Shown here piece by piece: positions 1 through 64,000 of a DNA stretch of 64,000 bases. This DNA comes from Bispira polyomma (Eukaryota). The position numbers and the translations under genes are program-made. How positions within the stretch are numbered: the stretch's first letter is position 1; every line of letters starts with the position of its first letter. The stretch spans positions 83,266,001 through 83,330,000 of the forward strand of contig OZ287752.1 of the NCBI GenBank assembly GCA_965649765.1, written 5' to 3'. The notes below the pieces were generated by a model. That model saw only the letters and a program-made list of their open reading frames with translations, ran no database searches and had not been told where the DNA came from.

Positions 1-407
1 TGGGGGCTCAGTGGGGGAGGATGGGCCTTGTAATGGGAGGCAGTTTGTACAAAGTAGATCTTTGATACAGCCAGATTAGCTATGTATGTGTTTGTACTTC
101 TCAGAAAAAAACATACCTATTACATGGAGCCAGAAAGATTGCATGTTGATATGTTGTGTACAGTTTTTAGTTTGCTTGTTTTTTTTTTAGGTCAGGAGAA
201 TAGTATTCATGGATTGCTTATTATTCACACATTACATTTCTTACCTCCATGTACATATAGTGCTATTTATTAATATTAGGCTATGCTGGGAAAAGAAACA
301 AGAATTAAAATGTATATTTTGGGATGTAGATCAAATTCAAACAGTTTTATATTGCTTGACTGACTGTGACCTTAATTGGACAATGTCAAGGCCATCATGG
401 CTGTGAA

Positions 408-594
408 CAATAGAACTTCTATTAACCAAACTTCTATTATCCAAATATTCAATTTTATGAACTCAATTTCATACTCCCAAATTTATGTTTTCTTATTGTT
501 TTGTACTAAAAATACCTCTTCTATTTTATGAACCTTCTGTTATCTGAACAAAATCTTGCTCTCCCAACATGTCCGTATAATAGAGGTTCTAGCA
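408..594 (+). mobile_element. MITE family A (~170-190 bp; TIR ~CAGTAGAACCTCTATTATC; Tc1/mariner-pogo-like)
   Basis: TAGAACTTCTATTA...ATAATAGAGGTTCTA inverted ends. The internal sequence (ctcccaaatttatg...atacctcttctattttatgaaccttc) is shared with many other copies in the window. Confidence 0.75.
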
Positions 595-785
595 TAAGTA
601 GCTTTAGAATTGGTGACATGGTCATCATAAGTATTCAGTGAGATTATGTAATCAAGTAATACACCATTATTGCTCATAAAGTTTAGTACTCATTTAAATA
701 ATTCAGATTCATCTTGCTGCCGGAAATCGGCAATTTTATGTTTCCATAGAATTATTTGAGAAAGATAGATACCTGTACCTGTACG

Positions 786-913
786 AAAAAATTGCCTTGC
801 ATTGTCCGTCGCCTATTGGCGTTACTCACATGAAAACACTTGGTTATAAATCAATGAAACTGATAGAATTGCCATCATCTCATCACCTCGGAAAATTGCG
901 TGCATGGAAACAC
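786..913 (-). mobile_element. MITE family C partial copy
   Basis: 786-912 aligns by eye with the reverse complement of 13235-13362 over ~125 bp. Confidence 0.75.
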
Positions 914-2196
914 TCACTAAAGGGTTAGATAGCTGCAGTGTTTTCACCCAATGTGTATTGACGTCATCTATTTGTGGTGGTGGTATAAATGTGTCCAGCA
1001 GCCAAAGAACCTGTGTGTGTGGTTTATAGGACAGGTGGCTGAGGCCAGATACACTGACGTCTCTACTGCCCCACCCTCCAGCCCACACGCGTGTGTCACT
1101 TACTGAGCAAGAGATGCATTAAATATGCATACATTTTGGGGGACCTGAAAATGAGAAAATTGGGAAAAATCCACGAGTTTTAGGTTTTCCTGCTCGCTTT
1201 TCTTGAAAATAATTTTGACAGCTGTTTTAATCATTGCTTTAACTAAATTATAAGATAACTATTTGATGGTTTGTTTTAAATGAAATTGAAATTGCTGTTT
1301 TCCGCCCATAGCTTTCATTAATATGTATTTTTAAATACTAATATTTTGTAAAAAATATTTGATAGATTCTCTATTTGTTTAATGTTAGTCTAAGTAAGTA
1401 CATATATGTATAATCATTTGAGCCTTAAATTCCTTGGAAGTTTAAATCTCCCCTGCGACACATATATTACACTTGAGTGTTTATCTATATATCTAGTACA
1501 GTGAAAAAAGTGTTTAGGGCTTAAAAAATCTGATTATACATCGATGAAGTCATAAAGGATGAAGGAATTGCCTTTATTGTGTGATGTATTGGTCATTTGA
1601 CTTGAATTCTTTATCATCTAGATCAAATATTGACTTCAATCCTGTTGAGAGACTTAAAAAACGTCTTCAGACAGCATAAAGTGATGGACGACCCTTGTTT
1701 TTAAAGAATCCAAATTTGTAACTGATAAGAGTATAATTAAGTATTATGGCCTGCAAATTTTTGTTGATATATTTGCACAGAGATCTGATAATAACTATGA
1801 GATGACAATAAATTGTGACATTAACGGAACAGACAAAAAATATGAAGTAGTTGTTCAAAAACTTAAATACATGCAGGTTCTTTACTTTTAAGATGCAGTT
1901 CTGTAATGTGGACATTAAATTCTATTCGTTAATTTATACAGTGACGTGAATATTTTTATATAGCTGTTTTAATTAACTTTCATCCCTATACCTTATAAAA
2001 CACATCTGGTTAAAAAAATAAGAGCATAAATTATTTGGTACACTAACAAAGCATTAGTACTTGAGGAATACTTTTTCAATATTTTTGTAAAAATATTTAA
2101 TCTAATTATGTTTAAAACTTAAAAATTGATGTCTAATTTTCGAGCTGTTTAGATGAACATATTAAGAAAAATCAAGTGACAACTGCCTTAAGTGTG

Positions 2197-2417
2197 TGTT
2201 TCCATGTTAGCCATTTTGTTCTGAGACGATCGGTCAACGGCAATTTATTGATTTCGTTGATTTAGAAGTATCCGTTTCCTTGTGAGCAATGCTGATAAGC
2301 GACGCAAGGTAACTTTTTCGCTCCTAGTTGCGAGAACATAAATGCTGCTGATTGCCGTCGGCCATTGCCTGATTGCCGTCGCCATAATTGCCGTCGCTCA
2401 TTGCCAACATGGAAGCA
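2197..2417. mobile_element. Family C-related MITE with internal ATTGCCGTCG repeats
   Basis: TGTTTCCATGTTAGC ... GCCAACATGGAAGCA inverted ends; ATTGCCGTCG three times within 2351-2396. Confidence 0.65.
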
Positions 2418-3505
2418 TAGACCAAGAGAGGTTGATTATGTGAGTATTGGCATCCAAGCGGATCAGTAGGGAGGATTCTGATGTCTTATGAAGCCCTATT
2501 AATAATGCTGTTTCTTTTATTAAGACAAACAGAGGCAGCCAATTAATAACACTTGGAGTAGTTTATCTCATTGCAGCACACACCCTGTCATTAATAATAG
2601 TTTTTTCTTGCTATTCCCAGACACAGCCTCTATTCCTTCTTAGCATGATTAGAAGTTTTTTTCTTTTATTGAGTATTGTGTGCTTCTCAGTGAAGCATTC
2701 CCTTCCCCCTAGTGGGGGGGAGGATACCCTTTTAGAAGACCCCCCCCCCCATAGTATCCCCCTCCCTAAGCCAGATTCTGAAACGTACGCGAATGTCCAC
2801 TACAACTTAAAGTGACAGGTTTATACAGTAAGATCCTCAAAAATTTAATTGGACAACAATGAAGTATAATTATTATAATAATATAACGTCGAACACACTG
2901 TTCTACTATTATTCCGATATGTATATGTGAAGGAAGCTATTCCTTGTCTTAACTGTTTCTCAACTTGCTCACAATCTTTAAACTGAAATCTCATTTGGTT
3001 TTATCAATTTCAAGCAAGCGGTTGGGAGAAAAAAACTTTTCTACATAAATGTCAAGCTTAGGTTTTTGCTTAAATTTCCTACATTTAACACAGTGCATAG
3101 CACTTGCATGAATCGATCAATTGCTATAATTTCATATGTATAACTAATCAGTGCAGATAACCCATCCCTATCACAATAAACATAATCAGAAAAGTGGGTT
3201 GATGAAGTTTTACTTTTTAAGAAATGACAACTTGGTATTGACTATAATTGTCAGTTTTAAGTTAGGTGTGTATATAAAACCTCTACCAGAGCTTTATCAA
3301 TAGATTATAGCCAGTAGGGAGATATAATGGATTTATTAGTGTAAATGATTATTTTGCCTTTGAACTGGCTCTTTTGTACCAAGCATTCTTTACATTTCAC
3401 AAAGGTTTCCCTGGCCCTCCTATTAATTTAGCCCTGCTAAAAGACACAAAGTTTCAGTTTAAGTATTACAAAAATGTGAGCAATATTTGCCTATATAGTC
3501 GAGTA

Positions 3506-3671
3506 CAGTAGTACCTCTATTATCTGGAATATGCAATTTTATTACCTCTATTTTACTCTTCCAAATCTATAGTTTTCTGCTGTACCACTATATGTCTATT
3601 TGAGGAACATTCTATTATATGAACATATTATGACTACCACCAAAAGTGTTTGGATAATAGAGGTTCTATTG
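3506..3671 (+). mobile_element. MITE family A copy with TA flanks
   Basis: TA|CAGTAGTACCTCTATTATC ... GATAATAGAGGTTCTATTG|TA. Confidence 0.75.
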
Positions 3672-6600
3672 TATTGACGGCTATAACTTTTGTAGTGTTC
3701 TTAGACAAGGGGATTGTTACCTGTGTTGTGATATCATTTACAGTTTCTTAACATGACACATTGATCAACTCTGACAAATAATGGTGAATAATATTTCCTC
3801 ACACACTGGAGATATTCATGATGGACAATACCACATTGACAGATTGATTTGTTCTCACCACAAAAATAGACCCCCCAAAAGCTGACATTGTAAAACAATG
3901 CATCAGACAGGAAGTTCACAGACTGGATAGACCAATGTTATTATGTTGATGTCACGGTTTTACATCCTACTGTTTTAAAGTTGTTCTTGTATCAATGGTG
4001 CACATTTTAAAACTAGAGAATTATTAACCACATAAACAAGGCCACCAACACGTGTGGTTCGTAAATTGTCCCCACTTTATGCCGTTATTGTCCCTTTTTA
4101 TGGACTTAAATTACATTTGTCTCTGTTTTTTAACTGTTGCTCTAATAACCAATGCCACAAATTGTAACTACTTCCAAAAGCCACAATGTGTCTGTCATAT
4201 ATATGGTTTATTTGACTGAGCCGTGGATTTTGGCCTTTCATCTGAGCTGATTACAAGGAGTACATATGGGTATTTCAGTGAACAGTGTGGCACCTTCTTC
4301 ATGGATTCTGTATTTATAGAGTGGTGGTGGCAGCACTAACTCACCTAGGGTGGTTCTGTCTGGTTATTCAGTGCAAACCTGAGGGTTTTTCATAATATTG
4401 AGTGTAAAATATCTGGATGTGGGACTCAAACCCACATTAGTGAAATATATTTATCTCTTAAAAAAGATATAATACAAATTGAATTTTCTTGTTTGAATTT
4501 AACAGAAAGAATGTTTGTTGAAATAATGGATGATCGTTACGTTTAAAGTAAAACTGTGTGTATATAGAAATGCCTTTAAAAGTGTGACCTCTGGAGTTGA
4601 GTGGAGTTTATATGTGCTAGAGTTCAGTCTTGAAATACACTGAGAGAAAATTGATATCTTTTACATCATGAACAACAGTGTTAATATTACATATAACATT
4701 AAACTGGTCGTTACTCATCTAGGTCCTACCCAGTTCTGAGTAAATTAGGTAAAAAAATAATTTTGTTTTTCTTGATTTTAATGCAGTTGTCTCCCAAGAG
4801 CTATCAGTGATTCTAAGTAACTTGACAACTTTGACTGGGCCCAGAGTTGGCTGAGAATGCTCTCTCAGTTTCCTGGCAGTTAAATTATCTCTCTCGCTTT
4901 TTTTCCAAAGTGACCTAGGCAGAGATTTTCTTGGGTACCAGGAATAGTCTTCTCAGTGTAAATCAAATCACTCAAACAAACCTGCCACATGATGGACAGA
5001 ATTCATTTACTGCTTCATTGAGTGTGCATTTTTTTTGCTTCATGGCTAGCCCCCAAAAAGGGGGTAGTCCCACGCGTTAGATGGATGTCTTTTGGATTTG
5101 CTGATGGAGAAACTCCTGTTGAACACATAGACGCTTTCCTTTGTCTTTCCACTTTAATAGTTAAATACAAACACCCCTTTTAATAGGAATCTGCTAGGAG
5201 ATTGACTTCCATTTTATATATAGTGAGGAAAATCATCCATCCCACTTTTAGCTTTTTCTTCTGTAAAATATTCCCTCAAGTAAAAAAACCATACTTACAA
5301 AGATTATAATTTCTCCTGGTCCCTTGTCGTTGGACTGTACAGTTAGTTATCTGACTTTAAAAAACTACCCTTGAATGTTTAACTTTTGTAAAAGTCTAAT
5401 CTGTTCACATGAAAAAAGATGTTGTGGGATCACCATCTGACTTATTCTGTTAAGAAGTAATTTACTCTTTCCTGTTTTCTAAAAATATGCAATATACGAA
5501 CATAGGTTGTATTTATAGTTAGCGACAAGTGGCAGCTGATTGTAGCTTTTCCATGTTTAAGATTGTTCTGGCCCGTTTTGTTGAAAAAGAAAATATTTTA
5601 TCTTTGCAAAATTTGTCCTGCTGGTTTGCTGACAGACTGCCCCCATCCAGTGATTGTTTTTTTGTGTGTGCCTAATAGTAGTCAGTATATGGAGATAGTG
5701 TAATAAAACATAAAAAGAGAGAGAATTGACCACTGGCCGTTCTTTTGTGATTGGTCAACAGCTACATGGAAAGAAGGCTTAAGAGATTTTACTGTGCATA
5801 TATGGCCCGTATTAGTATTACAGGGCAAGAGATAGTCACTGTTGCCACTTTATGAATGACGTTCTTTAGAAATTCAAGTTTTACTAAGAATTCAGACACT
5901 TCCCTCAGTTCTTTGTCAGGGGTCAGTCTTTTTGTATCAGTAAAATGATCCATCCCCAGTCTATGTCAATATGACATGATCTAATATATGCTGCCTTCAG
6001 CATTGATGTGGTTATGAGTGATAGGTGTCTCTTTGAAAGATTAGATGAGCTTTCATACACCACACCAGTAAACCAGTGCTGTACACAAGCAAAATGTGGT
6101 GAAATTCATCCAACCGTTTAACTCTGGGACCAGATTTCGAGATCGGTTCTAACATTTCAAAAGAGAGTTTGCTGTCAGTGAGGTGTGCCTCTACTCTCTA
6201 TATTCAACAGGAGCACTGTTGACATTAGTCGGTTCAATTTGGTGAAAATTCTATTCCGAGTAGTAGCATGGATTTGTTCCCCTCTTGTGTCTATTGATAT
6301 TTTCACAGTTTTGCCGGAAATTTTGCCTTATTTGTGAGGTATAAAACGTTTGTGGTGAGCATTCCCAGTGGAAATTTTGTTTGATCAGCCTTTAAAAAAA
6401 CTGAGGAAACCTTTTTCCCCATAGCTTTATTTCCTAGTACAATAGGGCGTGCAACAGTCTGTATTGTTTTTTTTGTTTTTTTCGTTTCGTATAATGTCAG
6501 ATGTGAAAGTTCCAGGTTCAAAACAATTAACAAAACTAAATTAAGGACGCAAACTTCTCCCTATCAAAAAACACAACACCTCCACAGATTCTGAGTAATT

Positions 6601-6797
6601 ACAGGAGCAAATGTTCTTCAATATATAAATACTTGGAGGCTTTTAGAAAAACAGCAAAGGTTTGCGATTCAAACTTTGGAAGGTATTTGGAGTTAAGTAG
6701 AGGATTACAAAAAACTAATTGCTTTTGTTAGAAACCCATTTTTGGAGGTAGAAATCATCAGCCACTGCGTATCTGTTAATACTCAATTACTAATTTA

Positions 6798-6966
6798 CCC
6801 TAAACTCCCTCGTAATAGCCCATGCTCTCATAAGAGCCCAGCCCTAGTTTTCTATAAATACTGTTAAAATTTTAAATGAAAAAACCACATTCTCTTTGGA
6901 GTCCAGCCTTTACAATTCCTCAAGTTCAAGTTAAAAGCCCATGGGCTATTACGAGGGAGTTTAGGG
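6798..6966. mobile_element. 169-bp MITE with perfect 27-bp TIRs
   Basis: CCCTAAACTCCCTCGTAATAGCCCATG at 6798 and its exact reverse complement ending at 6966; TA on the left, ATA on the right. Confidence 0.85.
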
Positions 6967-7053
6967 ATATAGATTGATAAAGTTTAATTCATGAGAAGAG
7001 TGTCCCAAAGGTTATGGCGACTTTTATTAAAAATTTTGTATTTTTCAGAATTT

Positions 7054-7147
7054 CAAGTTTGCTGATTGTCAACTTCTTATAAACAAGCTTACTGATTGTC
7101 AACTTGTTATAAACAAGCTTACTGATTGTCAACTTCTTATCAAGCTT
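7054..7147 (+). repeat. 30-bp tandem repeat, 3 copies
   Basis: CAAGCTTACTGATTGTCAACTTSTTATAAA units starting at 7054, 7084 and 7114. Confidence 0.9.
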
Positions 7148-7237
7148 AATTATTACAGGAGTATTTTGAGAGCTCACAACTCTAATGAGTTAAAAGCTAA
7201 CTAAATAATGATTTTATGTTTGTTCAGGTATAACGTA

Positions 7238-7413
7238 GAGTCAAAACCCCTTCATGTAGAACTCTGTTAAGTCAACTTTTCTTTTACGTACAGAAAAAAA
7301 ATGTTGTCCCACAAAATCATTATCTTTTAATTTTGACCTGTTAAGTGGAAATCCTGCTCAAGTAGATGTATTTCTTCTTGTCGCTACAACTTCAACTTAG
7401 ATGACTTTAACTG
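7238..7413 (+). mobile_element. MITE family B (~175 bp; TIR ~CAGTCAAACCCCTTTAAGT; TA flanks; pogo/Tigger-like)
   Basis: agtcaaaaccccttcatgtagaactctgttaagt...cctgttaagtggaaatcctgct...tttaactg|TA; colinear with the 47444 copy. Confidence 0.65.
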
Positions 7414-8580
7414 TACAAACCCTTAGTTAACCCCATGTTTACTTAGTCTGAACTTAATTTATATTATCTGGGTCTGATTAATGGACTCCTTTTACCACTG
7501 GATACAAAGAATCTGGAGGATTGACCCCAAAAAGACTTAATTGATCATTAGTAATACACAGCATGCATGTAGTACCATTCAATACTTCTTCATTATCCTT
7601 AACCAATACATGTATATTTATGACACCATTCCATGAATTCTTATAATAACTGGTATAAACAGCACACCAGAGTTAAAACGATTTTGTTTGGAGTTTCAAT
7701 GCATTCCTATGGGAGCATTATTATGTATTACTCGCTGTTGACCCGGATATTCCTCGGAGATAAGCTTGTATTAATACATTCTGTTGTCACATTTGTTATC
7801 AAATCGTGAACAGGCCACTGCGGGGTGTTCTCCGTTGTTTGGGGACCCCGTTCAAATATTGACCTCCGAATCAAGCCTCTATTACGAAAATAATCGGTTC
7901 AATAGGAAAGTTATATTTCCAGTGATTCTTTGTTCAGGTGAAGTTTAGTGCCTTGGCTTCTGGCAATTTGTCTTCCTCTCTCTATTCACTATCACCAGCA
8001 GAAGGCCTTTTTTAATACCTTTGAAATGGGCACCATTAGAACCAAATCTCCTGGAGTATTTCCTGAGGTTAAAAACACGGCTATTAATGGGTGGGTGTCT
8101 GGAATCGCCTGAAAGTCACTGGCGTTTATTGTTGAGTTTTGTATAAGGTGGGGGTATAAAAGGAAAGATTGGTATTTTAAGTAAAGGAAGGTTTTGTGGT
8201 ATTCTTCAAAGTAATAGGAAAGTGTTTGGTATTCGAGCAAATGTTCTTGATATGACAAATCCAAAATACCAGGAATGGTTTTCAGCTATACCACATTTTT
8301 CTTATCCCCAAAATGTCTCCTGGTTTGTTTCAGTTTAACAGTGATACATGGATAGGTGTTTTTTTATTGCAATAAAAAAAATAGTTCTTTCACAATTTAT
8401 GAACACCTCGGCTTTTTACCATTTGGTAATGTAATGTAAATGTGTGCAGGTTTGTAATCCGATATTACGTCTATTGAGGTCTCGGCCAACAATTTACACC
8501 CCCAGCCTGGGTTCTTTCACTTACTTGTTACCAATTGTTCGGTCTCAGCTCCACATACAGCGGGAAAAACTAATGTCCAT

Positions 8581-8716
8581 TAGCGACCAGGTACCCATTA
8601 ATAAACCTGGGTAGAGAGGGACAACTTGAGGCACCTTTGTCCAAGGGTACAATTACTAGGCCAGCAGTAAGGATAGAACGTGGACCCTCACATCTGAAGT
8701 CAAACACTCTAACCAC
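8581..8716 (-). mobile_element. CORE-type tRNA-derived SINE fragment
   Basis: Minus strand: agtggttagagtgtttgact...cgttctatcc (A/B-box remnants), then tgtacccttggacaaagg...ctctctacccaggtttattaatgggtacc, resembling the CORE-SINE central domain. Confidence 0.55.
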
Positions 8717-9146
8717 TAATGTATTGAATCCGTCTCTAACTTCTGCTACTGTAATATGTTGCAGCATCTCCCCCCCACCTCCCACCCCACCCCCTCTCTC
8801 AAAATAGGCACAGGTTAGAGAAGTGGAAAATCTGACATCATAACCAGGGAAATTATGACATTGGCTGTGATGCCTGCAACTACCCCTTAAACACTCTTGG
8901 TGTATTAATATTGTAGACAAATCAAACGGTGGGTTTGTTAACCATAGTATGGACGTCAGTCAGTTCTTCATCTCAGACTCTCCTGATATTAAACACGTTT
9001 AGCCTTCAGAAGCCCTGTCGTGACAGTGGACTGAGATCAAACTGTCTGCTGTTGGAGAGATCAAAATACCAGAAGGGGAAATGTGTTTCTTTATTAATTC
9101 ATGTATGTCATGTTGGTCTTAATGGGCTTTTCTATATGTGCGTCTC

Positions 9147-9380
9147 AAGAACTGGTTCCCCTTTTATTAGCTGTAAAATTTATTAGCAATGTTAAAAGAA
9201 CCCTCGATTCGTTGGCCGAAAGCATTAAATGTTAAATTACAATAGATTTTACAAGCTTCTATATGCATCTGAAAACTTGTTCCCTTTCTATTTGCCGTAT
9301 ATCAATCAGCAATGTTAAAAGAAACCCTGGACTCCTTTGTCCAAAGCAGTAAATGTTAAATCACAGTAGATTTTACAATT
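9147..9380 (+). repeat. ~123-bp diverged tandem duplication
   Basis: AGCAATGTTAAAAGAA...AAAGCA.TAAATGTTAAAT.ACA.TAGATTTTACAA at 9185 and 9308. Confidence 0.85.
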
Positions 9381-9490
9381 TTCTCTTAGAAAAAAAAATG
9401 ATCGGTTATTTGTTAAAACACTGACAGGGTCCAGGTCTTATTAACGATTGAAATATTTGATATGCTTGATATAATTTTAAAATTTAAATA

Positions 9491-9673
9491 CAGTGGAATT
9501 TCTATAATAGTCGACTGTTATTATACAAATGTTTAATTTTACAAACTCGTGTCAAGATTTGTACTTGTATTTTGCTGTTGTTTTGAACTGAAATGCGTCT
9601 TAAATTTCTGAATCTTCTATTATCCAAACCAAATCTTAATGTCCAAAGCTGTTCAGATAATACACGTTCTGCT
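9491..9673 (+). mobile_element. MITE family A copy (degenerate)
   Basis: TA|CAGTGGAATTTCTATAAT ... ttctattatccaaac ... gttcagataatacacgttctgc. Confidence 0.6.
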
Positions 9674-11286
9674 TTGCTTTACTTCTTTTCATGTTCTTGT
9701 ACTGATGATAATTCATATTCAAGTAGATGTACATGTATTCAGCTACCGTTTGTAATTATATTGTAATGACCTTACACGTAGGGCATTGTTGTATCTAGTG
9801 CACGATTGTACAATGCTCGAGTTATTTCCTCAAAACACATGACCTTTTCATCACTATTCATGTGATTTATCTTTTTTTTTCTTTTGTTAAAAAGGGGATT
9901 TTTTTGTTTTAATTACAGTTGTATTGTTTGTAGAAGCTGTTTGTCTTTCTTTAAAATGTAATTGAAGGACAAAGTCTACCCATTGAAGCATGCTTAGTAG
10001 CTAGAGCCAAAAGACTTTATAGGCAAGTGACTGTGAAATGAAGTATCTTGATAATGTATACCATTCTCTGACTCAGTGTGATAACTAGATATAAAAAATA
10101 CTACCCACATAACATTTAAAAGTTGTTTTTTTTTTACTAATTTAATGAACAAACTCCCAATACTTCAGTGTCAACATTTTAAGAGGAGACTAGATTGAAA
10201 AAAAAATTAGTGCACGACTTTGTATGAACTTAAGTCTAGACTTTTATCCGTGTAACCAGAAAACCTTGAGTGAAATATATGGATGTGATCCCATCTGGAG
10301 ATTCTTTTTTGGGGGCATATTCATATATTTGCATCAATGTATGTATGTATGTATGTGTACTGAAGGAGTCGCTTTCTATGTATGTGACTTGTAAATGTCT
10401 GAACAGGGTTATAAATGCATACATTTACAAATTCATGAAGCCTACACTTAACTTCAAACAGTTTTCTGAAAGAACCTAGAATATTAAAATACTAGACCTC
10501 CTTAACATTTCAGCCATCTCATTTACAAACCTGAACTGTCCAGTGAATTTTTCTGTTCATGTATTCATTTCTGCTGCAGTGGAATGGTATATATATTATT
10601 ATTTTTAAGATACTTATTATTCTATTTCAAGATACTTATTATTCTATATATATTTGGAGTTTCAAAAGGTTCTAGTAGGCTATTTCCCTTGCCTTGTTTT
10701 ACATGTTTTAGTAGAATACACAAGACCCCAGTACAACTGTGTATTGCAATGCCCAGAACGGTCATTACTGGTTTGTCTCGCCCTCATAAAAAAAGATTTT
10801 TGCCAGGCGACAGTCCTACTAATCCATTGGCTTTATGTCAGATCCCCTAGATGGAATGATTACCCCATTATTTCAATAGCGTGCCAATTTCATATATGGG
10901 TTGGTCTCGGCAAGTGTACCAGTGGCCATATCCTGATGATGAGAGGGCTTTTTTTGGGTGTGTTATTGGATCTAATGACTCAGTGATATGTACTGGCCTC
11001 TAGTGATGGACTCGTATATGTGGTTATGGTTTGTGTTGCCCTTGTTTGGTCTCTGCTGGTGTCTTGTGGACATCACTAGGACGCACAGCAGATACCTAAT
11101 TATTCTAACAAATATCTCTTAGTAAAACACCCCTTCCTTTTGTACCTCAATTTGTAACAAACATCACCTTTAGATAAACTTGTGTGGACTAGTTTGAACC
11201 GATTTGAATGATCTCTGTTTTAGTGTCTACTGCTTTTCTTCACCAAATGACTTACTACATTTGAAAATGATGTTGATGCACCATCA

Positions 11287-11375
11287 TTAAATTATGAAAC
11301 TCATTGGTCAGCACAAGTTAAATTATGAAACTCATAGCACAAATTAAATTATGAAACTCGTAGCTCAGCACAAGT
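11287..11375 (+). repeat. 26-31-bp tandem repeat, 3 copies
   Basis: TTAAATTATGAAACTC...AGCACAA three times. Confidence 0.85.
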
Positions 11376-13234
11376 ATTTAGATAGGGTATGTTCCAGTAT
11401 AATTGTTTTGAAATTCAACTTAATTTCAATTATTTCCCACTGGACTCTTCACAAAAAGCTGACATATCTGAAGTTATAGTCAACTATTCGCCAACAAATG
11501 TAGTTTTTTTGCATTTTGAAAACAACAACAGCAGCCTTCTGTGTTATAGACATCTTTGCATCCCCCCAAAAAAGACATTTATTCTTTAGGACAACTTTTA
11601 GCCGAGGTAAAACCATGTTATCCCTAGTGATTGCACATATATACTTGTGTTGGTAAATTTGCTCAATCTTTGCGAGAGTGATTAAATTGCTGGCATCTAA
11701 ATTAGATAATGTGCAGATTTATTCCTCCACTTTACTCTTGTTATGTCACACAACCCTAGTCACTTAAAGAAGGTGTGTGCTACAAAAATGTTAGCTGGGG
11801 GAGAAACGCTCTCCGGGAGATCTGAAGGTCAAACATGTATAATCCTCGGTATAAAGCTGGAATAGGGCGGGAATCATTAGTGGAAAGATCAGACACAAAT
11901 AAAAACTACAGCTGAGACAAAAGTAGCTTATTTCCAATTCCCTTTGTAGTGGAGGGTCCCTAGTTGCTGCAGCATATCCACTGTTCAAATTGGGTTTGTT
12001 CTTGGTTCCAGAGTTTTGGGTCTAGCCCCATTAGAGGAAGATCTATCACTTCAGAGGCAATTTGCACAGATTTGTTTTTGGCAAATTTGTGGACCCTGGC
12101 ATCAGGGATGCAAATCCCCGGGTTGCTGGAGGTTCGTTAGTATTTTAAGTTGGCGGAGTGTAATGAATTTCTCTTGTCCTCTCAGTATTAAAGGGAGATT
12201 GATCAATCAATCTTGTAGTCACCAGATTTGTTCTGAAGCTTTTACAGCTACGGTTACCATGATATTATTCATCTTATAGAGAAGCGAGAGAATATAATCC
12301 AGGTTGTCTTCAAAATAGTGATGTAAAAGGCTATGTTTCCATTCAGGCGATGGCTGACTCTTGACATGCAACATGGCCATTTGGGCAAATTGATCACCTG
12401 GTATATCAATTGTTTAAAACATTTTCATTTGGACTCTGCAACAAACACAAAATGGTCAAGTTATGGCTTTGTGAAATTTTGCTTTACATAAAAATTTGAC
12501 AGGGATATAGATTAAGACATGGAATAATGAATCAGACTAGTACTGCAAAACCTATATCTGATAAACCTTTCTATTTATCCAAAGAAAATCTTGGCTTTCC
12601 CAGGGGTCAACAAGATAATACAGATTATCCTGCACACATGAATATTTTTAACTGAAATAACTAGATAAAAATTAGGTGTAATACTTGAATGAACAGTTAT
12701 ATGTTATAAGAAAGTAAATATCCAGTCGTTTTATCGCTTATAGTTTGAGTATACAAGTTAAGAGAGCTGGTAAAATGTCTGGTCTCACAAAACAACTTGT
12801 TCCTGGTAGCAATATAGTCAAGAGATAAATTTTATGCCATTTTGCCATCTTATGGATCTGCTCTTATCATTGGTCTTGAGTGGCCAAAGTAAAGATATTT
12901 ATTGTTTCTCTCCGGGATTCCCCTCAAGCTGGTGGATAGGATCACAAGGTCTGAAAAAAGCGAGTCATTTTCAAGTGGCCCGGGATGGATGGCCCATGAT
13001 TTCGGCATAGACACTGTTGCCTGCGTGTCTGCCTTCTCTGGCCTCTGGCTGGTGTTTAGCTATCTGTTTGAGCTCTGAGGAGCATGAAGCCAAATAAACT
13101 CAAGTGCTATGCATTATGGAATTAGAGAGAGATGGGAGCAGCAATGTTTTTAGCACTTCAGAGTAGCCTCATAGTGAAGGTGAAGTGTATGCTGTAGTTA
13201 GAGGTTGTTTTTATCATCCAGACAGTTTAGTGGA

Positions 13235-13646
13235 TGTTTCCATGCAGGCAAATTTCTGAGGCGATCAACCGACGGCCATTCTATCACTTTCACTGATTTA
13301 TCACTAAGTGTTTACATGGGAGCAATACCGAGAGGCGGCAGGCAATGCAAGAGCAATTTTTTACTCCTGGTTGTGCCTAGCATCGCATGGTGTCGCCCTA
13401 TAAACATTGCCGATTCTTTATTAATAACTTAGAAATTACTGAAGGTAAAATTTTTTGACAATATGTTGAGAACGCTTATTTTTTCGGGTTTATTGTGCTT
13501 TTTGTTGCATCAAAATCGGTTGAGAAATGGCTAAAATATTTAACTTAATACGGGTATTCATTTGAAAAAAAAAAATTCTATTGAAACATAAAATTGATGG
13601 AATTTCCGTCTGCTGATCGCCTCAGAAAATCGCCTACATGGAAATG
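13235..13646 (+). mobile_element. MITE family C (~410 bp; TIR TGTTTCCATGCAGGCAAATTTCTGAGGCGATCA; Harbinger-like)
   Basis: Left TTTCCATGCAGGCAAATTTCTGAGGCGATCA versus right TGATCGCCTCAGAAAATCGCCTACATGGAAA: ~31-bp TIR with 3 mismatches. Confidence 0.8.
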
Positions 13647-16600
13647 CTAACTAATTTGAGAAACATTTTTGCCTTTTGGCACAGTTTTACTAATCCGGCT
13701 GTCTCAATGGTGAGCTCCTTGTTTTCTTGTGCCAGTGGCTGAAGGATGTATAAAGAACCCCTTTTTGTTGTGCCTTTTAGAATTATCATGTATGGAGATT
13801 AAGCGCCACTGTAAGGTAGAACAGGATAGAACCTGTTGGTGTAGCAAATATGTGCCACCGTAACTTGTTGAATTACTATCGTAAAATGATGAATCTCTTC
13901 CTGCCTCTATTAATACGGTAAATTACATAGGAGTACAAATATATATAGGCACTTTTCATTATGTCAAGTTTTAGTGAAATTATGACACAAGCTAAAAATA
14001 TTTAAATATAAATATATTATGTATAAACAGAAATAAATGCTGCAGTAAGACTGACTTAAAGAGATTTTAAAGACCCCAGAAGACCCGGTAATCTTTTATA
14101 ACAGTTGCTCAGTGTGTTAAAGGGTATAGCCACAGTTTGCCTTTGATTCTATACCTAGAAGTCTGAATACCTGGCCAGGAAGCCTTGAAAGGGGCTTTTG
14201 TATCCAAGGATCTCCGTTGAAGAGATACAATGCTTGGCATGTGAGGAAATTGCCGGATAATGTCAATAGAAAGTCATGTCTCTGAAACTTTTGAAGTGGA
14301 CTTGCTCCACAAAAAGGAATCGGAGAGACAAAGAAAATGGGAAAGAAAAAAAGCCTCTTTTTCTACCCTGTCGATGGGGGAGAAATGACAAGCAAAATGT
14401 ATTATTGTTTTTTTTTTTTATTCCATCTCCCAGTTCCCCATTCCCCATTTAGCCGCCGAGGGAGAAGCAAGGGCTTTATTACTTTTGAAAAGCCGTGGTG
14501 GAAGTACATTAAAAGAACTCCCAGAAAACCTTGAAGGAAATGGTGGGTTTTGAAAAAGGGTTTTAACTTCTTGGCAACCTGTAATAGAACAGTGTGATGG
14601 CTACTCCTCCCCTTTCTTGAAGACCTCTTGGAGAAGTAAGAAGCGAGAGGGGGGGTGGGGGGTGGGAGAGATTTATTTCTGGCTTGGATCCTTTGCCCAA
14701 GAGAAAATCGCTATGTAATGTCTTTCCAGTGCACCATGGTAGAAAATGAGGCTCTCGGAATAATTGGGATCATTTAGAGCTGGTGGACCCCTATGTGTTG
14801 ACACAAGTGCTCGAGTTAATGCCACTTTTAGGGATTAAGTTCTCATAGTTTTGATCTATAGCAAGGGGATATTAATGGTAATATGTCAAAAATGAAAGGT
14901 AGGAGGAAGGCGGAGGGGAAGAGTCTTATAGATTGAGTTGTCCGGAATGAAAAATTCTAGGTAAAGAGCAGAAATAATAATTTGAATATCCTTGAAAGAT
15001 ATATAGCTTGTAAAAAATGGTAATAATGGGAAGTTATTATATAAAAGCGTATGTATAAATTAAATTTTTTTGCAGGAGCCCAAAAGATAATTTAACTACT
15101 GTAAGTAAATGTCTACACATGTATATATATTGTGCAAGGTACTAAATATATAGATATTGTATTGCTGTGTTTGTATAGATTTTAAAGATTTCTCAGAAAA
15201 TAATAAACTAACATTAAAAATGTTTAAACCACTATTAGAAATGTAAAAATGACATGTGATTTCAGTTACATTTTAAATCCTAGGCAGTTGTACACAATAT
15301 CTGTATATCAGTCCTTTAATGAGCCATTGATATATTTACATTTGAAGGGAAAACAATGTCTTAGTTCTGTACAAGTCTGGTCATGATTTTTGTCTGTTCC
15401 CAAAGATAAAGCCGTGATTTTGATCCCAACAGACTTTTAACCTTGGAAATTCTCCAATAATTCTGCCTAGTGTGACAGCGTCATGCCCTTTGTTCTAACA
15501 CCAGTTACAAAACACCGAGACTATCGCTAAAATGATGGAAATTGAATTCCTTTAAGTCTGAGTGGATGGGTCGTTGGGTGTTGAGGGTGTTACTTGCAAA
15601 GCTTTGCCTCAGCTAGAAGCAGCATCCAAGCAAATTTAACCTAGAAATATTTATTGTGATGTAGTAAAATAATTTGATTAATTCTGTAATTAAGATTGAC
15701 CAGCTTCAGAATAAAAAAAAACAAAATAAAAATATTTATATATATAAAAAAAATAAATTAATTTGTGTTTCCATGTTCAAGGGTTTTTATCTTTTGTTCA
15801 TTGTTTTGGCAGAATTGAATGTTTAAAAGTAGCTATTGTACTAAAATCAAAAGGTAGACACCAAAGGCATGGAACATGTTGAAGGTTGAGTTATCTTACT
15901 GCTCAATAGTTGACTGTTACAACTGAAGGACAAATATGGTCTTTGCACCGATGATATACCTAGAACATTTGTGACAGTACAACTCATATATAGAAAGAGA
16001 GGACTGGTTTTTTACAGTGAGTGAGCTGATTTAATCAAGGTTACCATATCAACCGTCATGATATACTTACCTGTTACAATATAGAGTGCATCCCTTTGTT
16101 ATTACACACTACTGAAGTCTTAAAAAGAATCATTTTTCAAAATGGTAACAAGAAACTTCAAAAAAAGATTAACAGATGCTAGTGAGTAATGTTACTCATC
16201 ATTAGAAAGACCAAAAGTGTGCCTCGACCACAAAAGCCGTAAGTGCGCAATTCGTAACCGTACTTTATCTGGGAGAATAGATCGCGGATAAATAGTTCCA
16301 TCAGTAGCTACAAAAATAGTTCTCAGTGAGTTGGAAAATATCTTATTATTTGCTTTAAAATATATCCCTCGTCCATTATTCCGCCGTAAGTCGGTCCTTG
16401 ATTCGCCAATAAAGTACTCGCCCTTGAACTTTATTTTTACATTCAAGGTTTCCAATGGAAACATATTTTGAAGATAGAAAAAATTGCCATTCCAGCTTGA
16501 AACTCTCATTATATTCATAAAGAGTATTCAAAACGAACTGCACTTGGTACAGCGTAAGTGTACGTCTCCACAATTACCATCTGGTGATGTAAGATCGTAC

Positions 16601-17650
16601 CATTTGCGATACATATTTGTGGTTTGTGTCTCCACAGCGTTATTTTTGTATGGGGTTACAGGACTTTTAATTAATTTAATATTGTTTATAACATCACTTC
16701 TGTACGATTTTTCTGTCCGATGCGAAAATTTCCCCTCCAGGAGCAAAAAGTTTTATCGCAATCACAAATAGTACAGTGGGTTTGTGTGTGTGGAAACAGT
16801 TCTATATAACTTATAATGAAGAAACAAAACGCCATCGCAAATCGTACATGGTTTGGCGAAAATGGTACTTGCTGAGACGTACACTAAGTGTACCTCTTTA
16901 AAAGAAACCAAAAACCATTGCTTTTAAAGTGGAGTACATATTGGCCTTTAACCTGCAAATTTTTTAATGAGCCAAAAGAGATAAAGCTAGAGTATGTCCG
17001 TTACAACTTAAGGATCTTCTGGGGATTTGAAAAAATATAGTTGCAAAATTTAAAATGAGTAACAGAATCTGCAGAACTAGCTTTGTTATTGAGTTTGTAA
17101 TATTTACTATTTAACAGACATAAACAATACCAAATATTAAGTTTGGGATGTTTTCTCTATATACCCGTAATACGAATATAGTCTTTTCATTTGTAACCGT
17201 TGAGAGCTCCATAAAAGAACACCAACCCTATCACAGAAAAAGCAGCAAATTAGCCGGGTTTCTGGGGAAATCAAAATCTATTAGCCTGAGTTCCAAAGTT
17301 ACTGGCACTAGAGAAAGGCAATGTGTCTGAAAGCTCAGTGGATCCCCCAGACTTAGTACACAAGACACGCCACTACGATTTAATGAAAAAGTTGGATCCC
17401 AGACTGGTGGAAGTTCAAGGCTTGGTACCAAATTAGGCCATAAAAAAACAATGCTAGAACACAGAGTTTGCATATACAATTGTACATCTTTGCAGCAGTT
17501 TGCACATTAAATGGTTCACAAGATTAAAATATGAAAAGCAATAAGTTGTATGGTCCATTATATGGTCAGTGCTTAAAGTTGGTAATTCATTAAGTTTATG
17601 TTTAATAACAAATTGCCAGTAGATATCTGGCACCAGACATCAGATTGTAG

Positions 17651-17886
17651 TGTTTCCATGAGAGCGATTTTCTGACTCAATTTGTTGAGAGTAAAACATT
17701 TTATTTTAAAAATACACGTTTACTTGTTTTATTGTATACAAGCCAGCACTGAATGCTGACAGATTCTTTTGATTTGCCTACATACTAGACTAATAGGAAC
17801 TGCCGGTACATCGAAACTCTGTGTATGAGAATATTAAAGTGCTAGGGCATCGGCTATCACCTTTTAGTCATCGTCACTTGGAAACA
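17651..17886. mobile_element. Family C-related degenerate MITE
   Basis: TGTTTCCATGAGAGCGAT ... ATCGTCACTTGGAAACA inverted ends. Confidence 0.5.
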
Positions 17887-18903
17887 GAGGTTAATTATTT
17901 GGTGTTCTGTTAAACTGCAGTAAATCGTTTCAAACTTTACATTAATTTACACTCTTATACGCATTAATGTGAATGTAAAATATCATTTGATACTATCACA
18001 ATTTAGTGTTTTATCTCCAAAACTACAGAGCAGCCGTAACTCAAATGATCCAAATGCCTATTTGGGGGGTTACCAGTATCAACTGACAAAAAAAAATGAG
18101 AACCGACTAACCAAATGATATCTGGCCTCTGAAACTTGACTTGAGTCTAATTTGGGACCATTTACATTTTGAGATAGTGTGTAAAATATTACCTATGGTA
18201 TATGTACATAGCTGTTATCTCCTGGCAACTGGAAATATATATCATCTCCCTCTGTAAGGGGTTATAGCCTTTTATCAGTTCTTGGACAAACTGATAATGC
18301 TTTGGAGACTTTTAGATTAATAGGCGTACCAACAGATATGGCCATGGCTCTGATCCCAAAGGTGCCAGATATTTGAAGGTTTTAAAGGCTGACTTGTATT
18401 TTAAGTGAACGAACCAGTTAAGGTTCAACGTTTTGGGATTGATGTGATGTACGAAATAACCTTTTGTATTCTAGTATACTACTTACTGATTTAACCTTAT
18501 AAATTTGAAAAAGTTTCAGGAAATGTGTTTGTTATTGGATTTCTACTTGTATAATGTATATCATTGGTCAAATTTATAACTTTGGAACATCAAAAGCCCA
18601 AGATATTAATAAATGTATTTCCTTTGAATTGAATTCAAGGGAGACACAAGTGGTGTCAGATATGCTGAGTAGGTGATAGCTTGTACATGTCACTGTTTTT
18701 AGTGGTCACTTCTTAATTATTAAGCAAGTTCATAATCTTCAGATAGTGCAGCACAAAGTTGAGTTTTAGTGTCCAATATTTCCCTTGCTTACTCCCAATG
18801 ATGGTGACTTGCTAAGCTAATGTAAGTGTGGGTGTGGTAGTAATATAAGGCTACATCAGCCCAAATCATATTAGCCTTGGTCCAAGGCCCATTTACACTG
18901 TAA

Positions 18904-19572
18904 AGGTCTAAACACACACAGCCGCATCCGGATTTTATTTCGGAATGGGATTTATCTTTTTTGTAGCCATACTGAGACGAATAATTCGGCCGGATAATAT
19001 GTAATGAAGAGATTTTTTGGTGTAAATTTACTACAAAAATGATGAAAATATACATATCATCAACGATAGTCTGTTAGTAGATTTAATATTTTCTTCTTAT
19101 TTACCTCTTTCAAGGTATGTGCATTTGTTATTTATGTTAAAACATAGAACTGATATAAAAGCACACTTAAACTTGTATACTGTGTGTAAACATAGACATT
19201 GAGCATAAATTACACTGCCAGAAAAAAAATATGTTAAACAACTGTCACTACTTTTTTTCACTGACTATATGTATTTATTTAACTGACTGTCAAAACAGTA
19301 AATTTCGGCAGGCCCCAACAAGCCAAAAAAAACCAAAACAACGTAAACAGACCTAAAATCTCAAATTTCTCCAAAAATATACTTGTCTTTAGAAATCCGC
19401 CGAATATATCCGTGGTGGATTTATAAAAAAAATCTGTGTAAAAAAAATTCGGGTGGGATCTATAGATCCGCATCCGGATTCAGCTCAGTCTGTCCCCCTA
19501 CAGTGTCCATGATGTACAACCGGATCAACGATCCGGATCCGCAGCCGGGTTTGGCTGTGTGTGTCTTGACCT
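18904..19572. mobile_element. 669-bp non-autonomous PIF/Harbinger-like element with TAA target duplication
   Basis: TAA|AGGTCTAAACACACACAGCC ... GGCTGTGTGTGTCTTGACCT|TAA; internal (A)TCCGGAT motifs near both ends. Confidence 0.78.
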
Positions 19573-19757
19573 TAATATGTAATCTTTTATCTTGGAATCA
19601 TTATTCTTTGCTGAATGTATAACCTGAATGATATAGAATAACATAATGCAGACCATTAAAACACTAATTTTAAGTTTCCGATATAGATTGTGTTCACCAC
19701 AGATAAGATCGAGTGATAAGGAATGATTTCCTAAAATTTACATGAGTCATTATTATA

Positions 19758-20108
19758 CCGAAATCATCCGCAGAAGCGCCCACTGGGCGAAACGTCGAAT
19801 TGGAGAGAAACCGGGGGTGGGCAATTACGTGAGTGTTAGCCGCTATGATGTAGGATGCCAGCACGTGAGCTTTAGTAGGGACCGCAAAACCAAAAAATAC
19901 GTGATTTGTTTACGTTATAAACACTGGGCGAAAATAATGTAATACAGATGAAATAAACAAGGGAAAGTAGTTATTATTATGTAATTAATATATATATCAC
20001 GTCTGGTACGTTTTTTTGTGTATAAAATTGGGTGTTTAGGAGCTTTTTGACACATTTTGGGGGGGTGGGCGATAATGTGAGATAGGGCGCTTCCGCGGAT
20101 GATTTCGG
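19758..20108. mobile_element. 351-bp MITE, 24-bp TIRs, TA target duplication (Tc1/mariner superfamily-like)
   Basis: TA|CCGAAATCATCCGCAGAAGCGCCC ... GGGCGCTTCCGCGGATGATTTCGG|TA (1 mismatch); CpG-rich compared with the flanks. Confidence 0.88.
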
Positions 20109-20151
20109 TATGTCCAATTGAACATGTACATATGTCTTCCTGACAAAGTTA

Positions 20152-20350
20152 GGGGACCCTGATGGTGTAGTGGTAACACACTCGTCTCCTACCTCTGCAG
20201 TCGTGGGTTTGAATCTCAGCCCTGGTGTGTATGTGTGGGATAGTTGGAAGTAGACTCGCTGAAGGCCGGTGCTTTGATTTTCTCCACCAGTGAACTGGCC
20301 ATCATGAGACAAATCAAGACAGGCATTAAAACCAGAAGTAAACTAAACCA
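20152..20350 (+). mobile_element. tRNA-derived SINE
   Basis: Pol III A box TGGTGTAGTGG (20163), B box-like GGTTTGAATC (~20206), body ttctccaccagtgaactggccatcatga, tail ggcattaaaacc..aaactaaacc. Confidence 0.7.
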
Positions 20351-20923
20351 ATCCAAGCACAGTGGAGCCTGAATCAAGGCTAGTGTATGAGTTCAGAGAC
20401 AGCAAGACTCCTGATTTGTGATGAGGATCAATTGGATGTCTGTGTTTTAATACCTCAGGGGATAAGTCCTTAGCCCCAACGTTTTTCTTTCTGTTGCTAA
20501 TGGTTACTCATATGCAAATACAACAGTGCAGATGTTTTCTTTTTAGTGGGACTTCCCTTGTATTCCATAAGTTAGTTATACCCCCTGGTTATGCACACTG
20601 AGGCATACATCATTCCTTGTGATATTTTTTGTATCCGGGGATGAACATGAATTTTTTTTGTGCTTATTAATGCATGTTGCATTGATATAGGCATCTAGGG
20701 AAAACGCCAAGTACATATATACCATCATGCATGTATTGATTTCTGGCTGTTACACAAACTTTTGTAGATGTTATTCAGTGTCCCTCGGCATTGTAGGGAC
20801 ATATAGAAGTCAAGCAAATGAGTAACACTACTTACTGACACCCCCTTATTTACCATGTTATCAAAGCAATGGCTGATGAATCATACACAGAAAGAGTATA
20901 AAGTTTCCCTTATATTATAAGTA

Positions 20924-21095
20924 TAGTAGAACCTCCATTATCAGAACATTTTGGGAGAGCTGGATTTTGTTCAGATAATAGGCTAAAAAAATTGAAGAGG
21001 CATTTCTGTATAAAAAAAATAGGTAAATCAACATTTAGGGGAGCAAATAATGAGTTTATAACATTAAATATTAGGATAATAAAGGTTTGATACTG
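20924..21095 (-). mobile_element. MITE family A copy
   Basis: AGTAGAACCTCCATTATCAGAAC...ttgggagag...ttcagataatag...ggataataaaggttt; internal sequence reversed relative to the 408 copy. Confidence 0.7.
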
Positions 21096-23642
21096 TTTTT
21101 AGTCTGACAATTCTCTGATAAACATACTCTTTAGGTCTGTACAATTTACATTAAGATGTTAAAGAAGGCCCTTGGATTTAAATTTTCCAGCATTTCAATG
21201 TTTATGACCTTCACCTTCCAACACCCAGAATGTGTACTGTTTAAAATGTTTCTAAATATGAGGATTGAATATTGAACTTCAAAGGTATTTTGCTGTAAAC
21301 AAGGTTTTTGAGATGACCCATTTTTGAACTTTTATAGAAAATGTTTTCGGAGAGCATTTCATACAAGTAAGTCAGTTGGTGTATAATTACTAATTACACA
21401 TGTACCGTGTAGATAGATCCCAAAGAACAACAGTTTTTCCTTTTAATCTGTTACAATAAGTAACAAAAAAATCAATAAAATGCTTCTGTTTTCATGAAAG
21501 AGTACAATCTATTTCAAGCATGGGGGGTAAATGAAGTTAGTAATGATTTAATGGACCTCCAAATGTAAAGCTATTTTGTGTTGTATCAGAAAGAGTCAAA
21601 CATTAGTAATGGCCAATAACTTGGCTGACATACACGCATGTAATGTTATTTATTAGGACAGGTTTCGCTCATTTCTCCTGCTAATCAACCCCGCCAGACT
21701 AAGTAGTTAAGCTTTCATATGTTGTCATAACAAAGCTCCACCTAGAACAGTAGACATGGTGAATTGCTCAGCCCTGGACTTCCAACCAACAACGAGTTGT
21801 TTTGATCTACAAATATTTTCTAATTTTCTCCCATAGTGTTGAGTTTTCCAGGCAAAAATAAATATATAGTTTTTCAAGGCCGGTCTTAACAAACTGTTAA
21901 ATAGTACTGTTTTTACTGTACATGTAATTCTAAAAATTTGTACTAGTATTATCATTATGTGCTATAAATTTGTATTCTTGCGATTTTTCCTGCTTTGTAT
22001 AGCTAAGTCTATGTAATAAGTGTATGTAAATATGTGGTAGGTGCAAGTGATACATCACAACGTAGAGGAAAACTGTGAGCAAAAGAAACTGAGTAGAAAT
22101 AATGGCATGTACTGTGAGTGAGGTTTGCCAGGAGAAGAAGTAATTATAACTGTTTGTAGTCAAAGCATCTTTATAACACAGGCCTGGACCATTAAAAGAT
22201 CTGTACGGAAACTCTTGTCAAATCTTCTGAACTTAATCGTTCAAACTCTTGGGAAATTATGATCTATAAATTGGCAACTGATGATGTAAAAAGGGTTGAA
22301 TTTTTTTTTCAAAATTTGGCGAATAAAAAAAATGTTTTTCTCTTAATTGGACAAACTGTATTTCTGATAAACTAAAGCTAGACTCTTTATTTTTAAGTTT
22401 TGGCTCAAAGTAGAAGTTTGTGGACCTCTTAATGCTGGTGATCCAGAAGATTCCTGGTGGTTTAAGTCTGACCTCCTGACAAATTACTTACCCTGCTGTC
22501 ATGTGTAGAAAGGTACTGGCTTTTCAGGTTCTACGTAAACTTATCATCTTTAGAAATGGTAATTTACACGAATAAGTTTAAAATAACATTATTTTCTCGA
22601 AAGATAATATCTTAATAAAGCATTTATTTAAGTAAGATAATTGATCTATTTCATTTACTCTGAAGGCAATTGATTGAATATATAATTTGAAGTCTTTGAA
22701 ATGTTAAGTTCACCCTCAAACTCACTGTAGTGATGACATAACACCTAGAGAAGTCTGAGGTTATTTTTCTTCAAAAAGCTGCAGGTCTGGCTGGAGAATC
22801 TTGGTTTCCAGTAAAGCAATGCATCATTCCTGTGTAATATTAGTACTGTGTTGAGATATAAATAACTCATACTGCTTATATACTGTGGCCGGAGGTGACA
22901 AATTACTAGATAGGGTTTATTATTAAAGAGTTATTTTGTGGGGGCTTAGACTTAGTAAGGACTAGGTCAACCTTTGATGACAATTTCTATGCAATAAGAG
23001 CTATGTCTGTTAAGAGCTGGATCTGAGCGAGTGTATTTGTCACTGAACCAAGTTAAATGTTCCTTACTAACTTGCACATATTAGGGATAAAGGATTAAAA
23101 TTTTGAAACTCTTTGTATTTAGAGTTGCATTTTATTCCTACTCTAAAAGTATTTCATACTTTTCAGAAATATATGTTCTATGTATATCCTTTGATTGAAT
23201 TAATCAATAGTGAATGTTCTCACTTTTGCAAATTGTTGCCGGTAGCTCACGGTTTTGTCAGAAAATGTTTAAGAGTGATTTTTTAGAGTGACATGGCATC
23301 TTCAGCTGTTGAGTAAATGTCCAGGTATAATAAATACTTCATAGAACTACTGTTGTTGGCCGTAGTTTAAGGTCAAGTGCTCTCACTAAATCTTCCACTC
23401 GCACATGTTGCTTAAATTCAAACTCCCCCTCCTTGGATGGTGATTGTTTGTGTTTGCTTCCATCCAAAGGTAAATATACAACCATTCAGTGGTTGTCATG
23501 TGGGGGAGAAAAAAGTGGAAACTGTAGGCTTTGTTTAGGGATTTAGGGGAGTGGAACTGCAGAAAGATATATTAACATAGAAAGACAGAAGAAGTCTCCA
23601 AGTGCTGTCTAGGTGAATGATAACACAGCAATGTTCTTTTCT

Positions 23643-23807
23643 CAATAGAACCTCTATTATCCAAACACCTTAGGAGATATAATCGTAGTAATCTGTTCAG
23701 GTAAGGAAACATGCATAAATAGGAGGAAAACATAAATCTTAAGTGCATTTTAGTTAATAAAATCCCATGTTCAGTTAGTAGAAGCGTAAATAACAGAGGT
23801 TCTAATG
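23643..23807 (-). mobile_element. MITE family A copy
   Basis: TAGAACCTCTATTATCCAAAC ... ATAACAGAGGTTCTAATG|TA. Confidence 0.65.
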
Positions 23808-24362
23808 TATTTTTGTTGTTAATGTAGCAATACCAGAAACAGTGGCCATAATCTGGTCTTGTAGATCTGAGTATCTGGGATTATGGACCGCTTCAAATGG
23901 ACCTATAATTCTATTGTTTTCATTATGTGCACTACTACTCCAAAAAGCTTTGTAGTGTATGAACTATTCTATTATCCGAACAAAATATGACTCTCCCAAG
24001 CAGTCTAGAAAACAGATGTACTACTACTGTACAGTGAAAGTGGAATTCAAGAATTCTGTAGTTTACAAAGTGTTTCTTCATAAAAATTGATAACGTAAGA
24101 ATAAGGTGTTCAGTTTGGTATTTAATAATAAATGTATGCCCAATATTCAATAAATAGTGATTACTGATCCCTTTGCCTTGCCATTCTCATAGTCTTTGGT
24201 GGAAGTAGTTCTAGTGGGGTATAATTAGTAAGTGAGAGGTTCGATTCAGGTGTTGTTGATGAAATAGAATTATTAATGTAAATGCCATCTAGTTGATCAG
24301 GTAGCTGTTAGGAGTTGCCACTCGCCTGGATGGAGAGTTGGATGACTGGTATTGTGTGTATC

Positions 24363-24380
24363 TGGCCCCCCTGGTGGTCA
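24363..24380 (-). promoter_or_regulatory. Candidate CTCF-binding motif
   Basis: Minus strand TGACCACCAGGGGGGCCA versus the CTCF core TGGCCACCAGGGGGCGCT; motif match only. Confidence 0.4.
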
Positions 24381-24895
24381 AATGATGAACTATAGCCCTT
24401 AGGGGGGCGGTTTTCTGTTCTTGAATTGCATTCGTAATCTATTGTTTTGGACTTGTATTCAAGAGCTAGAGTTTAATTATTGTACATTGGTACACATGGA
24501 CTAAACTTCTGATAAAACGCTGTATTTAATATAAAAAAAATGTATATAAACATTTATAGTAGTTCTAATTGATTACCAGTAAATATAAATTTGTACCTAG
24601 TTTTGACGACTTAGAAGTATTCATACACTGTATCTGTTTTTACCACTAATGCTATCTATCCTCTGGTGCCTGTTGCTAAGGTCACAGCTCTGTTGGTAAT
24701 GAAGCCCCCCCTGATGGGAGTTTGTCTATCAGATATAATTAGACCAAATCACATCGATGTAATTCACTGTGTCCAGTTTTACACCAGGAACCACTGTTGT
24801 GGGTTTGTTATCAGACATATTCTAGTATTACTGTATTATGTTCTGATGTTTACACGTCTCACCTTTTGACTTATCACCTACTACAGCATATGATG

Positions 24896-25090
24896 CAGTG
24901 GTAGCTCTCCTATTATCGGGACATCTTGGGGGAGTCCAAATATCAACTAGGTAGCTAAAAGATTCAGAAAATGGAGGTGGTCCTTCAGATTTAAAATGTA
25001 GGAATATAAGTATTCAAATTTGTAAGCGAAATTAAGTCCGTAAGAAGTTAAATATTCGGATAACAGAAATTTGGAGGTTCTCTATAACTG
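24896..25090 (-). mobile_element. MITE family A copy (degenerate)
   Basis: cctattatcgggacatcttggggggag ... atattcggataacagaa...gaggttct..actg|TA. Confidence 0.55.
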
Positions 25091-25581
25091 TATTTTGTGT
25101 GTCCTGTTAGGACAAGTGATTCATATGATGAAATTGCCTTCTGTAATTCTGTTAAGAACACTGATGACGTGAGAGTTTTTACTAATTCAGCGTCCCTTTT
25201 AAGGAGGGCAGGAGACTATAGTGTGGGGAGTGTCCATTTAGGCAGATCAAATATTCATGGCAGTGTGAGGGAGGGTCCACCCACTGGGGAAATGGCTTAC
25301 CCTCATCACAAAAGGACTGACAAACGTGGACTGGGCGTTTTAGTAACTCCTAGTACCAAAAGGGTCATTCTAAGACCGTACTCCCCAATGAAGTAATTAG
25401 TTCAAACTCACAGTAAACTCTGGTGAAGGCCACACATCAAACTCTTGCAGATTGAAATAACCTTTACTTGTAACCATTAATTTTATAAATTTAATAGAGC
25501 GGTCAAAACTGAATTGAAATATGAAATTAAATTCTGTTTGTGTGTTTTTCCTTTCACGAGAGATAGAGAGAGCTTAGATTT

Positions 25582-25834
25582 GGGCCTGAGACTGAGCTTC
25601 AGTGTACGTAGATTCATCTTAAACTTATACTTAACTCAAATATGGATTATCTATAACTCTAGATAGAGTAAACGTATCTAAAATCTGACTCCATATTTGA
25701 ATTCAGGATTAAAAGCTCTATTAAAATGAATGGTCACAAGTATAGGTTATTTCCATGTACAAGGATTTCCACGTATTATCCAATACTTAAGTTGAGGGTG
25801 AGTTTAATCGTGAGTCTTTCAAGAATACCAGCCC
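25582..25834 (+). mobile_element. MITE family E (~240 bp; Harbinger-like GGGC.GTATT ends)
   Basis: Internal catatttgaattc...gctct.t.aaa.t.a.ggtcacaagtataggtt.tt.ccatgta is shared with the 43899 copy; ends in aagaataccagccc. An inverted partial copy lies at ~25376-25523. Confidence 0.6.
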
Positions 25835-27300
25835 AGATATTTGGAGAATACAACCACTTCTGTTTATTTGTATTTGTGCCAAAGTCATAAGAATATTGTG
25901 GTGCAAGTGAAGAAGTGAGTTAGTGGTTGGTATCTAAAATACAGCATATGCTACTCAGTAGAAACTGAATACTGGCATAAAGATTAAGGAAAATTTCTAC
26001 AGTAAAGGCAGAAAATGTTCAATTGTTAAAGAAGTAATCACACTTTAGGCACACAGCAGAGGTACTTGCACATTTAATGGTGATACATTCGTAACATCTT
26101 TAATATATTCTGGGGTTCCAGGCAAAATGCATCTTGGTCTCAACCTGCAAAATTGAGTACAATTGAGTAACGTTAGTTTTCGTTAAGGTCTAAGATTTAC
26201 ACTTGGTTAAAAATGACATATAACCATTATATGGCTCTTTGGGCAGCATATGTGGTCAGTATAAAAGTATACAGCCATTCCTGGGAACATAGAGGTCAGT
26301 ACAAAACCATACATAACTTTCAGCCTGTAAACAAACTTCCTATGAAAACATCTGTGTATTGTATCCAGTGTGTTACACCTGATGCCTGGACTTCCTTTTG
26401 TCTTTACAAGGATTGCTATGACTCAAACACGTCACCACATTCTCGGCTTTGCATAACCTTGGTGCCAGATTCCATTTATTTTGCCATTGTCATGCAACGT
26501 CCAATTAGCACATGGTGGCTGGTTGGGATTTATTCCTGATCCTGTTGTAGGTCGTGTTACAAGGTTAACTTTACCACACAGGACAATCAATTCCAGTTGG
26601 TACAACAAAAATATGGAATGTTTCTGTCAAAGTTGATTCAAGTTGACGGATTTATGTGGTCAGTTGACCATACTTGTGTCACTCATGTAGATAGTCATAT
26701 GCACATGTAGAATCTACATGAAAAAAATTAAACCTGTAAACTTACTAAATACACAAAAGATGTAAAATTATAAATGTACAAAAGAAGATATAAAGTCCAT
26801 GTGAGGCTTTATCTAGGACCTGATTGAATTCTTTGCTACGAGGCAAGTCAACAGGCAATTCGTTAATATAAGGCCAGAACAATATTTAAAATCTTGCAGA
26901 TTTGTTACCTTTGTATTATTCTGTCCTATTCATGTATTGAATGTCTATCTGTAAAAGTTTTATTTTAATGATGGTGTCGAATTCTACACTGAGTAATGAT
27001 TTTATAGTGATACAAGTTATCAACTGATGTACAGACGTATCTGCTATTTGCTTTCTACAAGTTCAGACAGTGCAAAAACACAGAAATGTAGCAGTCTGTA
27101 AATCTTGCAATTATTTTTTTTGTGCTATAAAGAAGTATATTTTTCTGACAGAGGATGCATATCAAATTTTTGTTAATGATATAGCCTTGTACACAGACTC
27201 AGAATCAGGATTCTTACTTTTAAAATGATCAGTCATTGTATTTATGTGAAGCAATGTAGTCAGACTCTCTTAATGCGGTGGTTAAGTACTTTTGTATCTA

Positions 27301-27465
27301 CAGCAAAACTTCTATTATGGTCTATCGGAAATGCCATGCAACCCAATATTCAATTTTATGAACTTGCTTCCACTTTCTCAAGTGTGTGTGTTGCTGTTTT
27401 CCTGTATCTGTTATACTTTATTGCTCCTCTCTTCTATGTTATGAACCTTCTATTATCCAAACAAG
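27301..27465 (+). mobile_element. MITE family A copy (degenerate)
   Basis: TA|CAGCAAAACTTCTATTAT...aatattcaattttatgaact...atgaaccttctattatccaaacaa. Confidence 0.6.
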
Positions 27466-30400
27466 TCATCAGATCCAACATTTGTAAGTTTCCGCTACAT
27501 ATGCCAGTTGTAAATTAAGTTTTGGAAAAAGAGTAATGTTTTAAGTCCCAATGTGGAGTTGGACTATGGTCTAAATGCCACGCAATCTAACCGTTTTTGT
27601 GGAAAACATCACAGCTTTCAAATAAGGTGTCCTTCAAAGAGGGCAAGTGTTTGGGTGGGGGATTGTCGATATATATAGGTAGCCGGAACTTGTATAGAAT
27701 GATAATGTACAAATCCCTAACTACATGCAGGTCAGGTAGCTTTTAAAGCAATGCTGTCTGTGAGAACGAGGGGGGACTCTGTTCAATAAGAAGCTGTCGG
27801 CAAATGATAGATTCCTCCAACTCTCGTGAGGAGGGGAGGAAGGGGGGGGGGGGGGCGTAAATGAGAAGAAAGTGTTAATACTTTTTCTCAGATGCAAATG
27901 CTCTAACTGTGGAGGGGGAGAGGGGAAGGGGGGTGGGGGGGTGGGGGTGGGGGGGTGCATATCTTAAGTAAAATTAATGGCTGATAAGGGGGAGTGGAGT
28001 GTGGCTTAAATTAAGCCCTAAGAATAAATGCTTTCCATGCCAAGTTTTATTCTTCAAAGACATTTTAGTGTTAGTGATTTTTTTCAGGTTTTTTTGCCTG
28101 TGTTATCCCATTATTATTACACATATCCTTACGGTACCCAACAAATATATATATCATGCTCAGAAAAGCAAGTTAAAGTATATAAATTGTGTAAAAACAA
28201 TTTCTGATCTAGATGAAGCATTAAGGTCAGTAGTCACACACACTCGTTTTGTTTTGGGGGTTCTTTCTTTTCTGTTTTTTTTTTTTTCTCATTTCCTCCT
28301 TAAATAAAATCAATACTCGCACAGTAGCGATTTGTCACCAGGACTTCATATAATGGGTGTTGGTGAGGAGTGGCCACATGTGGGACTAACCCCCTCCCCC
28401 TCCCCCCCCCCCCCTGAGGCTCTAAGCCCACCCTGGAGTGTGAGACATGGGGTGGGGGGGATACAAGTGGCCTCTCCAGATATCATTATAATACAGTGAA
28501 AAGGGACAACTGCCTTGAATTACTCATAACGAGGACTACTTCACACCCACTATTATATGTTTACCCCCTCCTCTAGTTTAGCTACTCATTATTAACAGCT
28601 ACAGATGGACTGCAAAAAGTAGAAAGGAATGTTTTGTAAATCTGCATAACTTCTAAAGTAGTTGGTGTATATTGTATTTCCACGACATTTACTAAGGGTT
28701 GGTGAAAATATATGTCTAAGAATTATAGTGGAGTTCTGTATTTAATTTGACCAATATGGCTTTGAACTGGATAGCCAAATTTAAGTCTATTTGCACTCTG
28801 CATAAATATACAGGTGAAGGTGTGGCAGCAAATGCTTTAGAATCCAAGGATTAGAGTACCATCTTGAAAACCCTTTTTATTTATAAACTACTATGTCATT
28901 GCTATTCACTTAAAACAGGAAAAAAAGATACACTCCCAGGTTGGATTTCAAAGGGAACTGTATCATGTTGCGTGTTTATGTAAGTGAATACAGTAAACAA
29001 ACTGTATATTTTATTTCAGTTATATAGTATTTTTTTCATCATTTAATCCTCCATTTTTTTTGGCTCAGTTGCAGACACTTGTCACTATGTCCAAAACCCA
29101 CCCACTAGTTTTTAAACTCTTCTATATTAAACGTTGTCATAGTCTTCTCACTAGTTCACTATCCTGGATTGAGTTAGCTCTGTTTAAGTCCACAAATTCT
29201 CTTTCCTCAAACAATTGTGTCCGCATGCACATGTTTCTACTTGTTCCTATCAGTGACATATGGAGTCTTTTTAACAATGACTGGCAGAGATTTCCTGATT
29301 TCCTTGATTATTAAGGCTTCTATGAAAGCCATTTTCTAATGAGAATTGACAGTTGACAAATTCCATTTCCTGATAAGCTTAAAACCTTGGTTACTATTAG
29401 TTTTGACTTGGAGATTTGGTTGTTATTGGCAACAGAGGTCACATGACCATATATATATTAGCCAAGAGATACATGTACATACAGATAGAATGGCAGGGAT
29501 ATTAAATTTTCTTTACTAGTTTTCCAATTTGAGATCTACTTTGCTCAGTACTGTAGATATCTATGGTGTTCTATGTATAGAATTTCTGTTTTAGAACAAA
29601 GTTTGTGTCGCTGTTTTCTTTCACATGCTTACCGTATTGCTTCACTACCTGTATTTAGTGATATAGGTGGACATCACTTGAACATGTGAATGTATCATAA
29701 GTGGGGAAAATCTGGCTTGTTTATATTGCGATGGACCACATGTCACAACACTGTAGATTAAATGAGATTACCAGAATTCCTGACCTGATCAATAAGCTAA
29801 AACCCAAGGCTCAGCTGAGAGTTTGGCTTTTGCATTTCACCACTGGACTAGTACAGAGAGAGGCAAGCACAGTATTCATCTGTCTGCCACTATTAATTGG
29901 TCAGCTGTGTGCAGTGGTCAAATATTTACCACAGTTGCTGTGTGTAGTGATCTTTTGATGTAGTAGCTATAGCCACTGTTCTGGCCGGAGTGGCGCCTAG
30001 GATAAATTAGTTTAATTCCACTCCACAAACATATTTACATCTAGAAACTGCAATGGTTGGGTTCAAGGAAACAAAGCCAAATGAGATAGTAAATTGAGTC
30101 CTGTGGCTGTGTGTATATCACTGTGGACTGGCCAGTAAATAGCATTCACAGATTCCCTGAATATCTTTCCACCAGTGATTACAGTTAATTTTGTAGCATT
30201 GCATTCCTGTAAGCAGTGGAATTGGAGGTTTTGTTTAGAGGGAGTTCGGATCTGGTTTTTTTCCTCTTGTTATTAAAATTTAGATTTTCTCTGTTTTGTT
30301 TATGTAGAACTACTTTGTTAAATCCAAAACTACTTTAAATCCTAGGTAAGATAGGAATGATGCTGTAGACTTTGCTATTTCGTACTTATTTTTTTAATCA

Positions 30401-31121
30401 TGGTGTTTTTCTGTTTCATAGAAAAAAGAGACAAGAATATTTATTTTTATCACAGATCAATTTGCATTGTGTGATTTTAAAATATGTCTGCAGATGGTTT
30501 GACAATGTGTTCGCCTGCGTACAAATATTATCTTCAAGTTCTGATCTTGCACAAATGCCATATTCTGAGCTGCGAGTACTAATGAAAATGAATCACAAGT
30601 CTGCCAGACTTAACACCCCCACCCCACTCCAGCCCCCACTTCTCCCCACCCCACTTGTGTGATGTGTAATATTAACCCACCCATGGCTGACTTACTGACT
30701 TCTGCTCACAGGGCTGACAGAAAAAACACCCACAATCCTCTCTGATTACAGACGACAACAGCAATTACTCCAATTATTCCTATTCTAAAGTCCCTGATCA
30801 GGTCTAACCCACTCTTTAAGATTTCAAATGAACTTAAAAACTTAGGTAGACTAATTCAGTAGAACAAAGTCAGATAATGGCTTGTAGTTGATTGGAATTC
30901 CTCTGTACTCAAGTCTTTGATGGAATACTTAAAAGCCTCACATTAGGGATGATAGCTAATTGTTGTGGGGAAGGTGTCTAGTCTTGCTGGAGTCTCAAAT
31001 TTATCACAGTGCCTTATTTCATTTACAAGAATTTCACATACGTATAGACATGTCATTTAGCATAATGTTGACGTTCAAGCATCTTGAGATCTTTTCTTGA
31101 GACAAGTAATCTACTCCCCTT

Positions 31122-31310
31122 TGGCGTGAGCTTCACAGTCACTGTCTCGTGACCAATGGGGGTTTATATCTCTTCGATTTTTTCATGAAGGAAAATTTCC
31201 AGTAATTTCTTTAAGCCATTGGTTTTCAATCCTAAAAACTACTGGTTTCTTCCACCATTGAATCTGGAGGTCGTTATACGACTTAAGCTGTTAAAAGCGA
31301 CCTAAAATCT
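31122..31310 (+). mobile_element. SINE copy (degenerate)
   Basis: ggtttcttccaccattgaatctggaggtcgttatacgacttaagctgttaaaagcgacctaaaa shares the family's 3' body. Confidence 0.65.
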
Positions 31311-33533
31311 GGACTGAATTTTGCAAGGAACTGGAGCGTCAGACCAGGCTAGGGGCGGTCTAGGGCTTGGTGTAATTATTTCTCAGTAATATGACACTAG
31401 ACCAGTGTTACCCAGGAGATGATCAGATATATATATATATATACCCAGCTGCTAAGGCAGTAATTGCTGTCCTGTATACACTGTTACTATGGTAAAGAAA
31501 ACACAAGCAACACACCCTCCTCCCCCTCAATTATCTCATCCTCATGGAGCTCTCCACAGTGGTCCTTGTTTAAAGATTGTGGCTTGAACCTAAATAAAAT
31601 AAATAAAACAAGGGATATAGGAGTCCATTAAGGAATAATTTGCCCGTTAAAAGGTGTATGGCAATGATTTTAAAATTTAAAGTCTTTTAATATCCCAGAT
31701 ATTCTGATATAGAATGTAACAATAAACACCCTAAAGTTCATGCTGCTGGTGTATAGACTGTGTATCAACTGTAGAAATGAAGCCAGATTTCAGAAAATGA
31801 GGACATGTAGTAAAAGAGATAGGAATGGATTCTCTTCCCCAGAGACGTTTGAATTCCTGTCTATATACGTAAAAAGTGGTACAGTTCCCCAAGGCATACA
31901 GAAATATATCACTGGTAGAGATTCTGCAGGAGCTAGCGAATAGCTTCACTATTGTGGTCAACCATTGTTAAGTCATATGAAAATGACAAGTACATAAATA
32001 TTGAGAAACAAATATTGGAAAAATTACATAAAATTTTTAAAAACTATAAATGAAACATAATCTTAATACTGTTCTGGAAAGCTAATATTGCATTCAAGCA
32101 ATCGAGTACAAAACCATTAATATTATATATGGTCTTTTATTCGTTTATTAGTGGGGTGTAATTATATGAAAAAAAAATACAACCGTGGCTTAGTCTTTTG
32201 TTCGGAATGTGTCTCTTGGTGCAAGTGTGTTGAAGGTTTTTTGATGTTTTTCATACCAAATTTGCTCAAGCGTTAATATTGGTTGATTGTTTAATTTGTG
32301 AGGTTTATCACTTGCTGAAATCTCTCGAATTGTGTGCCGTCTCAAATTTCTGCATGTTGGCAGAACCAACCAATAAGAGCTGATAAAACGTGGAACAAAA
32401 GTCTTTTATTTCTAGTTATTGGAGAAGTTGGACAGAGAAAGCAGAGACTGATAAGCAATCTTATCCACTGGTCTTAATGAATTAAATAATCTTTTTTCTG
32501 TGTTAATTTGAGCATGTGTGAAAACATTGATTATTAGTCATAACACTTTATGAAAAAAATGACTAAATATTCACTCATGAAGACTTGGTTTCTTTGTTTA
32601 GTTATAACCGTATAACCGTTATAACCGTAAAACGTACGCCACCGTCTTTCTGTTTTACTTTTTCTCTGGCCAGGCAATAGGATTTTCACCTATTTTTCAT
32701 TGTTTTTATGACTTAATTGGAGTAATTAGTATATTGTAAAGTGTCAGATTAAGCTGACTAGATCTGTGTTTCTGATAACCTCCTTATTACTCGTATATAA
32801 TTGTAATAATCTATAAATCTCTAGCAGCCATTGTATATACACCTCTATATTCCCCACTGAGTGACAGATCTGTAGAGTTAGAAAGTTTATATTTAGCTCT
32901 AGAGATCTAAGATTTCATAAATTGGGGGAAACTCAACCTGTAAGATATCCTGATTGAGCAGATGAAGTTATCAGTTTATTACACAGAGCTGCAGAAATTC
33001 CTATAAGCCTTTCCATCAACAACTTCCAAATGCCTCTGGGCCATTTGCTGCTCAGGAGCTCTCAACAACCAGTGAAAAATGTCATGAAGGAAAGTTTTTA
33101 ACCTTCTCATTTTAAATATATATTGACATATAAAAATAATACATTGGCCCGGAGGTGTTTTGGCCAGTAGAACGGTTTTATGTAGAACAGGGTATCTTTT
33201 TAATTAAAATGATGTTTTACCAGAGTGGTATTATGATAAAACTGGATGCTTTAAGGCAAAGATTGGGTTCTGCAAAATTTGCAAAACAAAAACCACACAG
33301 TAATCTTTCAAGCTTGGTTTTGTATGTTATTTGTTAGTTTGCAATTTTTTATCATGAATTAATTTGGAGTCCATGATTTCATAGGGTTGGTGTGAAAAAT
33401 GAGCAAGTCAAGAAAATCCCAAGAGGGGAAAAGTATTAACAGGAGGCGGCAATTGTGTAAGAACTTTTGCTAATGGAAAAAAACCCAACTTTATTTATAT
33501 GAAAGAAAATATTGGGATAGAAGTGTTAAGGAA

Positions 33534-33592
33534 TAGTTCATTATTTGTAGTGGGGGGGGGGGGGGGGACAGTTCATTATTTGTAGTGGGGGG
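33534..33592 (+). repeat. Duplicated AGTTCATTATTTGTAGTGGGGG with an expanded poly-G
   Basis: Two copies; the first G run is about 16 nt. Confidence 0.75.
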
Positions 33593-33869
33593 CATCTATC
33601 AAATGTTTGCTGTCTTGTAATTCTAGTGTAGCCTGTTTGTCCAACAGATGTTAAAGCAATGGATTTGGTAGTAATGTTTGCAAGTGTTATCAGATTTATC
33701 AGAGGCTTTTACCTTTACAGTTTAGTGAATGTAGTGGCATCTTTGGTACAGAGACAGAAAACCTTGTCCTTGTATCTGTAGATTGAAGTTGTATTATATT
33801 GTTTTTAGTGCCCCCATACAGAATCGCTAAATATTACACATGCTTCAATTTTAATAGTCGGTTTAATAG

Positions 33870-34008
33870 TGTATTGTATGAACTCACTCACACTCTGCAG
33901 CGTTATACAGCCTCGTTTTTGATTGCACAGCACTGGTTTTTTGACCATTCAATCTGGCAGTCGTGATGATGACCTAAGCTGTTAAAATCGATGTAAAACC
34001 GAAATAAA
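33870..34008 (+). mobile_element. SINE 3' fragment
   Basis: accattcaatctggcagtcgtgatgatgacctaagctgttaaaatcgatgtaaaacc. Confidence 0.6.
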
Positions 34009-34860
34009 TTTTAAAAAAAATTCTCCTTTTATAAACAAACGCTCAGTCATTCAAACAAAGGCGTGCGCGCTGCCCAGACATTTAGATAAAAGAGGTTCCA
34101 CTGTATTATAACTACAACAATGAAGTCTGTAAAATATGAAATACTACATAGATATCACAGTTCTCTAAAAGATGTGTGAATTGACTACTTAGACCTGTAT
34201 ATTCTGTATTATCAGATCTCCTACTAAAAGTTTTGGATGGACAACAGTTTAACTTCTAATTTAGTGTCTTAAGTTTGACTTTTTTGGGTAATATTTTAAT
34301 ATTTAAGGTTGTAATCGAAAGGTTTCAATTGTTGTACTGCCTTTCATCTTTTTTAACCAACCTTGACAGGAAAACTTTGTTAGAACCAAAAGAAAGTTTC
34401 TATGGTTTCAGGCGATGTTTTCCGGCAAGGTAACTTTTCATTTACCAATCGCTGTGTAAAAACATAGGAATCGTGGGGAAAAGGAGAAACAGTATCATTG
34501 CTCATGTGATAGTTGATTTGCTGCGAGAATGGTAGTACCAGGATTGGCCAAATCTTCTATAGGATTTTTGACAAGACTTGTCAGTGGGGGATTCCTCTGG
34601 ATCTAATTTATGTGTGCTTTTATGTAGGCCTCCACTATCCACAGTGTTTCTTCATGTCATTGTTCTGGCATCTGGATGGCTACAATGCCATTGAAATTTA
34701 TATGGCATGTAAACTGTAAACCAACATTTGTAACACAGGTTTCTGCTCAATAGAGCAAACAAAGTGTTTAGAGACAAAGTCAAGTTTTAAATGCAAACAT
34801 ATATTACTGACTTGGATATTGTAGTGGTTTGTTTTATCTCACAAATATGCTTTACAAATA

Positions 34861-35017
34861 CTGTAGAACCTCTATTATCAGAACTTCTTTGTGATGTGAA
34901 TATTCAGTGTATTACTCTCCCAAATTGATCTTTTCCTAATGTCTTGTACTGAAATACCTCTTCTATTTTATGAAACCTTCTTTTATCCAAACAAACTCTT
35001 ACATGTTCAGATAATAA
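34861..35017 (+). mobile_element. MITE family A copy upstream of the robo exons
   Basis: TA|CTGTAGAACCTCTATTATCAGAAC...ctcccaaatt...atacctcttctattttatgaa...gttcagataata. Confidence 0.75.
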
Positions 35018-36785
35018 CCACAGATTGCAGTTGATTTTTTTCTGTGTAGTTACTACTTTTCATCATTTCAGCCCCAGGTTGATTGCTAGTAAATATATAA
35101 ACATACATACATGTAAATACAAGATATGGTACACTACCCAACCCAAGTATGTATATATAATCTAGAGGATTTTCTCTTCTATCTTGGCCCTGGTTAATTG
35201 AGGAAATGGAACACTTTAGCTTTTGGTGGTATATTTTGTTGTTTTCTGTTTCAAGTGTGATAAATGAAGTGTTGACCATAACCTTCCTCTCACTTGGAAG
35301 CAGATAACATCCACCAGTTGCTCTCTCTGTTGTACATGTACATATAGAACTGGTCTTCCAGTTAAGTGTACTTCTGTATCACTCTGCTTAGGTCTAGGTA
35401 AATATACACAGCTAATCACTGCAATAGCCCAATAGTCCTGCTGTATCTCCTCACACTTGTTGAAAGTCCAATACACAAAAGCCTCCTCTTCCAGAGGGGG
35501 TATTAACCATGTTTATAAACTATTCACTGACCAATTAACTCTGGCAGAATAACAAGTGATATGACTAAGATAAGGTCTGTCATTGTCCTCATCCATAAGG
35601 CTGGCTGAAAGCTTTAGGTAAATATTTGGTACAAGATGGACAGTTCTTCTGGCAATGTTTTGTCTGTAGTCATGGGCTTGGTATTATTTACAAAGTATCT
35701 TAAAAGGGGTTTTCTTACATTTACCGAAATTGCAAAGGGTACCTGTATTTAAACCACTGTACCAATACTACTGCTGTATCACCCTAGATATATATATATA
35801 AATTTGACAAATTTACTACAATCTTTCTTTAATAAGTTTCCTGATTGATCTAAAGAACGTGAGCATTATCTGACCTCAGAAAGAATGGCTTGGTTTTGCA
35901 GCAATTTTTTCAACACCTATTTGGGGTGTTACATTAGCCATATCTCTAGGATACACGGATGTATGGATAAGCATTATATTTGTCACAATCTGTTCTGTGC
36001 ATCATTTACCTGTCAATGCAAAAACTGTTTGACAAATGATAAAGCTGCCTTAGTATCTTTAGACATCCTATGTAAAGAGATACATTGATAGATATATATA
36101 TTAAAATTCATCTTCTTAAGTTCAGCATGTTAAAGTTTTATCGTCAATGGTTGCACTCTTCATCCTAGATGAAACATAAGAACAGACTAAGTATGCTTTA
36201 TTAAGTTTGTGTCATTGATGTTGTATTGGTGACTATGTCATCTGTGGTATCGCCTTACATTATTAATATGAACCAGTGCCTTTATTGCCACCTCATCTGC
36301 TGTAATACCATACATACTTCGTCAGTCCATTGATGGCTTCCCAATATGACCTACCCTTAATATCACAGCGAGATAGGGTGACTGACGTTGACTCAGTACC
36401 GATATTTCTGTGTCTATTTGTATACTTCATAAACCAGTGGCACACCTTATTCTCTACAATAGCCATATACACTTCATCTGTCTTTCGATTCTTTCAGAAC
36501 CCTCTTCTCGTCTAACAGGTAACAGCATTTGTTATTCTTAGGAACCCATGTTTGCAAGCAGAGGGCCTGGCCAAAATTATTACTTTGCTCTCCTTGAGTA
36601 CCCGTGCATTGCAATACGTTAGTACTGCAGAATTATATGTTTTAAAATATCCCATAGAAAGCTGTCCAGAAATGCCGGCAGTTTTTTGTGGGGTATGTTT
36701 TAGGGACTCCAGCCAGCTAAAACCTGCTTAACATTGTCCAGTGGTGAAAGTGTTGTATAACCAATCAATATGTATGTATTTGTAG

Positions 36786-37015
36786 CTGTGGAGCCTGAGA
36801 TCACTGATCCCCGTATTGTGGAGCATCCAGAAGACCAGTTTGTGGTGAAGAATGACCCGGCCACACTGAACTGTAAGGCGGAGGGTAACCCGCCACCGGT
36901 CATCACCTGGTACAAAGACGGAGAGCTAGTGACCACCTCCCACAACAACCCTTCATCTCACAGGATGATGTTACCTGGTGGTCACCTGTTCTTCTTGAGG
37001 ATTATACATAATAAG
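36786..37015 (+). CDS. robo: Roundabout (Robo) receptor, internal coding exon: N-terminal part of Ig1 (230 nt, phase 1 to phase 0)
   Basis: Acceptor tttgtAG (36784-85), donor AAG|GTAAGT (37016). Translation [76 protein letters not shown] matches the Robo1/2 Ig1 pattern [29 protein letters not shown]......SHRMLLP.G.LFFLRI.H, recognised from knowledge of the family. Confidence 0.95.
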
Positions 37016-37959
37016 GTAAGTGATGTTACCTGGCGGTCAGCTGGTCTTCTTAAGGATTATACATAATAAGGTAAGTGATGTTACCTGGCGGTCACCTGTT
37101 CTTTTTAAGGATTATACTTAATAAGGTGAGTGATGTTCCTGGCGGTCAGCTGTTCTTCTTGAGGATTATACATAATAAGGTAGGTACCTTGATCATGGTA
37201 CCTGGCGGTCAACTGTTCTTCTTAAGGATTATACATAATAAGGTAAGTGAGGTTACCTTGAGGTGAACTGTTCTTGATGAAGGATTATACATAATAAGGT
37301 AAGTCAGGTTACCTTGAGGTGATCTGTTCTTGATGATTATACATAATAAGGTAAGTCAGGTTACCTGGCGTATCACAGAGAATATATGGCGGTCAGCTAT
37401 TCTTCTCAAGAATTATACATAATAAGGTGAGTACCTTGATGATGTTTCCTGGCGGTCAACTGTTCTTCTTGAGAATTATACATATTAAGGTAAGTGATGT
37501 TACCTGGTGGTCAACTGTTTTTCTTGAGGATTATACATAAGAAGGTAAGTCTCTTGATGATGTTACCTGGTGGTCAACTCTTATTCTTAAGGATTGTACG
37601 TAATAAGGTAAGTACCTTGATAATGTTACCTGGCGGTCAGCTGTTCTTGAGGATTATACATAATAAGGTAAGTGATGTTACCTGGATGTGAACTGTTCTT
37701 CTTAAGGATTATACATAATAAGGTAAGTTCCTTAATGATGTTACCTGGTGGTCAAATTTTCTTGAGGGTTATACATAATAAGATAAGTACCTTAATGATG
37801 TTACTTGAGGTGAACTGTTCTTGAGGATTATACATAATAAGGTAAGTGAGGTTACCTTGAGGTGATCTGTTCTTAAGGATTATACATAATAAGGTAAGTA
37901 CCTGGAGGATGTTACATGGCGGTCAAGTGTTCTTGAGGATTATACGTAATAAGGTAAGT
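36964..37959 (+). repeat. Minisatellite of 17 units (52-76 bp) made of the robo exon 3' end plus its 5' splice site
   Basis: Consensus GATGTTACCTGGYGGTCARCTGTTCTTCTTRAGGATTATACATAATAAG|GTAAGT(ACCTTGAT). Donor positions: 37016, 37071, 37126, 37180, 37243, 37299, 37351, 37427, 37490, 37545, 37608, 37668, 37723, 37783 (mutated to AT), 37842, 37894, 37954. Confidence 0.97.
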
Positions 37960-40134
37960 TAATAGTTAAATCATGAATAGGCTTTGTGTACTGGATTATG
38001 GGTGTTTGGTACGAAGTTTTAAATTGATTACTTGATTGCAAAAAATAAGAGATAAATACAATTTTGATAGAGAATAGCCTGTTTTAAATAAATATGGACT
38101 TGCTATTTTTATATAATGTAAAACTTGCTTGTCTTTTTATCTTCCAACACATCTCTTATAGGATATACATTGTATTTATCAATTCTTTAAAAAAAAAAAA
38201 AACAAGTACTAGGAAAACACCACCCAAGTATATATTCTCTGTGATGTCCCCCTAATGTAATGCGATAACTAGGAGTACACAAAATTCTGACAGCTTAAAT
38301 GGCAGGGCTGGGTGACAAAATTGAAAGACTCGATCTGTCTGGCGCTTAATAGACTGTGTAATAATATCTAATCGCTGACAAATAGAAGAACCCAAGTACT
38401 TGTCTCATGTTAGTGTTGTTTTTGCATTATCATTATTATTCACACTATGAATTGATAGAAGGTTTTCGATTGAACAGATAGCATTGAGGTGGGAAGAGAT
38501 TAAAGGGCTGTGGTGTCGGCCACCTTTTGAACATTGCACAGACTTTGAGCCAACTCGGCTCCTCGCTGTCACTTGCATTTGGGTGGAGGGACTGTAAGGC
38601 GCACAGGGTTTTTTATTGACACTATGCAAATATTTTGAATTGGTGTGAAACTTTTGTGTAAGCAAGAGGTGGAGTTTGAAACTTTTGTGTAGTTTGTGTG
38701 TGTAGAAAAGAATGGTGTAGTCAATTAAGGTCCTAAAGAGAATGTGTTTTTTATGTAATACTGTAGTGAGATCTCTATTAAAACTATATTATTGTTATAT
38801 TTAGTGGACACGTACATGACCTTCGGTGGTGGTTCATTACTAAGCGACTGCATGTAGCATTTCATTGGTAATAATTATGCACGGGATATAATTGATATTT
38901 TTTGGTATTTGTGTGAATCGATCAGTTTTATCAAGGGGCCGGCTTGATAACGAGCGTATTGTATTTGCCAATAGATCAGTATTTGGCAAACTATACAGAT
39001 GTCAGTTATAACGATAAGGTCAATAAACATGTCATTTCTGTCATTTTGAATTATGTTGACATTATGAGGACCACCAGTTTTGTACAGAGAACCAAGGACT
39101 GTTGAGATGGGTTAAGATGATAAACTTTTAACCGAACAGTGTCAAGTGAGAGAGAGTGGTGGTGCTATGCAGTGTATGGTTAAATACAAGCCCATCCTAG
39201 ATTGGTGACAGGGTGTGTAATAAAACCACAATCTCATCTAGTTGAGCTCCACTTAAAGATGATAGGTGGATAATATAAATGAGAACATTGTAAACTACTG
39301 CACTCTAGATAGAAATGATGGGCTACAGGAAAATTAAACCATTTTGGAAATTTCAAGGAGTTTTCACTAGAATATATTTAGATGGTCACTATTGATCCTT
39401 TGTGGCCAAAATAATAAAACAGATGTTTAATTTTTTAATCATAATAAATTGTCATTATTTAGACTTGTTAAGTTAAAATGGCTAAATCATATCCCAGAGA
39501 ATCTCTCTTAACCTATTTGTAGGTAATCAGTTCCGTTTCCATAAGGTTAGAGCTGATGTTATCCTGTATTTCTATAGCAAGTTGTCTATGCTGATTCTAT
39601 GACTTTCCCTGGTCAGTAATATCTTAATGTTTCCCTGTACCTGATACTTACCGTAAGCTGTCACTTCCCCCCACTCCTGTGGATTACCCCACCATTGGCT
39701 ATCTGGTTGTAGACATTACATGTAACAATGCATAATTATATAACATGAATTACAAATGCATTCTGCTTTCAAACTCCACCCTAAAATTTGGTATATGAAA
39801 TCGGTAATTACTTACTTACTTATCCTTTTTTACTCTATGTGGAGTATAAGGCCTCATCTACAAACTTTCCCCACTCAGAAACTTTTTTCAGATCTTTCAG
39901 CTCATAATGTGGACTGATGTACAGTTCTTCTGCATCTTAGTGCCATTTTGGGAGTTCTTCCACTTTCCATCAGTCCACATTATGGGTTATGGGTTTGTTT
40001 GACAATCTGCAGGATCAAAACAGAGTCTCGTTAATACTCATTTCTGTCATAGGTATACAAAGCTTAAATACACAGGCGTAAAGTTATTTTTACATTGAAA
40101 CATTGTACATTTTATGGTTTGTGTGTTTGTATAG
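37016..40134 (+). other. robo: Phase-0 GT-AG intron of robo (3119 nt) splitting Ig1
   Basis: GTAAGT at 37016 and TAG at 40132-34. Splicing joins HNK|NQKPD in frame. Confidence 0.88.
39808..39862 (-). mobile_element. Probable 3' tail of an RTE-like LINE or a SINE it mobilises
   Basis: Minus strand: gatgaggccttatactccacatagagtaaaaaaggat followed by an (AAGT)n tail, resembling RTE-clade 3' ends. Confidence 0.45.
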
Positions 40135-40231
40135 AACCAGAAGCCAGACATCGGTGTGTATTACTGCAATGCTACCAACACTGAGACTGGTGTGAGTGTC
40201 ATCAGTAGGAACGCTACCTTAAAAATAGCAT
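40135..40231 (+). CDS. robo: Roundabout (Robo) receptor, internal coding exon: C-terminal part of Ig1 (97 nt, phase 0 to phase 1)
   Basis: Not in the ORF track. Acceptor gtttgtatAG (40133-34), donor T|GTGAGT (40232). In frame with the previous exon it reads NQKPDIGVYYCNATNTETGVSVISRNATLKIA. This supplies the D.G.Y.C motif (second Ig cysteine) and the S.NA.L..A end of Robo Ig1. Confidence 0.92.
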
Positions 40232-40324
40232 GTGAGTACAAACAACACCAACAAACACTGCTAACCATTGGTATACAAACTTCTGATATCTGATGTCCAA
40301 ACCTCTGTCCTCTGAATGTAGTAT

Positions 40325-40500
40325 ATGTAGAACCTCTATTTTGCAGACAATTCAGGAGAGTGAGGATTGTTTGGATAATAGAAGGTTTGTAAATTAGAAG
40401 TGGCATTTTAGTATGAAACCTAGCAAAAAATAAGTTTGGGAGAATGAAATTGAGTCCGTAAAATCGAATACAAACATCACAGAACTTGATAGAGTAACTG
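40325..40500 (-). mobile_element. MITE family A copy just downstream of the second robo exon
   Basis: TAGAACCTCTATTTT...ttgtttggataatagaaggttt...aagtttgggagaatgaaattgagt; reverse orientation relative to the 34861 copy. Confidence 0.7.
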
Positions 40501-41415
40501 AAACAAAATTGAGAAGACAAAAAGTAAATAAAACGTTCCAGATTTAAACTATTCTCCCCTATATAAGACCTCTACACTGAGAAGACCACAGATGCCCTTC
40601 TGTTTGATTTATTTATAAAGTTTTTTGTTGGTAGTTGAGGTCAAAGCTTTAGTATTTTCTATAAAACACTGGTTTGGGCCTGTGTGTGAAGTTTCAGTTT
40701 GTTCTAGGAAGTCCCTAATGAGTCCACTGTCTGACATCAGGGGATTAACCTTTCTTTGTACAGTCTCTGCAGAGTCAGAACATTATCAGTTTTTGTCTTA
40801 ACCACTGAAATATTTCACTTGAAAAGCTCTGGTTTTTATATTGCCAGCTGAGTACACTTTTCTCAATATGCAGCGTCTACTCACCTTAAATTCACACTTG
40901 AACTGCGACTTAAATCTAAGTGCTTCCTCTACGTCTGCCTCCAGAATTTAAGATTTTTAAAATAGGATTTCAGCTTTGGATCCAGTATTAAATGCCCTAG
41001 GATTAGAAATTAGTATAGATTCCTCTGCCAATATTTCTAAAATGTTCAAATCCCCCTCTTTTGATTGTAAGTATCAGTTTGTGTTTTGAGTGAATTTTTG
41101 AGAATTTGAGGCCTAATGTAAGAAGGATTTAAGCCCAAAAAACGAGCCAACGTGGTATTAGGCAGATAGCTTTGGTTTTATCCTAATGCCAGAATTAGCT
41201 TGAATAAGATTTAGCATCTATCATCCATTTAAAAAATCAAAAAAATTCAATTGTAAATACAATTTTGTGGCATCTATGAACGTAACATTTAGGTTCTACA
41301 ATGACTTTAACAAGTCTTATTATAATGCCATACATTCGAGATGGACCTAAGTCTTAGTGCTATTATTATCTTAAAGTAAAACTTTACTTTATTTCCTTCA
41401 AACATTCTAAAACTG

Positions 41416-41438
41416 GTGTGTGTGTGTGTGTGTGTGTG
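41416..41438 (+). repeat. (GT)n microsatellite
   Basis: About 11 GT units. Confidence 0.9.
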
Positions 41439-41774
41439 ATAAAAAATAACAAGCAAGTAAAAGTGTGATGAATGTGTTTGTTGGACCTTGTTGTAAGTTG
41501 GTTCTACAACTGTGCAAACAGGCCATGTGTGTGCTTCTTGTACCATACTCTAACCATTAGGTTTAAGGCCCTCTAATCTTTGACTGCATCTATCTACAGT
41601 CTAAGGTGTTTATGGGGGAGGTAAAGTAGATTGGCCCCGCAAAATTGGATATTTAAATAAGTACAAAGAAATTTGATAATAATCTTTGTATATTTGATTT
41701 GATGAACACACTTTTACCCCTCCTAAATGAATGTTTTTTTCCTAGTTTCACACCTAAAATGCTTTCTTCTGTTA

Positions 41775-41839
41775 CATGGACTTGCTATTATCCCAAGTAA
41801 ATATTACTCCCGCAAGATGTTCAGATAATAGAGGTTCTA
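41775..41839 (+). mobile_element. MITE family A fragment
   Basis: ctattatccc...gatgttcagataatagaggttcta. Confidence 0.5.
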
Positions 41840-42382
41840 AGAGCTTGTTATATCTGTATTCTATTGACAAATTTGTCCAACATTGTCTTAACATTATTGC
41901 CTTTTGGAATTTTGAAGTGTATATTGAACCTGAACCTCTTTTTCTCAGGTTAACCAAGTAAGGCTAAAAATCTAGTCAAATAAATACATGTAACTGGCAA
42001 TGCTCGTTATGACTGCTCTGAATTTAACATCTGTGTTAATGGTAATTTAAGTAATAGCCTTTAAAAATTAGTAGAACATTTTGGGCAGGCAGTGAATGAT
42101 TATTGTTCAATTTTGTAAAAGTGCTGACTGATAATAAATCGTATTATTGATGGATGTTGAGATTTTCCGGCTAAGTTGAAAGTTTTGTTTGAATTATACC
42201 TGTCAGAAATACTCCCATCGTCAGTGTCATGTCCAAAACCACTTTAAGGAGTGTATACTGCTAGCCTTGCATAAGGCCCACGTTTGTACCTAGCCCTGCT
42301 AACCAGACTTGTAACGTGTTTCTTGTAAACTAAAGAAACATTTTTTAAATGTTCAAAAGTCATTTTGACTCTACAAAACTTT

Positions 42383-42600
42383 AGTTGGGTTTAATGATGT
42401 TTAAAACAGCTCAGATCATATCAAGACAGCCAGATTTAATGGTGGAAGATCACAGTGCTGGAGCACTGTACAATCACTGACCTACAGGAAGTACCTCACA
42501 AATTTTCCCACCTGAAGAAACAATGGTATTTGAGCTCACATTGTTTGAGAGGCCAGTGATTGTGGAGTGAACACTTCTGACTACTGGACCGCCGTGGCTC
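42383..42600 (-). mobile_element. tRNA-derived SINE copy
   Basis: Colinear with 61940-62137: ggtttaa...aacagc...catatca.ga..gccagatt.aatggtggaa...caaa.tttcccac.tgaag...gaggccag.gattgtg. Confidence 0.75.
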
Positions 42601-43898
42601 TTTTTAAAACTTTAAATCGATTTTTCTGTGGCCATCGATTTTCGAAAGATTTCTTGTCAAGAAATAGTCATCTCTGTATTTATTTAACAAAGTAGTAGAG
42701 ACCAATGAAAAAGACATTGGCGCTTTGGTTTGGCTAATACCCCACTCACCTAGACTTTACCCATGCATTAGCTTCCTGATAAAAAATGGCCATCCAGTAA
42801 TACTCAAAAAAATAAATAATATTTAGTTTTTCAGTGTCGGGAGAAAAGAGGGTTTTTTTGAAAACTTAATGCTGAACATGTCTGAATGAAAGGTCCAGGT
42901 AGTGTGTTTATTAGACAGGACAACAGTGGATGCAAATAACTCCTGTTGGTGGAACTCACAAGTCACAATGGAATTGCAGAGAAACTCTGTCAGATATTTG
43001 GTGTTTATAATAGAATTTGGGAAGGGAATGAGTGATAAAGGTTACTGGTGGTGGTCCGATTCAAGGGAATACCTTAACAGTCAAAGAACATTGATAGAAA
43101 CCTAGTTTTCATCATTAAAAATTATGTAAATAAAAATATGTCAAAGCTGTTTTATACCAGTTCTTGCGTTTAATAGATTTGCTTAAACTAAACAGAATTA
43201 TTGTGCAAGGTTTCAACAGGTAAAAAAATTGACAAGGCAGTTTTAACTTGTTTGAGTAGAATCTTAAACTGATCATGTTTTTTTGAGCAGACAGTTACTA
43301 GTCCCAAGTCAGTTTTGCAGCCAAGGATCATTGGAGACTTGTTGAAATGTCTGGAATGATATGCCACCAACGTGTCACAGATAAAGAGGGAATGCTAGTC
43401 ATTTTTTTTTCACAATAATGTGGAGGTAGTTTGTACACACATCTTGTTTCTATACATACATCTACACCTCATTGTTCTTGTCTAATATTTTTGTGAAGAA
43501 CTGTGTCTACCAGTTGTCCTAACTGGTTACCTTTAAACCCTGAAGTGAACAATGTGTCTGTTGCCAGAAACTCTGTTATAACTGGTTGAGTAGGAAATCA
43601 CAAATTTTGGAAGATATGTGATATATATGTTCATAAAATTGAATGTTCACATAATAGAAGTTTGGCTTGTGTAGGATCTAGTTATCAATATTTTGGACAG
43701 AATACAGGACATAGTTGACTTGTACAATGTCTATTATTACATTTAACTAAAAACACCTTCTCATCAGCTGCTAAAACTGTAGCATTGATATCTTGGAAAA
43801 GTGTCAACAATCAAAAGTGGGATTGGTAGAAAATTGCAAAAAGCTAGGCCCAGGCCATCAGTTGTAGCCACTCCTACACTTTAGTTCATGTCCAGTGT

Positions 43899-44130
43899 GG
43901 CCGTATTAGAAAAAGATCTTAAGCTCAACTCAGACTCAAGCTAAAATCTCTAGTCCCAACATCTCTAGCTAGAGTAAGTTTAAGTTAAATCTGATTGCAT
44001 ATTTGAATTCGGTGCTGATGGCTCTTGTAAAATTAACGGTCACAAGTATAGGTTTATTCCATGTAGAAGGACTTTCCATACATAGAACCTTTATTTGAGT
44101 GGAGTGTGAGTTTGGTTTAAAAATACAGGC
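43899..44130 (+). mobile_element. MITE family E copy
   Basis: ggccgtatt...catatttgaattcgg...ggtcacaagtataggtttattccatgta...aaatacaggc. Confidence 0.62.
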
Positions 44131-44247
44131 TCTGCTCTTTTGTATGAAAACCAGCCAAGTATTTTCAGTCGTCTGTGATAGGTTAGTAGTAGGTAGGTCC
44201 CTGATGGAACAGATTTGATAAAACCAGTAAGTGGTTCTGGTAATGAG

Positions 44248-44475
44248 GTGGAATCCCCTATTATCCAAACAGAGAGAGAGAGAGAGTGAGGTTGTGTTTG
44301 TGTTTGGATAATAAAACACTGATAAAGTAGAAAGGGCCATTGTTCGGTTTCTTTTTGCCTGGTTAGTTATTGTCCTACAATCGTAGGTATAAACCATATG
44401 TAAATCTAAACTTCAGGGTGGGTTAAAAAGGTGAATGTTTGGTTGATAGAAGTTTAGATAAGAAAGGTTACACTG
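44248..44475 (-). mobile_element. MITE family A-related copy containing a (GA)n tract
   Basis: gtggaatcccctattatccaaac...tttggataata...tttagataagaaaggttacactg. Confidence 0.5.
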
Positions 44476-45846
44476 CAGATGACATTTAAAAAGGACAACC
44501 ATTTGACTCGATTAGTTGGACTTGTATGATATTTACTTGAGATTTTAATCTTAACTTTTATGGTATTTGCTAAACATTTCCATCTTTAAACAGAGAACTT
44601 TATTGATTGAATGGATTGTCTATATCTCTTTTCTTTTTGTGAATTCTTCTTTTGTGTTATAAGAGACAGTGTGTTTTGTGTCAAAAGTTCTTAAACCCAT
44701 TTTACTCGACAATTTATTGCTTCCATTTAGACCTTTCTAACTGACTTGAATGTATAGCTTTGCTTTCATAACAACATGTTTGTAGATCTTGTACACAAAG
44801 GTTGCCCCTGTATCTAACGGTACTTTCATTTTGGATATTGCTCAAGTAAAAGGACATAAAGCACATTTCACTGACATTTTTATATTTCTGAGGTCAAAAC
44901 ATACCATTTGAAGTTAATGTTAAAAGTCATGGGCCATTGAAATTTGAAGACTTTAGAAGTGTTAAAAGTTTGTTAGGAAAATTTATTATCTTTGGCAAGG
45001 TTAAATGTGTGTGAGGAGTAAAGAATTAAAAATCTACCAACATATCGGACATTGGCTCTCATAATAATACATAAATCTGAATAAATAGAAGAAAAACAAA
45101 ATAAAATGACACTGTGTGAAAATGGGGAAAGTTTTAGACAGAAATGCTTTGTTATGAAGTTCAACGATAAAGATAATTATGGGATGGTGATTTTAGATGT
45201 GTGGCATGTTTTACCTGCTTTACTGTAATGTAGACCTGAGAAGTGTGGAGACTTGTAGTGGTGGTTTTATAGAGTGTGTTTATTTTGTATATATTTACAG
45301 TAGCCTTTGTTTCCTTGTCTATCCTGGTTTTTTAAAATGTTTTTACATCAGTGATATCAATCTTATCGGGCAGTAACATCGCACAATTTGGACATCCATC
45401 CATCCTGCCCCAGCATCTATCTGGCAAGGACAGAGAGAACCTGTATCAAGAGGTACCATCACAGATCGTGGTCATCAACCTTTGCCTTCTGGTTTAGTTC
45501 ACATTTTTTCAGAAGAGCTACTTTTTCCAAGGATTGTTTTAAAAAGAGGGATCCTCTTATACACAATCTATGTATTAACAGAATAATAAAACTTCAGTGT
45601 TCTCAAAGTATATGAAAGATATCTTTTACATGTGCCATCTGATTAAATTGTGAAATAGTAAGATACCTTAATATATTAAGACATTCTTGATGAGTATATA
45701 CAAGCTAGTCTTACTTATTAATATCATCATGTTTATGATAAAAAAATTACACAAAAAACTTTTAACTCAAATGCATAATAAAAAAATTATCGGATGGTCA
45801 CTTTAATGAGAATGCAGGGATTTCATTTAAAACAGTTAATTTAAAA

Positions 45847-46025
45847 CAGAACCTCTATTTTCCAAAGTTCTATTATCCAAATATTCAATTTGATGAACTT
45901 AGTTCTACTCTCCCAAATTTATGTATTCCTATTGTTTTGTACAGAAATGTATCTTCTGCTTGATGAACCTTCTATTATGCAAACAAAACCTTTCACAACA
46001 TGTTTGGTTAATAGAGGTTTGACTG
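45847..46025 (+). mobile_element. MITE family A copy
   Basis: Closely parallels 408-594: agaacctctattttccaaagttctattatccaaatattcaattt...taatagaggtttgactg|TA. Confidence 0.8.
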
Positions 46026-46319
46026 TATATATATATAGAAAATCAGGAGTGGACTTTTCATAAAAGCTTTGGGACTTATATACCAGGAGAGTGTGTGCTG
46101 TATACTGTATAGATGTATCGGACAAAGTGGGTTAATAAGAATTTATATGTGAAGGAATTGTTGGCTTATTTCTCTCTCTACTATATCCAGAAATGTAGTA
46201 GAAATCTTAACATATCAGGTGTTTCACCTGCTCTGGTAGAGTGCACTCAGAACATGGTACCTGGTGTGTTTGTGTGAGACCTGGGGTGAGCCAAGGTTAG
46301 GACTTCTATGTAATCAGGA

Positions 46320-46577
46320 ACCCTGTATTTTACTAAAGAAACTCTTAAGGTCCACTCGCACTCAAAGACAAATGTGGGCAAATCTGTTTATTGAGTGTAT
46401 GTTGGTAGTAAACCCATACTTGTAATTGTAACCATTTATTTTAATAGAGCTTTCAGCGCTGAATTCAAATATGGACTCGGATGCTACCTATCTTGACTCA
46501 GGCCAGAAGTATGTGGACTTTATTAGGTTTGAGCTCGAGTCTGAGTCGAGTTTGATAAGTTTAGAGAATACGACTCC
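46320..46577 (-). mobile_element. MITE family E copy
   Basis: ccctgtatttt...atacttgt...aaccatttattttaatagagcttt...ctgaattcaaatatgga...gagaatacgac; reverse complement of the 25582 and 43899 internal sequence. Confidence 0.62.
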
Positions 46578-47077
46578 TCACTTCTAGTGCATATAAACCT
46601 GTAACAATATGTGTACTCAAAACTAAGAACCAACCTTAAAGTTGTAAACAAAGTACAAAGGTGTAGTTGCCCTGAACTAAATTAGATTTGGGGAGATTTT
46701 TTCTTTTAACTTTTAATTGCTAGATTGAGCTGTTTGCCTGTATATGTTGTTATTGTACGCATTCAGATGACAGTTCAATATTTTAGAATATATAAATGAT
46801 TGTAGTCAATGACAGTGAACAATAAGGATGTGTACACCAGTAGTAGCTGAGTGTAACGGGCCAGATGTATTACAACAATGGCACATGTTCCAAACTGATA
46901 CTGTCATCACAGATGGTCTCTAAAGACAATATTGTTAGACATACCAAACTCCTGCAGTGCAGAGTCTGGCAGGAACAAGGGTGTTCTGATGTAGAGTTTG
47001 AAACATGAGACTGTTGTATCCAGGATATTGTTAGGGAAGGTTAACAACTGAGGATGGACTGAGTACTGTAGTGATAT

Positions 47078-47210
47078 ATACTGAACCTCTATTATCTGAA
47101 CATCTATCATCTGAATATTAGATTCAATGAACACAGTTTCACTCTTCCAAATTTTCTTATTCTATTCTACCAAACTGCCTCTTCCATTTTATAAAACCTT
47201 CAATTATCTA
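47078..47210 (+). mobile_element. MITE family A copy (3' truncated)
   Basis: gaacctctattatctgaacatctatcatctgaatatt...cctcttccattttataaaaccttcaattatc. Confidence 0.65.
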
Positions 47211-47443
47211 AAAAAAAAAAACACCCAGTATTGTTTGTTGATTCAGATATCATGTGATGCCTAGAGATTAGCACTTGTATATATATTAAAAGTAATCACA
47301 TAGATTTACACCAACATTTATAGAAAGGAAACTTCACCACTTGGTTTCTTAGGACAGCACAATTCTGACTTTGTTGTAAGCATCTTTATATTAAAAATGT
47401 CCTATGCTGTTTTCTGGTCATTTGTAGGTCTCTTAGTGGTATA

Positions 47444-47617
47444 CAGTCAAACCCCTTTAAGTAGAACTGTGTTAACTGAGATTCCCTCTTAAGTAGAAGT
47501 GAATGGGTGGTCCCACCCAGATTGTTTTATTGTAATCTACCCTGTTAAGAGGAAGTCCTGCTTAAGTAGAAGTGTTTCTAATGGTCCCTTGAGGTTCCAC
47601 TTAATAGGGTTCAACTG
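47444..47617 (+). mobile_element. MITE family B copy
   Basis: TA|CAGTCAAACCCCTTTAAGTAGAAC ... GTTCCACTTAATAGGGTTCAACTG|TA. Confidence 0.8.
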
Positions 47618-50600
47618 TATTTACCAATTAGATCAAGTGTCTATACAGGTATTAGTTGTATTAGTAAAAGTTAATGCGCTTAATTAAATGTATTGCATAA
47701 CATCAATAAAACAGCTGTTTCAGGGAAATTTTGCGAACATTCTACATGTTTTCTGAATCCTGTGAACACAGTTATTTCTATGTAATCCATTTCCTGCTTC
47801 TGCTACTGGAGCAGTCCTATGAAATAATACCTTGCAATATTAATACTAGTGGGGAAAAAATCATTTTATGAGCATAACCTTGCTTTATTCTGGCTTTTTG
47901 TGACATCTATTTATTATCAACACATCTCTAAAGAACACTGCCCTTGATCTGAGAAACCCTCTGCAAGGGTAATTCAATTTTCAACCCTATTACTTTGTGT
48001 GAATCACCAGTAATGCTGCTCTGATGTAAGGCCCTTCCTTCCCCATATCCTATTTGTTGCCACAATTAGCCTTTCTCCGAGGCGCAAGTTGTATGATAAT
48101 ATATACACACAATAAAGTGTATGTCATAACTAGTCAAATATCTCTCTGTAACTGAAATCGATAGTTTGGTTGAAATAAGAAGTACTAGGTGTAATTAAGG
48201 TATATGTAGTAGTTACTGATAAGTAGAACCTGACTGTGAGGATACTGGACTTTCTACTTCTACATTTTAAAGTCTAGATGAGTTTTATAGTACTGAATCA
48301 GTAAACATTCGATTTTTTCGAACAGTAAAATAAAGAAATTGAAGAAAAAGTTCAATGTACATGTACCTGTATGTGTTGAATGTTCAAATTTCTAAATTTT
48401 ATAAGGCAATAATATAATATATTTAAGTTTGGTTTTTTTAAATCAGAGCCCACCAGCTATGACTGTATACAATTTATATATTTTTTAGACTTCTGCCTAT
48501 AGAGCTAACCATTGCCTGAAGCAGGTTGTTATTCAAGAATCAGAAAAATAAAGAAAACTCTTTTAGTTTTGTAATAAGATCCAGTCAGGCCAGCAGAGTG
48601 TTCCCCCAGTATATCACTAATAATGGCCTTTATCTAAAGTTTCAGTTGCTAAATTTGAGACTGGTCTTTGCTTCATGTTTCAGATTAATGGCAATGTAGA
48701 AATCTTGTGTTGCGCTAAGTCTTAGTCCTAAACCCAGTTGACAGTCTTGTTGATCAGGGTGTATCAGTCTTAGCCCTAAACGTGTTAGTTGACAGATTTG
48801 TTGATCGGGTGCGGTGGGGGTTGATGAAGTAAGTGCAGATTAATTTCTTGGAGACAAAGAATTGGTTTTGTGCTGTGTCCTGGGTGACAACATGGCAGCT
48901 TTACTCTCACTAAGTGACGGCCTCTCCTTGGTCTTATTAGCCTTCATTTGATGTGCTGTTTCTCCTTAGCTGCAAGATCTTGGCTGATCTTTACAACATT
49001 TCTTATTCTAAAATTGTTTCTGTCTCAGTGACTTCGATTGCTTAAAAGTATTATATTGAAGAATCTAATTGGCTAAGATTTAGAAGTTTTACAAATTTAC
49101 AAAATTTAAAATGGCTTCAATATTTTTCTGGTGAATGAGTTTCTTTTAACACTACTTTTATATATAATATAAACTTAGTTTATGCCAAAAACAAATTAAA
49201 AAATTATACGTGCAACCTTTCAAAAGTTACCAGAATTCGTTCAATTTAGGATTATGGGTTCAACAATTCTGCCTGTGTTAGAGCCCTTATAATATTACAA
49301 AATATCCAAAAAACATTTTGTTTGAGACAGCTAAACAAAGTAAATATCATATGTTAATTAGGCGCTGTGAAGGCAGCTGCTAAGATTTTGACAAGCATTG
49401 CTGTGTTAATAAACTAGAGGGTGATGTTTGACCAACCATATCAAATAGAAATGGAAGGTTGGCTGATGTTTTTACAGAACACATGCATTCACTACTTTCA
49501 CATCTTTTCTTCTCAAGCTTAAACTGAGAGTTTGCATTACAGTATATCCATGTATCATTGGATAACGAAACCAGGAATGTGGGAAAAAGAACCCATTGAA
49601 CCCAACTTATCAATGAGTACAATTCTTTGTCAAGAGTGGGGTTCGTACAATAGTATATGCTTATAGCTTTCTTTTATAAATTTGGGTAAGTTTGATTTGA
49701 ATCTTATCTAAGGTTATGATATCTCTGTTTAAATTGTTGAACCTGTTGGTTTTTTTTTCTGTAGCTGAAGTCCTGCTTGTACATGTATATAGGATATGCA
49801 GTGAGATGCAGTGGGGTGTAGAATAAGCAGAGTGACAAGGAATCAACAATACCTTGCCACAGCCAGTTTGTTCTGAAACTGTATACATTTATGGCTTGAC
49901 TCGTAGCCCCAGTTGTCAAATGTATACTACTCAGTAGGTTTCACCTCGACTGCATTGCTATCAAAGAGACTAGCATTGTTAAAACAGTTGATAGTTTTCC
50001 TCATGTACCATAATTAGGAATCTAGTAATTTTTGGTAATAATTTCCAAGTATTGTCCCTTTTGTGTTCTTGCAGAGAGCTAAAACATTGAAGCTAAAAAA
50101 AATCACTGAGCGAAAACGGAGGTGGTTAAAAAAAATAAAATAAACCAAACTTGTTCAAATTTTGGAAAAAAAACCCCACAAGTAAAACTTGAAGCCAATA
50201 CAATAGATTCTTAAGTTTCCAGACGAGTATCCAGTTTCCTCTTGGGATCTGTATCTCTGGATTGAATCCCTTGTCAGAATAGATTATCAGTGAGACAGAC
50301 AGACCTCTCAATTAACAGCTATTTACATCTGTAGTGGACCTTGTATGTATAGTCACACCCACCAATCATGAGCAGGCCTTAATCAACTGGCCATGTGTTA
50401 CTTCCACAATAACCAAAAACAATAGCCTTGCCAAGGCCTGGTTTGTAGTTGCATATTTAAATGGAAACAGTGTATAAAATCAGACTGAGACTGCCAAATA
50501 ATGGGACGTTAAAATTAAGATTTCAGAAGCTAAATGAACTTCCAAATGTTGGCATTATACATTAAGCTTAAAAAGGGTTTTGAAGTACATATATTTGTGG

Positions 50601-53188
50601 ATTGAATGGACAATGGAAACGCCTGTAATGCACACATGCATACCATCTATAAGTTACTGTGTCAACTGTCAAAGCACAAAGCCCCAGAAGCAACAATAAT
50701 ATCTGATTTCATTGGGTTTGGTGTTTGGGGGGACAACTCTACTCCTCATCAAAGATTGTTTTGTCAGCAGCTTATGCATGAGCATGCCAGTTTCATATTT
50801 CTGTTTACGTTTGCTCAAACACTCTTTGTGGGCATTACTTGGTCTAATTTATTGTCCATTTGTACATTTGTGTGAATACAATCTCAGGGTGGCTTCCATT
50901 GACTTCTCTTGACTCCTCTCTTTCAGGAGCTCAATATACATTAGTTTACTACTGAAGGTCACAACAAGGTAGTTTAATTGGTCTTTTTTTATTCCTTTTA
51001 TTGAACATGGCTGTTGGTACACACATGTGTGGCTGTCATGTTGTGCATGGACGGTGTCAGCTGTAAGTTATTACCAGTGACTTCTATTGTTCTCTGCTCT
51101 GATTGGAAATAAAGTCCCAAACAAATGGAAACTCAACACAACATCGAGTTTCAATTCAAGCATCGTGACATTTCTGCTGCTTTGATGGACATCATCTCCT
51201 TATACTTCCCCATTTCTCATAACGCCAAATAACCAGCCAAATTTAAGACATTGACCATGCATATACAGCCGATATATTCGCCCGAATCATGTGCAGTTGT
51301 GGCCCTTTTCAGTTATGAATGTATGTAAACCTTGCAGTGTGACTCCTTTTCCATGTGATCTGTCACCAAAATCCATTTGCCAATTAGAAGAACAGATTCA
51401 TGCAATTTTTGATCCCTAACAAATTCCTGGATCAGTATGCTGAATATGCCCACATTGGTTCAAGTATATTATATATAAAGCAAAATTTTAAGGCCACTGG
51501 TAGCAAAAATGTTTCTAAAATTCGGCATATCTTTTGACATAACCATGTTACAGTACCCTTGTCAAACAACAGTGCCTATAGTTATCCCAATAGTGAATAG
51601 TGATTAGTTCAAGGGAAATCACTTCTGGTTTGTATGTCAAATAGTTATCTATTCTTCCTTTAGATCCAGATTATTTCAGACTTGTTTACGGCAAGGAATA
51701 GATTATAATGCTATGTAAGTACAGTTTATAATCTATGCAAGTAAGTAAACAAAAATAGAAATATATGTTGGTAGTTTTCTTGGGGGGAGGAGTGGGAGGT
51801 TATCCTGGGAGGGTTATCCTGTTCGTGACCTATATTTACATATGTTGTGTGTTGATAACTACTACTGTATAGGATTTTATTGGTATAAACATATGTCTAT
51901 ATTTAGATATACTGACCTTAAACTGTGGGTAGATTTGCCCTCCAGTGTAGTGTTGTTGATAAAATTTCTCCATCACAGGATTTGGGGGAAAAAATGAAGA
52001 AAGAAATTCAACCTAATGCCATGGATAGAATTTTTAAGTGACCAAATATATTTGGCTTTTACAGTTACAGGGTTGTAGACTGTGGTATTTTATTTATCTG
52101 AATTTCTAATTTTTGCCAAAAATATACTTTTTACCAGGCTATATATGTAATATTTATGGAATCGCTATTGTATTCTTAATTCTAATACTCCAGTAGTAGT
52201 GTATGTCAACAATAAGAATCGCTCAGATTCATTGTGCTCCTAAACCATTTAAAAAGATATACAGGCCACCAAAGAATTTTTAAACAGCTTATTTTTACAC
52301 ACACATGTATTTCTGCCATTTACAAATATATTTCCCAACAGGTAAATCTAAAATCGCTGAATGTCGCAGCTGATAAACTGTTGCTATACCACAATTAATA
52401 AGGCTGAATTGTACAGTTGCAGTAGAAATGAAAGGCTTTTTTAATGGTCTGCCACATTCCTTTTCAACCATATAAACCATAAAGTTTGAAACAAACCAGC
52501 ATATAAAAGATTAAGTGACTGCAGAAAGTGTGGCAATTACCTGGGGTTTTGTAGCTATTGATAATTTTGACAGATTGAAAGGTTTCGCTGTGACATATTT
52601 CTTTGAAGTGTTCAATGGTGGGAAAACAAGGTTAACAAAAATTATGCTTACTTTATTGATAGTGTGTGAGGAAACCAGAAAAGGTTCTTGACAGTAATGG
52701 ATTTTGAAGGCAGGTGTATGGTATGCTAGTGGCTGTTCTAAACCCAGTCACTACTGTAAAGACTGTAGTCTGATTATTGCAGGCAGTTTTTGTTGTAGTA
52801 GCTTATCACAGTAGGAGACCTTCATTGAGATTTAATATAAATTTCTTGATTTCATCAGTAATTTAACTAACATACATATGTCACCTAATGTCATTATAAA
52901 GGCTTTGTAGTAGTGTCTTTGTTAAAAGCATGGTATGTGTGTGTAAAAAAATGACAATTGCAGTGGAAAATGTAATGTTTAGAGTGAGCGAAAGGAGAGT
53001 TATTAAGCTTAGTTTATGGTTAATCATAAATTGAAGTTCCTTGTTTAACTAGAGACCATGGAGCTTTTTCTCCATTGACTCCAGTGCAAATTTGATTTGA
53101 AGTCTAAAGATATGTAGTGACATGAGAAGGAATACAGCAAAGTGAAGTGTTATATATGAAATAATAGAAAACTACATGTATATGTGTA

Positions 53189-53448
53189 CTGTAATGTCTA
53201 TAATAAACGTCCCCAGGGGCTATTATTTAAGAAAACGACTATCTACAGAACATTTTGATTATAAAGCATAGGTCAGTGTACAGTAATTTACATGCTGACA
53301 ATGTCCCATCATATTTTAGTGTAATACTGCTAAAATATTGATATTTAGTAATTTAAAAAATCAGGAAATGGGGAGGGGGGGGGGGTGCTGCTGAAATAAT
53401 AGAGGGGGTGGGGGGGGGGGGGGGGGGGCTTCATTATAGAAAATATGG
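53189..53448. mobile_element. Degenerate TA-flanked MITE with G-tract subterminal repeats
   Basis: TA|CTGTAATGTCTATAATAAACGTCCCC ... GGGGCTTCATTATAGAAAATATGG|TA imperfect inverted ends. Confidence 0.5.
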
Positions 53449-55895
53449 TAAAAGCGTGAACTCCTGTATATATATGAGGTAAGGTATAGTGACGTGTATA
53501 ACATTAATGCTAAACTTGTTGTCCTAAGTTTCAGTTATAAATAGAATACCAGTTATTTTTCTCATAGCTCGGTGTATAAATGTAAAATTTAACATACACT
53601 GATAAATGTAAAGCATTTAATTTTATGGCATCAATTTTTAATAATATTTTTTTGCGGTTTTTGTGATCTTTAGAACATTAAAGTGTCAGTAATATTTCAT
53701 CAATAATTGTTTCACCACGGTACCCGCTTTGTACAATTGCCCAGGATTGCCCACATTAAGTATTTATGGTCTTGAATTAGGGGCTGATTTTTATAGCCTT
53801 TGTGTTCTATTTTACTATATTTATTATCCATTGCCTCACTAAAACACCACATTACAGGTAAAATATGGATAAATTGTGTCTTGTCTACACTATTTAAAGA
53901 CTTGCATAGTTGTGGCAATTGACTTTCACTTGTAAAGTAAACTGTTAAAGGACAGAATAATGAATAGTGTTTTTCTATAGAATGTAGTTATAACTTACTT
54001 TATTTAAATGTAAGACATCCGGTGGCCATTAATAAAGGTTATTATTTATAGGCTGATTTCGCTACTATGAATACTGCCCTCATTTAAAACCATTATATTA
54101 GTATTTTAGAGTGTAACAGTCTGGCAGTCAATAAATTTGACTAATAACATTGTAATTCTAAAACAATATTACATAATGACAATATAGGTGTATGTTTTCA
54201 CGATTGCCTATTCGTGTTTTAATATTGCCAATTTTACAGACAGATTTTTGAGGTAAAAAGGTTCCTAGTAGTAAAAAATTAAATTGGCACGTGCCAGTGA
54301 CTGCCTGGTGTAAGGAACCAGATGAAGATAAAATAGAACGAGTGATAGAGTCAGTGCCAGCCAGTGGGCTGTCCGGGATGGCCGTTGATGGTCAGCTGTA
54401 TCAAAGTGTGGACTAAAGGTCCATTCAGATCTCTGTCTACCAAGCACCTGCAAAGTAGATTAAAGTTTCACATGATTGGTCCAGATTTTCTGTCCAGTGT
54501 GAATAGGAAACAGATAATATCTGTTTTCTGATAATTATAGGATCCGGATGCTGCCCAGTGTTTTTCTAGCTTAACAGTGGTAAAATGCCATAAAAGAATA
54601 TTGTAAACAAAGTAAGAAGATGAATGTAGTAAAAACATATTGGGGTCCTCCACATGTTAAAAGTGGATACAGCTGATTGTCTGATATGTACACACAGTAA
54701 GTACTGATAAAAAACAAGGACTGCAGAGGCTTGTAAAAAACCGAGGAAAAAGGTTAATTTAGCATACAATGGTTTCCAGTAAAAAGAGGTTAGCCCCTGT
54801 TCTGCTGGGGACCTTTACACTTTGTGGTATAGCAGTGTGCTACAGACATAATTGTAAGTACAGTCCTGCTGTGAAAAGCTATTGAGGCCTCAGTGGCAAG
54901 GGGTGATGGTCGTATATATACACAAGAGATACAGATTCGTAGACACCTAGGGAGTGAAAGGCAAGCACCATTAAGGTGAAATGGATTATCTCCTATGCCG
55001 GGTGTGTACCAATCTAGAATCCCCATGATTATCGCCTCAGTAACAGGCAGTACTGTCGGCAACAAATAGGAAGAGAAATTGTACAAATTCTTCTGACAGA
55101 ACGGGTGGAACATTAAGGGAGGGAGGTGTTTGTGTTTTTAGTTCTCATTTTGGTGGACTTATGGCTGCAAGTTCTCTGACCAGTTGTGTGGAGCACTGTA
55201 CTGGTTGTGTGTATCTCATAAAGGTCAAGGGCATAAGATGGGGGAAGAAGGGGGGGGGGGGACTTTTGTTTTTAAAAAAATGGAGGGGTTTGTTTAACTG
55301 TTGCACACCCGTGAGGGAAGGTACAGACAAAAATTAATTCTCTACTGACTTCGGGACGTGTTTGAGAAGGAAAAATCAACATCAGAAACACGTCAATATG
55401 ATGTCATTCTTGCATAAAAATGATGTCATCTGTGACATGCCACAGTAGCAAAAGTCAAAAATGTTTATATTTTTGAATGTAGCACCCACCCTAAGAAAAT
55501 AATGTCAGAATATTTTTAGTTTCTGGAGGCCAAACTTTTACATTACGCAGCTCACAGCAATCTCTAATATGTCACATCTTACTCTATAGACCTCAACAGT
55601 ACTAATTACTGTAAAATATGGGTTTAGCCTTCTTGGTGGCAAAAAGGCCATATATTACAAGCTTTGTGTACAGGACTTGTGCGTCCATCTTGGCAGTAGT
55701 GTTTCTGTTCTGCCCTAGCACTTTAATGATCATCAGGATTTCCCACATGCTTGCACCAACATATGATGTGGTTCCAGTGAGTGGGGGCCACAAGAGGTTG
55801 TATCCCTGAAGTAAAGAGAACTCGATCATATATCAGAGAGTTTAAACAGGCTGATGCTAAACACAGATTTACAACTACCTGATTCTAGGCAAGTA

Positions 55896-56057
55896 CAGTT
55901 AAACAAACCTATATTATCCAAACATCTTGGGGGGAGTGTTCAGATAATAGAAGGTTCATAAAATAGAAGATATATTGTAGTGTAAAACAGAAATTTTTGG
56001 AAGTGAAATGGGGTTCATTTCAAAGAATTTCAAGTTTGGATAATAAAGGTTCTACTG
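55896..56057 (-). mobile_element. MITE family A copy
   Basis: TA|CAGT...attatccaaacatcttggggggagtgttcagataatagaaggttcataaaatagaag...ttggataataaaggttctactg. Confidence 0.75.
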
Positions 56058-57319
56058 TGCTTTTCTTTTAGGTAATCGTCTAGCTCAGTTCAAATTGACA
56101 TTACTTACGTTCAGTGTCCCCTTAAGACTATTTTATCTAAAGATAGTGTACAGTATATGGGGGAGGTACAAATTATAAGTCAAATAGAGATAAACAAGTA
56201 CATGTAATAGCAAAAAATATGGTGTATTATAAAACTTAAACATGGGTCTTTCTTCTGCGAACTAGCAAAGTTATTGATATTTTTTTCCAAGTCCCTAGAA
56301 AAAAACAGAAAGATATTAAATGTAATATTTCTTGTTTTATTTTTTTGGGGGGATAGAACATGTTTATCTAATTCTCCTCTCGGGAGTAGATAACTGGTTT
56401 TTTTCAGGAGTTTTTTTTAAGCTTTTTCTGACAAAGAGGCTGCAATCTATAGACTTAATGAGGAAGTAATGCCTGTTATTGAACCCCAGCCAAAGTTGAT
56501 GAGTTTTTTCTCTTTTGTAATAGGTGCATCAGGGACCATAAATGTGTTCATGCAAGAAACTGCATTTTGGGGAGGATTTAGTCGGATATTTGTCAAGGTT
56601 GTGTTTTTTTAGTTCCCACATTTAAGGTGACCTTAATAATAGATTATTGTACTATAAGCTGTGTTAATGTAGTTGGTTTAGAGATACCATAGCTATTCTA
56701 AATAAAACAGAGATAAAAAAACTAGGACCGGTTTTTTTCCCACTAGGAATCATTAGAAAGTCGCTGTCTTTCCGTATATGTCCTTTTAACGTGTCCTGTA
56801 ATTCTTCAGTAATTATTTAGCTAAAAGACCAGAATGGTCAACTGCATATTTGATCCCATTTGTGGGAGTGGCACATGTCACATTTGAATTAGATAAAAAA
56901 AACAGAGAAGCTTTGTGGGGGGGGAATGGAGTTGGGTAAAGGCAAGATTGATTGGCTCAGGAATTAACATTTTCACATTGGTTCAAGCAGAGCTTTTCTT
57001 GGCATATTGCATGTTATGTCTGAGAAATGACTCACCCACGTTCGAAACACTTTTCTGACTTGACAAGATAGGAAGTCTTGCGGGCAGATTTCCGGCCCTT
57101 CCTAAAAGACAATTTTCTAGCAAAGGCTACTTTATAATCTGCTGCATACTGAACATAGTTCTTTACCATACAGAGTGCTTCCAGGTGTAATGGTATGATA
57201 AAACTAAAAGGCAACTTTGTAGAGTGCATACCCTTTGCCAAAGTGCCATAGTTCTAAACAGTGAATAAATGTTACCGCACATATTCTCTTATCAGGATCT
57301 GCCAGATAATTGACTAACT

Positions 57320-57442
57320 GATCTGCCCCTAACATTTCATGTAAATTGGTTTAGTATTTGTTGTGTAATACTGGTGATAGAAAAAAAACCACGAAGAAAT
57401 GGACAGAGTGTGAAGACATATTCTCCTTGGTGGATGTAATAA
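57320..57442 (+). mobile_element. Possible 3' end of a Helentron-associated (HINE-like) element
   Basis: tttcatgtaaattggtttagta.ttgttgtgtaat.ctg...acagagtgtgaagacatattCTCCTTGGTGGATGTAAT resembles, from memory, the ...cctccttggcggaggtaat hairpin end; degenerate. Confidence 0.35.
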
Positions 57443-57536
57443 TGCTGATATACATCTAGTTTCTTAATGTGTAGTTACCAAATGTGTGACTCATAATCCT
57501 GATCTTGAGTTTAAATCTTAGGAACCATTAACTCTT

Positions 57537-57764
57537 GGGACGTACTCACAAAAGGTCTTCGTCCTTGGGTAAAAATTTATGTCTAAAATATTAAAGACTG
57601 CCTACGGTTAGTCTTAGTGTTTAGAGCAAATTTAACACTATTCAAAGATCATTTCTTACTGTCACTGGGACTAATGAAGACCAAAATCTTGATCGTCTTA
57701 GACAAAATCAACTACCTAAATCTTAAGTCTAAGTTAACATTAAAAGCTTTTGTGAATACAGCCC
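57537..57764. mobile_element. Harbinger-like MITE with 18-bp imperfect TIR
   Basis: GGGACGTACTCACAAAAG ... CTTTTGTGAATACAGCCC. Confidence 0.6.
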
Positions 57765-59721
57765 CTGTTTTTTTTCTTTTGAGAAATTGGATTGCTGCTT
57801 ATTTCTCTGTGATGAGTAGGAACCCTTTGATGGTATTTTCTCCACAAGGAGTCAGTGGATTAACATCAAAAGGTACTCATTAAAGACAGCAGTGTGCGAG
57901 AGATACCGCCCTTGTAAGGCAAGTGGCAGGCATGCTTTGGGTGTAACCACTATCCTTCTAACACAAGAAACCGGGAAAATTCAGACACAGTTATCACTTA
58001 GAGCCTCATTGGATGGTGATTAGACCTTGATTGTCTTCTTTTTATAAGATAATAGAGTATGTGTATTGTGGCCTGTAACTATGGAAACAAGTTACACATT
58101 ATAAACTGTAACTAGGAAAACTCATATTATTGAACTTACATCAAGAACAAATTGCTGCAGAATTGTATTATCTGTGTATTTGGATTTTTAGGAGGAGAGA
58201 AATAAAAGGAAGTCAATGTTATTTAGAGTAGGACATACTTGCACTGGAAGTCGGTATATGGGCAACAAAAATAGAACCAGAAATAAATAAATCTAAGTAT
58301 TTTGCTTAAATAAATACTCGTAAGCAATTTACATAAGTGGTTCAGCTTTGTTTTCTTTACTAAGATAAAACACTGCTTCACTGCTGCGAGATTTTAAACC
58401 TTTTCAAGTTCTACTTCTTTAAAAGAACATTGAACCCTCCAAATCTTTCGTGGCGGAATTTTTGAGTTTTTAGGAATATCATCCAGTGCATTTTGAGATA
58501 TTTTTTCAAGGCATAAGAAGCTAAACACAACAAAGGTCTTGGGTTTATCATGCAGGAAGCCTCAGCGTGTCCATTTGATATCCCTATGGTGTAGCGTTTT
58601 ATGTAAATCAAATCCAAAGAACAGAAGACTGACTGGAAATATAGCAGGCAGATATTGTTTTATTTGGACAAAAACTTGTCAGTAAAAAATGCTCGTTTTG
58701 CTTCCGTTCAAAATACTAAATAACATGGAAAGTTTTTAGGCTATAAGGTTCAGGGGGATTAGAAAATAGCCTATTTTAAATATAATAATTTAAATATAAC
58801 AATAATGAGTATGACATAATGTATATCATAATTATGTTAGACTTTTATAAAAAGCAGAATAAGATACATATTATATTTAGATGAGTTGTCTTGCAACTGT
58901 GAATAAAGTAAATTCACCTAAAGTCATAGTGTACTCGTATAAGACATATACAAAAAATCCACTGAACTATATCCTGCAAGTCATGAAGTAAATTACTCAA
59001 ACCTGAATTAAATTCATTAATTTAAATCCTGTTGGAGCCTCTTAAGCTAATAAAGAGTAATTTCAACATGACCGATGTGAGATAAGTAAAAAATGTACAA
59101 TAAATTTCTCTTTGGACACTGATTTTGCATAGTTTAACATTTTATAAAATACACATGTTTATATAGATTGATCAATTTTCTTATGAGGTTAATCCTTATT
59201 TCAGAGAATAAAGAAATACACGAGATATCTGATGTCATGAAGTTTTACTAGTTTTACAGCTTGTATTATTAAAACTAATGGTAACCTTATTAAAGAATAG
59301 AACCATTAGTCTTAACTGAATAATTTTTCTTGTTGATTAAGTATCATAAAAAGTGTTATAGTCACAGCTGTCTCTAAAGCTAATTATTAAAATTTAATTT
59401 ACCAGTCTAAGTACTCCTAACTCAGTTCAAAGGTGACTGTTTAGTTTAATTAGAACCCTCTCTGACTCACCGAGTTACTCTCTAGAACTATCGGCAACCA
59501 CCAGACCTCTCCGATTAGTACTCTGATTACAGTGGAAATGATTATTGATGCTAGCCAGCTTCATTTAAACTACCCATATGTCACAAATTAGGCCTTTTTG
59601 GAGAATTAAATAAATTCTGTAAATTATATTACTGTTTTCTATCCCTCATCGTCCCTATAATTAAAATAAAGAGAAGTTAAACTCATAGGGTATAAAATGT
59701 GTAGTTACGAATATGTTAGTA

Positions 59722-59875
59722 CAGTCAAACCTCTTTAAATCAAACCTCAAGGGACCAGGAAAAATACCTCTCCTTAAGCAGGATTTCCACTTAACAGGGT
59801 AGATTTAAAAGGAAAAGGCCTTCATGGGACTTCAAATTTATCTCCACATAACAGCCAGAATGACTTAACAGACTG
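59722..59875 (-). mobile_element. MITE family B copy
   Basis: TA|CAGTCAAACCTCTTTAAATCAAACCTCAAGGGACCA...ttaagcaggatttccacttaacagggtag...gactg|TA. Confidence 0.75.
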
Positions 59876-60362
59876 TATCTGTCTTATGGCCTCATTATCT
59901 CTTTACTCCCGAGTCTTGCTACAGAGGTGGAAACTTGTGACAAAGTCTCTTTTTAAGTTTGACTTCGCCCTAAAATATACCCACATTTAGTTTGGTCTAA
60001 AATTCCTTGCTATATTATAGGGGACCTTGGTAGTGTTAAGCAGAAAAAAAAAGGGATAGCCTTAAAAATATATATATATAAATATATATTGCAATTGATG
60101 AATGGCGTGACAAAGTGTAGTTAATGAAACTATTCTTGCCGTTTGAATGATGTATTGGCATTCTGTAATAAGTCTTTGATATCTCTATGAATGATTAAGG
60201 TAATAGCTGTTAAGACCCTGTTGTGACTGCTTTGAAGTGAAGGATAGAAGACTGATGACAAATGGATCTTTTGAGTCGATTTTTATATTCAGACCTTGTT
60301 TTAATGGGGTGGAAATTAACAATTAATTCACTTGGTTGTCCATTTGTCCCTTGTTATTATAG

Positions 60363-60517
60363 AATAGAGCTTCTATTATCCTAATATTCAATTTTATATG
60401 AACTCTTTCTATTTTTCATGTTCTATTTTATTGACTCACCTCCTGTACCTTTCTAACCTTCTATTATCTGAACTAAACAGTGCTCTCTCAAATAATTCAG
60501 ACAATAGAGGTTTTATA
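60363..60517 (+). mobile_element. MITE family A copy, abutting a family B copy
   Basis: tagagcttctattatcctaatattcaatttt...ccttctattatctgaac...caatagaggtttt. Confidence 0.7.
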
Positions 60518-60519
60518 TA

Positions 60520-60694
60520 TAGTTAAACCCCTTTAAGTCGAACCTCAAAGGACCATAGGAAAATCCCTCTACTGAAGCAGGGTTTCCATTTAACAGGGTA
60601 GACTTTACAGGAAACACCATTTATCGGACTACAGATTTTGCTCTACATAAAAGGGAACTCCACTCAACAGAGTTTTACTTCAGGGGTCTGACTG
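60520..60694 (-). mobile_element. MITE family B copy
   Basis: agttaaacccctttaagtcgaacctcaaaggacca...aagcagggtttccatttaacagggtag...ggggtctgactg|TA. Confidence 0.8.
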
Positions 60695-61633
60695 TAGTTT
60701 CATTTGTTGCATTTAGAATTGAAAAAGGCCCAATTTAATCTGGAGTATCTTGACACACCGAAAGGTAAGGTTTGGTTTATAACCTAAAGTGGTATAAAAT
60801 TTACAGGACAATATAAATAAGGTAAAGTGGAAAATAATACAGAAAATTGACTGTTGTATTCAGGTGATGGGAGTTTTGATATTAGAAATGCGTTCTAATG
60901 TACATACATGTTCAAGAACAGTGCACACTTTATTAAAGGTGAATTTTTACCCAAAGTAGTGAGGCACATTTTCTGTTATTTACAAATATTCTTTCTGTAG
61001 TGTTCCAAATTATCACTTACTCATGTTTGTTAACCAGCCCTTCTTCTTTACAGCTCATAATAAATGAATATGTTTTTGTACCTTTTTCTTAAGTAAGGAG
61101 TTGTATTTCAAAAGTGGCTTTTAAAGATTCATCAGTGACAATTCCAGATAGGTTTTTTTATAGAAGAAAAATGTGTTTGTTATACCCTAATGGGTAGCGG
61201 GAAGTGCTGTAACTTTTTAGGAGGTTCTGGCAAATTGTAAATTTTTAACAGCCAGACAAAATCTCTTTTTTTTTTATGGAACAGGGTTGAAGGATCATCA
61301 GAAGGAGATAGGGCTATTCAGTGTCAATTTGCTCTGCAAAGTATCTGTACTGGGGGCATCCATGCAATTCCTAATTTGGTTACATAGACACACTAGCCTT
61401 CTGTAGGCGCCTCTTGCTGAGGATTCTGGGAGAGTACACTATTCTTGAAACAAACTGAAGCGTGTATGCTTAATACTCTAGCTGAGTCGATGCTTGTGTT
61501 TAAAGTCCTTGTGTATTGAAATGTAGTGATGCTATTTATTAGAGCTTCTAAACTCGGAATATAAATGTTTTGTATAGAAAATTTAACTCTAAATGTAAAT
61601 TTTTGTACAGAATGAAGCCTGTTTTACTATATA

Positions 61634-61797
61634 CAATTGAACCCCTTTAAGTCGAACTTCCAAGGGACCTCTACTTGATTAGGATTTCCACTTAGGATTT
61701 ACATTTTAAAAGAGAATGCTTTTCTGCGACTACTATAAATTATTGTCCACACAAGAGAAATCCACTTGACAGAGTTTTACTTAGACCGGTTTAACTG
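61634..61797 (-). mobile_element. MITE family B copy
   Basis: TA|CAATTGAACCCCTTTAAGTCGAAC...aggatttccactta...acagagttttactta...ggtttaactg|TA. Confidence 0.75.
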
Positions 61798-61939
61798 TAT
61801 GTTTACTGTGGACAGTGTGACATGGAAATAATAAAATTAGCGTGTTCTCGTTGAGTCGAGTATCACCATGGGATATTTGACATCAGTTCCATGGAAACAG
61901 AGACAGAACATTACATGTACATATGTCGTGTATTTGAAT

Positions 61940-62137
61940 TTAGTTAGGTTTAACGTTGTTTTCAACATCTTAAAAGTCATATCACGATGGCCAGATTCAA
62001 TGGTGGAAAAAAACCACCCACCTACGACAATTGCCTGACAAACTTTCCCACATGAAGGAACGAATGGGATTCGAACCCACATTGGTAAGAGGCCAGGGAT
62101 TGTGTGAAGCAGGTGCTTCTAATCACTACGTCCCCCC
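61940..62137 (-). mobile_element. tRNA-derived SINE (same family as 42383, 31122, 33870)
   Basis: Minus strand: gtagtgattagaagc...GGGTTCGAATCCC (B box)...tgtgggaaagtttgtcagg...ttccaccattgaatctggccatcgtgatatgac...tgttgaaaacaacgttaaacc. Confidence 0.78.
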
Positions 62138-63249
62138 TTCTATGTCATGTGCTGTATACAGTAATCATTAGGAGTGTAGATGATGCTGGGCTTTGGTCAG
62201 GCTAATATATTCATTTTCTGGAGGAAATTGGAGCTCTGTGTGTGTGGTAACTTGCCAAATTACTCAAGTCATGTAGGGTGTTGGTCTTGCATCTTGTAGG
62301 TTTTTGCTTTTTCTTGTGGAGTCATTGTTGGTTTTTTAGTGAAAATGGAGTAGAGACCAGAAATGTGTAGGGAGCCAGCATGTGAAAAACCTATTTTTTT
62401 TGTGTGTGTGTGCGACGAGTGTCAATTTCAAGTTTTCACATAAACTACACACCAGTTGATTCTCGTATTATTCTTCAAATATTAGCCAATGTGGAAATCA
62501 TTATATCAGGACCTCTGCTCTTACGTCTATACACTGTTAGTGATCAAACGGTACATGTATACTCGGATAGGACTCGTTGGCTCCTCTGCAAGATTGGCAA
62601 AAGATCAATAATAAACAACCTTGTTTTTGAACTGTTAAAGAATTGTATTGCATAAAAATGTAAGTAAAATATCATTCCTTCGAATCAGAGATCAGAGAGC
62701 AGTGAAATGGTGTTAGTAAAACTAAAACAACTCCTTGTGCGTTCCGACCCCACCGCCCCCCTCCAATCCATTTCTTCCTGTTTCAGAAATGACATAAAAA
62801 AATGGAGGTTTTTTATTATTAGTTAACTCCCCGGAGGAAGAAGTAGTTTTTCCTGCTTAGTAGTATCAGAGTGCATTACTGTGACAAATATGTGATGGAT
62901 AGCTACTTTGCATTTGAGACACGACAGTTGTCGCAAAAGAGATGAATGACCGCATCAACTCCTACCAAGTCCCCAGCTTGACTTGTTTTTACAAAGCCGC
63001 CCGGGTGTGCAGCGATATATGGGACTGTTCTTTAGGTATTAACATCAGTCGCCTAGTGACAAATATAGTAAAAGAAAAGTAGACAGCATTATACATAAAA
63101 AAAAATGGCTTAAGATCAAAAGAAACCCATACTAAATTATTGAAAGCTTTGGAGTAATTAGAAATATGAAATTGTTTGACTATATATATATAGATAGATA
63201 GGACAATTCAAACACGAAAGTAGACAGTTAATATACTTTGAAAATGATT

Positions 63250-63412
63250 GTAGGTCCTGTATTATCCAAGCACAGTTGGGGGAGTAAGGTTCATTCATTA
63301 GGAGATGCATTTGAGTAGAAAACAGAAACTCAAGTTTGGGAGAGTGAAAATCAGGTTCCCGTAGAAATCACTACATCCACAAGTGGATGTTTGACTAGTA
63401 AAGGCTCATATG
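63250..63412 (-). mobile_element. MITE family A copy (degenerate)
   Basis: cctgtattatccaagcac..ttgggggag...aagtttgggagagtgaaa. Confidence 0.5.
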
Positions 63413-64000
63413 TATTATATGTTAGGAAGACCATACCTAAAAGTATCTAAAATCTAAGATGTCCTCCAACCTTAGACAAAAGTGAACTTAAAGCATGTTC
63501 TTATGGAGTAGGTTAATTCATCCTTTCTTCCGTCTATCTCTCATGTCAACTAGAGCTCTGTTTAAAGGAGGTTGGAGAAAACTCATGAGCAAATGGTGTG
63601 ATAATTTATTTCAATTAGGCCTTTTTTCTCCCTTTCAGGGGTAATCCAGTTAGACTTGCAAAGGTCGGCCTTCCCTTTGGGGGACATGAGAATACACAAA
63701 GTGTGCTGCCATTGTTAGGTCACTAGTGAGGGAAGAGGCTTGAGAAAAAACCCAAACCCTAGCCTACTCTAAAAACACATTAAATTTGCACAAATCCCGC
63801 AGCTTTTGTACGGTAGAGCGGCTATGAGATGCAATTAATTGATTGCAAAAAGGTGACAGTGATACAGATAGGCTACAAGCAGGCTATATTTGGGGAGAAT
63901 GTGTTTTTTCTGTAAATGCAACTTTTTGTCCCTCTTAAAAAGTATACACTCTATTACTTTAATGCCAATAATTAGGATCACAAAAAAAAAAAGTACCAAA

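Follow-up and report, generated by a model that had tools for sequence, protein, structure and literature searches.

Why does a coding exon of a Robo gene run into an intron that opens with sixteen further copies of the exon's own end, nearly all of them carrying a strong 5′ splice site, and which of these donors does the gene use? To answer this, we analyzed the surrounding 64-kb stretch of DNA (hereafter the window, to whose positions all coordinates refer). The exon (36786–37015, + strand, acceptor AG at 36784–36785) encodes the first part of the Ig1 domain in 76 full codons; its best PDB hits were ROBO2 and ROBO1, and it scored 95 bits against the Ig1 domain. The next Robo exon (40135–40231, + strand), searched separately, supplies the rest of Ig1 in 32 codons plus 1 nt and ends at a phase-1 donor at 40232. 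Its translation is 72% identical to the residues of a molluscan Robo that directly follow those matched by the first exon. The closest named proteins were molluscan Robos, and the motif after the exon junction is lophotrochozoan, unlike that of Branchiostoma or Ptychodera. The intron between the two exons is 3119 nt long. Beyond the repeats it consists of unique sequence (37960–40134, + strand) with 35% GC, as against 51% in the Robo exon, and with eight AATAAA/ATTAAA hexamers. No further Robo exon was matched in the 23.7 kb downstream. A very-high-copy repeat begins at about 40360, ~130 nt past the second exon, where the summed contig depth is several hundred times that of the flanks.

The original prediction described 17 tandem copies of the exon end with its donor, and its positions, spacings and donor types were all reproduced. 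Donor-like sites lie at 37016, 37071, 37126, 37180, 37243, 37299, 37351, 37427, 37490, 37545, 37608, 37668, 37723, 37783, 37842, 37894 and 37954, at spacings of 55, 55, 54, 63, 56, 52, 76, 63, 55, 63, 60, 55, 60, 59, 52 and 60 nt. Of the 55 nt in the basic unit, 49 are the end of the exon and 6 belong to the intron. Copy 1 (36967–37021, + strand) is the exon end itself with the authentic phase-0 donor, whose GT is at 37016–37017; copies 2–17 (37022–37959, + strand) form an intronic minisatellite with units of 52–76 nt, each made of exon-derived sequence and a 6-nt donor. About eight extra nucleotides stand at the start of eight units, and more in unit 8. Thirteen donors read GTAAGT, two GTGAGT and one GTAGGT, and copy 14 (37783–37788, + strand) has lost its GT to AT, so that GT is retained at 16 of the 17 sites, namely copy 1 and 15 of the 16 intronic copies. 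The computed U1 duplex energy of the copy 14 site is −5.3 kcal/mol, compared with −10.6 to −12.1 kcal/mol for the other donors. All 13 AGGTAAGT octamers on the + strand of the window fall inside the array, which obtained TRF scores of 498 and 548. The copies match copy 1 at 43–52 of 55 positions. The claim that a block of ~21 nt next to the donor is the best-conserved part held for this array (9 alternative alleles in 21 columns versus 42 in 34 columns elsewhere, p = 0.0013 with the boundary set post hoc), with the qualification that conservation extends into the exon-derived part: the exonic segment from −15 to −4 is about as well conserved as the donor.

An Rfam search of window positions 30000–46000 gave no match, and no similar copy of the unit was found elsewhere in the genome by a search that can miss repeats. 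Three short tandem repeats in the window (7054–7140, 8169–8234 and 11286–11375), of two to three copies of 26–31 nt, contain neither splice motif nor exon and represent ordinary background. The 5′ end of U1 snRNA reads TTACCTGG. The Leu-Pro-Gly codons of the exon spell the same sequence (36969–36978, repeated at every unit start), and this identity is probably a coincidence. Every donor in the array but the last has its own complement downstream, which makes a 6-bp hairpin possible.

Copy number, which the original prediction proposed to compare across individuals, differs between two samples. A contig of 382 letters from run X1, two of them other than in the assembly, shows a substitution at 37323 and 4 nt inserted after 37334. 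Deleting unit 7 (37305–37356, + strand) from the assembly reproduces this pattern exactly, and sample S1 is therefore most likely one unit shorter than sample S2, in which unit 7 is present.

The history of the host intron bears on that of the array. In a relative (L052), the orthologous exon is 75% identical in nucleotides and 80% identical in protein sequence, a counterpart of the second exon is present, and an intron of 593 nt with a weaker donor, GTTGGT, lies at the same place. Among the homologues compared, the intron at 37016 is common only to this relative. The junction was read without an intron in all 34 other homologous fragments, and the five that we fetched were exons in genomic DNA, each flanked by an acceptor and a donor of its own. 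Because these fragments read through, the intron appears to be a lineage-specific gain. No repeat array was found in the orthologous intron of the relative, the single one compared, at 75% exon identity. Since that intron exists without the repeat, the array is, most simply and on the evidence of this one relative, younger than the intron and dispensable for it.

Splicing at 37016 preserves both the frame and the length of the intronless homologues. Any later donor would give a different product: copy 2 contains an in-frame TAA (37064–37066, + strand) that is included by each of donors 2–17. These donors consequently truncate Robo within Ig1, and donor 1 alone leaves the frame open. The original prediction had the spliceosome choosing among 16 near-perfect donors. 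The equality of the sites stood, as the computed U1 pairing of the 15 later donors is as good as that of donor 1, and the predicted unpaired probability is highest at donor 17 (0.68, versus 0.27 at donor 1). The choice itself is probably narrower, since human F7, with a comparable array, uses its most upstream donor (PMC1557585), and other choices here lead to a stop codon. By frame and by this analogy, donor 1 at 37016 is presumably the donor used.

The copies also preserve a record of the exon. The codon at 36983–36985 (−33 to −31 from the donor) specifies His in the live exon and Gln in 34 of 34 homologues and in L052; the His arose recently at a position of Robo Ig1 that is otherwise conserved, and the array dates it. 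Ten of the 16 intronic copies carry the Gln codon while copy 3 alone carries His. The array is thus old: it was founded before the Gln-to-His change, and at least one unit was later exchanged or copied anew. Across 15 arrays of this genome, the live exon differs from three or more copies in 46 cases, 28 of them at third codon positions (p = 1.5 × 10−4), whereas changes seen in just one or two copies are spread evenly over the three codon positions (49/38/48). This is the pattern expected if purifying selection acts on the exon while the copies are free to mutate, and it points to neutral decay of the copies. Identity to the exon declines with distance in the Robo array (rho −0.51, p = 0.045); over 13 arrays such a gradient was not significant (p = 0.11).

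To place the locus in its genome, we searched the 1.04-Gb assembly for three copies of a motif spaced 35–65 nt apart, with the reversed motif as control. Triples of AGGTAAGT numbered 999 versus 223 in the control, those of AGGTGAGT 4091 versus 326, and those of AGGTATGT 1148 versus 238; the acceptor motif TTTYCAGG gave 449 versus 152. Donor-motif arrays were thus ~5 to 12 times commoner than their reversed-motif controls, whereas single AGGTAAGT octamers were only 1.28-fold over control. As triple matches overlap inside long arrays, loci are the better unit: a 108-Mb contig (C1) holds 25 AGGTAAGT loci, compared with two for a control with G+1 changed to C. A control with G+1 changed to A gave 403 matches, a number inflated by one dispersed repeat family. 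Among the first 20 AGGTAAGT loci, 15 (14 of them independent) start at the end of a coding-exon-like open frame, and Pfam matches were obtained for six of ten tested exons (peptidase C78, ankyrin twice, EGF, NopRA1 and DUF7042). The remaining five comprise three copies of one dispersed repeat and two loci with no evident exon. The genome-wide enrichment of repeats at splice sites, for which the original prediction proposed a test, was therefore borne out against reversed-motif controls, with 15 of 20 sampled loci beginning at an apparent exon end. Extrapolation from C1 suggests ~180 exon-anchored arrays genome-wide for AGGTAAGT at 35–65-nt spacing, and ~300 loci each for AGGTGAGT and AGGTATGT, exon anchoring having been counted for AGGTAAGT loci only.

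Several features of the class were observed in passing. A dispersed repeat family (L035, L041 and L047) has three AGGTAAGT octamers ~50 nt apart that are not tandem and lack an evident exon. Donor-motif arrays of more than 2 kb, with 40 to 70 units, occur on C1 at 31.201–31.204 Mb and 53.087–53.089 Mb; the AGGTGAGT count is strand-skewed (2750 versus 1341), which implies some much larger arrays elsewhere in the genome. At four loci (L034, L044, L048 and L049), the 3′ ends consist of partial, donor-less units; the original intron start is no longer visible in those arrays, their distal ends having apparently been eroded by deletion. An array is common to duplicated genes in two cases (L044/L046 at ~42.40 and 42.70 Mb of C1, and C1 20.21/81.28 Mb). 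Such arrays may be older than the gene duplications and could be used to date them.

The unit ends of these arrays are not placed evenly. A gapped comparison of the intronic share of units showed that 10 of 15 arrays have at most eight intron bases per unit, where even placement expects 1.2 (p = 2 × 10−8); this bias was measured on 15 arrays with one donor motif, on one chromosome arm and against a simple null, and eight of the exon calls lack a Pfam match. In eight of those ten, sequence matching the exon already starts within the final bases of the donor. Such an overlap suggests that one or a few bases of microhomology were involved, that the search motif favored breakpoints immediately before +6, or both. 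Because selection alone should not favor short intronic parts, the likeliest account is that duplication breakpoints are linked to the donor region and that events harming the exon or the first donor are subsequently lost. We would go further only tentatively, at rather less than an even bet, and propose that in this animal the 5′ splice site is a hot spot of short tandem duplication that is coupled to splicing or transcription, has its 3′ breakpoint at about +5 to +8, produces arrays at perhaps a few percent of donors and leaves a dated exon record beside hundreds of genes. The zone from +5 to +8 would correspond to the edge of the U1 pairing region, and candidate causes include polymerase pausing, U1-bound nascent RNA, the edge of an R-loop or nucleosome, and G+C-dependent growth of exon-rich units. 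A hairpin was considered as a general cause and rejected: TTACCT, within the Leu-Pro codons of the exon, can pair with the donor here, but the folding z-scores do not stand out, and across the 15 arrays inverted repeats of this sort exceed chance only marginally (p = 0.058).

There may also be no hot spot at all, with minisatellites arising wherever sequence is richer in G+C and selection leaving those that straddle splice sites. We consider this unlikely, though it has points in its favor: the exon is richer in G+C than the intron by the margin given above, the control motif counts reveal many unrelated minisatellites in this genome, and arrays inside exons must be removed by selection. Random placement would, however, yield an even intronic share rather than ten of 15 units with eight bases or fewer; an effect of G+C would skew that share, but a pile-up at the minimum requires a steep one.

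Taken together, we favor the reading, at a probability of about 0.72, that the Robo array is a donor-type 'mirage' minisatellite, the name given to such boundary repeats in amphioxus, with no function of its own and tolerated as a by-product. A short tandem duplication would have copied the exon end with six intron bases, and the duplicated pair would then have expanded and contracted by slippage or unequal exchange. The array would be tolerated because splicing uses the most upstream donor, which is intact, and an occasional choice of a later donor would run into the stop codon and lead to nonsense-mediated decay. The copies would decay neutrally while retaining older states of the exon. In the genome at large, splice sites would act as hot spots for such duplications, and purifying selection would spare only those arrays directed away from it into the intron. 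The suggestion that the array is a product of a process amplifying exon–intron junctions thus gains support, as the class is genome-wide and known from elsewhere as mirages.

A selection test over 13 arrays ranked the donor octamer among those other octamers of its unit that would pass the same search. The pseudo-donors showed no excess conservation across these arrays (mean rank 0.50, p = 0.92), a test with limited power against weak selection, and the proposed conservation of the donor above the rest of the unit was therefore not upheld for the class; in the Robo array alone the rank is 0.82. Some observations run counter to a mere by-product. The 21 nt on the donor side are better kept here, at the post hoc p value given above, and GT survives in 15 of 16 copies. 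The array has also outlasted one amino-acid change in the exon. Furthermore, the F7 result was obtained in mammalian cells, and the human genes CBS and IFI6 do use some downstream sites (PMC1557585).

As a rival reading, the array may have begun as a by-product but now tune Robo output, with later donors competing with donor 1 and diverting transcripts to nonsense-mediated decay in a proportion set by copy number. The U1 pairing of the 15 later donors, the stop reached from all of them, the variable copy number between samples, the predicted openness of donor 17 and the downstream sites used in CBS and IFI6 (PMC1557585) are all compatible with such control. Nevertheless, we regard it as improbable: pseudo-donors lack excess conservation across arrays, the relative has no array, the F7 pseudo-sites are silent (PMC1557585), and no aberrant transcripts were found for amphioxus mirages (PMC3087553). 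The first two of these points likewise leave the original idea of a copy-number-based splicing control unsupported.

Slightly less probable still is a U1-loading platform, in which extra donors aid exon definition or suppress premature polyadenylation. Strong donors in 15 of 16 copies, the conserved donor-proximal block of the Robo array, the eight polyadenylation-type hexamers in the intron remainder and the 23.7 kb downstream with no further matched Robo exon would suit it. However, protection from premature polyadenylation was proposed for a gene with very long introns, and the host intron is only 3119 nt long. Donor 1 is already strong, and L052 does without an array although its donor is weaker. 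Amplification also affects acceptors, to which U1 does not bind, and is just as marked for GTATGT donors that pair imperfectly with U1; the pooled conservation rank of 0.50 again gives the platform no support. An assembly artefact is close to refuted: although no single contig from the public runs covers the whole array, three runs on two samples yielded contigs that together cover the unit junctions exactly, with no differences except the one unit missing from S1, the units diverge by 5–22% and by indels, and the copies hold an ancestral codon that is missing from the live exon.

A single array of this kind is ordinary; the interest lies in the scale of the class in a new lineage and in how unit ends cluster at the donor. 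We found no publication that counts such arrays across a genome or analyzes their breakpoints, most subscription papers lying outside the search. The unit ends just past the donor provide a clue to how such repeats start, and the arrays offer hundreds of natural tests of how the spliceosome chooses among identical donors. As they keep earlier exon states, here the ancestral Gln, they can date and polarize substitutions without an outgroup. On the practical side, gene prediction and read mapping in this genome will be led astray by splice-site arrays.

Several known systems were compared with the locus. Exons of the Dscam type are tandemly duplicated and mutually exclusive, and share with the Robo array the repetition of exon-derived sequence with donors in a gene for an Ig-domain receptor. 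A mutually exclusive cluster was rejected here, as the copies comprise only the last 49 nt, bring no acceptor with them, are frameshifted and contain stops, and their private changes are even across codon positions. Recursive-splicing ratchet points join an acceptor directly to a donor within a very long intron. The units do read AG|GT, but their pyrimidine run comes from the exon, most units have a further AG 16 nt upstream, and the host intron measures 3.1 kb. In the Rogers model, introns are gained by tandem duplication (PMC3087553, PMC2812944), and the host intron is likewise lineage-specific, absent from the 34 homologous fragments and present in L052. Birth of the intron from the array was rejected, since the L052 intron has no repeats and the intronless homologues read AAG|AAC or similar rather than AG|GT.

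Closer counterparts are the human donor-spanning VNTRs in F7 intron 7 (37 bp), CBS intron 13, IFI6 (6-16) intron 2, LMNB2 and PDGF intron 4, in which the first unit holds the authentic donor, 4–25 pseudo-donors follow and copy number is polymorphic (PMC1557585). The Robo array shares this arrangement. In F7, the pseudo-sites are functional, yet only the most upstream donor is used, while two further donor sites are used in CBS and IFI6 (PMC1557585). Donor use was measured in F7 and is predicted for the Robo array, and the F7 unit has 4 exon and 33 intron bases compared with 49 and 6 here.

The closest match is provided by the amphioxus mirages, which are tandem repeats over an exon–intron boundary with units of 10–160 bp and haplotype length differences (PMC3087553, PMC3902484). 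They were described in Adh3, the globins BflGb6 and BflGb9, troponin C and PGBD5 (PMC3087553, PMC3902484), with somatic instability reported for Adh3 (as cited in PMC3087553). Their origin was called unclear (PMC3087553). All the structural features of mirages that could be tested are present in the Robo array: the terminal unit lies over a real exon–intron boundary, the Robo Ig1 exon end, and boundary copies run into the intron; units are both exonic and intronic, carry a splice signal in most cases and fall within the published minisatellite range (52–76 nt); and length differs between S1 and S2. Both donor and acceptor types occur in amphioxus and in this genome. The differences are in host and scale. 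The host Robo Ig1 has a lophotrochozoan motif that is not amphioxus-like, most donor units here end no more than 8 nt past the exon, and the published mirages concern a handful of genes, whereas here the class was counted genome-wide at hundreds or more. Mirages, so far a curiosity seen in a few genes of amphioxus and human, thereby become a genome-wide feature of a further animal lineage.
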